Shown one piece after another: positions 1 to 64,000 of a DNA stretch of 64,000 nucleotides (the first letter of the stretch is position 1; every line of letters starts with the position of its first letter). Under the pieces are notes generated by a model. It saw only the letters and a list, made by a program, of their open reading frames with translations. It was not told where the DNA came from and did not search any database. A program made the translations under genes and the position numbers. Source of the stretch: Ignisphaera sp. (GTDB lineage: Archaea; Thermoproteota; Thermoprotei_A; Sulfolobales; Ignisphaeraceae); assembly GCA_038889075.1 (NCBI GenBank), contig JAWAHS010000005.1, positions 14,018 to 78,017 of the forward strand, written 5' to 3'.

Positions 1-1371
1 CGTGTTGAGGTTGTGCTGGACGACGCCACGGTTCTCAGCAAGCTCGGGGACGAGAGGTTCGACCTGATCGTTACGGACCCACCGTACAGAGACGACGTGC
101 CGTATGCGGAGCTCAGCGACTTCTACTATGTGTGGCTTAAGCGGGTTTTGTGTGATGTGAGAGATGTTTATGGGGTTTTGGTGAGGGTTCCTAGGTTTTA
201 TTCTGAGGCTTTCTTTGATGATTCTGGTGGTGAGGTTGAGGTTCAGTGGAGGAGGTTTGCTTCTAGGGAGGTTAGCGAGTCTGAGGGTAGGGCTAGCTTC
301 TTTGGTGAGGGGGTTGGGTCTTTTGATTACTTTAAGAGGCTTTTGTCTGAGTCGTTTAAGGTTATGGCGGATAGGCTTAACGATAGCGGTGTTGCTGTTA
401 CCTATTATGCTCATACTACTCCTGATGCTTGGGAGGCTCTTCTTGAGGCTGGCTGGCTTAACGCTGGTCTTAGGGTTACTGCTACCCATAGTTTTGTCAC
501 AGAGTCTGCTCAAAGGGTTACTGCTCGTGGTAAGATTAGTTTAGATACTTCACTTGTTGTTGTTTGGAGGAAAGGGGTTTCTAGAGAAGCTCTTGTTGAC
601 GAGGTTTATGCTAGAGCTGTTGAGGATTGTAGTGAGTTTGCTGAAAAAGCTATGAAGTTTGGCCGTAGTGGTGTTGATTTATTTGTCTCTGTTCTTGGCT
701 GTATTCTTTCTCAGTTTACCCAGTACAGGTCTCTGGTGGGTGTTGGAGATCTGAGGAAGAAGGGTCTTGGAGACCTTGTTAAAAGCTATATCTATCCCGC
801 TACAGCTGAGGCTATAGCCCGGTCTCTTGGTGTTAAAGCGGCTGAGAAAAGGCTTAGCCCCTACTCTATGTTTTACCTCTTAGCCAAGGTGCTTATAGAG
901 AGAAGGCCTAGGGCTAGCAGAAGATCCATGGATAGAAACACCGCTGTAATATTCTCTATAGGGACACGGGCAGAGCTATCAGCGCTAGAAGCCCTAGGGC
1001 TGATACAAAGGGATGGCGATAGGATTACTCTTCTAGAGCCTCTGCATGTGGAAGATCCTAGGCGTGCTGTAGAGGCTACGCTAATCGATAGAGGTTTAAC
1101 CCCCTCGGCGCCGAGCATTAGATCATCTATAGATGCACTCCATATCCTGGAGTACCTAGCCATATCTATGCCAAAGGATATGTTTGTAAAGCACTACTCG
1201 GAGCTTAGATCGAGAAGTCCTCAGCATGTTGAGGAGGCTATAGCGCTTGCTAAGATACTCTACAGCGTGCTCCCCGAGAATGATAGCGAGAGGAAAGCTG
1301 TAGATACTTTATTAAATTCCCTAGGTGAGGCTCCTCAGCGTGGTTTGCTTATCTATTCGAAAAAGGGGTGA
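1..1371 (+). CDS. DUF1156-type adenine-specific DNA methyltransferase, C-terminal part (truncated by the window edge)
   Basis: Motif IV 'IVTDPPY' followed by 'YAELSDFYYVWLKR' and 'YYAHT..AWEALL'; frame is open from base 1; directly upstream of a DUF499 ATPase. Confidence 0.88.
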   Translation, partial: RVEVVLDDATVLSKLGDERFDLIVTDPPYRDDVPYAELSDFYYVWLKRVLCDVRDVYGVLVRVPRFYSEAFFDDSGGEVEVQWRRFASREVSESEGRASFFGEGVGSFDYFKRLLSESFKVMADRLNDSGVAVTYYAHTTPDAWEALLEAGWLNAGLRVTATHSFVTESAQRVTARGKISLDTSLVVVWRKGVSREALVDEVYARAVEDCSEFAEKAMKFGRSGVDLFVSVLGCILSQFTQYRSLVGVGDLRKKGLGDLVKSYIYPATAEAIARSLGVKAAEKRLSPYSMFYLLAKVLIERRPRASRRSMDRNTAVIFSIGTRAELSALEALGLIQRDGDRITLLEPLHVEDPRRAVEATLIDRGLTPSAPSIRSSIDALHILEYLAISMPKDMFVKHYSELRSRSPQHVEEAIALAKILYSVLPENDSERKAVDTLLNSLGEAPQRGLLIYSKKG

Positions 1372-4300
1372 GGTGGGAGACGAAGATGGTTCTCCTCGGG
1401 AATAACAAGATCCGCAGCGATGTATTTGATGAGGGTTTAGATGAGAAGCTTGTTCCTAGCCTCGGAGGTGTGGTACTAGGTAGCGAGCCCGATATCTATA
1501 CCGACCCCAGCAAGTTCTTCTCTATTACTTTGGTAACAGAGCAGATAGTGGATATAATAGACAACATAGTCAACGTACTGACAGAGGGTAGAGGTAGGAA
1601 GATTGTTATGCTTAGCGCTCTCTACGGAGGTGGTAAGACGCATACGCTTATAGCTATACACCATGCGTTGAAAAACCCAAGTCTACTGACCAAAGCTGTT
1701 ACCGAGACCCCAGAGGTGGGAAAGAAAATCCGAGATATAGCCGCTAGAGCTTCAAGTATCGCTGGATCAGTCGATATCGTTGTTATAGATGGCTATATGC
1801 ATCAGCTAGCTCCACACCCAGTAGCACCGCTGAATATGGGTACTTATAGTGTTAAAACACTATGGGGCTATATAGCCCATTGTCTTGGTAGCTACAGCCT
1901 TATGAAAACATTAGATGAGCAGGTTGTGCCCCCTGGAGTGGATGTTATTGTAAAGCTATTCGAGAATAGACGCGTAGTTATATTAGTTGATGAGCTTGCT
2001 AGCTATATACAGGGTATATCATCTCAGGTGAACTATGTCAATGCATTGAAGAGTTTTATCGAGAGGCTAGCTAAAGCTATAGATATTGCGAAGAACGTTG
2101 TACTCATCATCTCTGTACCAGCTGCCGTAGGTAGCGGTGGTGAGATTGAGCGTGTAGAGATTACATATATGGGCATTAGGGACGTAGTTGAGGCTGTGGT
2201 TAAAAGCCTTAGCCGTGTAGCTGTAATGTATGTAGAGCCTGTGAGCCCCAGGAACATACCGTCATTACTAAGGGCAAGGCTTTTCGAGTATGTAGATGCA
2301 TCCAAAGCCTCGGAGATAAGGAAAGCTATACACAGTATCTATCAGGGGCATAGAGAGGTCTTCGACCATAGTTTAGCTGAAGCAGCTGTTCGAGAGATAC
2401 CCACTACATATCCATTCCACCCAGCTTACATAGGTATACTTGTAGATATGCTAGATAAGCACCCCAAGCTACAGAAGACCCGTGATCTACTAAAGATTAG
2501 CAGACGGATACTTAGATCCATTGTATCGAGTAGAGATAGCTATGAGCTGGTGATGCCTTGGCATATAAACCTGGTATTCGATGAAGGACTAGCATCTTAT
2601 CTACTACGAGGATTCGAAGAATTTAGATCCGTTATCATAGGTGATATACATGAAAAAACTAGAAACTATGAAAAAACATGGCTTGCACAAATAGCTGCAA
2701 ATACACTGCTTGTGAAGACTTACGTATACGGCGGTGGCTTGGTTCCTAAACCCGATGTCTTTCCAACACCTGAAGAGCTTGCCGTAATGGTCTACGAACC
2801 AAAGAGCTTTAGCGATAAAGGGTTGCTTCCAAAGGATATCATAGATGCTGTTGAATGGATAAAGCATAACCTTGTATACATTTTAGAAGATGAGAAAACC
2901 CGTAGACTATGGTTTACACGTTTTGTAACACCGATTAAGTATGTAGAGGATATCGCTAAAAACGTTCTAGATGTAGATGTTGTTAAGGAAATCGAGGTGT
3001 ACACTAAGAAGCTACTGACAGCATCTGTTCAGCAGATCGAGAGTAGAAAGAGAAGTACACCGGAGATCGGCAGGATATTCGATCGAGAGCTGTCAACGGC
3101 TTCCTATAGCTGTGATAAACTTGACTACGATGTTCCTAGATACATCCTATATGCATGTGTTAATGTTCCTCAAGACCCTAGTTCAAGGCAATCGCTGCTC
3201 GAGGAAATAGCGTATATAACTAAACACGGTGGTAAAAGGAGGTACGCTAATACAATATTTATAGTGTTTCCAAGTAGTAGAGAGAAGATCAAATTCGTTT
3301 TCGATCTTATGAAGAGACACATAGCCTGTAAAAAAGTTGAAGCCGAGAAACTAGTGGATGTGCTTGTGGGAGGTTACACTCGAGAAGAAAGGGATATAGT
3401 TAAAGGGGTTCTTGTAAATAAGTTGAAGAGGTACTGCGATGAAATTCTCAGCAACACACTATTAAATACTCTCTCCATGTTCGATGCAATTGCTTATCCG
3501 GTTTACACTGAAGGTAGAAACACAATCAAAGAGGTTAACTTAAGTGTGAGAGAAACAATAATTGAAGGTTCTGAACACACTCTACAAAGTGTTCAACCAA
3601 GGAAAATCCTTCTTGGCATGGATTTCGAAACACTCGACTTCTACCTCAAGAGCATAGGTATAGACTTATCTACAATTTCTACACCTAAGAGTGTTAAAGA
3701 TATTATAGAGTACTTCTACTCGAACTCAAGGCTACCAGCTGTAAAAGAAGACGATGTTAAACGGGCTCTCGTAGATGGTGTAGATAATCTAAGCATAGGT
3801 TTGCTGTGTAGAGATCGCCTGTACTTTAAATCTATTGAGATTTGCAGTAATGACAAAGAATGCAGAGGAATTAATATGGCTAAAGGCGAAGCTCCAGCTA
3901 CTGTAACAGATGATTGTCAAGTTCTATCTTGGAGGGATGCTCTCGTGGAGCAGCTTAAGAACCTTAGGGGTAGAGTAGAGGGGCTAAAGGTGATAGAGTA
4001 TATTGTTAATTACGGTGGCGAGCTGTATCGTGTAGAAGACGTTGTTGCAGATATCGGTAAATTCGATATAGAAGTGTTAAAGGCTGCTCCACTACTTAAA
4101 AGAGAACGTATTGCTGCCGTAAAGCTGTACCCTGAGAAGAAGGAGCTTAGAATTAGAGCTGGTGAGGATATCGAGCTAAGGTTTACAGTTGAAAGGCTAG
4201 GAGTTTTCGTAGGTGAAATTATTATTCAGAGTAGCCTAGGCGAAGTAACACCAAGCAAAATTTCATTAAATAATGATGTACCTAGAAACGAATTTGTTTG

Positions 4301-4787
4301 GAGATATAGAGCACCGGCAACAGGTGGAGTGCACCAAGATGTTGTTCGTCTACTTCTACCAGATGGAGCTGAGGTTGCTAGATCTGAAGTAACAGTATAT
4401 GTTGCTGGCATCGAGAATTGCGTTAAGGGATTGCCAAAGATTCGAGATAAGAAAGTGAAAGAGATGAGGGTTGAGATTAATAAGCTTAACCTAAAGCCTC
4501 TACAGATAATTAGCACAAGGTTTAGAGGTTTTAATGTAAGTGGTAAACTGAAGTTAACCCTTCAAAGAGATAGTATGTCGTCGAGTATATTTCTAGAATT
4601 CAACGAAATGCCACCCGATGATGTGTATAGAATCGTAAGTAACATCATTTCAATACTATCGCTAGGCAAGGTAGATATATCCATCGAGTTAAACCTTAGA
4701 GCAGCTACACCAAAGCCGCTGCCGAGTTTACCTGAAGGCGAATTCAATGAATTGAGTCAGTATGTAGCTGAGGCATGTCTTGACTAG
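1368..4787 (+). CDS. DUF499-family AAA+ ATPase of a restriction-like defence system
   Basis: Walker A 'LYGGGKTH', Walker B 'ILVDE', 'TLWGYIA', 'YPFHP', 'QKTRDLL'; 4-nt overlap with the methylase stop. Confidence 0.88.
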   Translation: MRWETKMVLLGNNKIRSDVFDEGLDEKLVPSLGGVVLGSEPDIYTDPSKFFSITLVTEQIVDIIDNIVNVLTEGRGRKIVMLSALYGGGKTHTLIAIHHALKNPSLLTKAVTETPEVGKKIRDIAARASSIAGSVDIVVIDGYMHQLAPHPVAPLNMGTYSVKTLWGYIAHCLGSYSLMKTLDEQVVPPGVDVIVKLFENRRVVILVDELASYIQGISSQVNYVNALKSFIERLAKAIDIAKNVVLIISVPAAVGSGGEIERVEITYMGIRDVVEAVVKSLSRVAVMYVEPVSPRNIPSLLRARLFEYVDASKASEIRKAIHSIYQGHREVFDHSLAEAAVREIPTTYPFHPAYIGILVDMLDKHPKLQKTRDLLKISRRILRSIVSSRDSYELVMPWHINLVFDEGLASYLLRGFEEFRSVIIGDIHEKTRNYEKTWLAQIAANTLLVKTYVYGGGLVPKPDVFPTPEELAVMVYEPKSFSDKGLLPKDIIDAVEWIKHNLVYILEDEKTRRLWFTRFVTPIKYVEDIAKNVLDVDVVKEIEVYTKKLLTASVQQIESRKRSTPEIGRIFDRELSTASYSCDKLDYDVPRYILYACVNVPQDPSSRQSLLEEIAYITKHGGKRRYANTIFIVFPSSREKIKFVFDLMKRHIACKKVEAEKLVDVLVGGYTREERDIVKGVLVNKLKRYCDEILSNTLLNTLSMFDAIAYPVYTEGRNTIKEVNLSVRETIIEGSEHTLQSVQPRKILLGMDFETLDFYLKSIGIDLSTISTPKSVKDIIEYFYSNSRLPAVKEDDVKRALVDGVDNLSIGLLCRDRLYFKSIEICSNDKECRGINMAKGEAPATVTDDCQVLSWRDALVEQLKNLRGRVEGLKVIEYIVNYGGELYRVEDVVADIGKFDIEVLKAAPLLKRERIAAVKLYPEKKELRIRAGEDIELRFTVERLGVFVGEIIIQSSLGEVTPSKISLNNDVPRNEFVWRYRAPATGGVHQDVVRLLLPDGAEVARSEVTVYVAGIENCVKGLPKIRDKKVKEMRVEINKLNLKPLQIISTRFRGFNVSGKLKLTLQRDSMSSSIFLEFNEMPPDDVYRIVSNIISILSLGKVDISIELNLRAATPKPLPSLPEGEFNELSQYVAEACLD

Positions 4788-4864
4788 ATGAACCGTATTA
4801 TCTACCAAGATCATATAGATTAAATATCATTTGATAACCTGGTGAGAAATAGGGGCTTTAGAGA

Positions 4865-5305
4865 ATGGGTAGAGAATCCCTAATTCAGCGCTACATAGTT
4901 TTTAGTTCAAAACGCATAGGTAAGAAGATTCGCCGAGGCATAGATGTCTCCTATGTATATCTATCAGAGCCGGTAAAGGGTGTAGACCCAGTATTTGAGG
5001 CTAGGGTTGGTAGAGACTATGTTATAGCCTTCCTTAATAGTGTAAATACCCCCTACAGGTTGATTAACAATAGAGTAGCCGTTTTAGAGAGCGAGGACCC
5101 CGATACCTATCTACGTCGACTTGTGGTATACCTAGGGGTTAGACAGCATATGAAGAATTCAGCAAATCTTATAGAAATCGTTCAAAATCTTAGTGAAATT
5201 GAGTCTCTGTTTTGGTACTCAAGGTTTTTAGAAGCATACGATAGAATAGGGTACTGGGGTGTATATAGAGTTGCAAAAGCCTTTAGACTACTCTACAGGG
5301 TATAG
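4865..5305 (+). CDS. small accessory protein of the DUF499 system (DUF3780/DUF7680-like role, inferred)
   Basis: 146 aa between ATPase and helicase; C-terminal 'LSEIESLFWYSRF...RVAKAFRLLY' resembles the small partners of DUF499 systems. Confidence 0.6.
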   Translation: MGRESLIQRYIVFSSKRIGKKIRRGIDVSYVYLSEPVKGVDPVFEARVGRDYVIAFLNSVNTPYRLINNRVAVLESEDPDTYLRRLVVYLGVRQHMKNSANLIEIVQNLSEIESLFWYSRFLEAYDRIGYWGVYRVAKAFRLLYRV

Positions 5306-8300
5306 CAGGCCACCTCTTGATCTAGCTGGGTTAAGCTTAGTTAAATCTATTGTCAACGGTTTTAAGTACCATCCATATATATTCACACTGCGTCAGTATA
5401 CACATGGAGAGCCAGTCTACCCTTATGCTCATCAGCTAGAGCTCTTGATATACCTTTTTCCGCGAAAACCTATTCGAGTTTTAATAGGAGATGAAATCGG
5501 TCTCGGTAAAACAATAGAGGCTATAATGATTATTAAGTACCTACGTGAAGTAGGGTTAGCTAAAAGAATTTTAATCCTTGTGCCAAGGGTTCTTGTGCAT
5601 CAGTGGATAAGTGAATTAAAGAGATTCGGTTTTCAGATTACCGAGATATTTCAGATAGAGCGTGAAACAATACAGAATATTCTAGCTAAAGGTTTTCCCG
5701 AAGGCGTTTATGCGGCATCGGTAGATCTTGTGAAAAGGAAAGAATACAAAGATATTATCCTAAAGGTAGGCTGGGATGCTGTTATCGTTGATGAAGCCCA
5801 TAGAGTCGGAAGGGTAGGTGATCGCGAGACCCAGCGATTTGAATTAGTATCGAGTTTTGCAAAGAACGCAGGTATAAACCTTGTACTATTGTCTGCAACA
5901 CCCCATAGAGGGAAACCTGATGACTATATCGAGAGACTACGTCTTGTAGATCCCTATCTTTTTGCTAGTGTTGGCGAGCTTGATAGCGAGAACTTCTATA
6001 GATCTATCAACAATGCCTTGGTTTTTAGGCGAACAAAGCTAGATGTTAATAACGTATATGAGAAAAGAACCATTTTTACAAACTGTGTATTCAAAGCGCG
6101 TGTAACAAAAGCTTCGGATATCGAGGTTAAGTTCTATAGCGAAGTTTGCGAGTTTCTACGAAGTGTACTCACTAGGTACTACAACATTGTAGGAGAGAAA
6201 CCATCAGCTCTAGGTTTGCTACTTGTCTTAATAGCTAAACGAGCGTCGTCAAGTCCAAAAGCAGCTCTTATTACATTGAATAGAATTATACGGAGAAGAG
6301 CTGAGATTCTGAAAACCGGTGAAGTAGCTATTGAAGATATATCTAAGGATCTCGATCGCGAAGTTGATGAATTTGTTGAGTCCATTCTCGGTTCTAAGGG
6401 TTTCGAAGAATACGACGAGATCTTAGGGTCTAGGACCACGGATATAGATGAGATTGTGAACAGCTTTTCGGAAAAATATGCTATACTACTAGATGAGCAA
6501 GATATAAAGACCCTTACCGAGTTGCACAGATATGCTAAACGTATTATCGGAGACTACGACTCGAGATTAGCGAGCATTGTAGATATAGTTCAAACACATT
6601 TAGACAAGGGAGATACAGTTGTTATATTTACGGAGTTCAGAGATACAGCTGAATACATCTTCGATGAACTTAAGAAAAGATTATCCATAAACTTAGGTGC
6701 TAAGGTAGCCCTCGTTACATCGGATAGAATTGAACCTCCAGAGGAGTTAGCGAAGGGTTTAGATAAGCGGAAGATAACGATTGAGGATGTAAAGGAGTGG
6801 TTAGCGAAGGGCTACGTAAAAGTTTTGGTATCTACAGATGTAGCTTCGGAAGGTCTAAATCTTCAGCATGCAAATATTGTTATACACTACGAGCCTCCGT
6901 GGAGTCCGATAAAAATTGTTCAGCGTATTGGTAGAGTGTGGAGACTGGGGCAGAGGAAGGATGTTGTAAGCTATACTGTTTCACTACCTGTTGAAAGCGA
7001 TTTGAAAGCTTTTGAAGTACTCTACGCTAAGCTCTTATCGTGGTATGTGTCCGGTGTGGAGCAGAGGGTACCTATAGGTGAAGAACTTGAGATAGATATG
7101 ATGGGAGCTAGGGCTGGAGGAGGCGATGTTGATTTATTGGTGCTAGTTCCTTCAGCTAGCGATAGAGGTGAGAAGATCTATTTCAGCGAATATAGAGCAT
7201 GGCTAGAGTTTATACATAGAGGAGGAGTAGGTCTAGAGGAGTACGTTAGAAAGATCTTATCTATGCTCCAAACGTTGAAGAGATACGCTGAACGTATTAA
7301 ACTTGAGGAAGGTGAAAAAGAGATTAGAGTCCGTAAAATCCTAGACGATATTCTAGGGGGACTCTATGGAAGAGATGCCGAAGATTCTCTGCGTAACATT
7401 CTGGTAGCTGCAGCAAAGCTCCAAGGACTAAGCGTAGAGGATCGTAGAGATAAGATGTTTATAGACTCTGGCAGGTACGTTGTTGCAAAGAATAACATAT
7501 CCGATGTTTACAAAGCCTTAGAGAGTATTATTCAAGAAGTCTCCGAACCCCCGGATAATCTAGCATTACTTGTACTCGACAAGGGTATAGACATCGATGA
7601 ACTACTTCTATACAAAGTCGAGCTTGAAATTGATGGTAAGCCCTACTACAGCGAAGTAGTTGGGGTAAGAAGGAAAGGGGCCGAAATTGGGGAGGTTCGC
7701 GGTACTCATCTTCTACATCTCCTAACACGGATCTTAGATAGTGATAAAATTATTGGTATTGCCGACGGCGTTCAAGACGATGACGTGGATATCCTAAAGA
7801 ATAAGATTTCTAGTAAGTTTAAAGAGATTATGAGAAGAACCTTAAATCCATTTCTTAACTATGTAAGAAGCGTTGAAGGTAGTTTCAGTTATCCGCATAG
7901 CGCATGGAGTCCAAGGGATATAGCTAAAGATGTTAGAGAACCTAGAGTGGTATACATAGGAAAGGTTTTGTTCTTAAAGACGCACGAAGCTTACGATGCT
8001 CCACCGCCTATAGCTGTAGAAGAGGTTGAGAAAAAGGCTATGGAGGTGGTCATGGACTATGAGCGTAGATGTGGCCGTATACCGGTGGATGTGAGTAGGT
8101 TTGAGCATTACGATATACAGAGCTCTGATCCTGTTAGTGGTGAGGCTAGGTTTATAGAGGTTAAAGGTCGTAGTGATAATCGTATTCAGGTAGAGCTTAC
8201 TGAGGTAGAGTTTGAATATGCTAAGAAACTAGGGGAAAGCTACTGGCTGTACATAGTCTACAATATATCTTCTAAACCTAGGCTTCTAATTATCAGGAAT

Positions 8301-8390
8301 CCTGCTAAAAACATTAGATGGGCTGAGGTAGGTGTGAAGAGGTATAGGCTCATAGGGGTTGAGAACCACGCCTATACAGAAGGTAGTTGA
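5259..8390 (+). CDS. SNF2-family helicase with C-terminal DUF3883-type PD-(D/E)XK nuclease
   Basis: 'DEIGLGKT', 'VDEAH', 'LSATPH', 'SEGLNLQ', 'QRIGRVWRLGQ'; C-terminal 'EKKAME...YE...YDIQS...FIEVKG...LTEVE'. Confidence 0.92.
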   Translation: MYIELQKPLDYSTGYSRPPLDLAGLSLVKSIVNGFKYHPYIFTLRQYTHGEPVYPYAHQLELLIYLFPRKPIRVLIGDEIGLGKTIEAIMIIKYLREVGLAKRILILVPRVLVHQWISELKRFGFQITEIFQIERETIQNILAKGFPEGVYAASVDLVKRKEYKDIILKVGWDAVIVDEAHRVGRVGDRETQRFELVSSFAKNAGINLVLLSATPHRGKPDDYIERLRLVDPYLFASVGELDSENFYRSINNALVFRRTKLDVNNVYEKRTIFTNCVFKARVTKASDIEVKFYSEVCEFLRSVLTRYYNIVGEKPSALGLLLVLIAKRASSSPKAALITLNRIIRRRAEILKTGEVAIEDISKDLDREVDEFVESILGSKGFEEYDEILGSRTTDIDEIVNSFSEKYAILLDEQDIKTLTELHRYAKRIIGDYDSRLASIVDIVQTHLDKGDTVVIFTEFRDTAEYIFDELKKRLSINLGAKVALVTSDRIEPPEELAKGLDKRKITIEDVKEWLAKGYVKVLVSTDVASEGLNLQHANIVIHYEPPWSPIKIVQRIGRVWRLGQRKDVVSYTVSLPVESDLKAFEVLYAKLLSWYVSGVEQRVPIGEELEIDMMGARAGGGDVDLLVLVPSASDRGEKIYFSEYRAWLEFIHRGGVGLEEYVRKILSMLQTLKRYAERIKLEEGEKEIRVRKILDDILGGLYGRDAEDSLRNILVAAAKLQGLSVEDRRDKMFIDSGRYVVAKNNISDVYKALESIIQEVSEPPDNLALLVLDKGIDIDELLLYKVELEIDGKPYYSEVVGVRRKGAEIGEVRGTHLLHLLTRILDSDKIIGIADGVQDDDVDILKNKISSKFKEIMRRTLNPFLNYVRSVEGSFSYPHSAWSPRDIAKDVREPRVVYIGKVLFLKTHEAYDAPPPIAVEEVEKKAMEVVMDYERRCGRIPVDVSRFEHYDIQSSDPVSGEARFIEVKGRSDNRIQVELTEVEFEYAKKLGESYWLYIVYNISSKPRLLIIRNPAKNIRWAEVGVKRYRLIGVENHAYTEGS

Positions 8391-9663
8391 GTACAACAAC
8401 ACTAGAATTGAGATACACGGTGGTTGGAGGGAAGTTGGTGGGAACTGCATAGTTGTTAGAGATGGCGGTAGGAAAATTGTATTTGATAATGGTATCAGGT
8501 TTAAGGAGCTTAGACGTTTCTATAGCGGTAGAGTCGAACCTCTAGGTGTGGCTGAGCTTAGGGATCTAGGCATAATCCCTGGTCCAGAGGTATACGATAA
8601 AGCTGAAGCTCTGTATATATCCCATGCACATATGGATCACATAGGTCTTCTATCCGCTGTGCCCCTGGATCTAGAGGTGGTTCTACCTGATATGCAGATA
8701 GCCGAGGAAACGTTGTTCTCTTGGTATAGAGGCTCTAGAACTTGGTTAGCATATCTACTACCAACATACCGTACTAAAATTATAAATGCTAGAAATCTAT
8801 CCGAAGATAACCACGGAGTTATAGCTATACCTGTATCGCATAGTGCTTACCCTGCAAACTCTTTTCTATACCTAGGTAAAAACCTAACGCTTTTCTACAG
8901 CGGAGATCTTAGACTTGAACCTCTAGCTCTTGCCAATGTTCAGGACCTTGGGGAAGTGCTTAAGAAGCTCGGCATCGATAGCGTTGATGTTGCATTAATC
9001 GAGGGTACAAACTTTAGTTTAGAGCTAGAGCATTTTCCTGTAACACCTCAGCTTTTCCGAGAATCTCTAACATATGCTCTATCGATATACGACTTAGTAG
9101 CTATATCGTTAGATCCTCTAGATCTAGAGGCTCTTCTATTTATACTAAGCTCTGCTTCTATGTTTGGTAGGTATGTAGCTATCTCTTCAAAGCGTTTACT
9201 ATGGGCTTTAGACTACCTACGAGAATCCCTTGGCTACAACCTACAGAATGTCTATGTAGCTCTAGAGGTAGGCTCAACCCCGAGAACACCTGTAGATACC
9301 GTTGAGCTAGCTGAGGTGATCAACCAAGGAAAGGACTACATCCTTGTGGTAGAACCTGTAGCATTCCTAGAGATCCTCAGAAAACTTAGGCTATGGATTA
9401 GAGAACTCGAATTTACAAACTCAGCGGTTATATTAATGGATCCAGAGCCTAGGGAATCAATAAAAGAAGTTGAAGAAAACACCATAGCTAGATGGCTAAG
9501 AACGCTTGGATTTGAGATATACAGGCTTAGAGTATCAGGGCACTACCTACCACATCAGCTAAGAGAATTGATAGATATACTTAAACCAAAAACATTTATA
9601 CCCATACACACAGAAAATCCGTTGCCTATGGAGACAGTATACAAAAGAGCAATGAGATCGTAG
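8359..9663 (+). CDS. metallo-beta-lactamase fold / beta-CASP (RNase J-like) hydrolase
   Basis: 'GGWREVGGNC', HxHxDH 'SHAHMDH', 'VSHS', 'YSGD', 'EGT', 'SGH', 'PIHTE'; overlaps the helicase 3' end. Confidence 0.85.
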   Translation: MRTTPIQKVVEYNNTRIEIHGGWREVGGNCIVVRDGGRKIVFDNGIRFKELRRFYSGRVEPLGVAELRDLGIIPGPEVYDKAEALYISHAHMDHIGLLSAVPLDLEVVLPDMQIAEETLFSWYRGSRTWLAYLLPTYRTKIINARNLSEDNHGVIAIPVSHSAYPANSFLYLGKNLTLFYSGDLRLEPLALANVQDLGEVLKKLGIDSVDVALIEGTNFSLELEHFPVTPQLFRESLTYALSIYDLVAISLDPLDLEALLFILSSASMFGRYVAISSKRLLWALDYLRESLGYNLQNVYVALEVGSTPRTPVDTVELAEVINQGKDYILVVEPVAFLEILRKLRLWIRELEFTNSAVILMDPEPRESIKEVEENTIARWLRTLGFEIYRLRVSGHYLPHQLRELIDILKPKTFIPIHTENPLPMETVYKRAMRS

Positions 9664-10208
9664 ATATAAGTGTTTTAGGTTTAAGGATTGAGTATGATTA
9701 AGTTTTCGAAGATCCATCTCTATGCTACAGTGCTTTTATTGTTTTTAATAGTAGACTAGGAATTCCTTTTCTTCAGCTTATTACCAGTTTATTACTATAA
9801 TTTTTAGCTACGTTATAGTACTAGTCAGCATATAACCCTACAATATATTTTTAAACCTTGTCGATTTCTCTAACTCCTTCTTTAGTTTACTTCGCTTCTC
9901 AACCTCTTGAATAAATAGTTTGTGATATTAAAATAGTTTGGAGATCTACTCCCAAGGGAAGCTAAATAAAATAGCTTTGAAGATCCCCAGAAATCGGTTA
10001 ACTACTTAAGGTAGTAATTTAGGATGTCTTCAGCAGTTTTCTAGAATAATTAAGATAACGCTAATCGCACATATACTAAGACCTACCGACTTTAAAAGAT
10101 CTCGATTGAGGTTCTGTTTAAAGTTTCTATATTTGATGCATTGAATTAATTTATTGAGTGGTTGCGGTACTAAAATAGTTGTAGCAATTAAGACATATTC
10201 AGGAGGTG

Positions 10209-10370
10209 ATGAGATGGTGTTTCCTCGTAGGGATAGGCTCTGTACAGATGCTGGTTGCATCAATTATAGGTATTTTCCTGTTGATGTTTGGAACAATTGC
10301 TATAAACTTTATACTTGGCTTTATGTGGAGCCTTCGGAAGGTGAACAGCAACCTCAATCTAGTTAAATGA
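10209..10370 (+). CDS. possible 53-aa membrane peptide
   Basis: GGAGGTG immediately before ATG; hydrophobic translation MRWCFLVGIGSVQMLVASIIGIFLLMFGTIAINFILGFMWSLRK... Confidence 0.3.
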   Translation: MRWCFLVGIGSVQMLVASIIGIFLLMFGTIAINFILGFMWSLRKVNSNLNLVK

Positions 10371-10452
10371 TTCAAGGTTTTTACATCAACATATTGATGT
10401 GGGTGTTATCTAGCTTGGTTTATGTGGAGCAAGTTCTACTCTATAACTTTAT

Positions 10453-11244
10453 TTAATCTATTAGTTCCCCATAGATAACATCTATTTCGTATTTCTTTGC
10501 TTGAGCTAGCGCTTCTTTAACAGAGTGTATCGATACTATAATTTTTCTCTTCGGTTCTTTTCCAATTATTCTCGATGCTATACTGCATTTATGGTTAAAC
10601 CACATAACGTCTTCTACATCGACAAGGCTCTTAACCTCGATAAAGAATATCTCCCTGTTGTGGATGTAGATATCTATCTCTAAGGTATCCCCTTTACCCA
10701 TATACCTACCCTCTGCGTCTACGTAAACAAATTTCTCGACTTTATCAACATCCTCTACACCAAACCAAACAAGAACATCTCTATACAGACTAAGAATAGT
10801 TTTCTCTAAATCAATTCCAACTCTACGTGTTACAGAACCAACAACAACCTCAAGCCTTGCTACACGCTTGGATAGTTCTTCAATCCTTCTAGAGTGATCC
10901 TCTAATACCTTTGAATGCTCTTCAATCCTCCTAGACAGCTCCTCCAACCTCTTCGAATGTTCTTCAATCCTCCTAGACAATTCTTCTAATCTTTTAGAAT
11001 GCTCCTCTAATACCTTTGAATGCTCTTCAATTCTTCTAGACAATTCCTCTATCCTTCTAGAATGTTCCTCAATTCTCTTTGAATGTTCCTGTAGTACTTG
11101 GAATACTTTCTCGAAACCTATCTTCATATAGTCTGCTAAAGTTTTAACGGCATCAGCAACATCTTTGAGTTCCTCAGCTCTAGCCCTCCTAACAGCTCTC
11201 TCAACAACTTCCTCAAGAGCCCTCCAATCAAACGCAAAACCCAA
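10453..11244 (-). CDS. heptad-repeat coiled-coil protein with C-terminal PD-(D/E)XK nuclease-like domain
   Basis: Repeated heptads EEHSKRI / EELSRRI; 'LEIDIY...FIEVKS'. Confidence 0.8.
   Translation of the reverse strand: MGFAFDWRALEEVVERAVRRARAEELKDVADAVKTLADYMKIGFEKVFQVLQEHSKRIEEHSRRIEELSRRIEEHSKVLEEHSKRLEELSRRIEEHSKRLEELSRRIEEHSKVLEDHSRRIEELSKRVARLEVVVGSVTRRVGIDLEKTILSLYRDVLVWFGVEDVDKVEKFVYVDAEGRYMGKGDTLEIDIYIHNREIFFIEVKSLVDVEDVMWFNHKCSIASRIIGKEPKRKIIVSIHSVKEALAQAKKYEIDVIYGELID
10870..11090. repeat. degenerate 21-bp tandem repeat encoding the heptads
   Basis: Recurring tcttcaatcc(t)tctaga / tttgaatgctc units; boundaries approximate. Confidence 0.75.
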
Positions 11245-12192
11245 TAAACTCCACCTATTCTACATACTAAAGTTGAAATTACCATACTTAAGTACTTAAC
11301 GTATATGTATATAACAAAATACTAATAACTATTCCATCTGTCTACAGCCCACCAGCTACTTCTAAATAGAAAATGTCTCAACCCATTAATTAATATCAAC
11401 CCACTTAACCCCTATACTCAGCTCACCATCTCTTCCTTCTATTAACCATATATTTGCTAAGCCTTTACCTCTGCTCCACCTAGCACAAGCTATTCTCTAC
11501 CCGATTTAGATTAGCAACAGTATAGGATTACATCCATGGTCAGGAGAACAGGTACCTATGTACCCGACAGTTATCCGCAGGATACTCAACCCCTTCTATA
11601 AAAAGCAAATATATTAAGAAATTATATTCGTCAAAGCTATTATCATGGATACATAAATCCCTGGTTATCGAAATGCTTAGAACTGTAGACTGTATGGATA
11701 AAGTTAAAATTTCGGCAATAATCACTAGAATACATCTAGACCAACAACACCTAAGCTTAGATGAAATCTATAAACAAAATCCTTATTCTTTTGATGGTCT
11801 TAGCTTAAAACATTATTTGGATAATTGTATGTAGAGATCTTAACATTGATTAACATTTGACAATATTTCAACGTTTTTGTATTCGGATAAAAACTAGAAC
11901 TTATGAATTCTATTTTGTATTATAAAATAGCTATCAGGAGCTAGAGCGTTGTTGGATGTGGTGAGGAGGCTTTATAGGTCCAGAGATGATAGAATTTTAT
12001 GTGGTGTTTGCGGGGATATAGGTTCTTATACGTTAATGCGGATCCTGCTATTGTGAGACTTTCTCTATTTCTACAATTTGTGAAAATCATTGACTTCAGC
12101 AGACGCTCCAGCATTTGCATAGCTGATATCCATTGCATACAATATATTCTCAAAAGAGGTTTTGAGGAGTTGGTGACATTGTATTGTATGGT

Positions 12193-12233
12193 GGGCCCGC
12201 CGGGATTTAAACCCAGGATCTCCGGCTCCGGAG
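12193..12233 (-). repeat. att site: 41-bp copy of the 3' half of tRNA-Arg(CCG)
   Basis: gggcccgccgggatttaaacccaggatctccggctccggag matches 19936-19976 at 38/41 positions; same orientation; match stops at the anticodon loop. Confidence 0.9.
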
Positions 12234-12899
12234 TCCTGAGACTCCCGTAGATATGTTTTAGTAAACTACATAAAACGAAACATAGGTTCATTGTTGAAGA
12301 TACGTTATGACGTTCATTTGTGTAAGCTGAAACATTAAGAGCGGTACGTCGTGTCTGGTTTACAGAAGAATCTCATTGTGGCAAATTGAGAAAGGGTTTA
12401 AGCTAGGCTCTTGATATAGTAACTTTTTCTGTAATGTTCACATGGGCTTGGTTTGCATACATAAAGGAACTATTTAGAGAGAAAAGTCTATCTTATTAAG
12501 AACTAATTTTCTTATTCGTAGACTTCAAGCGCACTAAACCTGGTTAAGAAGTCTACTATGCTTAACTCGGATTTTCTAGCCATTCTATGTTCACTGGTTT
12601 ATTTGGGTCGATGCAGAAAGAGATAAGGAGTCTTGAGCTGGCGACAGTAATAATAGTGTTCATTTGTGTCAGAACCATCTACTAACAATCGTATCACTAA
12701 TGACGAATCCCGACAACTAAGTATTCATGCCTTATTTACCGAGGAGTCTTAACACTACAGCCAATTCATCAGTAGTACGAGAATATTCATCCTTCTCAGA
12801 GTATGTTTTACACAATAGAACTAACATCAATGGCCATACTAGGCATGTACTTGATGATGAGAGCGTAGAAGTTAACTATGAGGAGAAAGTAGAAGTAGT

Positions 12900-13440
12900 G
12901 GTAGAAACCTGTTTTCTTCACAGGTTATGAACATGCCGTCCTCGTCTCTCTAGTAGAGCAAGAAACCTGTTCTTCACACCTAGAGGGTATGGACTAGGAA
13001 GATGATTGCTGGGAGAACTCCATGAATCCGGCTTATCTTCATAGCCATGTTAAAGGCTAGGTGAACCGGGTACGGTGCTTCTTTGTTTTCCTCATGCTCT
13101 CTACGGCTCGCTCCTCTGTACACTCTTATCCTAGATGTTTTTATCCTTGTTCTAACTACGCTGAAGTTCTCTACTAGTAGCTTTTATAGTGCTCCCTCCT
13201 CTCACTCCTACGCCTAGTTATAATGCTTTTCTCACTTATTCTACTGAGTGTGTTACTCAATGTACCTCCGCTTATTTCCCTGCTCACCATGAGCTCGTAG
13301 AAGTCTTTGAGTTGCTTAAAAGTTGCAACATGCTTGTAGACATACCTTAGCAAATACCGTATCAAGTCGTCGGACCCATAGTCAATGAACATCTCTCGTA
13401 GACGTGGTGCTTGACCATCTCCTTCGGTGTTTCTCTTGGC
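12900..13440 (-). pseudogene. disrupted winged-helix DNA-binding protein gene
   Basis: ORF 13174-13392 (ATFKQLKDFYELMVSREISGGTLSNTLSRI) looks like a wHTH; coding-like sequence continues past frameshifts and stops; limits approximate. Confidence 0.4.
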
Positions 13441-14139
13441 TCAAAGAGGGCTACTCACTATAATCGATCCAATGGGAAGTTATATCACATCTGATACGAG
13501 AGGGGTTATAACTGCTAAGCCAGTATACAACAAGCTAGTAGATTACTCAAATTACTGGCGAATACGTGGAGGGATAAGACGTATAGAGCTCTACGAGATA
13601 TGTGTACACCGGTAGCTATAGATTAGCGGCTATCGCGATGTACATTGCATCGATCAGTTAACATCTCCCCATACTATGAGAAACGATTACACCACTATAG
13701 TGGAGATAGGTGAATGCCTCAAAAGAGCGTGTCAAACACAGGTCTTTTGCCTCTCATTAAACCTCTCCACGCATTGCCCTATAATAGATCAAGGCCGTGT
13801 CCTCAAACACCATTCATGGAGTCCGTGAAACCCAGGCTAGTAAAGTACTAGTACCATCTCTCGATCCTCAGATACCACTCCATGTTATCAACTCGGTGAG
13901 AGTTGTTAATACATTCTCGGTATATGAATTAACAAGGGTCTTCGAAAAGAATAGTTCCAAGGGATTTGTTTCGCCTCTGTATTTTCAATAATAATTCCAA
14001 GGTTGATCTAAAGGTTATGTTTCTTAGTGTTTCCTGGGATAATTGTATATCAACTGTGATAACCTATGCCATGTTCTTATCTGTGACAGTATTGTGGAGA
14101 AGAGGCTTGGGGGTAGATCAGGAGAAAAGGTCAATGTGT

Positions 14140-16728
14140 TCACTCTATGTGATATCTGTATTTCTTGTAGAACCAGTGTTTAATGATATCTGTTAGTATG
14201 AGGTAAGTGCTGAGAATAATCAGTAGCACTAGGTAGAAGGTTGCCGGGGGCTTTACGAATCTGAAGATTTTTCCCAATTGTGTATAAGGAAGTATTAGTG
14301 CTGATACTGTTATTGCGATGGTAGTAAAGAGTAGTAATCGACTGGGCCTACTCCTCCAGAAGGGAGACCTCGTGGTTCTAATAACTAAGACTACGAGAGT
14401 CTGTGAAGTTAGGGATTCAATGAACCAGGCAGTTTGAAATAGCGATTCAGAAGCTTTGAATATGTAGAGCATTGTGAAGAAAGTTATGTAATCGAAAAGA
14501 GAGCTAACCGGCCCAAAACACATCATGAATAGTTTAATGAAATGGACATCCAGCTTCCTAGGCTTTTCAACGTATTCCACGTCGACTTCGTCTGTAGGTA
14601 GTACTGACTGAGAAAAATCGTAGAGAAGGTTGTTAAACAATATCTGTATAGGAAGCATCGGAAGAAAAGGTAAGAAAAGCGATGCCGCGGCAACACTAAG
14701 CATGTTTCCAAAGTTTGAGCTTATACCCATCAAAACATATTTCATAACATTACCGAGCGCTTTCCTACCTTCTAAGACTCCATCGTAAAGTACCCTCAGA
14801 TCTTTCTGTAAGAGAATTACGTCAGCAGACTCCTTGGCAACATCAACAGCATCATCAACGGATATACCGATATCAGCGGCTTTTAATGAGGGTGCATCAT
14901 TTATTCCATCGCCTAGGAAACCAACAACATGTCCATTATTTCTCAGAGCATTTACTATTCTCTCTTTCTGAGCTGGTGTAAGCCTACAGAAGACATTAGC
15001 TTCTTCGACAACTCTCGCGAGAACATCGTCAGACGTCTCAGCTATTTCGCTCCCTATAACAACCTTTTTTACGTTGAAGCCTAGGTATTCACATACTTTC
15101 CTAGTTACTAGCTCATTATCGCCCGTAAGGATCTTCACTTCTATACCGGAATTTCTCAGTAGCTTAAGGGCTTCTCTCGCTGTTTCCTTGGGAGGGTCGA
15201 TGAAAGCTAGGAAACCTAAGAACACCATTTCTTTCTCATCATTAACTGTATACGTTGGCTTATCTTCTCTTAAGAGCTTGTACGCTACAGCTAAAACTCT
15301 GTATCCCTCAGCACTAAGTTCAAGATATCTCTTTTCAATATTTTTACGTACTTCATTTGTCATGTTAGATACGATATCTCCACTCTCGTAGAAAGATGAG
15401 ATCTTAATGACTTCTTCTGGGGCCCCCTTGGTGATCAGGAGCCGTTGACCTTTATGCTTAATAACTACGGAGAGCCTTTTACGAACAGAGTCGAAGGGTA
15501 TTTCATCAATTTTCTCATAGTCTTTAACATTCATCTCTTTAAACCTGAGTATGGCTTCATCTAAGGGACTCTTAATCCCTGTTTGGTAGTAGCTATTTAT
15601 GTAGGAATAAAGCAGAACCTTATCGTTCTCTTCGCCATTAATATCTACATATAGCGCGAGCTTTACCCTGTTCTCGGTTAAAGTCCCGGTTTTATCTGTA
15701 CATAAAACATCCATGCTTCCAAGATTTTGTATAGCCGCTAAGCGCTTTACAATCACTTTTTTCTTAGCCATCAACACCGCTCCTTTAGAGAGAGTTACTG
15801 TTACAATCATGGGTAAGAGCTCTGGCGTTAGCCCAACAGCTAAGGCCACAGCGAATAGAAGTGAATCGAGCACTCCCCGCATGTAGAGAGCATTTATGAA
15901 AAACACAATTGTAACTAGTAAAAAAGTTACCTGCATCACCATGTAACCGAATCTCTGAAGCTCCTTCTCGAACTCCGTCTCACCTTTCCTCCTTGCAAGC
16001 CTCTTCGCGATTTTCCCATACTCCGTTGAACTACCTGTCTTCACAACAAGGGCCATCGCTGCCCCACTCACGACGGAAGTACCCATGAAAAGGTAGTTAC
16101 CCCACTTTGTTATCAATGGTTCGTAGGACTTTAGCGGCTGGTCTGTTTTCTCAATGGGAAAAGATTCCCCAGTTAACACGGATTCATCCACGAGCAGATC
16201 TTTCGCACTTATGATTCTAGCGTCCGCAGGCACTATGTCACCTGCTGAGAGAAGTACAATATCTCCTGGAACAATCTCCTCGAGCCTTATCTCCTTCTTG
16301 ACCCCATCTCTCAGGACTGTGGCCTTTGTCGCCACTCTTTGTCTGAGCATTTCAGCCTCTCTTTCAGCCTTATGTTCTTGGTAGAAATCTACGATTATGC
16401 TGAACAATACTATGGTGTATATGATGACCATATCTGTCATGTCTGCGAGAAAGCCAGAAATTAGACCAGCAATAAGGAGGATTACCACTAGCGGGTTTTT
16501 GAAATGAGATAGAAAATCGACTATAATGGTTCTCCTTTTTCTCGTAGGAAGCTCGTTATAGCCAAAAAGCTCGAGACGTCTTTTCACCTCCTCAGAGGTA
16601 AGCCCATTTAACGATGACTTCAAACGTAAAAGAAGCTTTTCAACGGGTAAAGTTAGTATTTCCTCAGTACTTGGTAGAACCTGATCTGGGTTTTCATCTA
16701 TATCCGAGTTACCCCTATTCTTCATCAA
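14140..16728 (-). CDS. mgtA: Mg2+-transporting P-type ATPase (P3B)
   Basis: TGES, 'AVGLTPELLP', DKTGT, GDGIND, 'SSNFGN', 'NNLLYDFSQ'. Confidence 0.9.
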   Translation of the reverse strand: MMKNRGNSDIDENPDQVLPSTEEILTLPVEKLLLRLKSSLNGLTSEEVKRRLELFGYNELPTRKRRTIIVDFLSHFKNPLVVILLIAGLISGFLADMTDMVIIYTIVLFSIIVDFYQEHKAEREAEMLRQRVATKATVLRDGVKKEIRLEEIVPGDIVLLSAGDIVPADARIISAKDLLVDESVLTGESFPIEKTDQPLKSYEPLITKWGNYLFMGTSVVSGAAMALVVKTGSSTEYGKIAKRLARRKGETEFEKELQRFGYMVMQVTFLLVTIVFFINALYMRGVLDSLLFAVALAVGLTPELLPMIVTVTLSKGAVLMAKKKVIVKRLAAIQNLGSMDVLCTDKTGTLTENRVKLALYVDINGEENDKVLLYSYINSYYQTGIKSPLDEAILRFKEMNVKDYEKIDEIPFDSVRKRLSVVIKHKGQRLLITKGAPEEVIKISSFYESGDIVSNMTNEVRKNIEKRYLELSAEGYRVLAVAYKLLREDKPTYTVNDEKEMVFLGFLAFIDPPKETAREALKLLRNSGIEVKILTGDNELVTRKVCEYLGFNVKKVVIGSEIAETSDDVLARVVEEANVFCRLTPAQKERIVNALRNNGHVVGFLGDGINDAPSLKAADIGISVDDAVDVAKESADVILLQKDLRVLYDGVLEGRKALGNVMKYVLMGISSNFGNMLSVAAASLFLPFLPMLPIQILFNNLLYDFSQSVLPTDEVDVEYVEKPRKLDVHFIKLFMMCFGPVSSLFDYITFFTMLYIFKASESLFQTAWFIESLTSQTLVVLVIRTTRSPFWRSRPSRLLLFTTIAITVSALILPYTQLGKIFRFVKPPATFYLVLLIILSTYLILTDIIKHWFYKKYRYHIE

Positions 16729-17119
16729 TGTCTTCCCACGCGTTAGACACCTCTATTATAACAGCCTACAAGAAAATAAAGTAAAAATTTAAGTGTTTTG
16801 CTTTATCCAAGCCCCTATTCTCCAATCTTTTTGTCCAGTAGGTCCTGTGCTTATTTCAAAAACATTTGACTCCTTTGATGTATAATCAATTCCATTCATA
16901 TTGGGAGAACGGTGAACTGCTCGAAAGGAAGCCTCTTTATGGCGAAAAATCGACTCTGTGTAAACACCACCTAGAGTTCACCTTGTTTAAACTCTTCTGT
17001 AACCTCCTCGACAGTATAAAATTTTACATTTTCCCCTGATGTCGTAGAAGAATAGCTTTTCTACTCCTTTGTAGATAGGGTCTCGAAAGATCGTGCGAAT
17101 AATACGCGTTATGAAAACT

Positions 17120-19477
17120 TCATGTATAGTTAAAGGCTTTGAATACAGCGATTTTAGCTGCATCTGTAACTAGAAATGTAGCTATAATATAGGTTAACGC
17201 TAATGCTATAATATTTAAAGGTAACGCTGGTATTATCATCCCTCTCCATATGAGGATCGTTGCTATTACGCTGTCTACTGTTATAGCTAATAACATGTAC
17301 CTGCCTGGTCTTGAACCCCAAAATGGCCCTGTCTCTCTAAAGTTCACTATGTTCAAAAGCCCTGTGAGGAGGAGTATGTAGAAGATGAAGCTCTGCATCT
17401 GTGGATATGGTAAATTAACGAGTTTTGCTATGTATAGTGCCATAAATAGCTCCACGAGTTTTACGCTGCCAAGAATAGTCGACATCATTGCCAGTTTTCT
17501 CACATTCCATTTCTCTGGTTTTTTACTTGGTTTTACTACGTCAACGCTTATAGATAGCGTTAGGAAGTCGTAGAGAAACAACATTAGTATCATATGAGTA
17601 GGTGTTAGTATTGGAAGCCCGAGAATTAGTGTCGATAATGCTACGAAATACACTATGCTGAATGTCTTAACAATCTTATTGATAGCCCAAACAACTATTT
17701 TCCTATAAGCAGTTCTCCCGAGACTTATAATATCGACGATTACTCTCAATCCAGGAGATAAGAGCACTGCTGAAGCCACTGATTTAGCTACATCTGTAGC
17801 CCCGCTAACAGCTATACCAAGTTCAGCTTTCTTAAGCGCAGGCGCATCATTAACACCATCCCCTGTCATACCAACTACATGCCCTTTCCTCTGCAAGGCT
17901 TCTACAATATCATATTTATCTTCAGGAGTGACTTCTGCGAAAACATCAATATCTTCAATAATCCTGCTCAGCTGATCTTTCGAGATCTCTCTTAAACTTA
18001 CAGCTTTATCACCAATACCAACCTTTCTCGCTATAGCCTTAGCTACGTGTATGTTATCCCCTGTAATCATCTTTGGATTTACATCTAGATCCTTCATGAC
18101 TTTTATAAAGTGCTGAGAGTCTTCACGGGGTTTATCGTAGAGTCCTAGTAAACCAATAATCTTAACATCATTTTGTTGAGTCTCTAATGCGATTGCTAAT
18201 GGCCTAAGACCTTCATCACCAAGTGTTTTTACTACTCTTTCAATACTTTCTTTATCACTGTTGCTTGCTAGTTGAAGAAGTACTTGTGGCGCTCCTTTCA
18301 TAACCCTTAGTTTTCTATCTCCTAACTGAATAATTGCTTCACTTCTCTTTGTTTCCGGCGTGAATGGCCTAAACTCTAGAATTTTAGCGATACTTACATC
18401 AACGCTCATCTCCCTGGCTTTCTGTCTTATAGCGTTATCTATGGGGTCTTTTGTTACTTCTTCGGATACTAGAGTAGCGTATAGAACAACATCTTTCTCG
18501 CTATACTCACTACTTAGTGGTATTACTTTACTTACCACTATTCTGTTCTCAGTTATTGTACCTGTTTTATCTAAGCATATAATGTCCATCATAGAAGCCG
18601 CCTCTACTGCTTCAAGTCTTCTAATAATTATGCCGTTTTTAGCGAGCTCAACACTTCCAAGAGCAAGGGTTATTGTAGTCATAGCTGGTAAAGCTATGGG
18701 TATTGAGGCCAATAGTAGTGTTAGAGTAAAAGGCAGAATATCTAGTACACTAAGCCCTACTAGGATAAGTTTGACTATAACTAGGATTATGAAGAAAGAG
18801 TCTATGAATAGAAGCCACTTGGTTATGCTATTAGTAATCTCCTCTATTAGAAGCCTAGGCTTCGCTATTTGAATTAATTCCACTGTTCTGCCGAAACGTG
18901 TTTTCACACCTGTTGCAGTGATTTTAATTACGGCTTCGCCTCTAACAACAGTGGTTCCAGCGTAAACAGTGTCGTTAACGTTTTTCTCAACCGGTATAGA
19001 TTCCCCGGTTAACGCCGACTCATCGACAACTACAGAGCCTTCCATGATAACACCATCAGCGGGTACTATATCTCCCATGGAGATCTTCACGATATCATCT
19101 GGAACAATGTCTTCAGCGATAACGTCAACCCATTTACCGTCTCTCAAAGCCTTCACAACTACCTTCAACTTCGATTTAAGCATCTCAACGGCTTTACCAG
19201 CCCTATACTCATGGAAAACACCGATAACAGAGTTTACGAGAAGCAGTGAAACCATGATAGCGAAGTCAACGTATTTCCCCAAGATAAAAGAGATCAAAGC
19301 TGCTATTTCTATAGCATATGGCGTTAACCCTGTAAATTTCTTTAAGAAAATCACCACTATGTTCTCTTTCCTCTCAGGTACCTTGTTAGGACCGTAGGTT
19401 TTGAGCCTCACAAGGACCTCTTCACTAGTTAAACCTTTATACATACTTTTCACTACCTTTTCATTGCCGATGTCCAA
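17120..19477 (-). CDS. plasma-membrane H+-efflux P-type ATPase (P3A-like)
   Basis: TGES, 'ASIPIALPA', 'CLDKTGT', KGAP, 'MTGDGVND', TM6 Asp in 'FLYDFLTLSI'; short P3A architecture. Confidence 0.82.
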   Translation of the reverse strand: MDIGNEKVVKSMYKGLTSEEVLVRLKTYGPNKVPERKENIVVIFLKKFTGLTPYAIEIAALISFILGKYVDFAIMVSLLLVNSVIGVFHEYRAGKAVEMLKSKLKVVVKALRDGKWVDVIAEDIVPDDIVKISMGDIVPADGVIMEGSVVVDESALTGESIPVEKNVNDTVYAGTTVVRGEAVIKITATGVKTRFGRTVELIQIAKPRLLIEEITNSITKWLLFIDSFFIILVIVKLILVGLSVLDILPFTLTLLLASIPIALPAMTTITLALGSVELAKNGIIIRRLEAVEAASMMDIICLDKTGTITENRIVVSKVIPLSSEYSEKDVVLYATLVSEEVTKDPIDNAIRQKAREMSVDVSIAKILEFRPFTPETKRSEAIIQLGDRKLRVMKGAPQVLLQLASNSDKESIERVVKTLGDEGLRPLAIALETQQNDVKIIGLLGLYDKPREDSQHFIKVMKDLDVNPKMITGDNIHVAKAIARKVGIGDKAVSLREISKDQLSRIIEDIDVFAEVTPEDKYDIVEALQRKGHVVGMTGDGVNDAPALKKAELGIAVSGATDVAKSVASAVLLSPGLRVIVDIISLGRTAYRKIVVWAINKIVKTFSIVYFVALSTLILGLPILTPTHMILMLFLYDFLTLSISVDVVKPSKKPEKWNVRKLAMMSTILGSVKLVELFMALYIAKLVNLPYPQMQSFIFYILLLTGLLNIVNFRETGPFWGSRPGRYMLLAITVDSVIATILIWRGMIIPALPLNIIALALTYIIATFLVTDAAKIAVFKAFNYT

Positions 19478-19934
19478 GACATATCATTAGTGCACGACTT
19501 TAATAAATGTATTTAAGCACTACATCGATCACCTAGCATGCAATAATACAATAACCCATTGTAAGTACGGAGAGCCAGGATAAAGGAATTAGCTTGTAAA
19601 TAAGGAGCTTCGAGATCATTGAAGACGCTCTTCCCCTAAATCAAGCTATTGGTATGAATAGAGAATCATGGACTTTGGTTTTAACCTAGAAAGATATTCC
19701 CTACGTTTTAGAAAATCTTGTGAGGCTTCGTAGCTAGTAAGATAGCTATCGGAGAGAACAAGAACACGCTTTTACCAGAGCTGTCGGCTTTGATCTACGC
19801 CTTGACAGTGCCCATATAGGTGAATGATGATGCTGGTGCGTTGAAACACAGCAGAGGGCTCCCACGGGTGAGTTTCCGGGTTCGGCGGATCCGGAAACGC
19901 TGGAGCAATCTTTAACCAAGTAGATAAATGTTCA

Positions 19935-20009
19935 CGGGCCCGCCGGGATTTGAACCCGGGACCTCCGGCTCCGGAGGCCGGCGCTCTATCCTAGCTGAGC
20001 TACGGGCCC
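19935..20009 (-). tRNA. tRNA-Arg(CCG), no intron, CCA not encoded
   Basis: GGGCCCG-TAGCTCAGCTAGGATAGAGC-G-CCGGC-CTCCGGA-GCCGG-AGGTC-CCGGG-TTCAAAT-CCCGG-CGGGCCC-G folds as a full cloverleaf. Confidence 0.97.
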
Positions 20010-20909
20010 TTTAAGGGTTAGGTTGCTGTTAGATATAAATACTTTGGCTATTTCCTGGTTTGAAGGTTTGAGCTGTAGCTGAAGTGTTAGAGGTGTTTTG
20101 TATTGTATCATAGAATATGGAATAGATGTGCGGCTGTCTTGGAAGAGTTTATACGAGGCTTCTCTATATCTCCTGAATAGCTCTAGAATACTTTCGGGGG
20201 ACAGTGCTATCCTTCTGTATTTCACAATACATTATAGGGTATAGATATTCAATGAATTGAGATTTGAGTTACCGATTCTACTATCGAGATTCAGACTCGC
20301 CATACTCTGTCTATTGGCGATTGAAATTGGTTGAAGCAGTTTGATTTAGACTATGTACTCTACACTCCACGACTTAGATAGTGCAACACGGCCTTCCCAG
20401 CACATTTTATCAAATAGTAGAATGTAGATATGCACAGTAGTATCTACAAATGTCTTATCATACCTATATGGAGGAGATATCTAAAGAGATTGGACTACAA
20501 AATACTGATAGCTATCGATATGGTATTCAAGTGCTGATGAACAATGCATAGCGCTGGACATGCTAGTGATGCAATTACAATCATTGCTACTATTGCCTGT
20601 TTCAGTATAGCTTAACATTCCAATCCACCACTATCCATATTCACGAATTCTATCTACACACCAACCCCATACCTATATCTTCAATAGAAAATTCGAATCC
20701 GATAGAAGTATCTATTGACCAACCGAATCCCACCCCACTATTACGATATATAGTAGATGAAAAGATTTTTGAAGAACAGCCCACCTCATTTTTCTGTAGA
20801 TCTGTACTCAATTAAAATACAGCTTCTAGCTGTAGAGATTAGGAACTCTACAATACTTACAGCACTCCATATACTCTTGCTCCTGGAGTTCTGTAGGTAG
20901 CTATTGTCA

Positions 20910-21248
20910 CTATTTTAATCTGTACTGTGGTTTGGGAAGATCTAGATGTTCTCTAAATCTAGTGCATATACTACACATATCTAGCTCTAGTCCACTGGCA
21001 ATCTCATCTGTAAGCTCATCGACTATCTTACTTACTCTACCATCTCCTAATACCCTTTCTAGATTGTGTAATCTTCTCCTCCCCTTTATAACATAGTTTA
21101 GTAGTGGTTGTGGTAAACCAACAGCTTTTGCAGCCTGTAGTTGGGAAAAGCTATACCTCTCTATAAGATTCAATGCTATAGCTACCCTTATAGGCGTTGA
21201 ATAGATTTTTATAAATAGTTCACAAAACGATTTCCTAATCATATCCAC
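20910..21248 (-). CDS. archaeal HTH transcriptional regulator (COG2522-like)
   Basis: 'IRVAIALNLIERYSFSQLQAAKAVGLPQPLLNYVIKGRR' HTH; N-terminal Cys and C-terminal CxxC. Confidence 0.7.
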   Translation of the reverse strand: MDMIRKSFCELFIKIYSTPIRVAIALNLIERYSFSQLQAAKAVGLPQPLLNYVIKGRRRLHNLERVLGDGRVSKIVDELTDEIASGLELDMCSICTRFREHLDLPKPQYRLK

Positions 21249-22078
21249 AACCCTAAAAATCTACATTCTAACAATATGTATCTCGAAATACCCACCTCTA
21301 ACAATAACCTCTATACTACCTATACTAAAAAACCTTTACCGTCTCCACAATCACATCTACACACATCTTCGATGATGTTAACACAATCGGTTTACTATTC
21401 TTACCATTCCAGATAATCGTCTAACGGTTTTCACTAAATGCCCTAGACATTCTTTAACTCTTAGATCTAGCTGATGTATACAAAATTCACTAGCAGTCTG
21501 GTTTCAAAGAGATATAGATTCAAGTCTTTTAACAGCTTTTGTATGACATCCAGTATGTAATCGATATTCCCTCGTCTATGACAGTGGACCAATTTAAATA
21601 GTACTTCCGTTGTCTTCCCTCATGCCATCCACCAATAGTTGGCGTTACATGGCCTGGCTCCAAGACTCTACTAGTACATCACTATCGCTAGAAACACTAT
21701 GCTTCATTTGGATCCTTAGTATAGTTATTGAAGGAGATTAGAGTTTTCCACGTATAGAAAAATACTGTGTAGGAGACGGGGAATACATACCTATATCTTA
21801 TAGAAGATGGAGCTGGTATCGGTAAAGACGATCTGCTCAAGCTATATGGATATTGAACTATATGAAGAAGCTAGTAGTGTAGGATCGGTGATAGTTGTGA
21901 TGAAGACTGTAATTGACAATCACAGTCACATATGCTACATACATCTCTACACCAATCCATTATGTGTATTTGAAGTATGGTATTGCCTATTCTATTGATG
22001 TACGGAAGGCTTACCTTAGTTTAGATTTATCTAAAACTTGCGTATTTAAAAACCCTATAGTAATTCCGTAGCTAGTGT

Positions 22079-22951
22079 GTGAGCGATTTGCTGAATATCG
22101 ATAAGAAGAGTGCTGGATATCTGGAGGGCTGGATATCTATAGCTGTAAATACTGTTCTGTTTATAGTTAAATATGTTTATGGCACTATGTATAATTCCAT
22201 AGCTGTTGTGGCTGATGCTTTCCATACACTCTCTGATTCACTTACTTCAGCTGTTGTTATTTTCGGTTTCTGGATAAGCTACAGACCAGCTGATAAGGAA
22301 CATCCATTTGGCCATGGTCGGGCAGAGATAGTTGCCTCAATTGCTATAGGTGGTATGCTTGCCATGGTTGGTCTAGAGTTTATACAGAGAAGCACCAGCA
22401 AGCTTCTATCTAGAGAAGGATTTGCATTCAGCTGGATCCTTATAACGGTACTTATCATCTCAACAATAGTTAAAGAGGTTCTGGCCAGATGGGCTGGAAA
22501 TCTCGGATCTAGATACAATGCAGCTTCTCTAATTGCTGATGCATGGCACCATAGAAGCGATGCTATTGCTACAGCCCTTCTAGCTATAGCTATGGCATTC
22601 GGAGGAGGTCTCTGGTGGCTCGATGGAGCTCTAGGTTTAGCAGTTTCAATTCTGATAATCTATACATCACTTAAACTTGTAATTGAGAGTGGTAGCGAGC
22701 TTTTAGGAAGAGGAGCAACAAAACATGAAGAGGATGCTGTGAAGAAGATTATCTACAGCATATCGAGCGATGTAAAGGATGTCCACCATATACATGTACA
22801 TAGATACGGAGACCATGTAGAGATTACACTACACATAAGATTGGATCCAGAAACACCTCTACAGAAAGCTCACGAGATAGCAAGCAAATTGGAGAGAACA
22901 ATTAGGGAAAAATTAGGATGGGAAGCAACAATCCACGTAGAACCAAGCTGA
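22079..22951 (+). CDS. cation diffusion facilitator (FieF-like)
   Basis: 'DAFHTLSD', 'PADKEHPFGHGRAE', 'DAWHHRSD', C-terminal 'IHVEP'. Confidence 0.92.
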   Translation: MSDLLNIDKKSAGYLEGWISIAVNTVLFIVKYVYGTMYNSIAVVADAFHTLSDSLTSAVVIFGFWISYRPADKEHPFGHGRAEIVASIAIGGMLAMVGLEFIQRSTSKLLSREGFAFSWILITVLIISTIVKEVLARWAGNLGSRYNAASLIADAWHHRSDAIATALLAIAMAFGGGLWWLDGALGLAVSILIIYTSLKLVIESGSELLGRGATKHEEDAVKKIIYSISSDVKDVHHIHVHRYGDHVEITLHIRLDPETPLQKAHEIASKLERTIREKLGWEATIHVEPS

Positions 22952-23270
22952 AACAGCTAAACACTCAATGTAAAGAAGTTGGACGAATATCTACGGCTTT
23001 CCAGCATAATTCCATATCTTTCATTACTAGTCGCATCCGATCTCTACAATTTTCCCAATAATGCACATCTAAATGAACCAGAGAATCCATAATATTCTAG
23101 CTATCTAAGATTTCCACCCTACCTCCTTATACGCTCAGAAGAATCTACACCAAGGTACAGCGATATGTATAGAGCTTGCAATTTTCGATGAACATTAGCA
23201 AACTAGTGTTGCGAGCATCGACTACACATTAATAGCATTTTGGACTACGCTCAGCTACACTATTCATAAT

Positions 23271-24032
23271 CTATAGCTTCTCTATTCTTTTTCCATAGAC
23301 AAATCTAATACCATATCTTCTGCATTCTTCTTCAAGGAATGCCGCAATGTCCTCAGATACATTCTCCACCGCCAGCAAAGCCATAAAAACTTTTCTATTG
23401 AACATAGACTCTACAAACTTTATATCCTCTAGAACTTTGTTGAGCTCTTCTCTAGCATTTTCAATACCACCTATGTATGTTGTCACTTCTCCTACAACTA
23501 GGGGATCTCTATTGAATATATCCACTTCCCTCTCGATATCTTTAAATGATAGAACTACATCAACTCTAACATCAATTTTGTCCTCGGGTACGCCACTAGA
23601 TTTAAGGAGTTCTTCAACAAATACAGCTGTATAGTGATCGAGGGTGGTGCCAACAGCTTTAGCAAGAGAACCCATGCCTTTTTCTAATCTATCAATACGT
23701 TTCTCTAAACTGGTTAAATGCTTATCAAATACCCCGAAATCCTTTTTCAAAGCCTTAACCTCCTCCCAAAGCCTATTCTGATTCTCCCACAGCTTCACCA
23801 CATCCTCCCTCAAAGCCTTAACCTCCTCCCAAAGCCTATTCTGATTCTCCCACAGCTTCACCACATCCTCCCTCAAAGCCTTAACCTCCTCCCAAAGCCT
23901 ATTCTGATTCTCAGACAATTTTTCAAGATTCTTTAACAGATCTGAGATCCCTAAATAGCCTACTACAGCGTACCTAAATTCCTCATCCTCCTCCAATAGC
24001 TTTAGGAATTCCTTCTTTAATCTGGTAGACAT
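23271..24032 (-). CDS. coiled-coil repeat protein with degenerate PD-(D/E)XK domain
   Basis: N-terminal 'LKLLEEDEEFRYAV', 21-aa repeats, 'REVDIF...VVGEVTT'. Confidence 0.75.
   Translation of the reverse strand: MSTRLKKEFLKLLEEDEEFRYAVVGYLGISDLLKNLEKLSENQNRLWEEVKALREDVVKLWENQNRLWEEVKALREDVVKLWENQNRLWEEVKALKKDFGVFDKHLTSLEKRIDRLEKGMGSLAKAVGTTLDHYTAVFVEELLKSSGVPEDKIDVRVDVVLSFKDIEREVDIFNRDPLVVGEVTTYIGGIENAREELNKVLEDIKFVESMFNRKVFMALLAVENVSEDIAAFLEEECRRYGIRFVYGKRIEKL
23747..23912. repeat. perfect 63-bp tandem repeat, about 2.6 copies
   Basis: tcaaagccttaacctcctcccaaagcctattctgattctcccacagcttcaccacatcctccc repeated; encodes ENQNRLWEEVKALREDVVKLW. Confidence 0.92.
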
Positions 24033-24258
24033 ACTTTACACATTCACCATATATGTCTACCGGGTTTATAAGGTGAACCACATAAACAATTCCATAATCT
24101 TGCTAGGTACATGTAGGGTAGTGCTGTAATGCTATTTACAAAGGTTATGAAATCTGATGTACAGGAGTTTATAGTAAACAATCGCAGGATTAGTCCAAGA
24201 CTGAAGTGAGCTATACAATGATATTCAACTACTTTCCAACAATTAGAGGCACTATCAT

Positions 24259-25596
24259 CTATGGTAGAAATGGAGGATCGACAGATTCCACTAACTGGGG
24301 TTTGGGTTTCATGTTGGTTGATGTTGTTTGATCTCGACCCTTGGTTTCATTGTCCTCGGGGCACCTTTTCATCGGTGCCCATGTCATCGGTCTCCACCCG
24401 TTCAGGGTAACCCCTACCCACAGCTCCCCCTCATCTAGCTCGAGTTCACAGCTGTGGGGAAACCCCCACATCTTGATGTACTTGAGGTAGATGTTTATGG
24501 ATGCGAGCTTCTGCCTATCCAGTTCGAGACCGCACCTCGGACACTTGAACACCCTGCCCACTCGGGTCTTCACCACACACCCGCATCGTGGGCAGGTTCG
24601 AGAGGTGTTGTGCGGAGAAACCTTAACCACTAGTGCTTTCTCCGAGAGTTTTCTGTGTATTGTTTCCCATGGTGTTCTAGCGTTTCTCTTTCTCCTCTCT
24701 TTATTAGTTCTCTCCCTGGCAACCATGTCCTCTTTCTCGAGGTTTTCGACGACGTGAATAGCGTTGGGGAGTAAGGTGGTTATCTGATTAACGAGCTTGT
24801 TTATGAAGTCCTTCTCCCTGTTCCTCTCTCGTTTAGCGTACTTCTCGAACAGCTCTTTCTTACCAATGGATTGAGCAGTAGCTTTCTTCTTCTCGTAGAC
24901 GGTCTTCAAGCTCTGAAGGTACCTCAAGTCAACCTTGATGAACCCCACACCTGGGGAGTAGCCGTCGATGGATAGCTCGTTCGAATCCCACGCAACAACT
25001 CTCTCAACACTGTAGACCTCGGTCTTCTTGAACGGAATAAGCACTCTATCGTCCTTGAGGATCACTTCACCAACCATACAGCCCTCTACCCTTCTGCTGA
25101 ACCACTTCCCACTCCAGGAAACCTCTAGGTACTCACCCGACTTCAGAGTTATCCTCACCGCTTTCCTCTCGTAGTCGATCTTCATGAGCGTTATCTTACA
25201 TCTTGCGAACCTTCTCTTAATCCTCGGCTTAACCCTCCTAGCTTCTCCACTCAGGTACCTCTTCCTCCAGGACGCGATAATAGAGTACACTGTTCTGATG
25301 ACAGCATCAATCCAATGATTAGCATAAGAACACTCGGTGAGCAAGGTGTTTCTAAGCATCTTCTTGAACTTCCTGTCAACAGGTATCCTTGGGACCTTAA
25401 CCTTGCACCCTACTTTAACACTAATCACTCCTCTTCTTCTGGATAGTTGCGGGAATCTGTACCCCCATGCGATGTTCTCCCATACTATGTCAACTACTTT
25501 CTGAAGCATCTTAGTGTACCATGTTACCAGCTCTTCTACTCTCTCATCTCTTATTGGAATGCTGTACATCCTCACTACTTCACGGGTCTTCAACAA
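24259..25596 (-). CDS. tnpB: TnpB RNA-guided endonuclease of the outer IS607 (alternative start ATG at 25569)
   Basis: RuvC-I 'VAWDSN', RuvC-II 'VVENL', zinc finger CPRCG..CPRCG, RuvC-III 'LDRQKLASINI'. Confidence 0.9.
   Translation of the reverse strand: MLKTREVVRMYSIPIRDERVEELVTWYTKMLQKVVDIVWENIAWGYRFPQLSRRRGVISVKVGCKVKVPRIPVDRKFKKMLRNTLLTECSYANHWIDAVIRTVYSIIASWRKRYLSGEARRVKPRIKRRFARCKITLMKIDYERKAVRITLKSGEYLEVSWSGKWFSRRVEGCMVGEVILKDDRVLIPFKKTEVYSVERVVAWDSNELSIDGYSPGVGFIKVDLRYLQSLKTVYEKKKATAQSIGKKELFEKYAKRERNREKDFINKLVNQITTLLPNAIHVVENLEKEDMVARERTNKERRKRNARTPWETIHRKLSEKALVVKVSPHNTSRTCPRCGCVVKTRVGRVFKCPRCGLELDRQKLASINIYLKYIKMWGFPHSCELELDEGELWVGVTLNGWRPMTWAPMKRCPEDNETKGRDQTTSTNMKPKPQLVESVDPPFLP
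24299..24475 (-). ncRNA. omega RNA scaffold of the outer TnpB (canonical position, overlapping the tnpB 3' end)
   Basis: GC-rich hairpins on the minus strand (tggggg-ttt-ccccaca; gggcacc-gatgaaaa-ggtgccc) running to the element end. Confidence 0.65.
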
Positions 25597-25782
25597 GTTT
25601 TCTCACACCTTCAACCACTTTCTCGTACTTATGACTCCTCATACCGTAGAGCTTTCCAGCGAAGTGAGATATGATGGTGATCAAATCCTCCACGAGCTCC
25701 TCCTTTGGGTCTTTATCCTCGTGGTTTAACACAACCACCTCTACTCCAAATGCTCTAAGGAGTTCTACCAGCGTTTTGAACC
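25580..25782 (-). pseudogene. tnpA: IS607 tnpA, C-terminal fragment
   Basis: Translates FKTLVELLRAFGVEVVVLNHEDKDPKEELVEDLITIISHFAGKLYGMRSHKYEKVVEGVRKLVEDP*; not in the ORF track. Confidence 0.92.
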
Positions 25783-25887
25783 GTTTCCCGCTCTAGGTCT
25801 TTGTAGGCTCTCCTAGGGCGGGTCATCACGGTTTCCCTGAGCCCCCTCCCCACGGTCTGCCATGGGTCTCGGAAACCCAGGGTCACC
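25783..25887 (-). ncRNA. candidate omega RNA transcribed divergently from the nested tnpB
   Basis: GC-rich with several stems (CCCTG/CAGGG, TGGGT/ACCCA, CCCGC/GCGGG, CTAGG/CCTAG); TGATGA box-C-like motif; ends at the element boundary. Confidence 0.6.
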
Positions 25888-25910
25888 AAAACCTTTTTAA
25901 GCACCTAGGG

Positions 25911-25919
25911 GTTTATAAG
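25911..25919. promoter_or_regulatory. candidate bidirectional TATA box (gtttataag)
   Basis: TTTATAA begins 27 nt before the ATG at 25939 (+); TTATAAA begins 31 nt before 25887 (-). Confidence 0.5.
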
Positions 25920-25938
25920 TCTTACGGGTTATACCCCT

Positions 25939-27069
25939 ATGGATTTAGATTACGTAACGATTAGTCTACCTTTCCATGCTACTGGAGATGTGGCGAAGAG
26001 CATTTACTGGACTGCGTGGCTGAGCAAAACGTGTGCTCACAGAGTGCTTGAGCGTGTCAAGGCGAATCCTCTGCTGGCTAAGCTGAGTGAGTACGACTTC
26101 ATCAAGTTCACGAGAGAGCTGTGCTACAGCTTGCTACCGAACAGAAGGTACGTTGACGGAGTAGCAACACTCGTGTACTCGAGTCTTCAGAGTGCTAGGA
26201 AGCTGGGAGTTGATGTATCAAGAGTAGAGCTCAAGCCTTGGCTCTTGTTCCAGAGCGAGGGAGAACCATGGGCTAGAGGAAACCTGAACATACAGTTCAC
26301 GGACTGCAAGACGGTCAGAGTACTGGTTTTCAAAGCAAGCGGTGGAAGCACAAGAGTAGTCGTTAAACCGGTTGTCCCTAAGGGGTACAGTAGACTCGTC
26401 GAAGAGCTCGTTAATAGAGCCATGAGAAAAGAGGTTGGTTACCCAGCCAGACTGTACATCAGGAGCTGTAGTGGAGACCTGGAGCACCTCTACGGCGAGC
26501 TACAGGTCAACGTTAAGTACAGCCTCTACCTGGAGGTCATGAGGAGATTTGATAAACCATTGGGAAACAACGTTGCAGGTGTAGACGTTAACACAGATAG
26601 ATTGAACCTGGTGGTGGTGAACAAGAATGGTGAAATCGTGTGGACACATACAGCCAGGTTTCCTCAAGTGCTGACCAGAGGCTTCCCAAAGAGAAGAGCC
26701 TGGAGCATTGTTGGAGAGAAGATACACGAGGTTCTAAAGCACGCTTACTACCACGGTGCTTCAGCTGTTGCTCTCGAAAACCCAGACGTGATCGGCTACC
26801 TCAGGTACTACTGGGTTAGAAACGGTGAAAGAGGAAGCAGAAACTACAACTACAAGGTAGCCGTGTTCAGAAGCTCGATCATTGAGAGAATAGCGTGGAA
26901 AGCACCGCTCTACGGGTTGAAAACGGTGTACGTAGACCCCAGGGGAACAACCAGTTCACGAGAACACGCGGAAACAATGAAGAAACTGAGACTCGATAAA
27001 CACCCCGCTAGTGCATACCTAATCGCGACAAGAGCTCTAGGCATCCTAGAGAGACCTACAAAAACCTAG
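25939..27069 (+). CDS. tnpB: zinc-finger-less TnpB-like RuvC nuclease
   Basis: RuvC-I 'VAGVDVN', RuvC-II 'VALENP', 'VDPRGTTSS' then RuvC-III 'LDKHPASAYLIA' with no CxxC pairs between them. Confidence 0.82.
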   Translation: MDLDYVTISLPFHATGDVAKSIYWTAWLSKTCAHRVLERVKANPLLAKLSEYDFIKFTRELCYSLLPNRRYVDGVATLVYSSLQSARKLGVDVSRVELKPWLLFQSEGEPWARGNLNIQFTDCKTVRVLVFKASGGSTRVVVKPVVPKGYSRLVEELVNRAMRKEVGYPARLYIRSCSGDLEHLYGELQVNVKYSLYLEVMRRFDKPLGNNVAGVDVNTDRLNLVVVNKNGEIVWTHTARFPQVLTRGFPKRRAWSIVGEKIHEVLKHAYYHGASAVALENPDVIGYLRYYWVRNGERGSRNYNYKVAVFRSSIIERIAWKAPLYGLKTVYVDPRGTTSSREHAETMKKLRLDKHPASAYLIATRALGILERPTKT

Positions 27070-27091
27070 CACACAAAAACAGTTGCCAACC

Positions 27092-27491
27092 CGAACCTGG
27101 TGAGTCTATCTGGGTACGCTACTACGATCTTGGATATCTTCTTCTCGGTTGCAAGTCTCAGTATTCTCTTGAATCCTTTTCTATCCTCGTTGAGACCACT
27201 ACCGATGTCCGTGACGACCTCGTACTTCTCTATGTTGTTCTGCTTAGCCCACTCCTCGAGAACCCTCACCTGTCTCTCGAGATCGTCCCTCTGCGTATGA
27301 GAGGAGGTACGAGCGTAGAGGATAACGGTCTTCGGTTTAACGATACCCATCAGCTTCTCAACGTCTTCCTCTCTGAACCTCCACTTACCACTCTCGAGAA
27401 CAACTGGTTTAATCCAACCTCTCCTAACGTACTCTCTCAGAGTAGTGTAGCTGATACCAAGCTTCTCACAAACCTCCTTTGGTCGAAGCAT
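27092..27491 (-). pseudogene. tnpA: IS607 tnpA, N-terminal fragment (HTH + serine recombinase)
   Basis: GGAGGTG RBS; 'LRPKEVCEKLGISYTTLREY' HTH; 'YARTSS', 'DIGSGLN', 'DRLTRFG'. Confidence 0.93.
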
Positions 27492-27696
27492 TAACACCTC
27501 CAATAATAAAATGATATCAACCCTTGTAAACCTATATGAAACCCGAAACAGTTGCGTGAGGCTGGATATATCTAAGGGATCGATGATAGTATCTTCAAAG
27601 ACCTTGTTACGGAATTCATCCAAGGGTATTGTTAACCACCAAACTCCTGGGTTAGGGTATTTCCATCTAAAATTTGCAAAGATTCTGCACATTCAA

Positions 27697-28716
27697 TTAT
27701 TGAGATGCTATGGGATTGCTCCAAGCTTTACCTCCTTGGAAATCCATAACCTCTACCCGCAGGTATCTACCCCATTTAAATCTATCTACAGTAAGCAGGT
27801 CTATTCCATTACTATCCATAACCGCACTAATCCGGGTTTGGTTCTTGGTAAATACAACTATTGTTCGATTACCCTCTCTAACAATATCGATTTCATCAAC
27901 AACACTCTTGATTTTCTCGACATCACCTATGTTGTTTATTAACCAATCAACATCATCCGAACCTATTGAAAAGCCCTTTCCATTTTCAGAAATCAGTGTT
28001 ATTCTCCTAGCGCTGCATGTAGCTACCTCAATATAGTTACCATCTACCATGAGCTTCTTTATTACAGCTCCTGTACTGGAATAGAATCCGCCACTTCTTA
28101 TAGCTTTAAATACCTCATCTGTATTTAGCTCCCTAAGCAGTAGCACAGTCCATCCACCATCGGCATCAATTGGTGGAAATACATATCTATGTGAATCATC
28201 AACAGCTACTCCCCATACCCTGTAACCAGATGATAATAATGAATCCCAGGATGAAAGGGCGAATCCCTTAGATACCTCTACTTCACAACCATAGTTAAAG
28301 ATCTCCATAGCCGCATAACCTTGAATGGATATCAGATCCTGGTACACCAAGCCACTCCAGTGAGGATGGGCCAAGATAGCTATACCGCCACTTCTATTAA
28401 CGAAATCCATAAGCTCCTGTAGATCACCGATTCTCGCGATACTGTCATCCCCTACCCCTAGTACAACAAGGTGGTAGGGCTCCTCCAATGCACTACGACC
28501 CTTAGAGATTTCCATACCTTGAATAACTAGTGGGTCATCAAAATCTTTCACCTCAATGCGTGTAATTTTATTATGATCTGTTAAAGCTACAACACCGTAT
28601 CCGTGGTTTTTATAGAAGTCAACTACATCCTTTGGTGCAAGTTTACCATCAGAGCTTGTCGAGTGTGTATGTAGAGCTGCTTTAACATGTAGATCCCTAT
28701 CACTAATATGGAGCAC
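27697..28716 (-). CDS. PHP-domain metallohydrolase (CehA/McbA-like)
   Basis: 'LHTHSTSSDG', 'TDHN', 'AHPHW', 'DDSH'. Confidence 0.85.
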   Translation of the reverse strand: MLHISDRDLHVKAALHTHSTSSDGKLAPKDVVDFYKNHGYGVVALTDHNKITRIEVKDFDDPLVIQGMEISKGRSALEEPYHLVVLGVGDDSIARIGDLQELMDFVNRSGGIAILAHPHWSGLVYQDLISIQGYAAMEIFNYGCEVEVSKGFALSSWDSLLSSGYRVWGVAVDDSHRYVFPPIDADGGWTVLLLRELNTDEVFKAIRSGGFYSSTGAVIKKLMVDGNYIEVATCSARRITLISENGKGFSIGSDDVDWLINNIGDVEKIKSVVDEIDIVREGNRTIVVFTKNQTRISAVMDSNGIDLLTVDRFKWGRYLRVEVMDFQGGKAWSNPIASQ

Positions 28717-29106
28717 GATACCACACCACTACACCTTACTTATATAATCCAACAATAAAAATCCATATAATAGTGGATACCGGATATCTATTGAGATATG
28801 CATATGTTCCGTACGATCAACCATCCCTATACTTTTCAATCTAACTTTCAATTTAACTTGGAAACCTTATCCATACCTAGTAAAAGATATCCCCCTTGTA
28901 ATAATCTAAAGCTTACAAAGTTTATACCGTAGTCTTTCCATGGGTTTTGGATAAACCAATACGTTTGTTTACGATAGTGTACAGCTAAGAATTTGCAAAT
29001 CTTTGAAAAGTTGGGTAAAAATTATCGTGTGTAGTAAGTATAGCTCTAAAGGATCCCAACATTTAATATATCAATCGCGCCTACTTTATCAATTAAATAA
29101 CCATTG

Positions 29107-30126
29107 TCATCCTTCTTTACTTCTACCAAGCTTACTATACAGCTCTTTCTCTACCTTAGCTAACTTGGATTCGAGCAGATGTCTGTGTACTTTTTTAAGT
29201 ACTGGATATCCGAGCATCTGTTCCAATGTAAATTCTTTAGCAAACTCACCACTTAGAATTTCCCTTGCAGCTAATCTGATTTTTTCTCTAAGATCCTCTG
29301 TAAGGTACCGCTGTAATCTAGTAAGATGTCCATACTGGCTTGTTCTCGAATGCAATTTTAGCTGTTCGAATAACCCTAGCTCAGACATATGTTTTGCAAC
29401 CTCTGCTAACTCTCCAGAAGCATAGAGTTCGAGTATTGCAGCTTCTGGAGATACACCGAATTCCTCAGTTACAACCTCAAAGTATGCCATAAATGCAGCT
29501 ATTAGAAGTGGAGACCATGTCTGCTCTGTTAAAAGATCTACTAGAGTCTCTTCATCAAAACTCGATTTTACAGCCACCCCACCTGGTCTTCCGATGGCTC
29601 CAATACCCTTTGCAATAGCTTTTGCATATTCCCAAGCCCTTCCCGAAGCATCTCTAGCTACACCTAGCAACACAGGGTATCCTCTGCCCTGTTTATGGAG
29701 ATCTAGAATTCCTGCACCAATCATCCTAGGAGCAACCATTATTGTATCTGTATTAGATGGCGGTTCTATAAAACCATAGGCTACGTTGTATCCGCTTGCA
29801 AAAACCAGTAGATAGAAAGATTTGTCCCTTGCATAGGGTTCTATCCTCTCGTAGAACACCTTGGGAGCAATCTCATCGGGCAGTAGAACGGCTATTATAT
29901 CAGCTCTCTTAGTAGCTTCTTCAATAGAGTACGTTTCGAATCCAGCTTGTATAGCAGCATCGAAAGCAGCATCTCTAATATTTCCAACTATAACATGTAC
30001 ACCGCTATCCCTTAAGATGGTGGCCCAGGCTCTACCCTGGTTACCGAAACCTATGATAGCAAAAGTTCTGTCTTTAATTAAATTCAGATCTCCATCAAAG
30101 TACAGCTCTGCCACAGAAATCGCCAT
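29107..30126 (-). CDS. ketol-acid reductoisomerase-like protein (divergent IlvC paralogue)
   Basis: 'IIGFGNQGRAWA..LRDSG', 'LLPDE', 'MVAPR', 'EETLVDLLTEQ'. Confidence 0.8.
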   Translation of the reverse strand: MAISVAELYFDGDLNLIKDRTFAIIGFGNQGRAWATILRDSGVHVIVGNIRDAAFDAAIQAGFETYSIEEATKRADIIAVLLPDEIAPKVFYERIEPYARDKSFYLLVFASGYNVAYGFIEPPSNTDTIMVAPRMIGAGILDLHKQGRGYPVLLGVARDASGRAWEYAKAIAKGIGAIGRPGGVAVKSSFDEETLVDLLTEQTWSPLLIAAFMAYFEVVTEEFGVSPEAAILELYASGELAEVAKHMSELGLFEQLKLHSRTSQYGHLTRLQRYLTEDLREKIRLAAREILSGEFAKEFTLEQMLGYPVLKKVHRHLLESKLAKVEKELYSKLGRSKEG

Positions 30127-30327
30127 AGATATTTGTATCCGAATATACTTAAATACCTATAGGAATCCATAGCCCTACCAACCCAGCCTTTCCCTCAACT
30201 AAATATTATAACACGCACTCTTACTATTCTATGATAGGAATTACTTAGCATCTAGTACATACTTCTCCTGGAAAACTGCTATGCTTTTACAGCTATTCAA
30301 AAATTTTAGAGAATACCCAATTTCTAT

Positions 30328-31827
30328 TCAGAGAACATGTGTATTTAAAGCTCTCCGAAATCTTAAGTACTTTTCATACACCTTCGGAAGGCTGGCTTGT
30401 AGATGTTCATCTGGTTCTACAGTTTGATCCAACACAATGAAATTGTTGATAGCTTCTTCAAATGATCTGTGCATTCCAATACCAACTGTTGATAGAATTG
30501 CTGCACCTATAGAAGCATCGTGGTACTTCACAGTCTCGACTCTCGCATTTAGAAGCGATGCTATCATCCTCCTTATCAATGTGCTTTTCGAACCTCCACC
30601 TACTAGTCTTATCCTATCTATGGCTAGCCCAAGTTTTTGGGAAACGATATCAACAGTTTCCCTAGTGGCACATGCAAGCCCTTGGAGAAGAGCTAGCATA
30701 AGGTGGATCTTGGTATGCATACTTCCAATTCCAGCAAAAACGCCAAGGAAACTCGCTGGATCTTCAAAAAGCTTTATGTTTGGAATGAATACGAGTTCCT
30801 CCATTTCATTCTCTACTCTCTCAATGTCTGTTAAAAGCATGTTCTCTATATATGCATAGGGGTCGAGCCCCTTAGATTCAGCATACTCTAGTTCTCTATT
30901 GTAGAATGTTTTTAAAAACCATCTATGTGGTATACCAAAGGGAAACATCCTTTGAATGACCCATCGACCTGGTTCTACGTGAGCAAATATGTAGTACCTT
31001 TTTCCATCGGGAATGTACCTGTCTAGAATTAGTGAAAATACTCCTGCAGTGCCTAATCTAATTAGACTATCAGATTCCCTTGAAAGTCCAGCTGCAAGCA
31101 CATCTGCAACACCATCTGCACAACCTATGGTAACCGGTATACCCTCCGGTAACCCGGTTTGTTTAGCAATGTTTTCTGTAGTATAGCCTATAATCTTATA
31201 CGAGGTGACTATCTCTGGAAGCTTCCTCAACTCTATACCAAATACCCTCTCCACGTAATCCGCCCATCCAAAGGTTTTACTGTTAAACATCATGGTTACA
31301 GAGGCATCGGAAGGATCTGTCGCTACAGTATTTGTTAACCACATTCTTACGTAATCCTTTGGCTGAAGTACATATCGGGTACTACTCCATACCTCAGATT
31401 CGTTTTCTTTAATCCAAAGAAGTTTAACTAATGTAATGAGGGGTGTTACGGGAAGTGTAGGGGTAATACCCTCTACATCTAGAGATCTAAGAATTAGAGG
31501 TATGTACTCCACCCCTCTTCCATCCATCCACAGTATACATGGTCTTAGGGGCTTCATTTTCTCATCTATGAGAATAGGGCTGTTGGATATACCATCTAGC
31601 CCTATACCCTCTACACGATTAGCGGGAACCTTTTTAAGAATATCATGGATGACCGTTGTAAAGGCATCTACAAATGTATTTGGATCCAGCTCAAACCATC
31701 CAGGTCTAGGAGATGTAGGGCTATACATTGCCTGGGATTGGGTAAGCATCCTACCCTCAGAATCTATGGCAATAGCCTTACATGCAGAAGTTCCGATATC
31801 TACACCAATAACAACATCCTGGTGCAA
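30328..31827 (-). CDS. FGGY-family sugar kinase (xylulokinase-like)
   Basis: 'GVDIGTS', 'ILWMDGR', 'KLLWIKENE', 'TDPSDAS', 'VGGGSKS'. Confidence 0.9.
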   Translation of the reverse strand: MHQDVVIGVDIGTSACKAIAIDSEGRMLTQSQAMYSPTSPRPGWFELDPNTFVDAFTTVIHDILKKVPANRVEGIGLDGISNSPILIDEKMKPLRPCILWMDGRGVEYIPLILRSLDVEGITPTLPVTPLITLVKLLWIKENESEVWSSTRYVLQPKDYVRMWLTNTVATDPSDASVTMMFNSKTFGWADYVERVFGIELRKLPEIVTSYKIIGYTTENIAKQTGLPEGIPVTIGCADGVADVLAAGLSRESDSLIRLGTAGVFSLILDRYIPDGKRYYIFAHVEPGRWVIQRMFPFGIPHRWFLKTFYNRELEYAESKGLDPYAYIENMLLTDIERVENEMEELVFIPNIKLFEDPASFLGVFAGIGSMHTKIHLMLALLQGLACATRETVDIVSQKLGLAIDRIRLVGGGSKSTLIRRMIASLLNARVETVKYHDASIGAAILSTVGIGMHRSFEEAINNFIVLDQTVEPDEHLQASLPKVYEKYLRFRRALNTHVL

Positions 31828-32455
31828 AATTGTCCACCTCTATTACAGTCTTTACAGTATAGGTATACTTATCACCTCCATTTATTTACATCTCAAATGT
31901 TTTGCATCTCCAGATGTGCTATCGGATGTAAAATTGGTGCGTGAAAAGGTGATCTAACTACCTAATTCAAAACTACATCAATCACATACCGTGTACAACC
32001 TTATATGCATCCAATAAACTGGTAAGAGAAACCCACTCCCTAAGAGCTGTTATTATAATTCTACAATCTACCATTAATATTGGAGGTATCGTTGAGAATT
32101 ATTTGAAGTAAGCTACCCGGAGTTGAGGAACAGTGAAAATTGTAGAGGAAACACTCATCAAATTGAGGTATAAGTCTTGTTTATTAGAAGAACAGTTCAA
32201 GCGCTACTCATGAAGTAGTGTACCATCTATGCCAAGTCTTATTGGCTAGGATATTTATAGTCGAATCCGATGTGCTAGCGAACAGACACACGAACATCGT
32301 TGTTACATCGATAAGCAATTGATATAAATGATACAGTGGTTTAACCAAATGCAGAGAAAGCTGTACTTGGATGCAAGGTAATTCCGAAAGTATGCATATT
32401 TTTCATAGAATGCAATTCTAACTATTATTTAGGAAACAGCTCTACTACACTTTAT

Positions 32456-33739
32456 TTATCTCGGCTGTTCTGTATCGTTGTAGTGTTCTATCAGTAGTTT
32501 TAATGCATATCGTATTATCTCTGTGTGGTTTAAGCCTAGCGTTTTTGATGTTTTGCCTAGGAGTATCGCCAGTTCTTTGGGTATCTCTATAGCTATACTG
32601 TTCTCTTCTCCATAGCTAGTGAAGGTTGCTATCTCATTAGCTACATCTTTAAGTTTCTCGATGTCAAAGCCTATACCATCGAATATTTCAATGCTGTTAT
32701 CCTCTAAGTATCCTCTGATCTCTCCAGGTATACTGCTCTTCGATACGAGTATCATTCTATCCGGTCTATAGGTTGCTCTATATAGCATTACAAGTTGATA
32801 CTCCTTTACTCTAAATGAGGGTTCTCTAGCTCTAACAGATCTGGATTCCTCAATAGCTTCAACAATGTGATGAAGATCTGCTATCCTAATTAGCTCCTCT
32901 CTTAGTCTTTGCCACCATCTAAGTCTCCACTCCTCAGCTGTAAACGATTTTTTGAAGTAGCCTTTCAAATCCCTTACCCTAAGATACCAGTCATCGAGTT
33001 CCTTAAACTCCACTACGATATTTGGTCTTTTTATTGGTGGTGATGAACCTAGATCCACAATATCAAGAACCCTCCCACCATATACCATTAGATCAGGTCT
33101 CAAAGCTGTATAGAAGCTCCACACCTTTTGAAGATCCGATGTATCCTCCCAGCTTAGAGGTCTCGGAGCTTCGTAGAAGAAACTCAGATACCCTCTCTCA
33201 AGGTTTAGTAGAACAACATTTGGTGGGATAACTCCTAGCCTTTGCTTGCCACTTCTATCAAAGCTTACAAATCTATGCTCTGGATATACTAGGTGATACC
33301 CCATGTTGCTTAAGTGGAGGAGTGTTCCTGCAAATCCCCATAGCTGGTAGCAACTTCTAGCATTAGTTCTCAGAGACGTCGTTAGGGCAGCTAGAGACTT
33401 CTTTAAAAGATCCTCATAACCCAGTCTACCGCTTAGATAATCATTAACATAATTGAAGAGCTTCTTCTTCATATGGTCTAAAGGGCTTGCCGTGAACGAG
33501 GCAAGCTCCTTAGGTAGTGTAAAGCCCTTAATGCCAAACCTCTCCTGTAGAGAATCCAGAACCTCCTTAACATAATCAAGCCACCTAGAGATCTCGCTAA
33601 CATTATTGCCAACGAGGTGGAGAACAAGTTTTCTCTTAGCCTCATCAAGGAGTCTAATACCATCAACATCTAGATGCCCACCGGAAGAGATAAAACAGTT
33701 CTTCACATATTCAAAGAGACTCTGGATATCACCAGACAT
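32456..33739 (-). CDS. hypothetical protein with PD-(D/E)XK-like motif and C-terminal ribbon-helix-helix-like segment
   Basis: 'LRPDLMVY...IVVEFKE'; C-terminal 'IAIEIPKELAILLGKTSKTLGLNHTEIIRYALKLL'. Confidence 0.55.
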   Translation of the reverse strand: MSGDIQSLFEYVKNCFISSGGHLDVDGIRLLDEAKRKLVLHLVGNNVSEISRWLDYVKEVLDSLQERFGIKGFTLPKELASFTASPLDHMKKKLFNYVNDYLSGRLGYEDLLKKSLAALTTSLRTNARSCYQLWGFAGTLLHLSNMGYHLVYPEHRFVSFDRSGKQRLGVIPPNVVLLNLERGYLSFFYEAPRPLSWEDTSDLQKVWSFYTALRPDLMVYGGRVLDIVDLGSSPPIKRPNIVVEFKELDDWYLRVRDLKGYFKKSFTAEEWRLRWWQRLREELIRIADLHHIVEAIEESRSVRAREPSFRVKEYQLVMLYRATYRPDRMILVSKSSIPGEIRGYLEDNSIEIFDGIGFDIEKLKDVANEIATFTSYGEENSIAIEIPKELAILLGKTSKTLGLNHTEIIRYALKLLIEHYNDTEQPR

Positions 33740-33958
33740 TGTGCAACACCTATGCTATATCACAGATGCTGTTATCCCACAAAAAATCTTACTACACCTA
33801 GCTATTCTCTGATACACTATCCTATGAAGAGAATTGGAAACCTCCGCACCTTTGAATCATCTAATTACATACACTCCACAGGTTAGCAATATCTGGCTAT
33901 GAAATATTACACTAAAAATACCGGGTATCTATATCATGTTTAAATAGAACTGAGGTTA

Positions 33959-34864
33959 ATGGTTATGGAGTACAGGTATATAATAGTGTTGGGTATAGCT
34001 CTGTTATCTGTATCAGCTATCATCCTCTATGCCACATACCCTACACGCCCCATAATTAGGGTAAGAATAGCAACCACAACTTCTCTCTATGCAACTGGTC
34101 TCCTAGAGTATATATCTAGTAGATTCACAGAGGTACATCGAAATATAGAGCTACAGTTCATAGCTGTTGGTTCTGGAGCAGCTCTTAGATATGCTGAGCG
34201 TGGAGATGTCTGTGCTATCCTAATTCATGAACCCGGTCTGGAAAAGCTGTATATTGAGAGAGGAGCTATTGAAGGTCAGAGGATACTTGCATATAGCTTC
34301 TTCGTTATAGTTGGTCCAGAAAATGATCCGGCTAACGTATCGAGCGCTCTAGATGTTGTGGATGCATTTAGGAGAGTGTATAGAGTTGCTGAGGAAGGAT
34401 TGATAAGGTTTATTAGCAGAGCTGATAACTCTGGTACTCACAATAGAGAAATGAAGATATGGAATCTCATCGGAGTCTCTCCCCGAGATAAGCCATGGTA
34501 TATAGAATGCGGATGTGGTATGGATCAAGCACTTATTATGGCTAGCGAATTCAAGGGCTATACTCTATCCGATGTAGGAACCTATACGGTACTAAAAGCA
34601 AAGGGTAGGATACAGAATGTGAAAATACTCTATGGTAACGCAAGCGATGATTTAATGCTAAATATATACAGTGGTTATCTAGCCAGTGGTTGTAGAGGCA
34701 CTGAGAGAATGTATGCTGAACTGTTTCTAGATTTCATATACAGCGATCCAGATATAGTGAATAGCTTTGGTGTAGAGGAGTATGGAGTAAGGCTGTTCTA
34801 CCATTCAAGACATTACGAAGGTAGTATTTTGGATGCATGGAATAGACTAGCATTGAGTGGATAA
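33959..34864 (+). CDS. tupA: tungstate ABC transporter substrate-binding protein
   Basis: 'ATTTSLYATGLL', 'VGSGAAL', 'FISRADNSGTH', 'YTLSD.GT'. Confidence 0.88.
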   Translation: MVMEYRYIIVLGIALLSVSAIILYATYPTRPIIRVRIATTTSLYATGLLEYISSRFTEVHRNIELQFIAVGSGAALRYAERGDVCAILIHEPGLEKLYIERGAIEGQRILAYSFFVIVGPENDPANVSSALDVVDAFRRVYRVAEEGLIRFISRADNSGTHNREMKIWNLIGVSPRDKPWYIECGCGMDQALIMASEFKGYTLSDVGTYTVLKAKGRIQNVKILYGNASDDLMLNIYSGYLASGCRGTERMYAELFLDFIYSDPDIVNSFGVEEYGVRLFYHSRHYEGSILDAWNRLALSG

Positions 34865-34867
34865 CAG

Positions 34868-35506
34868 ATGTCTGAGGTATTTGATACAATAGTAAGATCT
34901 ATTATTGTATCCGGTATAGCAACCGCTTTAGCTTCTCTATGGAGCATCCCGCTAACCTATCTACTGGTACTTAGAAATAGAAGAGCCATGGTTATGGAAG
35001 TCATTATTGAAACATTGGTCGGCATACCAACCGTTCTCCTAGGCCTTCTACTCTACATGCTTCTCAGCTCATCTGGACCCCTGGGATTTTTAAACCTCCT
35101 CTACACCCCACAGGCTATGATCATCGGTGAATCTATTCTCATAACACCACTAATTATATCCGTAAGCTATAGATCAATTAGAGATATGGCAAAACTATAC
35201 CACGAATTAGCGCTATCTATAGGTGCAGATAGGTTTCAGAGGATAAGGCTTATCATTGGCCAGTCACTACCAGGAGTTGTAGCAGCATGTATTACAGGCT
35301 TCTCAAGAGCTATAGGCGAGCTTGGAATAGCTATGATGATTGGAGGAAACATCAGAGGCTATACAAGGGTCATGACAACAGCTATAGCATTGGAGGTCGC
35401 AAAGGGGAACTTTGAAGAGGCCATAACTCTAGGTATAGCCCTGCTAGCTATAACAATATCTATCTCTATAGCTATAAAGCTTCTATCTAGGGTTCGCATA
35501 ACATGA
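34868..35506 (+). CDS. tupB: tungstate ABC transporter permease
   Basis: 'SGPLG...LLYTPQAM', 'FSRAIGELG..MMIGGNIRGYTRVMTTAI'. Confidence 0.88.
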   Translation: MSEVFDTIVRSIIVSGIATALASLWSIPLTYLLVLRNRRAMVMEVIIETLVGIPTVLLGLLLYMLLSSSGPLGFLNLLYTPQAMIIGESILITPLIISVSYRSIRDMAKLYHELALSIGADRFQRIRLIIGQSLPGVVAACITGFSRAIGELGIAMMIGGNIRGYTRVMTTAIALEVAKGNFEEAITLGIALLAITISISIAIKLLSRVRIT

Positions 35507-36174
35507 ATATAGAGCTTGTGAATGTCTGGTACAGATACAGTAGAGTAGAAGATTGGGCATTGAGAGGAATATCGATATCATTTAGAAGTGGCGAGGTGAT
35601 CTATATCGATGGTCCCAATGGAAGTGGTAAAACAACACTTCTTAAAATAGCCTCACTAATATATAGACCACTACAAGGTTCCGTTCTCGTTGATGGAAAT
35701 AATTTTTGGAATCTAGATGAGAATAGTAAAACCCTAATCAGAAGGAAAGTGATATACGTTCATGATAAGCCAATACTATTGAGGGGTACTGTACTCGATA
35801 ACGTTGCCTACGGATTACATATCAGAGGAGTTGACAGAGGAAGCGCCTTTGATACGTCAATGAGTATTCTATCAGTACTTGGCATAGATAGCCTAGCCCA
35901 TACACCAATACAAAGACTCTCCACAGGCCAAGCCCAGCTGGTTGCAATAGCTCGAGCACTGGCTATCAAACCAGAGATTCTCTTTCTCGATGAACCATTC
36001 TCAAATCTTGATAGAGAGAAACGACTAGCACTTATTAGTACACTAAATCAATTCCGCGCTAGAGGTATGGGTATAGTATTCTCCTCACACAATGCAGACG
36101 TAATGGAGCTGGGTAAGCATAGAAGAGTTGTACTAGGGGGTGGTACAATAATCGATGCATATGAAGTTGTGTAG
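35503..36174 (+). CDS. tupC: tungstate ABC transporter ATPase
   Basis: GPNGSGKT, LSTGQ, 'FLDEP'; 4-nt overlap with tupB. Confidence 0.8.
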   Translation: MNIELVNVWYRYSRVEDWALRGISISFRSGEVIYIDGPNGSGKTTLLKIASLIYRPLQGSVLVDGNNFWNLDENSKTLIRRKVIYVHDKPILLRGTVLDNVAYGLHIRGVDRGSAFDTSMSILSVLGIDSLAHTPIQRLSTGQAQLVAIARALAIKPEILFLDEPFSNLDREKRLALISTLNQFRARGMGIVFSSHNADVMELGKHRRVVLGGGTIIDAYEVV

Positions 36175-36296
36175 ACGCCTGTATAAAAGGTAGACCTCTA
36201 CCCCTTTACCGCTTTTCACAGAATTATGTATATATCGAAATAGATATTAAGATTTAAAAAGTTGGTTGGACTAGATATTATCTAAAATACTATGAC

Positions 36297-37505
36297 TTAC
36301 ACTCTTGCTGGAGGTTTTAGTACCAGTACTAGTATTACTGCAGCTATCAGATATGCAGGTGCGATCATTAACCACACATAGCTCCATCCAGCACTCTCCA
36401 GTATTATACCAGCAAGTGGTGGTGTGAGTATCCATGGGACGTGTCCTACTGCTGTTACAAATCCTGCTGCAGTTCCTGCAACCTCTCTTGGGAAGTACTC
36501 TGCAACTAGTGTTGAAATGAGTGCTACGAATTGCCCAAAGAATGATATTGCAGCGAGCAGTGCGGCAACACCTATGGTGGGTAGTCCCTTAGAGTAGAAC
36601 GCTAGTATTATCCATAGCACAGTTCCTATAAGGAAGTTCAGCGCTACATAGTTCTTTCTAAACATGATCTTTCTTGCCGATAAGAGATCTGCTAGAGGTA
36701 CGGCAGTATAGAGAGCCACTACTCCAGCTATCTGATATACACTCCATAACCAGCCTGCTGTTACCGGATCATAACCGAGACCCTGTCTAAGATACATAAC
36801 CATATAGCTTACAATTAGTGATGCGCCTATTACAAATAGAGCAAACACTACAAATAGTATCCATAGTACTCTATATTTAAATAGTTCTACCATGCGCACC
36901 TTCTTAACTGCAGCACCTGGTGCTGCTCCCTCCTTTTTATCTCTTGTTAATGCAAAGGCCACTAAGCCTAGAACGATACATGCAATGCCGAAATATATCC
37001 ATGGAGCTCTCCAACCGATCGATACAACCATAGCACCTATTACAGGTCCTAGAATTAGAGCAGCTACTCTAAATCCTGTATTCATATATGTTGTTGCAGT
37101 AGCATACAGTTTTGGTGGAAACCATTCTCGAGCAACTCTAGGTATAGCAACATTAATCCATGAGAACAGACCTGCTATGCCAAAGAATGCGATAGCAGCA
37201 TATATAGATGGTGAATAGCCTACTAGCACTGTAAATATACCTACAATAATTGCTGCAAGCGATACTGTGAGTCTAACACCAATTTTATCACATAGTAAAC
37301 CTAGGAGGAATCCGCCAATGATAAGTCCAATGGTATTTGCTGATGACATTAGTGCTGCAACAGCTACAGGGACACCGAATTCCTTAACTATTTCAGGGGC
37401 TGTAAATGGGTATATATAGTGTAGCCATCTCACTGTAAATGCTGCCATAACACCTGTTGCTACCATCCATGGATACCATCTTGGGTATTCACTAGGCTTA
37501 CTCAT
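36297..37505 (-). CDS. MFS transporter
   Basis: About 12 hydrophobic segments; motif A 'GLLCDKIGVR'; 'GWRAPW'. Confidence 0.9.
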   Translation of the reverse strand: MSKPSEYPRWYPWMVATGVMAAFTVRWLHYIYPFTAPEIVKEFGVPVAVAALMSSANTIGLIIGGFLLGLLCDKIGVRLTVSLAAIIVGIFTVLVGYSPSIYAAIAFFGIAGLFSWINVAIPRVAREWFPPKLYATATTYMNTGFRVAALILGPVIGAMVVSIGWRAPWIYFGIACIVLGLVAFALTRDKKEGAAPGAAVKKVRMVELFKYRVLWILFVVFALFVIGASLIVSYMVMYLRQGLGYDPVTAGWLWSVYQIAGVVALYTAVPLADLLSARKIMFRKNYVALNFLIGTVLWIILAFYSKGLPTIGVAALLAAISFFGQFVALISTLVAEYFPREVAGTAAGFVTAVGHVPWILTPPLAGIILESAGWSYVWLMIAPAYLIAAVILVLVLKPPARV

Positions 37506-37554
37506 ATATGAAATCCCCTACTTTTTCCCATCCATAGGTACCTCTTTTAAGCTT

Positions 37555-38838
37555 TCAATAGCTACCGTATTTTAATACTGAATTGATATACGCTCTCATA
37601 TTCTCTACCGGAATCCCCGGAGGCTGTTCAGAGACTCCTGGAGATATTATGAATCCTCCTTCAGGTTTTATCTGGCTAAGGAGATCCTTGATATATTCTT
37701 CGATTTTCTCAGGAGTTCCGTGTAGTAGTAGATTCGTTGGCATGCCTCCCATAACGGCTGTATGTCCCTTTAGCTTCTCCCAAACCTTTACAAAGTCCCT
37801 TGGTTTCTCAAAGTATGCTATACCCCAGCCCTTTGGAAGCTCTAGTATTGTATCCACATGTGGTGAATGGTCACCCTCAAAGAATACGTATCCCTTATAG
37901 CCTTTTCCAACTAGTGTCTCGATAACCTTCTTTAGATATGGCCAGTAGAATTCGCTATAGAGCTTCGGTGGCAGCATCTCATTCAAATGCAGAGGTATGA
38001 AGAAGAACGTCAGTGGTGGTGCTGGTGGTACAGCCGAGGCAACCTTAATTGTTGGTTCTACCAAAACTTCACATGCAGCCTTAAAGTCGTCTGGATACCT
38101 CCTCATATCGAGCATAGCTCCTGTTAGGTGTCGAAGGAAGTCCCCAATAATATCAGCAGGAGCGTAGGCATTTAATGTTGGTATAGCTGGAATACCTATT
38201 TTACTAAGTGCTGAGGATACACCTCTAGCAAACATCATGATCCTTTGGAGTACCAGACCTATTCTAACCATTGAACCATTCCATTGTGGAGATCCAGGTG
38301 CTCCAAGACCTGGACAGGCTCTTGGAAGTATAACATCAAATACAAATTTAATTGGATCATCAATAAGCATTCTATATTCGTTAGGATTCATAAATTCTCC
38401 TCCAAGAAACTGCGGATGCTGGTCAGCTCTAAGTTCCCTACCAGGCCATTTACTCCATTTATCCTTCAAAACATCGTGTAGAGGTCCCCAGAGGAATCTG
38501 ATAGTATTTGAAAATTCTGGAAATTCCGAAAATGCTAATGCCAACAGAAAGCCTTCAAGACCATATGGAGCTCTTGTTACACCAAAATCCGTTGGAAACT
38601 TGCTGTAGAAGTCTACAATAGCATTTATAGTTTTATCTGTTAACTCATATGAAACATCATACCATGTAAGGTTTGAATATGCAAGAACAACGTCACCTCT
38701 AAAGCCTGCTATAGGCACTCTTGAAGGAGTTTTTAGTTCAACTGTCTTTACCATCATATCAAGTCTTTCTTTTGCCACCACTTCCGGTTCTTTTTTCTGC
38801 CTCTCTATCAGTTCATCTATTTGTTCTTTTTGTTTCAT
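37555..38838 (-). CDS. UroD/MtaA-fold protein, probable corrinoid-dependent methyltransferase
   Basis: 'RVPI', 'YSEFYWPYLKK', 'LLHGTPEKIEEYIKDLL...GGFIISPG'; 9 nt downstream of the corrinoid protein. Confidence 0.8.
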   Translation of the reverse strand: MKQKEQIDELIERQKKEPEVVAKERLDMMVKTVELKTPSRVPIAGFRGDVVLAYSNLTWYDVSYELTDKTINAIVDFYSKFPTDFGVTRAPYGLEGFLLALAFSEFPEFSNTIRFLWGPLHDVLKDKWSKWPGRELRADQHPQFLGGEFMNPNEYRMLIDDPIKFVFDVILPRACPGLGAPGSPQWNGSMVRIGLVLQRIMMFARGVSSALSKIGIPAIPTLNAYAPADIIGDFLRHLTGAMLDMRRYPDDFKAACEVLVEPTIKVASAVPPAPPLTFFFIPLHLNEMLPPKLYSEFYWPYLKKVIETLVGKGYKGYVFFEGDHSPHVDTILELPKGWGIAYFEKPRDFVKVWEKLKGHTAVMGGMPTNLLLHGTPEKIEEYIKDLLSQIKPEGGFIISPGVSEQPPGIPVENMRAYINSVLKYGSY

Positions 38839-38847
38839 GGTTTTATT

Positions 38848-39489
38848 TCACCTTTTTTTCTCCTCTATCCATTTTAGCATTGTTTTTACTCCATGTGCTG
38901 CATCGTTTGTCCATGCATCTGCTTCTATGTATTGGCATGCGTATTGATCTACTCTACCACCACCTATGATAATCTTAACTTTTTCTCTTAGCCCTGCTTC
39001 TTTTATTGCATCTACTGTTTTCTTCATCGATTCTATTGCTAGTGTTAGTAGTCCTGACATTCCAACTATATCGGGGCTGTACTGCTTTATAGCCTCTACA
39101 AACTTCTGTGGAGGTACATCAACACCGAGATCTATAACCTCAAAACCAGCAGCCTCAGCCATAGTAACAACAATATTCTTACCAATATCATGAATATCGC
39201 CCTCAACAGTACCAATAAGCAGCCTACCAACAACCTCCCTAGCCCTACCCAAAGCCTTTAGCCTCTCCCTCACTAGCTCTGAAACTGTTTTAAGTATCTC
39301 TCCAGCCATAACGAGATCTGCTATAAAATACTCACCAGCTTCAAACTTAGAACCAATAACCTCAGCAGCCCGCCTAAGATCATCGAGTATAGTAGTCGGA
39401 TCTTCACCAGCCTCTAATAGCTCTTTAGTTAACTCTAGGGCTTTAGCCTCATCAAGACTAGCTATAGCTTCAATTAATTTTTCGTGCAT
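38848..39489 (-). CDS. cobalamin-binding (MtaC/MttC-like) corrinoid protein
   Basis: 'GDIHDIGKN' (DxHxxG), 'MSGLL', 'IIGGG'; cap domain 'GEYFIADL'; start moved to MHEKL. Confidence 0.93.
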   Translation of the reverse strand: MHEKLIEAIASLDEAKALELTKELLEAGEDPTTILDDLRRAAEVIGSKFEAGEYFIADLVMAGEILKTVSELVRERLKALGRAREVVGRLLIGTVEGDIHDIGKNIVVTMAEAAGFEVIDLGVDVPPQKFVEAIKQYSPDIVGMSGLLTLAIESMKKTVDAIKEAGLREKVKIIIGGGRVDQYACQYIEADAWTNDAAHGVKTMLKWIEEKKR

Positions 39490-39928
39490 GGTAGATTCGC
39501 CATAAAAACAATTAAGGGTGGCACTATTTAAGCATTTTTGATACATGCAGCTTGGATAGTGATGTATTGTCATAGCCCGTGGCAACAATTCTTCATAAGC
39601 CTTGAAAGGCATTAAGTCTGATTCTTTGACTATAATTTATAATTGAATGATTATGGATACCGTGATTATCGATTTTAAATACCTCGATATTACTGTATAG
39701 TAATAGTAAAAGTAGCCAACCAAATACTAACTGACAACACTTTCCTATTACCATTAACTATCAACTCTATAGAGCTACCTACATCTAAGATGTATACTGG
39801 TTCAGAATATATTATACATGAAAGTTTTCCATTACTAAATTCTGTTGCGATTTTAACCTTATGTCTACGGTTCCATAGCATTTATGGATGGTTCTTAGCT
39901 AGACATCCTGTGTGTACACTATGCCCCT

Positions 39929-40120
39929 CTATATTTCCTGTCTTATTTTTCTAATGGTGAGAACAATACTTGTTACTGTAATAAGAAACACTACGAATGT
40001 AAGTGTGAATTCTACGCCAAATTCTCCTCTCGGTACATAGTATGCAAAGATTATTATCTCCAGTAAGAGAGCCCAGATTAACATAGTTAGGAAATACCTA
40101 TGTGATGAAACTGTACTCAT
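39929..40120 (-). CDS. small two-TM membrane protein
   Basis: 63 aa from MSTVSSH with two hydrophobic helices. Confidence 0.55.
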   Translation of the reverse strand: MSTVSSHRYFLTMLIWALLLEIIIFAYYVPRGEFGVEFTLTFVVFLITVTSIVLTIRKIRQEI

Positions 40121-40305
40121 TATATATACCCCTTTTATCTTACTGTACCTATTTTCCTTAAAACATAGAGTAGTTTTTAGTGTTCTTGAAGGATAGCTGG
40201 TACCGGGTTTTGGCAATGTTGCTGTGTTTGAATAGCTCTCCACATTCTGTAATCAGTAGGAAACTATTTTTATTAGTGAGTAATTCTGATTTTTGGAGTG
40301 ATATT

Positions 40306-40821
40306 ATGGTACAGATGGAGGAACTTGTAGAAAGAGCTAAAACTTTAGCGGAGGAACTGCATAGGACCTATGGAGGTTGCGCCCAGATGACTCTAAAAGC
40401 TCTTCAGGAGGTTCTAGGTATCGCAGATCTCGGGTCTTTTAAAGCTGCTTCAGCACTCTCTGGTGGAGTAACCCTAGCCGGTGAAGTCTGTGGAGCACTT
40501 CTAGGCGCTGTTATGGCTATTGGACTAGTACTAGGACGTGAAAAACTAGAGCCCACTTCTCAATCTACTAATTATGCTAGAGCCATGGATGCTGGTATTA
40601 AGGTTTTCAATAGATTTAAAGGGGAGTTTGGAGGAGTTAGATGCCGAGATATACATGTAAAACTCTTTGGCAGATACTACAACCTTAGAGATCCTACTGA
40701 ATGGAAAGAATTTATTGAAAGTGGTGCCAGGAATAAGTGTAGTAAGGTATGTGGTATAGCTGCTAAGCTAGCAGTTGAAACCCTTGAATCCATAGACTAC
40801 TTCGGAAAAGAAAGGAGCTAA
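40306..40821 (+). CDS. C_GCAxxG_C_C family putative redox protein
   Basis: 'GGCAQ', 'GEVCGALLG', 'VRCRDI', 'KCSKVC'. Confidence 0.85.
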   Translation: MVQMEELVERAKTLAEELHRTYGGCAQMTLKALQEVLGIADLGSFKAASALSGGVTLAGEVCGALLGAVMAIGLVLGREKLEPTSQSTNYARAMDAGIKVFNRFKGEFGGVRCRDIHVKLFGRYYNLRDPTEWKEFIESGARNKCSKVCGIAAKLAVETLESIDYFGKERS

Positions 40822-41191
40822 GGAGAATTTTAGATGCATCCACCATTGTTTGCCCATTCCTAAGAACAGTAGCAATTAGATTTAATCCAATTAAAATTAA
40901 TTTTAAGAAATGATCTACACTATTATTATAGTAATAGAGGTTTCATACCTACTCCAGAGTGAATTTTTAGCAATATTAATCACTGAGGCGCTTCTTTTAA
41001 TAGGTTGGAGTTCATGAGTAGAAACGAGAATGGGCTCTCTGATAATTTAGATCCTCCATTTGCTTAGCACTACGCTTTAATACAGTTAGGTTGTTATATA
41101 GTGAGTATTTCTTATATTTATGCCCTACTAACTGTATTCTAAACATACCTTAGGTTAATTGCATGTACCCAGCTTTTGCAGGTGACCTATA

Positions 41192-42193
41192 TTGGTGTCA
41201 TTAACCGATCCTCTGCCTGTTAAATCCTTTGTATTAAGAAATAGAGTTGTTATGCCTCCCATGGCATCAGGGCTTGCAAGTGAAGATGGGGGTGTTACTG
41301 AGGCTCTTATAAAGCACTACAGTGATAGAGCACTGTGCAACTCTATGGTCATTGTTGAGCACTCGTATATTTCATCTGATGGCAGAGCCAGCTCTAGACA
41401 GCTGGGTATTTGGAGCGATCATCTGATTTTCGGATTAGGTATTTTAGCTAGAACTATTCGAAATGGTGGTGCTATAGCTGTAATTCAGCTAAACCATGCT
41501 GGCGGTAGAGCTGATCCTAAGGTATGTAGCTGTATACCCATGGCACCGTCTCCAATTCTAGTACCTCGAGGATATATACAGGCACGTGAAATGAATATGG
41601 ATGATATCGAGAGAATTTTGAATAACTTTATAAAGGCTGCTGAAAGGGCTGTGAGAGCAGGTTTTGATGGTGTTGAAATCCATGGAGCTCACGGCTTCCT
41701 ATTGAACCAATTTCTATCACCAATAACCAATAGAAGATTAGATGAATTTGGCGGTAGCCTAGAAAATAGAATGAGGTTTCCACTAATGGTTGTTGAGGGA
41801 GTTAGGAGGGTTACTAAAAACAAGCTCTTACTTTACAGATTAGGTGCCGATGATCTAATTGAGGGTGGATTCACAATTGAAGAGGCGATTAAGGTGGCTA
41901 CTAAACTTGTTGACTATGGTATAGATATAATAGATGTCTCTGGAGGCCTCTGTGGTTCAAGTCCGCAACATCTTCAAGGTACCCAAGGCTACTTCATACC
42001 ACTAGCTGAGAAGATTAGGAGGCATGTTGATGTACCTGTAATAGGTGTTGGTGGTATCAACAATCCATGCATAGCCAACAGATTTATTAGCGATGGTAGA
42101 GTTGATTTAGTAGCTGTCGGTAGAGCACAATTGGCTGATCATCTCTGGACGTGTAAAGCTGTTCGAGAGATAAATAGATGTTATGAGAGGTAA
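41192..42193 (+). CDS. Old Yellow Enzyme family NADH:flavin oxidoreductase
   Basis: 'NRVVMPPM', 'QLNHAG', 'EIHGAHGFLLNQFLSP..N.R.DEFGGSLENR', 'AVGR'. Confidence 0.92.
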   Translation: MVSLTDPLPVKSFVLRNRVVMPPMASGLASEDGGVTEALIKHYSDRALCNSMVIVEHSYISSDGRASSRQLGIWSDHLIFGLGILARTIRNGGAIAVIQLNHAGGRADPKVCSCIPMAPSPILVPRGYIQAREMNMDDIERILNNFIKAAERAVRAGFDGVEIHGAHGFLLNQFLSPITNRRLDEFGGSLENRMRFPLMVVEGVRRVTKNKLLLYRLGADDLIEGGFTIEEAIKVATKLVDYGIDIIDVSGGLCGSSPQHLQGTQGYFIPLAEKIRRHVDVPVIGVGGINNPCIANRFISDGRVDLVAVGRAQLADHLWTCKAVREINRCYER

Positions 42194-42205
42194 GATATCG
42201 AAACC

Positions 42206-42217
42206 AAAAAAAAAAAA
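42206..42217 (-). terminator. poly-T tract, possible archaeal terminator
   Basis: A12 on the + strand between convergent genes. Confidence 0.3.
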
Positions 42218-42438
42218 TAGAGGTATACCCTTAATCATCTTATACATAATTTATTAAAGTAGCTATTACAATACTGACAATTGCAGGTATGTGAAATAAC
42301 TTAGTAAATCTATAACCATGAATCGCTAGAGCGCTGTGTATACTGTAAAATTGAACATTGACATAGCGTTGCACACTAAAATATGATCCTTGCACATTCC
42401 CTATAGCTAGTTTGTATGGAATAGCTCCTGTCACCGTT

Positions 42439-43320
42439 CTAGTCTACTGTTTTTATACCTATTGCTCTTCCTAAAACTGAGCCTAGTATATAGAGTAGAA
42501 GAGATACCCCTAAGATTAGTACTACAGATTCCGCGAATTCTCTTAGGAATTTTTTATTGTGGAGTACTGCTGTATAGAATGTCATGTATGCCACTATTGC
42601 CATGGCTAGTAGCATCATCGCTATAAATGCTGTGGCTATAGAGTTTAGTATAAAGTATGGTAGCGCTAATAGTAGAACAACTACTATATAGGCTACAGAT
42701 GTATATAGTGCTGAAATTCTCGGATTCTTAAGAGCTTCATGCTTAGCCTGGGAATACGATGCTATACCCATCGATATAGAGGCTGCTATACCTGCTAAAA
42801 GCCCTGTTAGACCTGCATTTACTGTGTTTTCAAAAGCTCCCAGAGACCCTGTGTATATTCCTGTAAGTTCTATGAGGGCATCGGATATACCAAGTGTTAT
42901 AGAGCCTAGATACCTAACCCTTCCTTCATCAAGACTTGAAATGAACTCGTATTCATGTCTCCTCTCATCCTCTATAATCCTATTTACATCATCTTTAAGT
43001 TCTGGTCTGGCTCTAACTATATCTCCATAGATCCTCGATGCATCAACCTCCATAGACTCTACAACTTTAAGCGTAATGGTTACACCAAATAGGAGCAGGA
43101 GAACCCGATAGAGAAGTACCTTAATCACAGATAGCTTAGACCTACAGCTACCCACAATTCTACTCCAAAATCTATAGTGTCTAAGTTCGTCATCAGCCGC
43201 TCTCTCAAACATCTCTCTAAGACGTTGGTTAAGCATAGGTGTTCTAGCAAGTGCCTTGTAGAGATGGTGAGCCTCATATTCATCTCTACAAACTCTATAT
43301 AGAGCTTCTCTAACTTCCAT
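42439..43320 (-). CDS. rubrerythrin/ferritin-like domain fused to VIT1/CCC1 transporter
   Basis: ExxH motifs 'DELRH' and 'DERRH'; VIT1 motifs 'LGISDALIE' and 'ASISMG'. Confidence 0.85.
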   Translation of the reverse strand: MEVREALYRVCRDEYEAHHLYKALARTPMLNQRLREMFERAADDELRHYRFWSRIVGSCRSKLSVIKVLLYRVLLLLFGVTITLKVVESMEVDASRIYGDIVRARPELKDDVNRIIEDERRHEYEFISSLDEGRVRYLGSITLGISDALIELTGIYTGSLGAFENTVNAGLTGLLAGIAASISMGIASYSQAKHEALKNPRISALYTSVAYIVVVLLLALPYFILNSIATAFIAMMLLAMAIVAYMTFYTAVLHNKKFLREFAESVVLILGVSLLLYILGSVLGRAIGIKTVD

Positions 43321-43495
43321 ATCACGTTACCGAATCTCTTTACTACATCATAGAGTTAAAAATTTTCCTACTATAAATGGATGTCCATCTATGATACTGT
43401 AAACAATATGACTATAGACTCTATCTTCAAAATGTTAAGATTTATTACGTATTTACCATATCTACACTATAGGCTCTGAGTAATAGTGGTGTAGA

Positions 43496-44329
43496 TTGCG
43501 GTTTAGAGTAGTAGAGATAGAGGTTAGACAAGCATTAACAAAATCTGGCCTACCCGATTTAGACTACGCATTGAATCCCTATCTAGGTTGTGGTCATGGT
43601 TGTCTCTACTGCTATGCCAAGATATATACAAGACTAAGTGAAGTTGTTGCGAACTGGGGTAAAATTATAGCTGTAAAGAAAAATCTACTTGATATACTTA
43701 CAAACGAGGTTGAGAGGTTGAAGAGGGGTACCGTTGGTATAGGGACCATAACGGATCCCTACCAACCTATTGAAGCTATATACAGGCTTACAAGGAGCTC
43801 AATAGATATTCTAGCCAGAAACGGATTTAAGGTGAGTATTCAGACAAAGAACTCCCTAGTAGTAAGGGATATAGATATTCTAAAGAAGTATAGAGATGCT
43901 GTAGACGTTGGTCTAACAATAACATCAGCAGATGATTCGATGATGCATACCTTTGAACCGTATTCATCGCCTCCATCTGCACGTATCAAAGCATTGAAAA
44001 AGCTTTCTGAATCAGGTATAAGAACATGGATTTTCTACGGTCCAGTAATACCCGGTTACAATGACGATATAGAAGAGGTGGCAAAAATCATTAAATTGGC
44101 TAGAGAAACAAAGAGTCTGTTGTATATAGATAAACTTAGAGTCAAGAGGTTTATGTGGCTTGATCCATTTCTAAAATCGATAGCCAGTAGAAGCATTAAA
44201 TATGATTGGTACAGATTCTATAGCAGTGTATATAGCCTGTGTAGAGATATGGAAGTTGTATGCAGATCCGGATTCGAACCAGATAAGGAACAGCATAATA
44301 AAAGGCTTGACAATTACCTAGTGAAATAG
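43496..44329 (+). CDS. radical SAM protein, SplB-like (COG1533)
   Basis: 'NPYLGCGHGCLYCYA', 'TDPYQPIE', 'QTK'. Confidence 0.9.
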   Translation: MRFRVVEIEVRQALTKSGLPDLDYALNPYLGCGHGCLYCYAKIYTRLSEVVANWGKIIAVKKNLLDILTNEVERLKRGTVGIGTITDPYQPIEAIYRLTRSSIDILARNGFKVSIQTKNSLVVRDIDILKKYRDAVDVGLTITSADDSMMHTFEPYSSPPSARIKALKKLSESGIRTWIFYGPVIPGYNDDIEEVAKIIKLARETKSLLYIDKLRVKRFMWLDPFLKSIASRSIKYDWYRFYSSVYSLCRDMEVVCRSGFEPDKEQHNKRLDNYLVK

Positions 44330-44442
44330 CATACCGTAATTACCATTCCGATACATTTACCGTTACACATCACACGGTAATACACTTTACATGGCAACCC
44401 AAATAAGTTTCTGAATGCATAATTCTACAAAAACAAAGCCTG

Positions 44443-45378
44443 TTACAATAACAGAGTGAACAATGTGGACGACAAGATTACCGAAACCAGTGTTAGCACC
44501 GTTATTGACACGGCCATTAGATCTTCGTTTAATTTAAACATTTTAGCTATAATTATATTGTTGACAGCTGGTGGCATGATACTCTGTAGCATAAATCCAC
44601 GGACAAATTCACTAGGTGCTGTTACAAAAGATAGAATGGCTCTAGCTATAATTAGAGAATATGGTATTTTTATTAGAGCTACCACTGCCAGTGGTCTTAC
44701 TAATGACCTTAGTGATGAGTATGTTAGATTTGCTAATCCATATCCTATTACGAAAAACGACATTCTTATAACATATGATGTAAATGCTGATACACTATTC
44801 ACTATGCCTCCTATATCTAGGGTGCATGTTTTTATAATCATTGTTATTATGATTGCTAGTATAGGCGGGAATGATTTTACTACATCTAGAGGATTCCCTC
44901 TAGATGTTCTTAATGCTATAAATAGTGTTATAAATGAAAAAACTATATTGAAGGCTACTGTATAAGGTGTAACATAATATCCTGTTCCTAGAAGTAGTGT
45001 TGCTAGTGGAATCGCTAAGTATCCCGCATTTGGAAGGGAGGATAGTACCACTATTGTCATTCTATCCTTAGGATTGCTAGATATGATAGGAGAGAAAAGA
45101 AACGACGACACCATTAAAACACATATATGCAGGATTGATAATACAATAAAGAATACATAGAAGTTTATTGAAGGCGCATTAAGAACGCCAACAAATATTA
45201 CCATAGGTACAGCAATATAGTATAGAAAATAGTTCACCAATTCAACTATGTATGCCATAAAATCAGAGTTCCTTCTACCTACCATAAACCCAATAGTGGC
45301 TAGACCTATATCTACAATAAACGTCAGCTCCAATGCAAACCACCAGTCCATACTAACCCATATTTCTAGGTGCTTCAA
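44443..45378 (-). CDS. AEC-family transporter
   Basis: 'PNAGYLAIPL', 'MPPAVN'; about 10 TM segments; start uncertain. Confidence 0.82.
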   Translation of the reverse strand: MKHLEIWVSMDWWFALELTFIVDIGLATIGFMVGRRNSDFMAYIVELVNYFLYYIAVPMVIFVGVLNAPSINFYVFFIVLSILHICVLMVSSFLFSPIISSNPKDRMTIVVLSSLPNAGYLAIPLATLLLGTGYYVTPYTVAFNIVFSFITLFIALRTSRGNPLDVVKSFPPILAIIITMIIKTCTLDIGGIVNSVSAFTSYVIRMSFFVIGYGLANLTYSSLRSLVRPLAVVALIKIPYSLIIARAILSFVTAPSEFVRGFMLQSIMPPAVNNIIIAKMFKLNEDLMAVSITVLTLVSVILSSTLFTLLL

Positions 45379-45503
45379 GACGCAGGATAGTATTGATTGA
45401 TATAGGCTGTGTTTATGGATGAGGTTCCCTATCCTTCAGCACAGGTTTTACTAATGCGAAAGCTTTTATTTGTTAATGTTTTAGTATATAATGGTGTGTC
45501 AGC

Positions 45504-46724
45504 TTGAGCTTAAAGCCCCGACCTGTAGTTGAAGACGTTTATTGGGTTGGTGTTAATGATGATGCTAGGGAACTCTTTGAATCGCTTTGGCCCTTGCCCT
45601 TTGGAATATCGTATAATGCATATGTAGTTATTGGTAGGGAGGCCGTTGCTCTTATTGATACAGTTGATAGTAGATTTACCTATGAATATATAGGTAAGGT
45701 TAGGGAGGTTGTCGGTGATTTTGATAGGATTCGCTATATTGTTGTAAATCATCTAGAGCCTGATCACCATGGAGCTACACCAGATATTCTTGGAATCATT
45801 CCAAAGGCTAGGCTTGTAACGAGTCAGATGGGTAGTAGAGTGCTGTCTTCAATATATAGGATTTCTAGCAATAGGATTATTGTAATCAAAGATGGTGATA
45901 GAATAGATTTAGGTGGTAAGACACTAAGGTTTATCTACACACCCTGGCTCCATTGGCCAGAGACCATGGTTACATATCTTGAGGAGGATAAGGTACTCTT
46001 TTCATGCGATGCCTTTGGTAGCTATGGCTCTCTACAAGATGGGATTTTCGATGATGAGCTAGATATGGATTTCTATCTAGATGAAGCTAAGAGGTACTTC
46101 TCTAATATAGTGATTAAGTATACAAGAAATGTTCTAGAGGCCCTTGAGAAACTAAAGAGTACTGAGATAAGGATTATAGCTCCATCTCATGGACCTATAT
46201 ATAGATCCGATCCACGTAAAATAGTTGAACTCTATAGAAGGTGGTCCCAACCTTCACCGGAAAGAGATAGGGTGGCACTAATCTATGGATCCATGTATGG
46301 TAGAGGGGAAACTATTGTTGAACACATTATCGAGAAGCTTAGCCAGAAGAATCTCAAGATCATACCACACAATGTCTCTACATCCCATCCATCATATATA
46401 CTATCCGATTTAGTCGAATCCTACATTACAGTATTTGTATATCCATCTTACGATGCAGGTATATTTCCATATATGGAGGATGTGATGAGAATCTTCCAGC
46501 TTAAACAGATTGGACGAGGAAGATATGCTGCAATAGTAAATATATATGCATGGGCCTCAACGGCTAAGCAGACCATCGAGCTTCTTACAAAGGCAGGATT
46601 TAGAATCATAGAGCCTATAGTAGAAACCAAGGCAATACCAGATGAAGAAGAGCTGAAGAAAATTGAAACTCTCATAAATAATATAGTGGATACATCAAGA
46701 AGAGAGAGCACATCATCTCAATAA
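45504..46724 (+). CDS. fprA: flavodiiron protein (A-type flavoprotein)
   Basis: 'NHLEPDH', 'LHWPE', 'SCDAFG', 'PSHG', flavodoxin 'YGSMYG'. Confidence 0.92.
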   Translation: MSLKPRPVVEDVYWVGVNDDARELFESLWPLPFGISYNAYVVIGREAVALIDTVDSRFTYEYIGKVREVVGDFDRIRYIVVNHLEPDHHGATPDILGIIPKARLVTSQMGSRVLSSIYRISSNRIIVIKDGDRIDLGGKTLRFIYTPWLHWPETMVTYLEEDKVLFSCDAFGSYGSLQDGIFDDELDMDFYLDEAKRYFSNIVIKYTRNVLEALEKLKSTEIRIIAPSHGPIYRSDPRKIVELYRRWSQPSPERDRVALIYGSMYGRGETIVEHIIEKLSQKNLKIIPHNVSTSHPSYILSDLVESYITVFVYPSYDAGIFPYMEDVMRIFQLKQIGRGRYAAIVNIYAWASTAKQTIELLTKAGFRIIEPIVETKAIPDEEELKKIETLINNIVDTSRRESTSSQ

Positions 46725-47181
46725 TATTTGGTAATACTAAAGCGTGTTTTAGCAGATTTGTGCAACCAAATATTAAGGAATTTTTGTGTTGCTTATGCTA
46801 TCCACTGTTCTGCTACCTCTATATGTTACCATTGTTAGGGCTTGTTGAGGTAATCCTAAGTTACTTAGACTATACGTGTACCGTACTGAGCTAGTGATCT
46901 ATACCACTTACTGTATTGCTAAAATTAAAAACATCTAACCTCATCCTACTCTAAATGATGAGTTTTCAGTTGTAAAAGGCTTATAGAACTCAATGAATTA
47001 AACGGTATACCTATCATGGATGCCGATCTCTTTAGTTATATACCACTGCAATTTAGACGGCAACATTGAAATAGTAAGAGTGCTGATACCATCCACAATT
47101 TTATCAAGGTAATGGCACCTAGAGCTTTAAATATCCCCAGAGGTACCTCTACTGCCTGTAGTCTTTGCTAGGTGCTCTATA

Positions 47182-47877
47182 ATGGGTGCTATATATGGCG
47201 TTTCCTTTGATATGATTGCCCAGGATGCTTTGATAGCCATTCCACTATTTATTTATATTATTATTCTTGTCTTTATTGCTACAAAGAGGCTCTATAGCCT
47301 CATGGTCTCTCGAGGTATTAGGCATAACGTAGCAGTATACTTTAATAGAAAAGTTATCCATATGCTCACAGGCGGTCTCGTAGCCATCTTTGTACCAATA
47401 TTATTTAGGGAACCTTTCATCCCTATGCTGTTTGCATACATACTAGCTATCCTTACATACCTTCCTCATAGATCTGGAAAGATTCTCACATGGTTCCAAA
47501 CGGATGATAATATGTATGAAGTTAACTTCTGTATAGCTTGGGGAACCTCTATAGCTATTCTATGGCTTTTAACAGACAATCCATGGATATCAATACTACC
47601 TGCTCTAGCTATATCGATTGGGGATGCAGTTACAGGTATAGTTAGAAATGTTGTTTTCGGCTATAGGACAAAGCACTGGTTGGGAAACATAGCAATGGCT
47701 GTGACAATGATTCCAATAGGGTATATATTCTCGGGGTTGATAGGTGCTGTAACAATGGCTGTAGCTTCAGCTATAGAGAGGATAGAGCGCAACCCAATAG
47801 ACGATAACATACTGATAGCCTTTACGGCAACAGTCATCATAGCCGTAATGTATGTTGCGATGCCACTTTCTAGCTAG
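47182..47877 (+). CDS. dolichol/phytol kinase family membrane protein
   Basis: 'RKVIHM', 'GDAVTGIV', 'DDN'. Confidence 0.8.
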   Translation: MGAIYGVSFDMIAQDALIAIPLFIYIIILVFIATKRLYSLMVSRGIRHNVAVYFNRKVIHMLTGGLVAIFVPILFREPFIPMLFAYILAILTYLPHRSGKILTWFQTDDNMYEVNFCIAWGTSIAILWLLTDNPWISILPALAISIGDAVTGIVRNVVFGYRTKHWLGNIAMAVTMIPIGYIFSGLIGAVTMAVASAIERIERNPIDDNILIAFTATVIIAVMYVAMPLSS

Positions 47878-48595
47878 GCTATACACATATACACTACTTA
47901 TTGATTCTGTCAATAACTAGCCGACCTTCCCCACCATGAAGAAGACCTTCAGCTATAGACTATCAGTCCTCTACTTCACTATAAATAGTTTAATGGACTC
48001 TCTGATTATACCACCATATCGCAGATCGAGCAACATTTACCAAAAAATCTCTATAATACTTCTATATACCCTGCTTTTCACATAAATGTAGAGTTTTTTT
48101 ATAATAAAGCCTTGCATCTCTGTAGTGAGTTCGTGGAATAGCCGTTGAGCCCACCAGAACACAGAGGCTTCCATCTAGGGAAAAGCTCCCGAGCCACTTG
48201 GAGTGGTGCCACTAAGGCATTAAACAAAAACCCGTAGAAATATTGCCCATTGCAGAAAAGTTTTTTGATGAGATTAGAGAGTTAGAAGCAGTAATTTAAG
48301 ACGAGCTATTGTCCAAAGTATCATTCTTTAGGGGAGGTGACAGCAAAGATTGATTATATGTAGAAGATATCTGTAACTATGACTGTTGCGGTACTGTTGG
48401 CACTAATACCACACATTGTTTAGCCATAGTAAGGTAGCATAGCATAAATATGTTGCTGAAAAAGCTTTACCCCATTCCTGATTCTACAGAATTGCATCTG
48501 CAACTCTATCTTAATCCTACACTGATGTTGGAAACATTTATTTTTTAGGTCTGCTACCTATATGCAGTATTTAAGGGTATTGAGTTAGGATGTAG

Positions 48596-49621
48596 ATGTA
48601 TAACATTTGCATGACTGAGGTGCTGCATTTGGATGATGCTATCATTGTCAGGGATCTTGTTAAGAGATATAGAGTAAAGAAGAAGACTGGTTTATTTAGA
48701 TCACATATCGAAGTTATTGAGGCTCTACGGGGTGTAAGCTTTACCGTTAATTATGGAGAGGTTGTAGGTCTTTTGGGACCTAATGGTGCTGGAAAGACCA
48801 CAACTATAAAGATTCTAGCGACACTATTGCTTCCTGATTCTGGTGAAGCCTATGTTGCTGGATATAATGTTGTTAAGGAGGCTAGTGAAATAAGAAAGAG
48901 GATAGGCATTATGTTAACTGTTGAAAAGGGCTTCTATGGAAAGCTAACTGGTCGTGAGAATCTAGAATACTTTGCCGCACTCTACGGACTTGATGGCAGG
49001 AGGTCTAGGGAGAGAATAAATTACCTCATTAAGTTGCTTGAGCTTGACAAACTTGGAGCCGACTATAAGCTCCTTGAGGAGTTTAGCCTTGGAATGAAGG
49101 CTAGGCTCAGCCTAGCTAGAGCCCTTCTAAGCGATGCACCAATACTTCTCTTAGATGAGCCTACACTTGGCCTTGACCCACCTAGTGCTCGAAGAATTAG
49201 AGAGCTGGTTAAAGATCTAGCTCATAGGGAAGGAAAGGCAGTACTTTATACAACTCATAACATGTTTGAAGCTGAGCTTGTATGCGATAGGATTCTACTA
49301 ATAAATAGGGGTACCATTGTCGTTGAGGGAACTCCACATGAACTTAAAATGAGGATACCTAAGCTTAGAGTAGTTACAGTTAGCATTAGAGGAGAAGGAG
49401 GTAGTATACATCAGATTCTAGACACACTAGGTACAAAATATGAGGTAAAGACTGAAGAGAATGGTATTTATAGTGTTAGAATCCATGCAGAGAAACCGGA
49501 GGATATATTCAATGATGTTATGAAGAAGCTTATAGCAAACAGCTTTGAAATAATATCAGCTAGAATCGAGGAGCCTACACTTGAAGATGTATTTATATAC
49601 TTTAGTGAGGGATCGCTATGA
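48596..49621 (+). CDS. ABC-2 type exporter ATPase
   Basis: GPNGAGKT, FSLGM, 'LLDEPT', C-terminal 'PTLEDVF'. Confidence 0.92.
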   Translation: MYNICMTEVLHLDDAIIVRDLVKRYRVKKKTGLFRSHIEVIEALRGVSFTVNYGEVVGLLGPNGAGKTTTIKILATLLLPDSGEAYVAGYNVVKEASEIRKRIGIMLTVEKGFYGKLTGRENLEYFAALYGLDGRRSRERINYLIKLLELDKLGADYKLLEEFSLGMKARLSLARALLSDAPILLLDEPTLGLDPPSARRIRELVKDLAHREGKAVLYTTHNMFEAELVCDRILLINRGTIVVEGTPHELKMRIPKLRVVTVSIRGEGGSIHQILDTLGTKYEVKTEENGIYSVRIHAEKPEDIFNDVMKKLIANSFEIISARIEEPTLEDVFIYFSEGSL

Positions 49622-50418
49622 AACTCCATACAATATTGAGGGCTGAGTTTAGTCTTGTGTATGGTGAAATATTTAGAAGAAAATCAGCGCTTGCAGCAAT
49701 GATTATATACCCCTACCTCTTTGCAGGCTTTACACTATTCTTTGGATATACTATAGGTTCTCCACAGCTATTCATAGAAAGGGTTGGTGTAGAGCCTACA
49801 ATATTTATGATTACAGCAAGCAATATAGTTATGTCTATAATTACCGCTGTAGACGATGTTCTCTGGAGACCTCTGCATGACATGTATGTAGGAACCTTAC
49901 CATACATCATTGCGTCGCCTATTAATAAGCTCGAGCTATTCATAGCTATACCAATACCTAGGCTATCACTGCTACTAATGACAGGGTTTACAAGCATAGC
50001 TCCCATATATACGCTATACTATGGTATGAATGGAATTGTGCTAGCTCTAGCCATAATATCCCTAATAGCTCTTGGGGCACTCACCATGTCTACACTAGGT
50101 ATAGTTATTGCTGGGCTGATCCATACTATTGGTGAAAGTTGGAGGATACTCAACATAGTTAGACCATTGATAATGGTTCTACTGGGTGCCTATTATCCAA
50201 GAATGTTTATGCCCCTTTCAGTATATATTGTGAGCTTCCTCATACCATCTTCACACGTTGTTGAAACTATCCATAGGATACTTCTAGGTAGTATAGATAA
50301 TCTATATCTATTTCCTATACTTGCCATTATCTTGGCTTTCACCTATATACCTGGTAGCAGAAGAAGCCTGCTGTATTGGGAGAAAAAGAAGGTGAGTGAG
50401 GGTGTTAAGACTTATTAG
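49618..50418 (+). CDS. ABC-2 type permease
   Basis: Six TM segments; 'GTLPYIIASP'; coupled to the ATPase gene. Confidence 0.82.
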   Translation: MKLHTILRAEFSLVYGEIFRRKSALAAMIIYPYLFAGFTLFFGYTIGSPQLFIERVGVEPTIFMITASNIVMSIITAVDDVLWRPLHDMYVGTLPYIIASPINKLELFIAIPIPRLSLLLMTGFTSIAPIYTLYYGMNGIVLALAIISLIALGALTMSTLGIVIAGLIHTIGESWRILNIVRPLIMVLLGAYYPRMFMPLSVYIVSFLIPSSHVVETIHRILLGSIDNLYLFPILAIILAFTYIPGSRRSLLYWEKKKVSEGVKTY

Positions 50419-51211
50419 AAGGGCCTATGCTGTATTTAAATCATATGCTCTCTCAGATCTAGTAAGAAGCAAAGGGTTTATCTACGGCTTTATAAGCTTT
50501 TCAATATGGATCGTGCTCTTTATGAGTCCTCTCACCCTCTTTATAGATCAAACAGCAGATCCACAGACGGTAGCCGCATATGGATTTACAGCTATACTGA
50601 TATTTATGTTCTATGGAGCTGCTACATGGGATTGGGCTGCAGAGCTCCGCTGGATGATTAATGATGGTAGACTTGAGTACTATATAGTTAGTGGAAGTGG
50701 TTTTCTACCACACTATCTAGGTATCCTACCAATATCTCTAATCTGGCTAGCAATGACTATGCTCTTCAACTATGTAGTTCTATCTATACTATGGGGACCA
50801 CCACTACTAGTCTTTACAGACATAACCATGCTCGTATATGGATTCATACTACTACTCATTAATCTAGTGGCCTATGCTCTAATACTTGGAGGTACTGTTG
50901 TCTCTAGCGGTGTCTCTGGCTTCGTTATAGAGATACTAGGCTTTATACTACCAGTAGCAACAGGGGGTCTAACACCACTTTCAAAACTACCAAGACCACT
51001 ACAAACATTTGCACTACTAACGCCATTTAGCTATCCAGCAGAAATGCTGAGATACTCTATACTTGGATGGACCCCAATTATGGATGTATGGCAACTTATA
51101 GTCAGGGGTATACTTTCAGCACTAGTATTCCTACTAATATCACTGGCATACTTTAGATACCAGCTAAAGAAAATTTTAAAAGAGGGTGTACGTGTAACTG
51201 CGCTATGGTAG
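50396..51211 (+). CDS. ABC-2 type permease
   Basis: Six TM segments; 'LP..LQ..ALLTPFSY.AEMLR'. Confidence 0.82.
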   Translation: MRVLRLIRRAYAVFKSYALSDLVRSKGFIYGFISFSIWIVLFMSPLTLFIDQTADPQTVAAYGFTAILIFMFYGAATWDWAAELRWMINDGRLEYYIVSGSGFLPHYLGILPISLIWLAMTMLFNYVVLSILWGPPLLVFTDITMLVYGFILLLINLVAYALILGGTVVSSGVSGFVIEILGFILPVATGGLTPLSKLPRPLQTFALLTPFSYPAEMLRYSILGWTPIMDVWQLIVRGILSALVFLLISLAYFRYQLKKILKEGVRVTALW

Positions 51212-51217
51212 CATCCA

Positions 51218-53176
51218 CTATGTAGAATGACCGATTACAGCTACTACTGCTCCTTTCCTAGGCATGCTAAGCTCTACCATGTTGGTATTAATATGGTGTA
51301 TCTCTGAGTCTCCTCCAACTCTTTTAATATCCTTAATAGGCTTTGCTGAATACATCCGAACTCTCTTTTCATATCCATGGTTGACCGCCATGATAATGTC
51401 GCTCTCCTCTCCATAGTATGTGACTATCTCGACCTCAGGATTGTCGCATCTGTAGGGTCTCTCAATATTGGATTCAATAGCTATAGAGTCGTAGAGTCTG
51501 TGATAGCCTTTACTCCAGTCAATAACTTCCTGCCTAGCTAATACCATCTCTATCGGTATTAATGATAGATATGCTGATCCCATCCCCCTTCTAGCTCTAA
51601 ATATAACCGGATTTCCAATTCCATCAACGGCTATAACCTCAGCGTCTACAGGTCGTGCAAGATATGTGTATATAGGCTCTGGAATCTCTACTGCGATTCT
51701 GTCACCTTTTCTAAATACACCGAAGTTTCTTACAAACTCTATTGTTGATACACCAATTAGTTTGTGCCCTATGGAGCCTGCCTCAAGCATATTTTCAACA
51801 CCGAATAGCTCGGTCCAGAGGTGTGTTGGAGATTCATGAAGTGCTCTAATATTTGCGATCCCCCTTATAACTGAGGTATACATGTTTCCACCATTCTCTA
51901 CATAGTTGTACATCTTCCTCCACGTAGATGATAGCGCCACCAATGTTGATGACATTATGAGAAGCTTTCTACTTTTCATAACTCTCTCTACATCTAGTTC
52001 AAATATCATAGATGTCTGAAGACCTGCTGCAGAGGATAGAATATATGCTCCTATAAGTGGCTGTATGAGAAGCTGAAGTCCGGCAATACTTCTATATCTT
52101 ATAAATTCATAGTCTCTAAATATATAAAATGGTACGATGATAGATGCATCTATAGATCTTCTAAACTTTTCATGCAGACCAATATCTTCAATCTCTCTAA
52201 GCTCATTGGAAAACCTCTTCACTATATATGCTGCCGGCTTTAGCGAACCGTCCTTTCTAACTATACCAAATGCTAGCTCTAACGGTCTCCATTCATATGG
52301 AGGATCGCTTTCGTGTGGAAAATCTGAGAAGCACCAGATAAATGCACCAGATGCTCCGTGTGCTAAAGCTGAGTACAGCACCTCGTTTATAAATCTAGCA
52401 TGCGCTTCCTCCGAAAACTGGTGTGTACTGAATCCAAACTCCTCTAGAACTATAGGTATGTCACCATCATTTGAAAACATCTCTAACACAGCGCTATAGG
52501 TATAGCCATGCCTTACTATATCACTATCATAGAGATAGAGATGAGGGCCCACATAATCAACTAGATCTCTAACATTCGGTGTTTCCTGCATATACTCATT
52601 TGGAATATCACCCGAGGATGCTACATGTCCTGGATCAATACTCTTAACAGTTTTGACGAAAGCTCTTAGAAGCGCTAGGGCTTCTTCCCTACTCTCAGCT
52701 CTCTTAACAAGGCTAATCTCATTGCTTAAAATCCATCCACCAATTCCACCATGATCTTTAAACCTTCTAACAATTGATTCGATAAATCTGCACGTCTTTT
52801 CAATACTCGATGGTGTGTAGAGATCGTCAAATCTAGTCCATGGAATTCTCCAGTTCTTGCCACTCATATGACCAACAATAAGGCTTGCAAAACCTGCGAT
52901 ACCATTCTCCTCTAAAAGTTTGAGAAATCTATCAAGCTTCTCGAGAACCGGATTATATACATTGGCATTTTCATCAGCGAAATCCTCATTCTTAATGAAG
53001 AATCTCACAGCTCTGATGCCAAGCTCCTTCATAAGCCTAATGTCTTCAGCAATATCATTTTCATTCCAATCCCTCCACATCCGGATATTTGTCTTTCTCG
53101 GCCAGTAGTTTACACCCAATAGAAATCTAAATCTGTTATTAACTAATACAATATTTCCTCTTTTTTCCGTTTTCAA
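51218..53176 (-). CDS. GH5-family glycoside hydrolase (beta-mannosidase-like) with C-terminal GH42-like domain
   Basis: 'GVNYWP', 'GHMSGKNW', acid/base 'SNE', 'HLY', nucleophile 'LEEFG', 'WCFSD'. Confidence 0.82.
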   Translation of the reverse strand: MKTEKRGNIVLVNNRFRFLLGVNYWPRKTNIRMWRDWNENDIAEDIRLMKELGIRAVRFFIKNEDFADENANVYNPVLEKLDRFLKLLEENGIAGFASLIVGHMSGKNWRIPWTRFDDLYTPSSIEKTCRFIESIVRRFKDHGGIGGWILSNEISLVKRAESREEALALLRAFVKTVKSIDPGHVASSGDIPNEYMQETPNVRDLVDYVGPHLYLYDSDIVRHGYTYSAVLEMFSNDGDIPIVLEEFGFSTHQFSEEAHARFINEVLYSALAHGASGAFIWCFSDFPHESDPPYEWRPLELAFGIVRKDGSLKPAAYIVKRFSNELREIEDIGLHEKFRRSIDASIIVPFYIFRDYEFIRYRSIAGLQLLIQPLIGAYILSSAAGLQTSMIFELDVERVMKSRKLLIMSSTLVALSSTWRKMYNYVENGGNMYTSVIRGIANIRALHESPTHLWTELFGVENMLEAGSIGHKLIGVSTIEFVRNFGVFRKGDRIAVEIPEPIYTYLARPVDAEVIAVDGIGNPVIFRARRGMGSAYLSLIPIEMVLARQEVIDWSKGYHRLYDSIAIESNIERPYRCDNPEVEIVTYYGEESDIIMAVNHGYEKRVRMYSAKPIKDIKRVGGDSEIHHINTNMVELSMPRKGAVVAVIGHST

Positions 53177-53434
53177 GAGCTACCACCTGCCGCTGTAAGG
53201 TAGGGGTATAGAAGTATAAATCTTTATTGCTATCTTCTGTAGAAGTCTGCTATCTAGAGTTTACCTTCATCAAATACATAGCTAGAAAAGAGTAAGAAAA
53301 TGGCAGGGTATTAGATACGCTAAATTTGCTCTATCCATCATCTATTACATTTTAGTGCTAAGAAGATTCGATTAAGTATTTGCTTATAAACAGATAAAGA
53401 TTTTTACTTTAAAACTGCGAAACTATATATCTCT

Positions 53435-54940
53435 TTGGGAACATTCATGGATAGATATGTGATACTCGGATTTGACCTCGGCGCCGGTAGCTGCAGGGCT
53501 ATGATCGGCTTTATCGATGAAAAGGAGAAGAAGGTCGGTGTCGAGGAGCTGTATAGATTTCCCAACTATATGATTAGGATAAGGGAAAGCCTTTATTGGG
53601 ATGTTTTAAGAATCTGGCATGAAATGAAGCAAGCTATAAAGCTTGCATATAGAAGGTATGGAGATAGCCTTGTCTCCATAGGTGTCGATACATGGGGTAT
53701 AGATTTTGCTCTTCTTGATGAACGAGGCGAGCTTCTAGGCAATCCGCACACATATAGGGATCCGAGAACTGAGGGTATGATGGATGAGGTTCTGAGGATT
53801 GTTCCTAAGGAAAGGCTCTATGAAAGGACAGGAATACAGTTCATAAGAATAAATACGCTTTTCCAGATCTATTCTATGGTTAAAGCAAACGATCCCAAGC
53901 TTAAGGTAGCTAAGACCTTTCTCATGATACCCGATTTATTCAACTACTGGCTATCGGGAGTTGCAGTAGCTGAATATACAGAGGCTACAACATCGCAATT
54001 TCTAGATCCAGGTGCTAAGAAGTGGTGTTTTGATATTCTAGAGATGCTCGGTATTCCCACACACATATTTCCAGATGTTATAGAGCCCGGTACAAAGCTT
54101 GGAAAAATTGAACCTAGACTTGCCTCGGAGCTGGGCGTCTCTAAAGAGATAGAGATAGTCGCACCTGCAACACACGATACTGCATCAGCTATTGCAGCGG
54201 GTCCTATGGTTAGTGAAAATGCTGGTTACATAAGCTCTGGCACATGGTCTCTTGTAGGCGTTGAGCTTCCAAAGCCTCTAATAAACAGAAAAGCCATGGA
54301 ATACAACTTCACGAATGAGGGTGGCGCATTCAATACCATAACATTTTTAAGAAATGTACAGGGTATGTGGCTTGTAGAAGAAATTAGAAGAATATTAGCT
54401 GATAGAGGTCAGCAACTCTCATATGATGATATCCTTAGAATAGCTAAAGAAGCCAAATCATCCAAAGCATTTATAGATCCAGATCATGAAGATTTTGTAG
54501 CTCCTGAGGATATGATTAGCGCCATCATGAAGTATCTGGAGAATACTAAACAGGAGAAGCCCTCGAATCTAGGGGAGCTATTTAGAATAGTATTTGAGAG
54601 CCTAGCACTGAAGTACCGACTTATTTTCGAACAAGCTGAGGATCTGCTAGGGAGAAGACTTACCCACATAAACATTTTTGGAGGAGGGTCGAGGAACTGG
54701 TTCCTGAACCAGCTAACAGCCGACTTCACAAATAAAACAGTTTATGCAGGACCTGATGAAGCAACATCCATAGGGAATGTACTTATCCAAGCTGCTGGTC
54801 TTGGAATCATAGGTTCTCTTAGAGAACTTAGAGAGTATGTTAGAAACTCGTATCAGATAAAAGTATTTGAACCACAGTATTCGAAAGTCCATGAGGATGC
54901 TTATATAAGATTTCTAGAGATTGTAGAACACAAGTGGTAG
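53435..54940 (+). CDS. rhaB: rhamnulokinase/fuculokinase-like FGGY kinase
   Basis: 'DLGAGSCR', 'DTWGIDF', 'YRDPRT', 'HDTASA', 'ISSGTWS', 'FTNEGG'. Confidence 0.8.
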   Translation: MGTFMDRYVILGFDLGAGSCRAMIGFIDEKEKKVGVEELYRFPNYMIRIRESLYWDVLRIWHEMKQAIKLAYRRYGDSLVSIGVDTWGIDFALLDERGELLGNPHTYRDPRTEGMMDEVLRIVPKERLYERTGIQFIRINTLFQIYSMVKANDPKLKVAKTFLMIPDLFNYWLSGVAVAEYTEATTSQFLDPGAKKWCFDILEMLGIPTHIFPDVIEPGTKLGKIEPRLASELGVSKEIEIVAPATHDTASAIAAGPMVSENAGYISSGTWSLVGVELPKPLINRKAMEYNFTNEGGAFNTITFLRNVQGMWLVEEIRRILADRGQQLSYDDILRIAKEAKSSKAFIDPDHEDFVAPEDMISAIMKYLENTKQEKPSNLGELFRIVFESLALKYRLIFEQAEDLLGRRLTHINIFGGGSRNWFLNQLTADFTNKTVYAGPDEATSIGNVLIQAAGLGIIGSLRELREYVRNSYQIKVFEPQYSKVHEDAYIRFLEIVEHKW

Positions 54941-54946
54941 TTTTCC

Positions 54947-56428
54947 ATGTCCAGCTCCATACTATTAATTGGCATAGATGTTGGTAGCAGTGGTGTTAGA
55001 GTAGAGGTTTATAGCCCTGATGGACTTCTCATAGCTGTTGGAAGAGAACCTATAGGTAAACAGAATACAGATGAGTGGCTAAGAGCTATAGATGCCGCTA
55101 TACCCTCTATAGTTAGGGAGTGTAAGGATTGTGAAAAGTATGTATCAGTGGATAGCACCTCCGGAACCTACATACCTACAGATATCCACGGCGATCCCTT
55201 AACCAACCCTGTTATGTACTATGAAAAACAGCCAGATACATACAACAGAATCAAGCTTCTTCCATCTATAGACGCCCTTGCTAAAAAAGGTGTAACAGTT
55301 GATGCTGCTTCACCTATTGTAAAGCTCTACCATATGAAACTCTACAACCCTGGGCTCTACAACAGCACTAGATGGATAGTACCAGCAGCTACCTGGATTC
55401 TCTATAGACTATGTATAAGAGAAGGCGAGGTGTGGAGTAATATAGAGACCGACTATACAAATGCTCTAAAATTTGGATTAGACATATCATCGGATACTCC
55501 AAAATGGTTTACCGAAGTCTTCCAGGAACTTGGTCTAGATGTAGATAAGATGCCTAGGCCAACACCGTGTGGTAGGTATATATGTGAAGCTGCAAGCAGA
55601 TATGCTGAAAGAATGGGTCTTTTAAAAGCTAAGGTATTCCACGGCATGACAGATGGAAATGCCTCCGCACTAGCTGGAGGTGCTCTTAAGGTAGGCGATA
55701 TCAATATCTATAGCGGTACTACAACTGTTCCAAAGATAGTTACAGATAAATTTATTGTACATCAAGCTATATACTACCATATACATCCCATAAAAGGGTA
55801 TTTAGCGGGTGCTGCTACCGGCTTTACAGGTGCGTTTCTAACATGGTTTGCAGAAAAGATATTTGGAATATCTATAGATGAAGCGTTCAGATATATGGAA
55901 AATGTGGTACCTGGGACGGAGTTTCTATTTCTTCCTCCAGGTGACAGAAGTCCATTCTACAATCCTTTAATGAATGCAGCACTACTGAACCTAAAGATTG
56001 TTGATGAGCCTAGGGTAACACTTATTGGAAGGTTTCTGAGAAGTGTAGTACTAGGAATTACACTTATGGAAAATAGCTATATAGAGCTATTTAAAGATCT
56101 ATTTGGCGTAGAGGCTAACCGCATAAGGGTAACAGGTGGTGGAACTAGAGCAAGACTATGGAACTTAATGAGAGCTTCCATATATGGTAAGAGAGTTGAA
56201 GTATATGGCGATCTAGTTGCTTTAGGAACACTGATTCCTGTAATGATCGAGTCGAAGCTCTACCCAAATATAGAGAGGATTGAAGAGAGATTTCTAAAGC
56301 CTATAGATGTTATAGAGCCAGATGATCATCTGGTAAACACGTACAAGAATCTTAGAAATATATTTACAGATGTATGGAGAGATCTTCAGAAACTCTACCA
56401 ATACCTTTCAGTAAAAACCCCTATGTAA
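54947..56428 (+). CDS. FGGY-family carbohydrate kinase
   Basis: 'GIDVGSSGVR', 'DSTSGT', 'TDYTNALK', 'GMTDG', 'TGGG'. Confidence 0.85.
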   Translation: MSSSILLIGIDVGSSGVRVEVYSPDGLLIAVGREPIGKQNTDEWLRAIDAAIPSIVRECKDCEKYVSVDSTSGTYIPTDIHGDPLTNPVMYYEKQPDTYNRIKLLPSIDALAKKGVTVDAASPIVKLYHMKLYNPGLYNSTRWIVPAATWILYRLCIREGEVWSNIETDYTNALKFGLDISSDTPKWFTEVFQELGLDVDKMPRPTPCGRYICEAASRYAERMGLLKAKVFHGMTDGNASALAGGALKVGDINIYSGTTTVPKIVTDKFIVHQAIYYHIHPIKGYLAGAATGFTGAFLTWFAEKIFGISIDEAFRYMENVVPGTEFLFLPPGDRSPFYNPLMNAALLNLKIVDEPRVTLIGRFLRSVVLGITLMENSYIELFKDLFGVEANRIRVTGGGTRARLWNLMRASIYGKRVEVYGDLVALGTLIPVMIESKLYPNIERIEERFLKPIDVIEPDDHLVNTYKNLRNIFTDVWRDLQKLYQYLSVKTPM

Positions 56429-56431
56429 TAG

Positions 56432-57718
56432 GTGATTACCATCCAAGTAATTAGATTCCCTTATGGGAAAAGCTATATAGAGGTAGAACTATCTGACAGT
56501 GGAGTGTATACAGTATACTCAAGGCTTGTTAAAGGAGTGCCATATACGGAAGCCGTTAAGCTTATTGATGACTCCCTAGACAGACCTATAGCATCTAAAA
56601 TGATTGAAGACATCGTAGATAGTAATTCAAAGATCACAATACTAATAACTGATAGGACTAGAGCTACACCAAATAGAATTCTATTAGAAAGAATATTGTT
56701 AAGGTTTAAGAAAGTTGGAATTCCAAGGGATAACATTAGAATCATTGTTGCAACAGGATTGCACAAACCTCACACATATAATGAAATTATCGAACTTGTG
56801 GGTAAGGATATAGCTAGCGAATACAGTATTGAAAGCCACGATTCAGACGATATAAAAAAACTTGTATATCTCGGTAAGACATCATATGGTACAGAGATCT
56901 ATGTAAATAGGGTTGCTGTCGAATCCGATGTAGTTATTGGTATAGGTCTTCTAGAACCCCATTTCTTTGCTGGTTATAGTGGTGGTAGAAAATTAATTGT
57001 TCCAGGTATTTCAGGCACGCCTACTGTTTATCAAAATCATGGATATAGAATGCTCAGTAGCCCTAAAGCCGACTATGGCTTTCTAGAGGGAAATCCTGTT
57101 CATGAAGATATGGTTGAGGGATCGAAACTTGTTAAGAGCTACAGGTATATACTTCATGTCATTTTAGATAGGGATAAGAATATCGTGGAGGTATTTGCAG
57201 GCGATGTATACGAAGCCCATAGAGCTGGTGTTGAAGCTTTGAATAGATATGTAAAGGTGGATGTGCCATATGAAGGTGATGTTGTTATTGCATCAAATGG
57301 TGGATATCCGCTTGATAGAGATTTATACCAAGCCGTGAAGGGTATGGTAACGGCATCTAGGGTTGCTAAATGGGGTGGTGTAATAATAATGCTATCCGAG
57401 TGTATAGATGGTGTAGGACATGAACACTTTAGAGAATTAGCATCTATTGATAGAGATCCGCTGAAGATTCTCAGATACATCGAGCTGAATGAGCCATTGA
57501 GAGATCAGTGGCAGGTTCAAAAATTAGCACAAGTTCTTTTAAAGAATAGAGTTATAGTTGTAACAAGGAATGTTAAGCATAGTATTCTAGAAGAGATGAA
57601 TCTAACTCCAGCATCGGACATCCGTGAAGCTATTGAAATAGCATGTAGAGAAACCTCGTGTGATAGAATTATAGCGGTGCCCGAAGGACCATATGTAATT
57701 CCATCGTTAAAAAGATAA
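56432..57718 (+). CDS. larA: LarA-superfamily nickel-pincer-dependent racemase/epimerase
   Basis: 'DRTR', 'ATGLH', 'PHFFAGYSGGRK', 'NH', 'LYQAVKG'. Confidence 0.85.
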   Translation: MITIQVIRFPYGKSYIEVELSDSGVYTVYSRLVKGVPYTEAVKLIDDSLDRPIASKMIEDIVDSNSKITILITDRTRATPNRILLERILLRFKKVGIPRDNIRIIVATGLHKPHTYNEIIELVGKDIASEYSIESHDSDDIKKLVYLGKTSYGTEIYVNRVAVESDVVIGIGLLEPHFFAGYSGGRKLIVPGISGTPTVYQNHGYRMLSSPKADYGFLEGNPVHEDMVEGSKLVKSYRYILHVILDRDKNIVEVFAGDVYEAHRAGVEALNRYVKVDVPYEGDVVIASNGGYPLDRDLYQAVKGMVTASRVAKWGGVIIMLSECIDGVGHEHFRELASIDRDPLKILRYIELNEPLRDQWQVQKLAQVLLKNRVIVVTRNVKHSILEEMNLTPASDIREAIEIACRETSCDRIIAVPEGPYVIPSLKR

Positions 57719-57791
57719 TACGTGACGAGTATAGCAATACTGTTGGTAATAACAATCACTTCATTGTACCGTGAACAGCGATCTAACTAAT

Positions 57792-59327
57792 TTATATATA
57801 GAGATTATCTATCTCTCTAAATATTTCATCTAATACAAGGTAGCTCTTCTTGAATAGGTCTAGCAATTTTCTGTAGATATTAGCTTCTACAGGTATTGGA
57901 GAGTGTATCTGTAGCGGATTGTTGATGTTTTTCGACTCCCTTAAACTACTATATATTTTAATAGCGTATGCTGCTGTTATACTTGCCCCTAGGGCAGCTA
58001 CTTCTTCCCTATATTTCAATACCGCTATTCTCCTATTATATACGCTAGATAGTATTCTAGGCCATAATCTACTTTTCGCACCTCCGCCAACAAGAGCTAT
58101 AGGCTCTTTAATAGCTATATTGTTCTCTATAAAGCTTAGCATAATTAATCCTAGGTTTAGAGCTACACCTTCTAGAATAACTCTAGCTAAATCGCTACGT
58201 GTATGACTAAGGGTGAGACCTATTAAAACTCCACGAGCATAGGGTGACCACCATGGAGCTCGCTCACCCATGAGATATGGTAGGAAGAACAGTCCTTTTG
58301 CGCCTGGTAGCGATTTTTCAGCTTCACGATCAATTAGTTCATACACCGATATGTCTGAGAGCTCGGCAGCCATTTTCTCTACAAGAAATATGTTATCTCG
58401 AAACCATCTTAGAGCTGCACCAGCTGTTTGCATTGTTCCAGTAGGTGTATATAGAGTTGGCTCTACATAGACCATATTGAAGAACCTCATAGACTTATCT
58501 AATACAGGTTCGCTAGTTATTGTTGAAAGCCATGCAGATGCACCGAGATAGATATAGCTGTCATGTAACTCAGTTGCAGATGCACCAACTGCTGTACATA
58601 TTCCATCACCGCATCCCATAACCACAGGTACTCTATTGGAAAATCCGATGCTGTGTGCAATATCGCTACTAACCTCACCTACAACTTCTGTTGAGGATTT
58701 TATTGTAGGAAGCTTACCTGTATCTATACCAATTTCATTTAGTATTTCAGTTGCCCAGTTCTTTTTAGTAATATTAAGCATCCCTGTAAGTGAAGCATCC
58801 GAGTAGTCAGTTTGGAATGTACCTGTAAGTCTGGCTACTATATAGTCCTTAGGCTGGAGAAATAGATGCGTTCTGCTATAGAGTGTAGGTCTATTCCTCT
58901 TTAGCCATAGAATCTTTGCCACTGGATATGTTGGGCTTAATCTATTACCTGTTACACTATAGAAGTCAAACTCGCTAATTATACCTCTAATGTAATCCAC
59001 TTCCTCAGTACTTCTCTGGTCCATCCATATGATTGCATTATCTAGAGCATCTCCATCTCTACTAACTGGCAGACACGCCATCATCTGCCCACTGAAGCTT
59101 ATAGCCTCAATATTATCTGGGTTTACCTTTTTCAGCAATCTCTTTGTGGATTCTATGAAGGCGTTCCACCAGTCGTCGGGTTTTTGTTCAGCCCAGAGTG
59201 GCCGGGGGTGATATGTTGGGTATTCGACTATAGTGGAATCAACTATTACTCTGTTCTCTACATCGAATAGTGCTGCCTTGTCACCCGTTGTACCAATATC
59301 GTGTACAAGAATATATCTGCCACACAC
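57792..59327 (-). CDS. xylulokinase-like FGGY kinase
   Basis: 'HDIGTTGDK', 'SGQM', 'WMDQR', 'TDYSDAS', 'PYLMGERAP'. Confidence 0.9.
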   Translation of the reverse strand: MCGRYILVHDIGTTGDKAALFDVENRVIVDSTIVEYPTYHPRPLWAEQKPDDWWNAFIESTKRLLKKVNPDNIEAISFSGQMMACLPVSRDGDALDNAIIWMDQRSTEEVDYIRGIISEFDFYSVTGNRLSPTYPVAKILWLKRNRPTLYSRTHLFLQPKDYIVARLTGTFQTDYSDASLTGMLNITKKNWATEILNEIGIDTGKLPTIKSSTEVVGEVSSDIAHSIGFSNRVPVVMGCGDGICTAVGASATELHDSYIYLGASAWLSTITSEPVLDKSMRFFNMVYVEPTLYTPTGTMQTAGAALRWFRDNIFLVEKMAAELSDISVYELIDREAEKSLPGAKGLFFLPYLMGERAPWWSPYARGVLIGLTLSHTRSDLARVILEGVALNLGLIMLSFIENNIAIKEPIALVGGGAKSRLWPRILSSVYNRRIAVLKYREEVAALGASITAAYAIKIYSSLRESKNINNPLQIHSPIPVEANIYRKLLDLFKKSYLVLDEIFREIDNLYI

Positions 59328-59329
59328 AG

Positions 59330-59998
59330 CTACTCAACCACAATATCTTTCCAAATTTCATTCATCTGACTGATTATTCTATTCGATACCGCAGAGTCTA
59401 CAATACTTTTAAGAAGGGAGTACTTAACTGTAGCACAGTCGGCACCTGCTATAAACGCATTGACAAGCTGCATAGGGGTTCTAATGCTGGCTGCCAGTAC
59501 TAGTGTCCTAACCCTATGTACTCTATACATCTCTACAATCATCTTAATAACATCTATACCGCTATAGCCAGATTCTTCAACTCTTGCTATAAATGGCGCT
59601 ACATAATCAGCACCAAGTAAAGCTGCTACAATTGCTTGTCCAACATTTGTTATCGCTGTAACTGTTACTCTTACCCCCATCTCCTTCAGCATCTTTATAG
59701 CCTTAACACCCTCACTATGCATTGGTATCTTAATTACAATTTTCTTAGGATCAATATTATAGATTGTAAGAGCATTCTTTACATACTCATCACAGTTTCT
59801 CCCAGGAACCTGCACATGGAATTCATTACCTACATACGGGGTAAGCTCCTCAACAAGTTTCTTTAAGGATGTCTTTACATCATTGCTAAATATAAATGGA
59901 TTTGATGTAACACCATATACAAAACCACTTCCTATGGCTTCAATAATTTCACTCTTTACAATACTATCTACATAGAGTCTCACAGACCACACCAACAT
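59330..59998 (-). CDS. transaldolase / fructose-6-phosphate aldolase family protein
   Basis: 'LYVDS', 'GVTSNP', Schiff-base Lys in 'VIKIP', 'LAASIR'. Confidence 0.9.
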   Translation of the reverse strand: MLVWSVRLYVDSIVKSEIIEAIGSGFVYGVTSNPFIFSNDVKTSLKKLVEELTPYVGNEFHVQVPGRNCDEYVKNALTIYNIDPKKIVIKIPMHSEGVKAIKMLKEMGVRVTVTAITNVGQAIVAALLGADYVAPFIARVEESGYSGIDVIKMIVEMYRVHRVRTLVLAASIRTPMQLVNAFIAGADCATVKYSLLKSIVDSAVSNRIISQMNEIWKDIVVE

Positions 59999-60095
59999 AG
60001 TGTAGCTAGGTGCTACTATATTTAAAATATTTTATAGGGAGAAAGTAGTGAGCTATAGATTTTTAATTAAAAATAAAGGTATTTTAATAAATTAT

Positions 60096-61259
60096 TTAGC
60101 TGAGACATGCATAGCCGTAGTATCCTGGTGCATGGAATTGTGGATTAGCCGGTGTAAGCTGTTTTGCTATTGCTACAAGTTCTGTTGGTGGTATCCTAAA
60201 GTAGTCAACAGCAAGTGAGTGCGTAGCATTGCATGAGAAGACTTTGTATGTCGGTGTATTAACTACAGCTTTTTCGGGTAGCTTTACTACACCTGTAACC
60301 ATATAGTATCCAGCCCATACAGCCCAGTACCCCATTGTGTATGGATGTTGTTGAATGGATAGGGCTACTTGACCTTTTGCTATCATATCAACCCACTCGG
60401 GTACTTGTGCATCAAAGCCAAGGACATATATGTCCTTACCGGGTACAATGTTATTATCTTGTAGTGCCCTTACTACTGCCATAGCTTGAAGGAGGTTTGT
60501 AGCAAAGTAGGCTGTTACTGTCTTGCCATATTTTGGCACAATTGCACTTGCCTTAGCGTAGCACTCAGGCAGTAGATCAGGATCTACCTGTACTTCTTCA
60601 AGAACTTTTGCATCACCACGATCTATATAGGGTTTTAGAGCCTCCATAAATCCCTCGTATCTGAGGTATGATGTGGGGATGCCTGGCAACCCTCTGAATA
60701 TTATTATATTCCACGGCTTTGGAACACCTTTACTCTCTAGCCATTTTAGAAATGCCTCAGCTTCTATACGTGCTGCCCACTTATTATCGGTACCAAGGTA
60801 AAGGTCTCTTGCAGTCTGATCTGGAAAGTCCCTATCAACCAGGATTACCTTAGCTCCTGCCTGCCTAAGCTGTTTTGTAACATCCTGTACTGCATCTGAA
60901 ACTGGTCCTACTACAGCTATATCAGGTCTTAATGAAATTGCTTGCTGAAGCTGAGAGATCTGAACATCTAGAGCTGTTGCATCGAATCTCCTATAGTCAA
61001 CGTCTACCCCAAGAATTTTCAACTCATTTACAGCATCTTCAACACCCTTAGCGAGTATGTCCCACCATGGATTGGCTGGTGCAGGGTCAAAGAAGAATAC
61101 TGTCAGCTTCTTTCCACCAGGCACACCTATACCAACAGTAACGGTGACTGTTGGTGCTGATACCAATCTTATAGCAAAGTATCCCGATAGAGCGGCTAAC
61201 ACAATTATTATAACCACTAGCACAACTAACATTGTTCTCATTTTAGATGGTGTAGCCAT
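60096..61259 (-). CDS. sugar ABC substrate-binding protein (RbsB-like), N-terminally membrane anchored
   Basis: N-terminal TM; 'NPWW', 'LVDR', 'GTDN', 'GFD', 'QHPYTMGY'. Confidence 0.85.
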   Translation of the reverse strand: MATPSKMRTMLVVLVVIIIVLAALSGYFAIRLVSAPTVTVTVGIGVPGGKKLTVFFFDPAPANPWWDILAKGVEDAVNELKILGVDVDYRRFDATALDVQISQLQQAISLRPDIAVVGPVSDAVQDVTKQLRQAGAKVILVDRDFPDQTARDLYLGTDNKWAARIEAEAFLKWLESKGVPKPWNIIIFRGLPGIPTSYLRYEGFMEALKPYIDRGDAKVLEEVQVDPDLLPECYAKASAIVPKYGKTVTAYFATNLLQAMAVVRALQDNNIVPGKDIYVLGFDAQVPEWVDMIAKGQVALSIQQHPYTMGYWAVWAGYYMVTGVVKLPEKAVVNTPTYKVFSCNATHSLAVDYFRIPPTELVAIAKQLTPANPQFHAPGYYGYACLS

Positions 61260-61350
61260 ATACTCACCCATTTATAGGTAAGGATAGGGTTTACTATATA
61301 AATTTTTATGCTTAGCCCAGATATATTCCTAATGATGAGGGGGCTTTTAA

Positions 61351-62892
61351 GTGTCAAATAGACAGGCAGTACTTGCTGAAAGAATTGTAAAGAAATTCCC
61401 AGGTGTTGTTGCTGTAAATGATGTTACATTTGAACTAAGATATGGTGAAATCCATGGCTTGCTAGGCCAAAATGGAGCAGGTAAGTCAACTCTCCTCAGA
61501 GTTATATACGGTGTCTATAGGCCTGACCAAGGCAGTATATACATTAATGGAAGGAAAGTGTTTTTGAAAAGTCCGAGGGATGCCCGTAACCACGGTATAG
61601 CACTGGTACATCAAGAGATTACGGTGATACCAAGCCTAACAGTTTTGGAGAACATTGCCCTACTAGGATTTTCATGGAACTCGCTAGCTTCAAAATTCGA
61701 CTATACCAGCTTTAAGGAGTATATAGATAGGATTATGGCTAGATTTGATATAGGGTTGAATATGAATGAAAGAGTGAGACATCTTAGTGCTGCTGAGAGG
61801 ATGCTTCTCCAAGTTATAGCTGCATTAAGTATCAATGCAAAAATACTGCTACTAGATGAACCGACAAGCCCACTATCACTACACGAAATTGAAAGACTCT
61901 TTAATGTTTTAAATCAGCTGAAGAAAGAAGGTCTTGCTATAGCTTTTGTAACACATAGAGTGAATGAGGCTATTGATATATGTGACAGGATAACTATTCT
62001 TAGAAATGGTGAGAAGATAGATACCGTTGAAAGCAGATCTATTGATGTCCACAGCTTAATAAAGTTGATGTTAGGTAGAGAGCCCGAGGAGCTATACAGA
62101 GTTAGAGATGAAAAGAGCTTCGATTTCTTGCTAGGTAAGTATGCAGCTGAAAAACCGCTTATTGAATTGAGGGGCGTATATACACAGCCTCAGATAGCTG
62201 CCGAAATCCCCCTAAAAAACATCAATATTAAAGTATATCAAGGTGAAGTTGTTGCTATATTCGGCTTTATTGGTGCGGGCAAAACTGAAATAGGAAAGAC
62301 ATTAATGGGACTAACAAAAATTGTCAAGGGAGATATCCTGTATATGGGTAGAGGTATTAAGATAAAGAGCCCTGTGGATGCGATAAATCATGGCATTTTC
62401 TATCTTCCTGAGGACAGAAAGGTTGAGGGTTTGATACCCCACTTTACTGTCGCCTCAAATATGGATATATCATCGCTGGATATCATAAAGAGATTTGCAA
62501 TATTCATCGATGAGAAAAGAGAACTGCAAGTAGCATATGATATGGTTAAAAAGCTAAATATTGTAACACCATCACCTTATGCTAAGATAATCCAGTTGAG
62601 CGGTGGCAATCAGCAAAAGGTTCTTGTTGCAAGAGCCATGCTCACAAACGCAAAGCTTGTAATATTTGATGAACCTACAGTTGGTATAGACATTGGCGCT
62701 AAGGCAGAAATTAGAAGACTCATATTTAGGTACTCTAGAGAGAGAGGAACCTCATCTCTCATACTGACAAGCGATGTCGATGAGGCTATAGGCTTAGCCG
62801 ATAGAATATATGTTATAAGAGATGGTGAAATTATTCGTGAGTACTACAACAAAAAATTAGATAGAGACGAAATACTTAAAAACTTAGCATAG
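61351..62892 (+). CDS. monosaccharide (CUT2) ABC transporter ATPase, RbsA-like
   Basis: Tandem NBDs; GQNGAGKS, 'PEDRK', LSGGNQQK, 'DEPTVGID'. Confidence 0.93.
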   Translation: MSNRQAVLAERIVKKFPGVVAVNDVTFELRYGEIHGLLGQNGAGKSTLLRVIYGVYRPDQGSIYINGRKVFLKSPRDARNHGIALVHQEITVIPSLTVLENIALLGFSWNSLASKFDYTSFKEYIDRIMARFDIGLNMNERVRHLSAAERMLLQVIAALSINAKILLLDEPTSPLSLHEIERLFNVLNQLKKEGLAIAFVTHRVNEAIDICDRITILRNGEKIDTVESRSIDVHSLIKLMLGREPEELYRVRDEKSFDFLLGKYAAEKPLIELRGVYTQPQIAAEIPLKNINIKVYQGEVVAIFGFIGAGKTEIGKTLMGLTKIVKGDILYMGRGIKIKSPVDAINHGIFYLPEDRKVEGLIPHFTVASNMDISSLDIIKRFAIFIDEKRELQVAYDMVKKLNIVTPSPYAKIIQLSGGNQQKVLVARAMLTNAKLVIFDEPTVGIDIGAKAEIRRLIFRYSRERGTSSLILTSDVDEAIGLADRIYVIRDGEIIREYYNKKLDRDEILKNLA

Positions 62893-62914
62893 TATAAAAA
62901 CATGGTGAAGTCTC

Positions 62915-63895
62915 ATGACTTCAAGAGAGCTTAACAGCGTTATTGCGAGATTTAAACACCTCTACTCATCCTATGAGTTGTCCAGGGCTCTCATACCATT
63001 GATTCTCCTACTCATAGCATCTATAGGCATGTCACCACAGTATTTCTTAAACCCTATGAATATTAAAGTTGTATTGATGCAGATAACACCACTAGCCCTT
63101 ATAGCAACAGGCGAAATGTTGATAATTCTGATGGGGAGTATTGACTTAAGCCCCGGCTCAGCACAAGCTGCAACTGCAATGATTGCTGCTATAATAACGA
63201 GGGCTACTGATAATATTTTGCTTGCCATGCTAGCTGCAATTGCACTCGGTACTACAATTGGCGTCATTAACGGTATTCTGGTTGCCAAGCTAAAGATATA
63301 CTCATTTGTTGCAACACTTGCCGCACTGGTCATATGGAGATCATTTGTTATAGTGGTATCTGGAGGTAGGCTGATCTATGGCCTTACGCAGTATTCGGTA
63401 TTTACACAGGATTTTGGAACATATATACCCATAGGATTTCTCCTTGCAGTACTCATTATAATACTGATCTATGTGTTACTAATAAAGACAGTATTTGGTA
63501 GATATATCTATGGTCTGGGGAGCAATGAGGAGGCTGTAAGACTAGCGGGTGTGAGAGCTGACTTAGCAAAATTTCTCGCTTTTACAATAGCGGGTGCACT
63601 ATACGGTTTAGGTGGCGTTATGCTTATAGCTATGGGGGGATTCGCTGTAGATCCATGGAGCGCAAGAGGAAATGAGCTCAACGCTATAGCGTCGTGTGTT
63701 CTGGGGGGAATTATGCTGACCGGTGGAAGTGGTCATCCACTTGGAAGTCTGCTTGGAGCATCTATGCTAACAATACTCACAAACATTCTGGTACTACTAG
63801 GTGTTACTGAAATTGCTGTTCAGCAGACTGTGGTAGGGATAGTGCTTATAGGTGCTGCAACAGCATTGACGAGAGGTCTAAGATATGTTAAGTAG
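62915..63895 (+). CDS. monosaccharide ABC transporter permease, RbsC-like
   Basis: 'IDLS', 'FVATLA', 'GRYIYGLGSNEEAVRLAG', 'ELNAIASCVLGG'. Confidence 0.92.
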   Translation: MTSRELNSVIARFKHLYSSYELSRALIPLILLLIASIGMSPQYFLNPMNIKVVLMQITPLALIATGEMLIILMGSIDLSPGSAQAATAMIAAIITRATDNILLAMLAAIALGTTIGVINGILVAKLKIYSFVATLAALVIWRSFVIVVSGGRLIYGLTQYSVFTQDFGTYIPIGFLLAVLIIILIYVLLIKTVFGRYIYGLGSNEEAVRLAGVRADLAKFLAFTIAGALYGLGGVMLIAMGGFAVDPWSARGNELNAIASCVLGGIMLTGGSGHPLGSLLGASMLTILTNILVLLGVTEIAVQQTVVGIVLIGAATALTRGLRYVK

Positions 63896-64000
63896 CTAAT
63901 AACACCAGCAGTATACCACTCTATAGAGCATGTCCAAAAATGTTGTTATACCTCTCTATACTTTTGAGGATGCACTATACCGTTTAGTAAAGCTTAAATT

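Follow-up and report, generated by a model that had tools for sequence, protein, structure and literature searches.

The 64,000-nucleotide stretch of Ignisphaera sp. DNA that we analysed (the window) contains an IS607-family element whose transposase gene is split by a second mobile element. The host element consists of the following features:

24297..27563, minus strand: IS607-family host element with tnpA and tnpB, about 1958 bp once the insert is discounted
27092..27491, minus strand: 5' part of host tnpA, aa 1-133, with a MerR-type HTH and the N-terminal half of the resolvase catalytic domain
25580..25782, minus strand: 3' part of host tnpA, aa 134-200, in frame with the 5' part after removal of 1309 bp
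24259..25596, minus strand: host tnpB, zinc-ribbon type, a 445-aa open frame

The host TnpA has the architecture of an IS607 serine transposase, with a MerR-type HTH at the N-terminus and a resolvase catalytic domain after it, and tnpB lies downstream of tnpA on the same strand, as in IS607 elements. The N-terminal part of TnpA (133 aa) matched Pfam HTH_17 (E = 8e-12; HTH_17/MerR at aa 1-50) and positions 1-77 of the 145-position Resolvase profile (E = 9.9e-18), while the C-terminal part matched positions 84-135 of the same profile (E = 3e-4). Therefore, a single domain has been split by the insert. The tnpB frame matched Pfam Cas12f1-like_TNB (E = 7.8e-15) and NCBIfam guided_TnpB (E = 5.6e-20, 72 bits, under that model's curated cut-off of 100 bits), and it overshoots the element end at 24297 by 38 nt, the end falling at about aa 433. 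Both ends of the host element recur as MITE-like copies of about 300 bp that start at 24296/24297 and end at about 27562-27564. Metagenome contigs switch to unrelated sequence at 24297 and at 27562/27563, which marks the same ends, and an imperfect inverted repeat lies near them (24301-24335 and 27513-27547).

Within tnpA and at its junctions with the insert we recognized these features:

25783..27091: non-autonomous nested element of 1309 bp, made up of 1307 bp proper and one copy of the 2-bp core
25761..25780, minus strand: would-be guide flank TTCAAAACGCTGGTAGAACT..., tnpA coding sequence, assigned by position
25781..25782, minus strand: core dinucleotide GG (CC on the plus strand) at the RNA-side junction, ...GGGAAAC/GG/TTCAAAACG
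25783..25890, minus strand: candidate guide-RNA scaffold of about 108 nt, with an inferred 5' end and a 3' end that abuts the element boundary
25894..25918: two conserved TATA-like boxes, TTTTTAAG (25894-25901) and TTTATAA (25912-25918)
25939..27069, plus strand: TnpB/Cas12f-fold protein, 376 aa, without a zinc finger, assigned by fold and conserved residues
27055..27069: subterminal repeat CCTACAAAAACCTAG, an inverted copy of 25793-25807 (93% complementary)
27090..27093, minus strand: candidate TAM or integration motif CGGG, the core GG (27091-27090) following flank CG

The initial annotation described a transposon inside a transposon, and this description held. When 25580-25782 is joined to 27092-27491 on the minus strand, deletion of 25783-27091 restores, as had been claimed, a 603-nt, stop-free IS607 tnpA of 200 aa that reads ...DRLTRFG-FKTLVELL... 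over the joint; we reconfirmed this by in-frame translation and Pfam. GGTT (minus strand) was likewise present at both junctions, and because of this shared AACC, boundary shifts of -4 to 0 give an identical rejoined product, which leaves the boundary ambiguous by 4 bp. Loose contig ends in metagenome DNA mark the edges of the nested element at 25779-25781 and 27092. In three of four hot-spring DNA runs (X1, X2 and X6, from three studies) contigs join 25778 to 27088, skipping 1309 letters with 4 ambiguous, and in the fourth (X7) the skip is 1310 with one additional letter. These joints have short sides of 26-39 letters and were matched at 90% likeness, so that the contigs may derive from close relatives of this IS and not from this strain itself. 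Since the contigs cross the site without the 1309 bp, an uninterrupted allele exists in hot-spring habitats, and the insert is a separate mobile element within IS607 tnpA. An intact tnpA, which the annotation had proposed to look for, was found as a 200-aa homologue in a same-genus genome (L050), which aligns to the rejoined TnpA over its full length.

Only one long ORF lies within the 1309-bp insert, and a serine transposase gene of its own is absent; therefore the nested element, if mobilised by IS607 enzymes, is non-autonomous. The insertion disrupted the sole full-length resolvase gene detected in the assembly, and we found no intact serine transposase there that could mobilise it. The subterminal repeats are likely to be transposase-binding sites: the partner of CCTACAAAAACCTAG at 25793-25807 forms the loop of the candidate RNA's terminal hairpin, and comparable end-to-end repeat matches are present in the relatives' alignments.

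The 376-aa protein was placed by its predicted structure. Its AlphaFold model (pLDDT 87.6, pTM 0.80) had as best PDB folds Cas12f1, Cas12f, Cas12k and Cas12g (E = 2.4e-9 to 1e-4), with Cas12f1 7c7l_A at the top (E = 2.4e-9, TM 0.55), and on this model the protein has the WED-REC-RuvC fold of the TnpB/Cas12 superfamily. Sequence models (Pfam and NCBIfam TnpB) matched it weakly and near the C-terminus, the Pfam TNB match being partial (profile positions 4-30 of 60, E = 0.021). The conserved residues are D216 (GVDVN), E280 (ALENP), and D353 with H355 (LDKH..SAY); among 33 aligned homologues E280 and H355 were invariant and D216 and D353 were kept in at least 90%. The RuvC-III motif of the family, D353-x-H355, was matched by eye to the canonical DRDxN; this suggests His in place of Asp as third catalytic residue of RuvC and makes nuclease activity uncertain. 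No CxxC pairs, and hence no C4 zinc finger between RuvC-II and RuvC-III, were found in the 33-sequence alignment. As far as the accessible text of Altae-Tran et al. 2023 (PMC10691335) describes it, the TnpB clade RIIIr-4 also lacks a C4 zinc finger and has Asp replaced by His in RuvC-III; rearranged clades of this kind are partly archaeal, and their activity was inferred by those authors. The 376-aa protein appears to fit both RIIIr-4 traits, a likeness by description. Members of the clade linked to RHH/MazE are, in the same accessible text, non-mobile and carry a long 3' untranslated region, whereas the nested element is mobile; that text gives no position for the RNA of the clade. There were at least 491 homologues at E<=0.001. 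The family label PF27229 comes from precomputed annotations only, and our own Pfam search gave no such match; nothing was found in the literature under PF27229. Four of the relatives' loci that we compared came from a single-protein locus search and the remainder from a genome search, and the nuclease gene was present in 46 of 151 sampled genomes of the order.

The candidate RNA sits between the left element end and the TATA box of the nuclease gene, and gene and RNA are encoded on different strands. It is laid out as a short closing helix, a 12-bp stem with U·G pairs, an inner hairpin, a ACCGUGAUGA linker, an 11-bp terminal hairpin and a GGGAAAC tail that stops exactly at the element boundary. 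Independent MFE folds gave the same helices in each of the 22 relatives, even where protein identity falls to 41%, and the minus strand folded more stably in 21 of the 22 (mean dG -62.2 vs. -50.5 kcal/mol, z -5.2 vs. -3.2). In alignment A4, 86.0% of cells were paired compared to 71.9% after shuffling, a level that 0 of 500 shuffles reached, and slid controls gave 44-51%. Both-sided compensatory changes occurred in 21 of 33 pairs, and three columns are conserved U·G that would read A·C on the plus strand. For the terminal hairpin the figure of 74.8% paired is an underestimate, because this hairpin is misaligned in A4 for five close relatives, the window included. The RNA sets were made without L019, whose upstream region is truncated, and L014, where a further RNA module disrupts the upstream region and the extraction window cuts it short. 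This covariation, together with the strand-specific U·G pairs in 22 relatives, argues for the divergent RNA that the initial annotation had postulated. The two TATA-like boxes are conserved in the relatives' alignment, and the distance from box 2 is about 24 nt to the ATG (25939) and about 25 nt to the UUGGUGAC conserved at the RNA 5' end; a divergent promoter may serve RNA and gene. Metagenome deletion joints begin at 25886-25890, which corresponds to the inferred 5' end of the RNA. An Rfam search of 24000-28000 returned no family at E<=1, with the sole exception of a chance microRNA match outside the element. We also considered the RNA region 3' of host tnpB as kin of the nested RNA, and the comparison gave no meaningful similarity. 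No RNA run with the stretch turned up among 22 runs, which has no bearing on expression.

The TnpB-type guide RNA lies at the 3' end of its gene and on the same strand, whereas the structured RNA found here is upstream and on the opposite strand. A guide RNA on the plus strand that overlaps the 3' end of the nuclease gene and takes the right flank (CGAACCTGGTGAG...) as its guide would be the standard TnpB layout, as given in the accessible text of PMC10691335, and the position of the weak TnpB matches near the C-terminus agrees with it. However, across 22 loci neither strand showed a consensus structure over the gene's 3' end (alifold 0.0 and -0.27), just 22 bp follow the stop codon, and the short copies described below retain just about 35-70 bp of this end. 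We regard such a placement as highly improbable.

The conserved minus-strand RNA might instead contain no guide and act in antisense or in regulation, or hold together the transposition machinery as a scaffold, with a protein that works without target base-pairing or as a regulator. The altered third RuvC residue fits this possibility, as do the TnpB relatives which, in the literature as far as its text was accessible, were domesticated as regulators; the overlap of the terminal hairpin loop with a repeat that recurs at the other end means that conservation may partly serve DNA binding. However, D216 and E280 are retained, and the elements are mobile, as seen from MITE copies with differing flanks, unlike domesticated regulators. 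Moreover, the RNA 3' end lies at the boundary in 22 of 22 relatives, with a conserved tail passing into the core and then into unrelated flank, which is the geometry of a TnpB guide RNA. A role without a guide is therefore a minority prospect, unlikely on present evidence.

The junctions are of the kind that a serine transposase would leave. Each of the 22 relatives has one and the same core dinucleotide at its two junctions, 20 of them GG and 2 GC, and the junction repeat of this insertion does behave as an IS607-type core dinucleotide. The nested element has no target duplication other than this 2-bp core, given the exact in-frame restoration of tnpA. A WGGG-type motif stands on the far flank before the element in the relatives that were read, and NGGG in the genome's own MITE copies. 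The pattern for the left-end motif failed to find it in L039 and placed it wrongly in L028, L035 and L036, of which the L028 junction was read by eye, and the end analysis was made without the fragmentary loci L025 and L040-L046. In the accessible text on the IS607 IStron (bioRxiv 10.1101/2023.11.20.567912), the element has a strict GG core, a 5'-TGGG-3' target that equals the TnpB TAM, and scarless donor joints; the core and WGGG pattern, as read from our alignments, matches both IS607 serine-transposase mechanics and this TAM. An assignment of the flank TTCAAAACGCTGGTAG... as guide and CGGG as the TAM-side motif, which the annotation had put forward, is plausible in its geometry given the conserved minus-strand RNA.

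Seven other places in the genome match the left end of the nested element, and none of them lies at either of the two resolvase matches. Tabulation of insertion sites showed that the four MITE copies with both ends located have only NGGG/GG in common in their flanks. The flanking genes of these copies were found in same-genus genomes, where the intergenic DNA is too diverged for empty sites to be read. Short copies in the genome retain the RNA end and just about 35-70 bp of the other end, and metagenome depth over the RNA end is roughly 6-70 times that over the gene body. Other nestings were seen among the relatives: one copy of the nuclease gene is split by an IS200/IS605 element, and in another relative a second RNA module is inserted beside the ATG. 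A tblastn search found no TnpA-like piece beside 32 of 33 relatives' loci and one fragment at L044. We rejected this locus as a second case of an element in tnpA, since next to a fragment of the nuclease gene it has only a degenerate MerR-HTH remnant, interrupted by an in-frame stop, and shows no recognisable element end.

These data bear on the proposal of the initial annotation that the nested element is a homing hyperparasite of, or a brake on, IS607, aimed at intact tnpA, and on a form of this reading in which insertion there is recurrent and selected. The would-be guide lies within tnpA coding sequence, the uninterrupted allele occurs in the same type of habitat, and apart from the gene that was broken the assembly showed no full-length resolvase gene. 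By rough arithmetic, about 8 copies in 1.95 Mb would hit a 603-bp gene with a chance of only about 0.25% under uniform insertion, and at L044 the nuclease-gene fragment adjoins the MerR-HTH remnant of a tnpA-like gene. However, recurrence in tnpA was not borne out: the other copies occupy unrelated sites, and targeted parasitism of tnpA is therefore unsupported. The one tnpA-like piece among 33 loci is the degenerate one, and nesting is common here. Intact relatives of the host IS in the genus (72-77% nucleotide identity) differ from the 16-nt would-be target at several positions. The guide of a TnpB-type element is whichever flank the element adjoins, and a guide that matches the empty site comes with any element of this type. 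Since this is the default, the guide says nothing about aim. We consider a specialised attack on tnpA very improbable, and the landing in tnpA most likely an accident in a tolerated target. The a priori rarity of a uniform-random landing in one 603-bp gene of a 1.95-Mb genome does speak somewhat for a target preference, an argument weakened by ascertainment and by selection against insertions in needed genes.

Our preferred reading, to which we assign a probability of roughly 0.6, is that the insert is a non-autonomous element of the IS607 world that encodes a TnpB-family nuclease and a divergent guide RNA, is mobilised in trans, homes, and landed in tnpA by accident. A serine transposase supplied in trans would have inserted the element by crossover at the GG core in a CGGG site of tnpA, splitting the gene as a side effect of landing. 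The RNA, if transcribed, would read into the flank in the fashion of TnpB and so take up the guide. The resulting RNP would cut the uninterrupted site (CGGG and the guide-matching sequence) after excision or on an empty allele, and repair from an element-bearing copy would then restore or spread the element. The short copies would use the single nuclease gene in trans.

Among known systems, the Clostridium botulinum IStron (10.1101/2023.11.20.567912), as its accessible text describes it, is similar in having a GG core at both junctions without further target duplication and a target/TAM ending in GGG. It also shares the scarless donor joint, a guide that matches the empty site, and the existence of small non-autonomous derivatives. 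Unlike that IStron, so far as described, the nested element has neither tnpA nor an intron; its nuclease has no zinc finger and an apparent RuvC-III His; its RNA lies opposite the nuclease strand and occupies the element end remote from the gene's 3' terminus; and its host is archaeal and hyperthermophilic. Encoding of the guide RNA upstream of the nuclease gene recalls IscB and IsrB (PMC10691335, accessible text), in which gene and RNA share a strand and the guide is the 5' part of the RNA, whereas the RNA here is on the opposite strand and its guide would be 3'. The predicted fold is also Cas12f/TnpB-like, in contrast to the protein architecture of IscB/IsrB. PATE-type elements are RNA-only satellites of IS200/IS605, whose transposase is a tyrosine (Y1) enzyme and whose ends form single-strand hairpins. 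The short copies of the nested family resemble them: they retain both the guide-RNA module and the transposon ends, and both nuclease and transposase would have to come in trans; unlike them, they follow the core rule of a serine transposase.

Nesting itself seems ordinary, and the back-to-back layout of nuclease and RNA seems undescribed: our literature searches turned up no TnpB with a divergent guide RNA, and the supplementary data of PMC10691335 may place the family and its RNA. The locus offers a 376-aa, presumably thermostable protein of the Cas12f fold and a candidate guide RNA of about 110 nt in a position and strand unlike the TnpB layouts we found described. If confirmed, it would show that nuclease gene and guide RNA can be uncoupled and inverted inside one transposon, would explain the poor recognition of the family by sequence models, and would provide a very compact candidate editor from hyperthermophiles. 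The locus is also a natural polymorphism, with filled and empty alleles in hot-spring communities, which makes the idea of retention or homing by serine-transposase elements testable in archaea.

More broadly, it is possible, at slightly less than even odds in our estimate, that a zinc-finger-less TnpB clade of hyperthermophilic archaea, with 491 homologues or more and present in 46 of the 151 genomes sampled from the order, has a new OMEGA layout: it expresses a divergent guide RNA from a shared TATA region, reads it out via the opposite transposon end, uses IS607 transposases in trans and supports RNA-only satellites with one nuclease gene. The silencing of its own helper transposase at this locus would then amount to a built-in brake. 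In the 151-genome sample, a resolvase match was present in 36 of 46 nuclease-positive vs. 42 of 105 nuclease-negative genomes (odds ratio 5.4, the related genomes being non-independent), an association confounded by shared ancestry and general IS load; the other 10 nuclease-positive genomes have no resolvase match. Mobilisation in trans is also suggested, indirectly, by the likeness between GGTTGGCAACTGTTT at the end of the nested element and CCTCACGCAACTGTTT at that of the host IS607.

The window holds an IS607-family tnpA-tnpB element on the minus strand, and its tnpA is split by an insert that carries a nuclease-fold gene and a candidate guide RNA.

Features of the host element and its insert (window positions)
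24297 to ~27563, host element; its ends are shared by short copies of ~300 bp at other sites in the genome
27491 to 25580, minus strand, host tnpA, IS607-type; start at 27491, break at 27092, resumption at 25782, stop at 25580
25596-24259, minus strand, host tnpB, zinc-ribbon type, downstream of tnpA
25783-27091, nested element (1309 bp)
25939-27069, plus strand, nuclease-fold ORF of the nested element, 376 aa
25783-25890, minus strand, candidate guide RNA of the nested element

The 5' part of tnpA encodes a MerR/HTH_17 domain followed by positions 1-77 of the Pfam Resolvase domain, and the remainder of that domain (positions 84-135) lies in the 3' part. The initial annotation held that removal of the insert restores the gene, and scripted joining confirmed this: the rejoined tnpA is 603 nt without stops and encodes 200 aa (...DRLTRFG/FKTLVELL..., the slash marking the joint). 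Any boundary shift from -4 to 0 leaves the product unchanged, since both junctions carry AACC (on the minus strand GGTT, as had also been claimed). Same-genus genomes were found to hold intact IS607 relatives at 72-77% nucleotide identity, one of which encodes a 200-aa TnpA with an ATG start. Metagenome contigs switch to unrelated sequence exactly at both ends of the host element. The tnpB frame overruns the element end, as set by the short copies, by 38 nt (~12 codons, 24259-24297), and its stop codon therefore lies in flanking DNA.

We also compared 23800-28000 with contigs from four hot-spring DNA runs of four studies, at a likeness threshold of 90%. Contigs in three of the four runs (X1, X2 and X6) link 25778 to 27088, so that 1309 bp are skipped and 4 letters are ambiguous, and the joint in the fourth (X7) passes over 1310 and contains one additional letter; the sides of these joints are only 26-39 letters long at that threshold. 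The joints that skip 1309 bp fix the boundaries of the insert independently, and they show that uninterrupted copies of this tnpA, or of a very similar one, occur in nature.

The 376-aa protein gave only weak, partial TnpB matches (Pfam TNB, E 0.021; NCBIfam guided_TnpB, E 0.006). At E<=0.001 the search gave 491 homologues, and every one bears the precomputed label PF27229. Among the named sources are Zestosphaera (88% identity), Desulfurococcales, Staphylothermus, Thermococcus, Pyrococcus and Vulcanisaeta, the last with the annotation 'IS605 OrfB'; Thermococcus sp. M39, Pyrococcus kukulkanii and Vulcanisaeta moutnovskia are among the species represented. In a sample of the order, 46 of 151 genomes contain a match. 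AlphaFold models the protein with confidence (pLDDT 87.6, pTM 0.80), and the PDB structures that match the model best are Cas12f1 (7c7l_A, E 2.4e-9, TM 0.55), other Cas12f, Cas12k and Cas12g. Across 33 aligned homologues, E280 (ALENP) is invariant, D216 (GVDVN) is kept in at least 90%, and no CxxC zinc finger is present; the place of the canonical TnpB motif DRDxNAA is taken in this family by L-D353-(R/K)-H355-x-A-S-A, with H355 invariant. This fits the published description of RIIIr-4, a major clade without the zinc finger and with His in place of the RuvC-III Asp (Altae-Tran et al. 2023, PMC10691335); in that article, such clades are presumed active since the change is conserved. Directly before the nuclease ATG is a conserved short palindrome (25925-25938; GGGTTATACCCC here, GGGGATTCCCC or GGGTATATCCC in relatives), which could act as an operator or form a 5' hairpin. 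In a related MAG (L015:1700-4651), an IS200/IS605 element of ~1.8 kb, which encodes a 142-aa Y1 TnpA and a 475-aa zinc-finger TnpB, interrupts a 91-96% identical nuclease gene after ~aa 168.

The ~108 bp between the nested element's left end and the TATA box of the gene are conserved far above the rest of the element. This region could be aligned in 22 relatives (protein identity down to 41%) and displays compensatory variation, and when each minus-strand sequence was folded separately, all 22 gave one plan.

Parts of the predicted minus-strand RNA, in order
1, short closing helix (GGU/ACC)
2, 12-bp stem, in the window CCCUGGGUUUCC paired with GGGGGCUCAGGG
3, inner hairpin of variable length
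4, ACCGUGAUGA linker, conserved and single-stranded
5, terminal hairpin of 10-13 bp
6, G(A/U)GAAAC tail

In 21 of 22 relatives, folding is more stable on the minus strand (mean dG -62.2 vs. -50.5 kcal/mol; mean z -5.2 vs. -3.2), and RNAalifold also favours it (-13.2 vs. -5.7 kcal/mol). In the alignment of the region, standard pairs occupy 86.0% of cells compared to 71.9% after shuffling, a level reached by none of 500 shuffles, and both sides have changed in 21 of 33 pairs; when partners were slid by 1-3 columns as a control, pairing fell to 44-51%. Three adjacent columns hold conserved U·G pairs, whose plus-strand equivalent would be A·C. From these results, what functions is most likely an RNA whose transcription leads away from the nuclease gene and whose 3' end coincides with the element boundary. 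No consensus structure was found on either strand at the 3' end of the nuclease gene and the stretch downstream, and the RNA region has no Rfam match. The stretch separating the RNA from the gene contains two conserved TATA-like boxes, and the palindromic TTTATAA at 25912-25918 stands ~24 nt away from the ATG and ~25 nt away from the RNA's conserved 5' UUGGUGAC. They may serve as a divergent promoter. In one relative (L014:3056-3316), an additional, inverted RNA module from a different subfamily separates the TATA box from the ATG, a further case of nesting.

Nested insertion, a GG core and a guide that matches the flank are already known biology. The arrangement of nuclease and RNA differs from the layouts that we found described: the text of PMC10691335 places the guide RNA downstream of tnpB and upstream for IscB only, whereas here the candidate lies upstream on the opposite strand. 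We found no description in the literature of a TnpB-fold nuclease with an opposite-strand candidate guide RNA at the end far from the 3' end of its gene, one that the supplements of that article might record.

Read in the orientation of the RNA, each element ends in ...AAC, next to which stand a dinucleotide and, beyond it, unrelated flank, and the same dinucleotide precedes the first bases of the opposite end. A shared GG core, as the initial annotation had suggested, was indeed recovered: 20 relatives have GG/GG as the dinucleotide, and two have GC/GC (L034 and L028, the latter junction read by eye). The preceding base is G, mostly with A or T before it, giving WGGG; the junction of the window itself reads CGGG, and the four short copies in the same genome with located ends read ACGGG, TAGGG and CCAGGG (twice, with identical flank). 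This rule agrees with the IS607 serine transposase mechanics in an IStron preprint (bioRxiv 10.1101/2023.11.20.567912), in which the core is strictly GG, the TGGG target equals the TnpB TAM, donor joints are scarless and an altered core can be carried over. The far end of the nested element (GGTTGGCAACTGTTT...) is similar to the transposase-proximal end of the host IS607 (CCTCACGCAACTGTTT...), and CTGT is common to the ends of the family. A TnpA-like match is absent at 32 of its 33 loci; resolvase matches occur in 36 of 46 nuclease-positive genomes vs. 42 of 105 others, a comparison confounded by relatedness and IS load. A serine transposase supplied in trans would have integrated a circular element at TTCG-GG-TTCAAAACG within tnpA. 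Should the RNA extend past the boundary, the guide would be UUCAAAACGCUGGUAG..., the target the uninterrupted site and the TAM CGGG, as the initial annotation had also proposed. A guide against the element's own empty site would be standard TnpB retention or homing logic, valid at any insertion site.

The left end of the nested element matches seven other places in the genome at 83-88% identity, with a right-end piece detectable by BLAST at two of them; an eighth match (contig C4) covers the first ~45 bp only. Alignment within this genome gave four short copies of ~214-226 bp with both ends, which retain the whole RNA and only ~35-70 bp of the other end. In metagenome contigs, the deletion joints of short copies begin at 25886-25890, the predicted 5' end of the RNA, and the depth of the RNA end exceeds that of the gene body by a factor of ~6-70. 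The short copies look like RNA-only satellites dependent on the single nuclease gene. Two of them (G000 C2:108-325 and C8:67187-67404), both at contig ends, have identical right flanks and different left flanks, probably an assembly break at a repeat.

It was also proposed that the nested element is a parasite aimed at tnpA by design, and under uniform insertion a landing in one 603-bp gene is indeed unlikely. The insertion disrupted the only full-length resolvase gene found in the 99.6%-complete assembly, in which repeats may be unassembled; the second resolvase match is an 87-aa fragment. However, none of the seven other places lies at either resolvase match, the flanks of the located short copies have only a short motif in common, and the loci of relatives have no tnpA context save one degenerate, uncounted case. 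Intact relatives of the host element mismatch the would-be target at several positions, and nesting is frequent in these genomes, as the split nuclease gene and the inserted RNA module illustrate. We therefore consider design against tnpA very improbable. Loss of the helper transposase stands de facto, whether or not tnpA is targeted. The degenerate case (L044:1304-2042), a MerR-HTH remnant of 48 aa that contains a stop in frame and lies beside a nuclease-gene fragment (aa 184-367), was too decayed to count as a second element in tnpA.

The host IS607 is likewise accompanied by a family of short copies (~300 bp each), with at least 6-7 in the genome (e.g., C1:356579-356874, C12:42307-42608, C4:33724-34026, C17:1774-2077 and C2:97256-97559) and more in the genus. 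They retain ~125 bp of the tnpB-3' (guide-RNA) end (window 24297-24420) and ~48 bp of the tnpA-proximal end (27516-27563). Adjoining the host element is a 253-aa ORF (23271-24032, minus strand) with three tandem units of ~21 aa (LWENQNRLWEEVKALREDVVK), whose product looks like a coiled-coil repeat protein.
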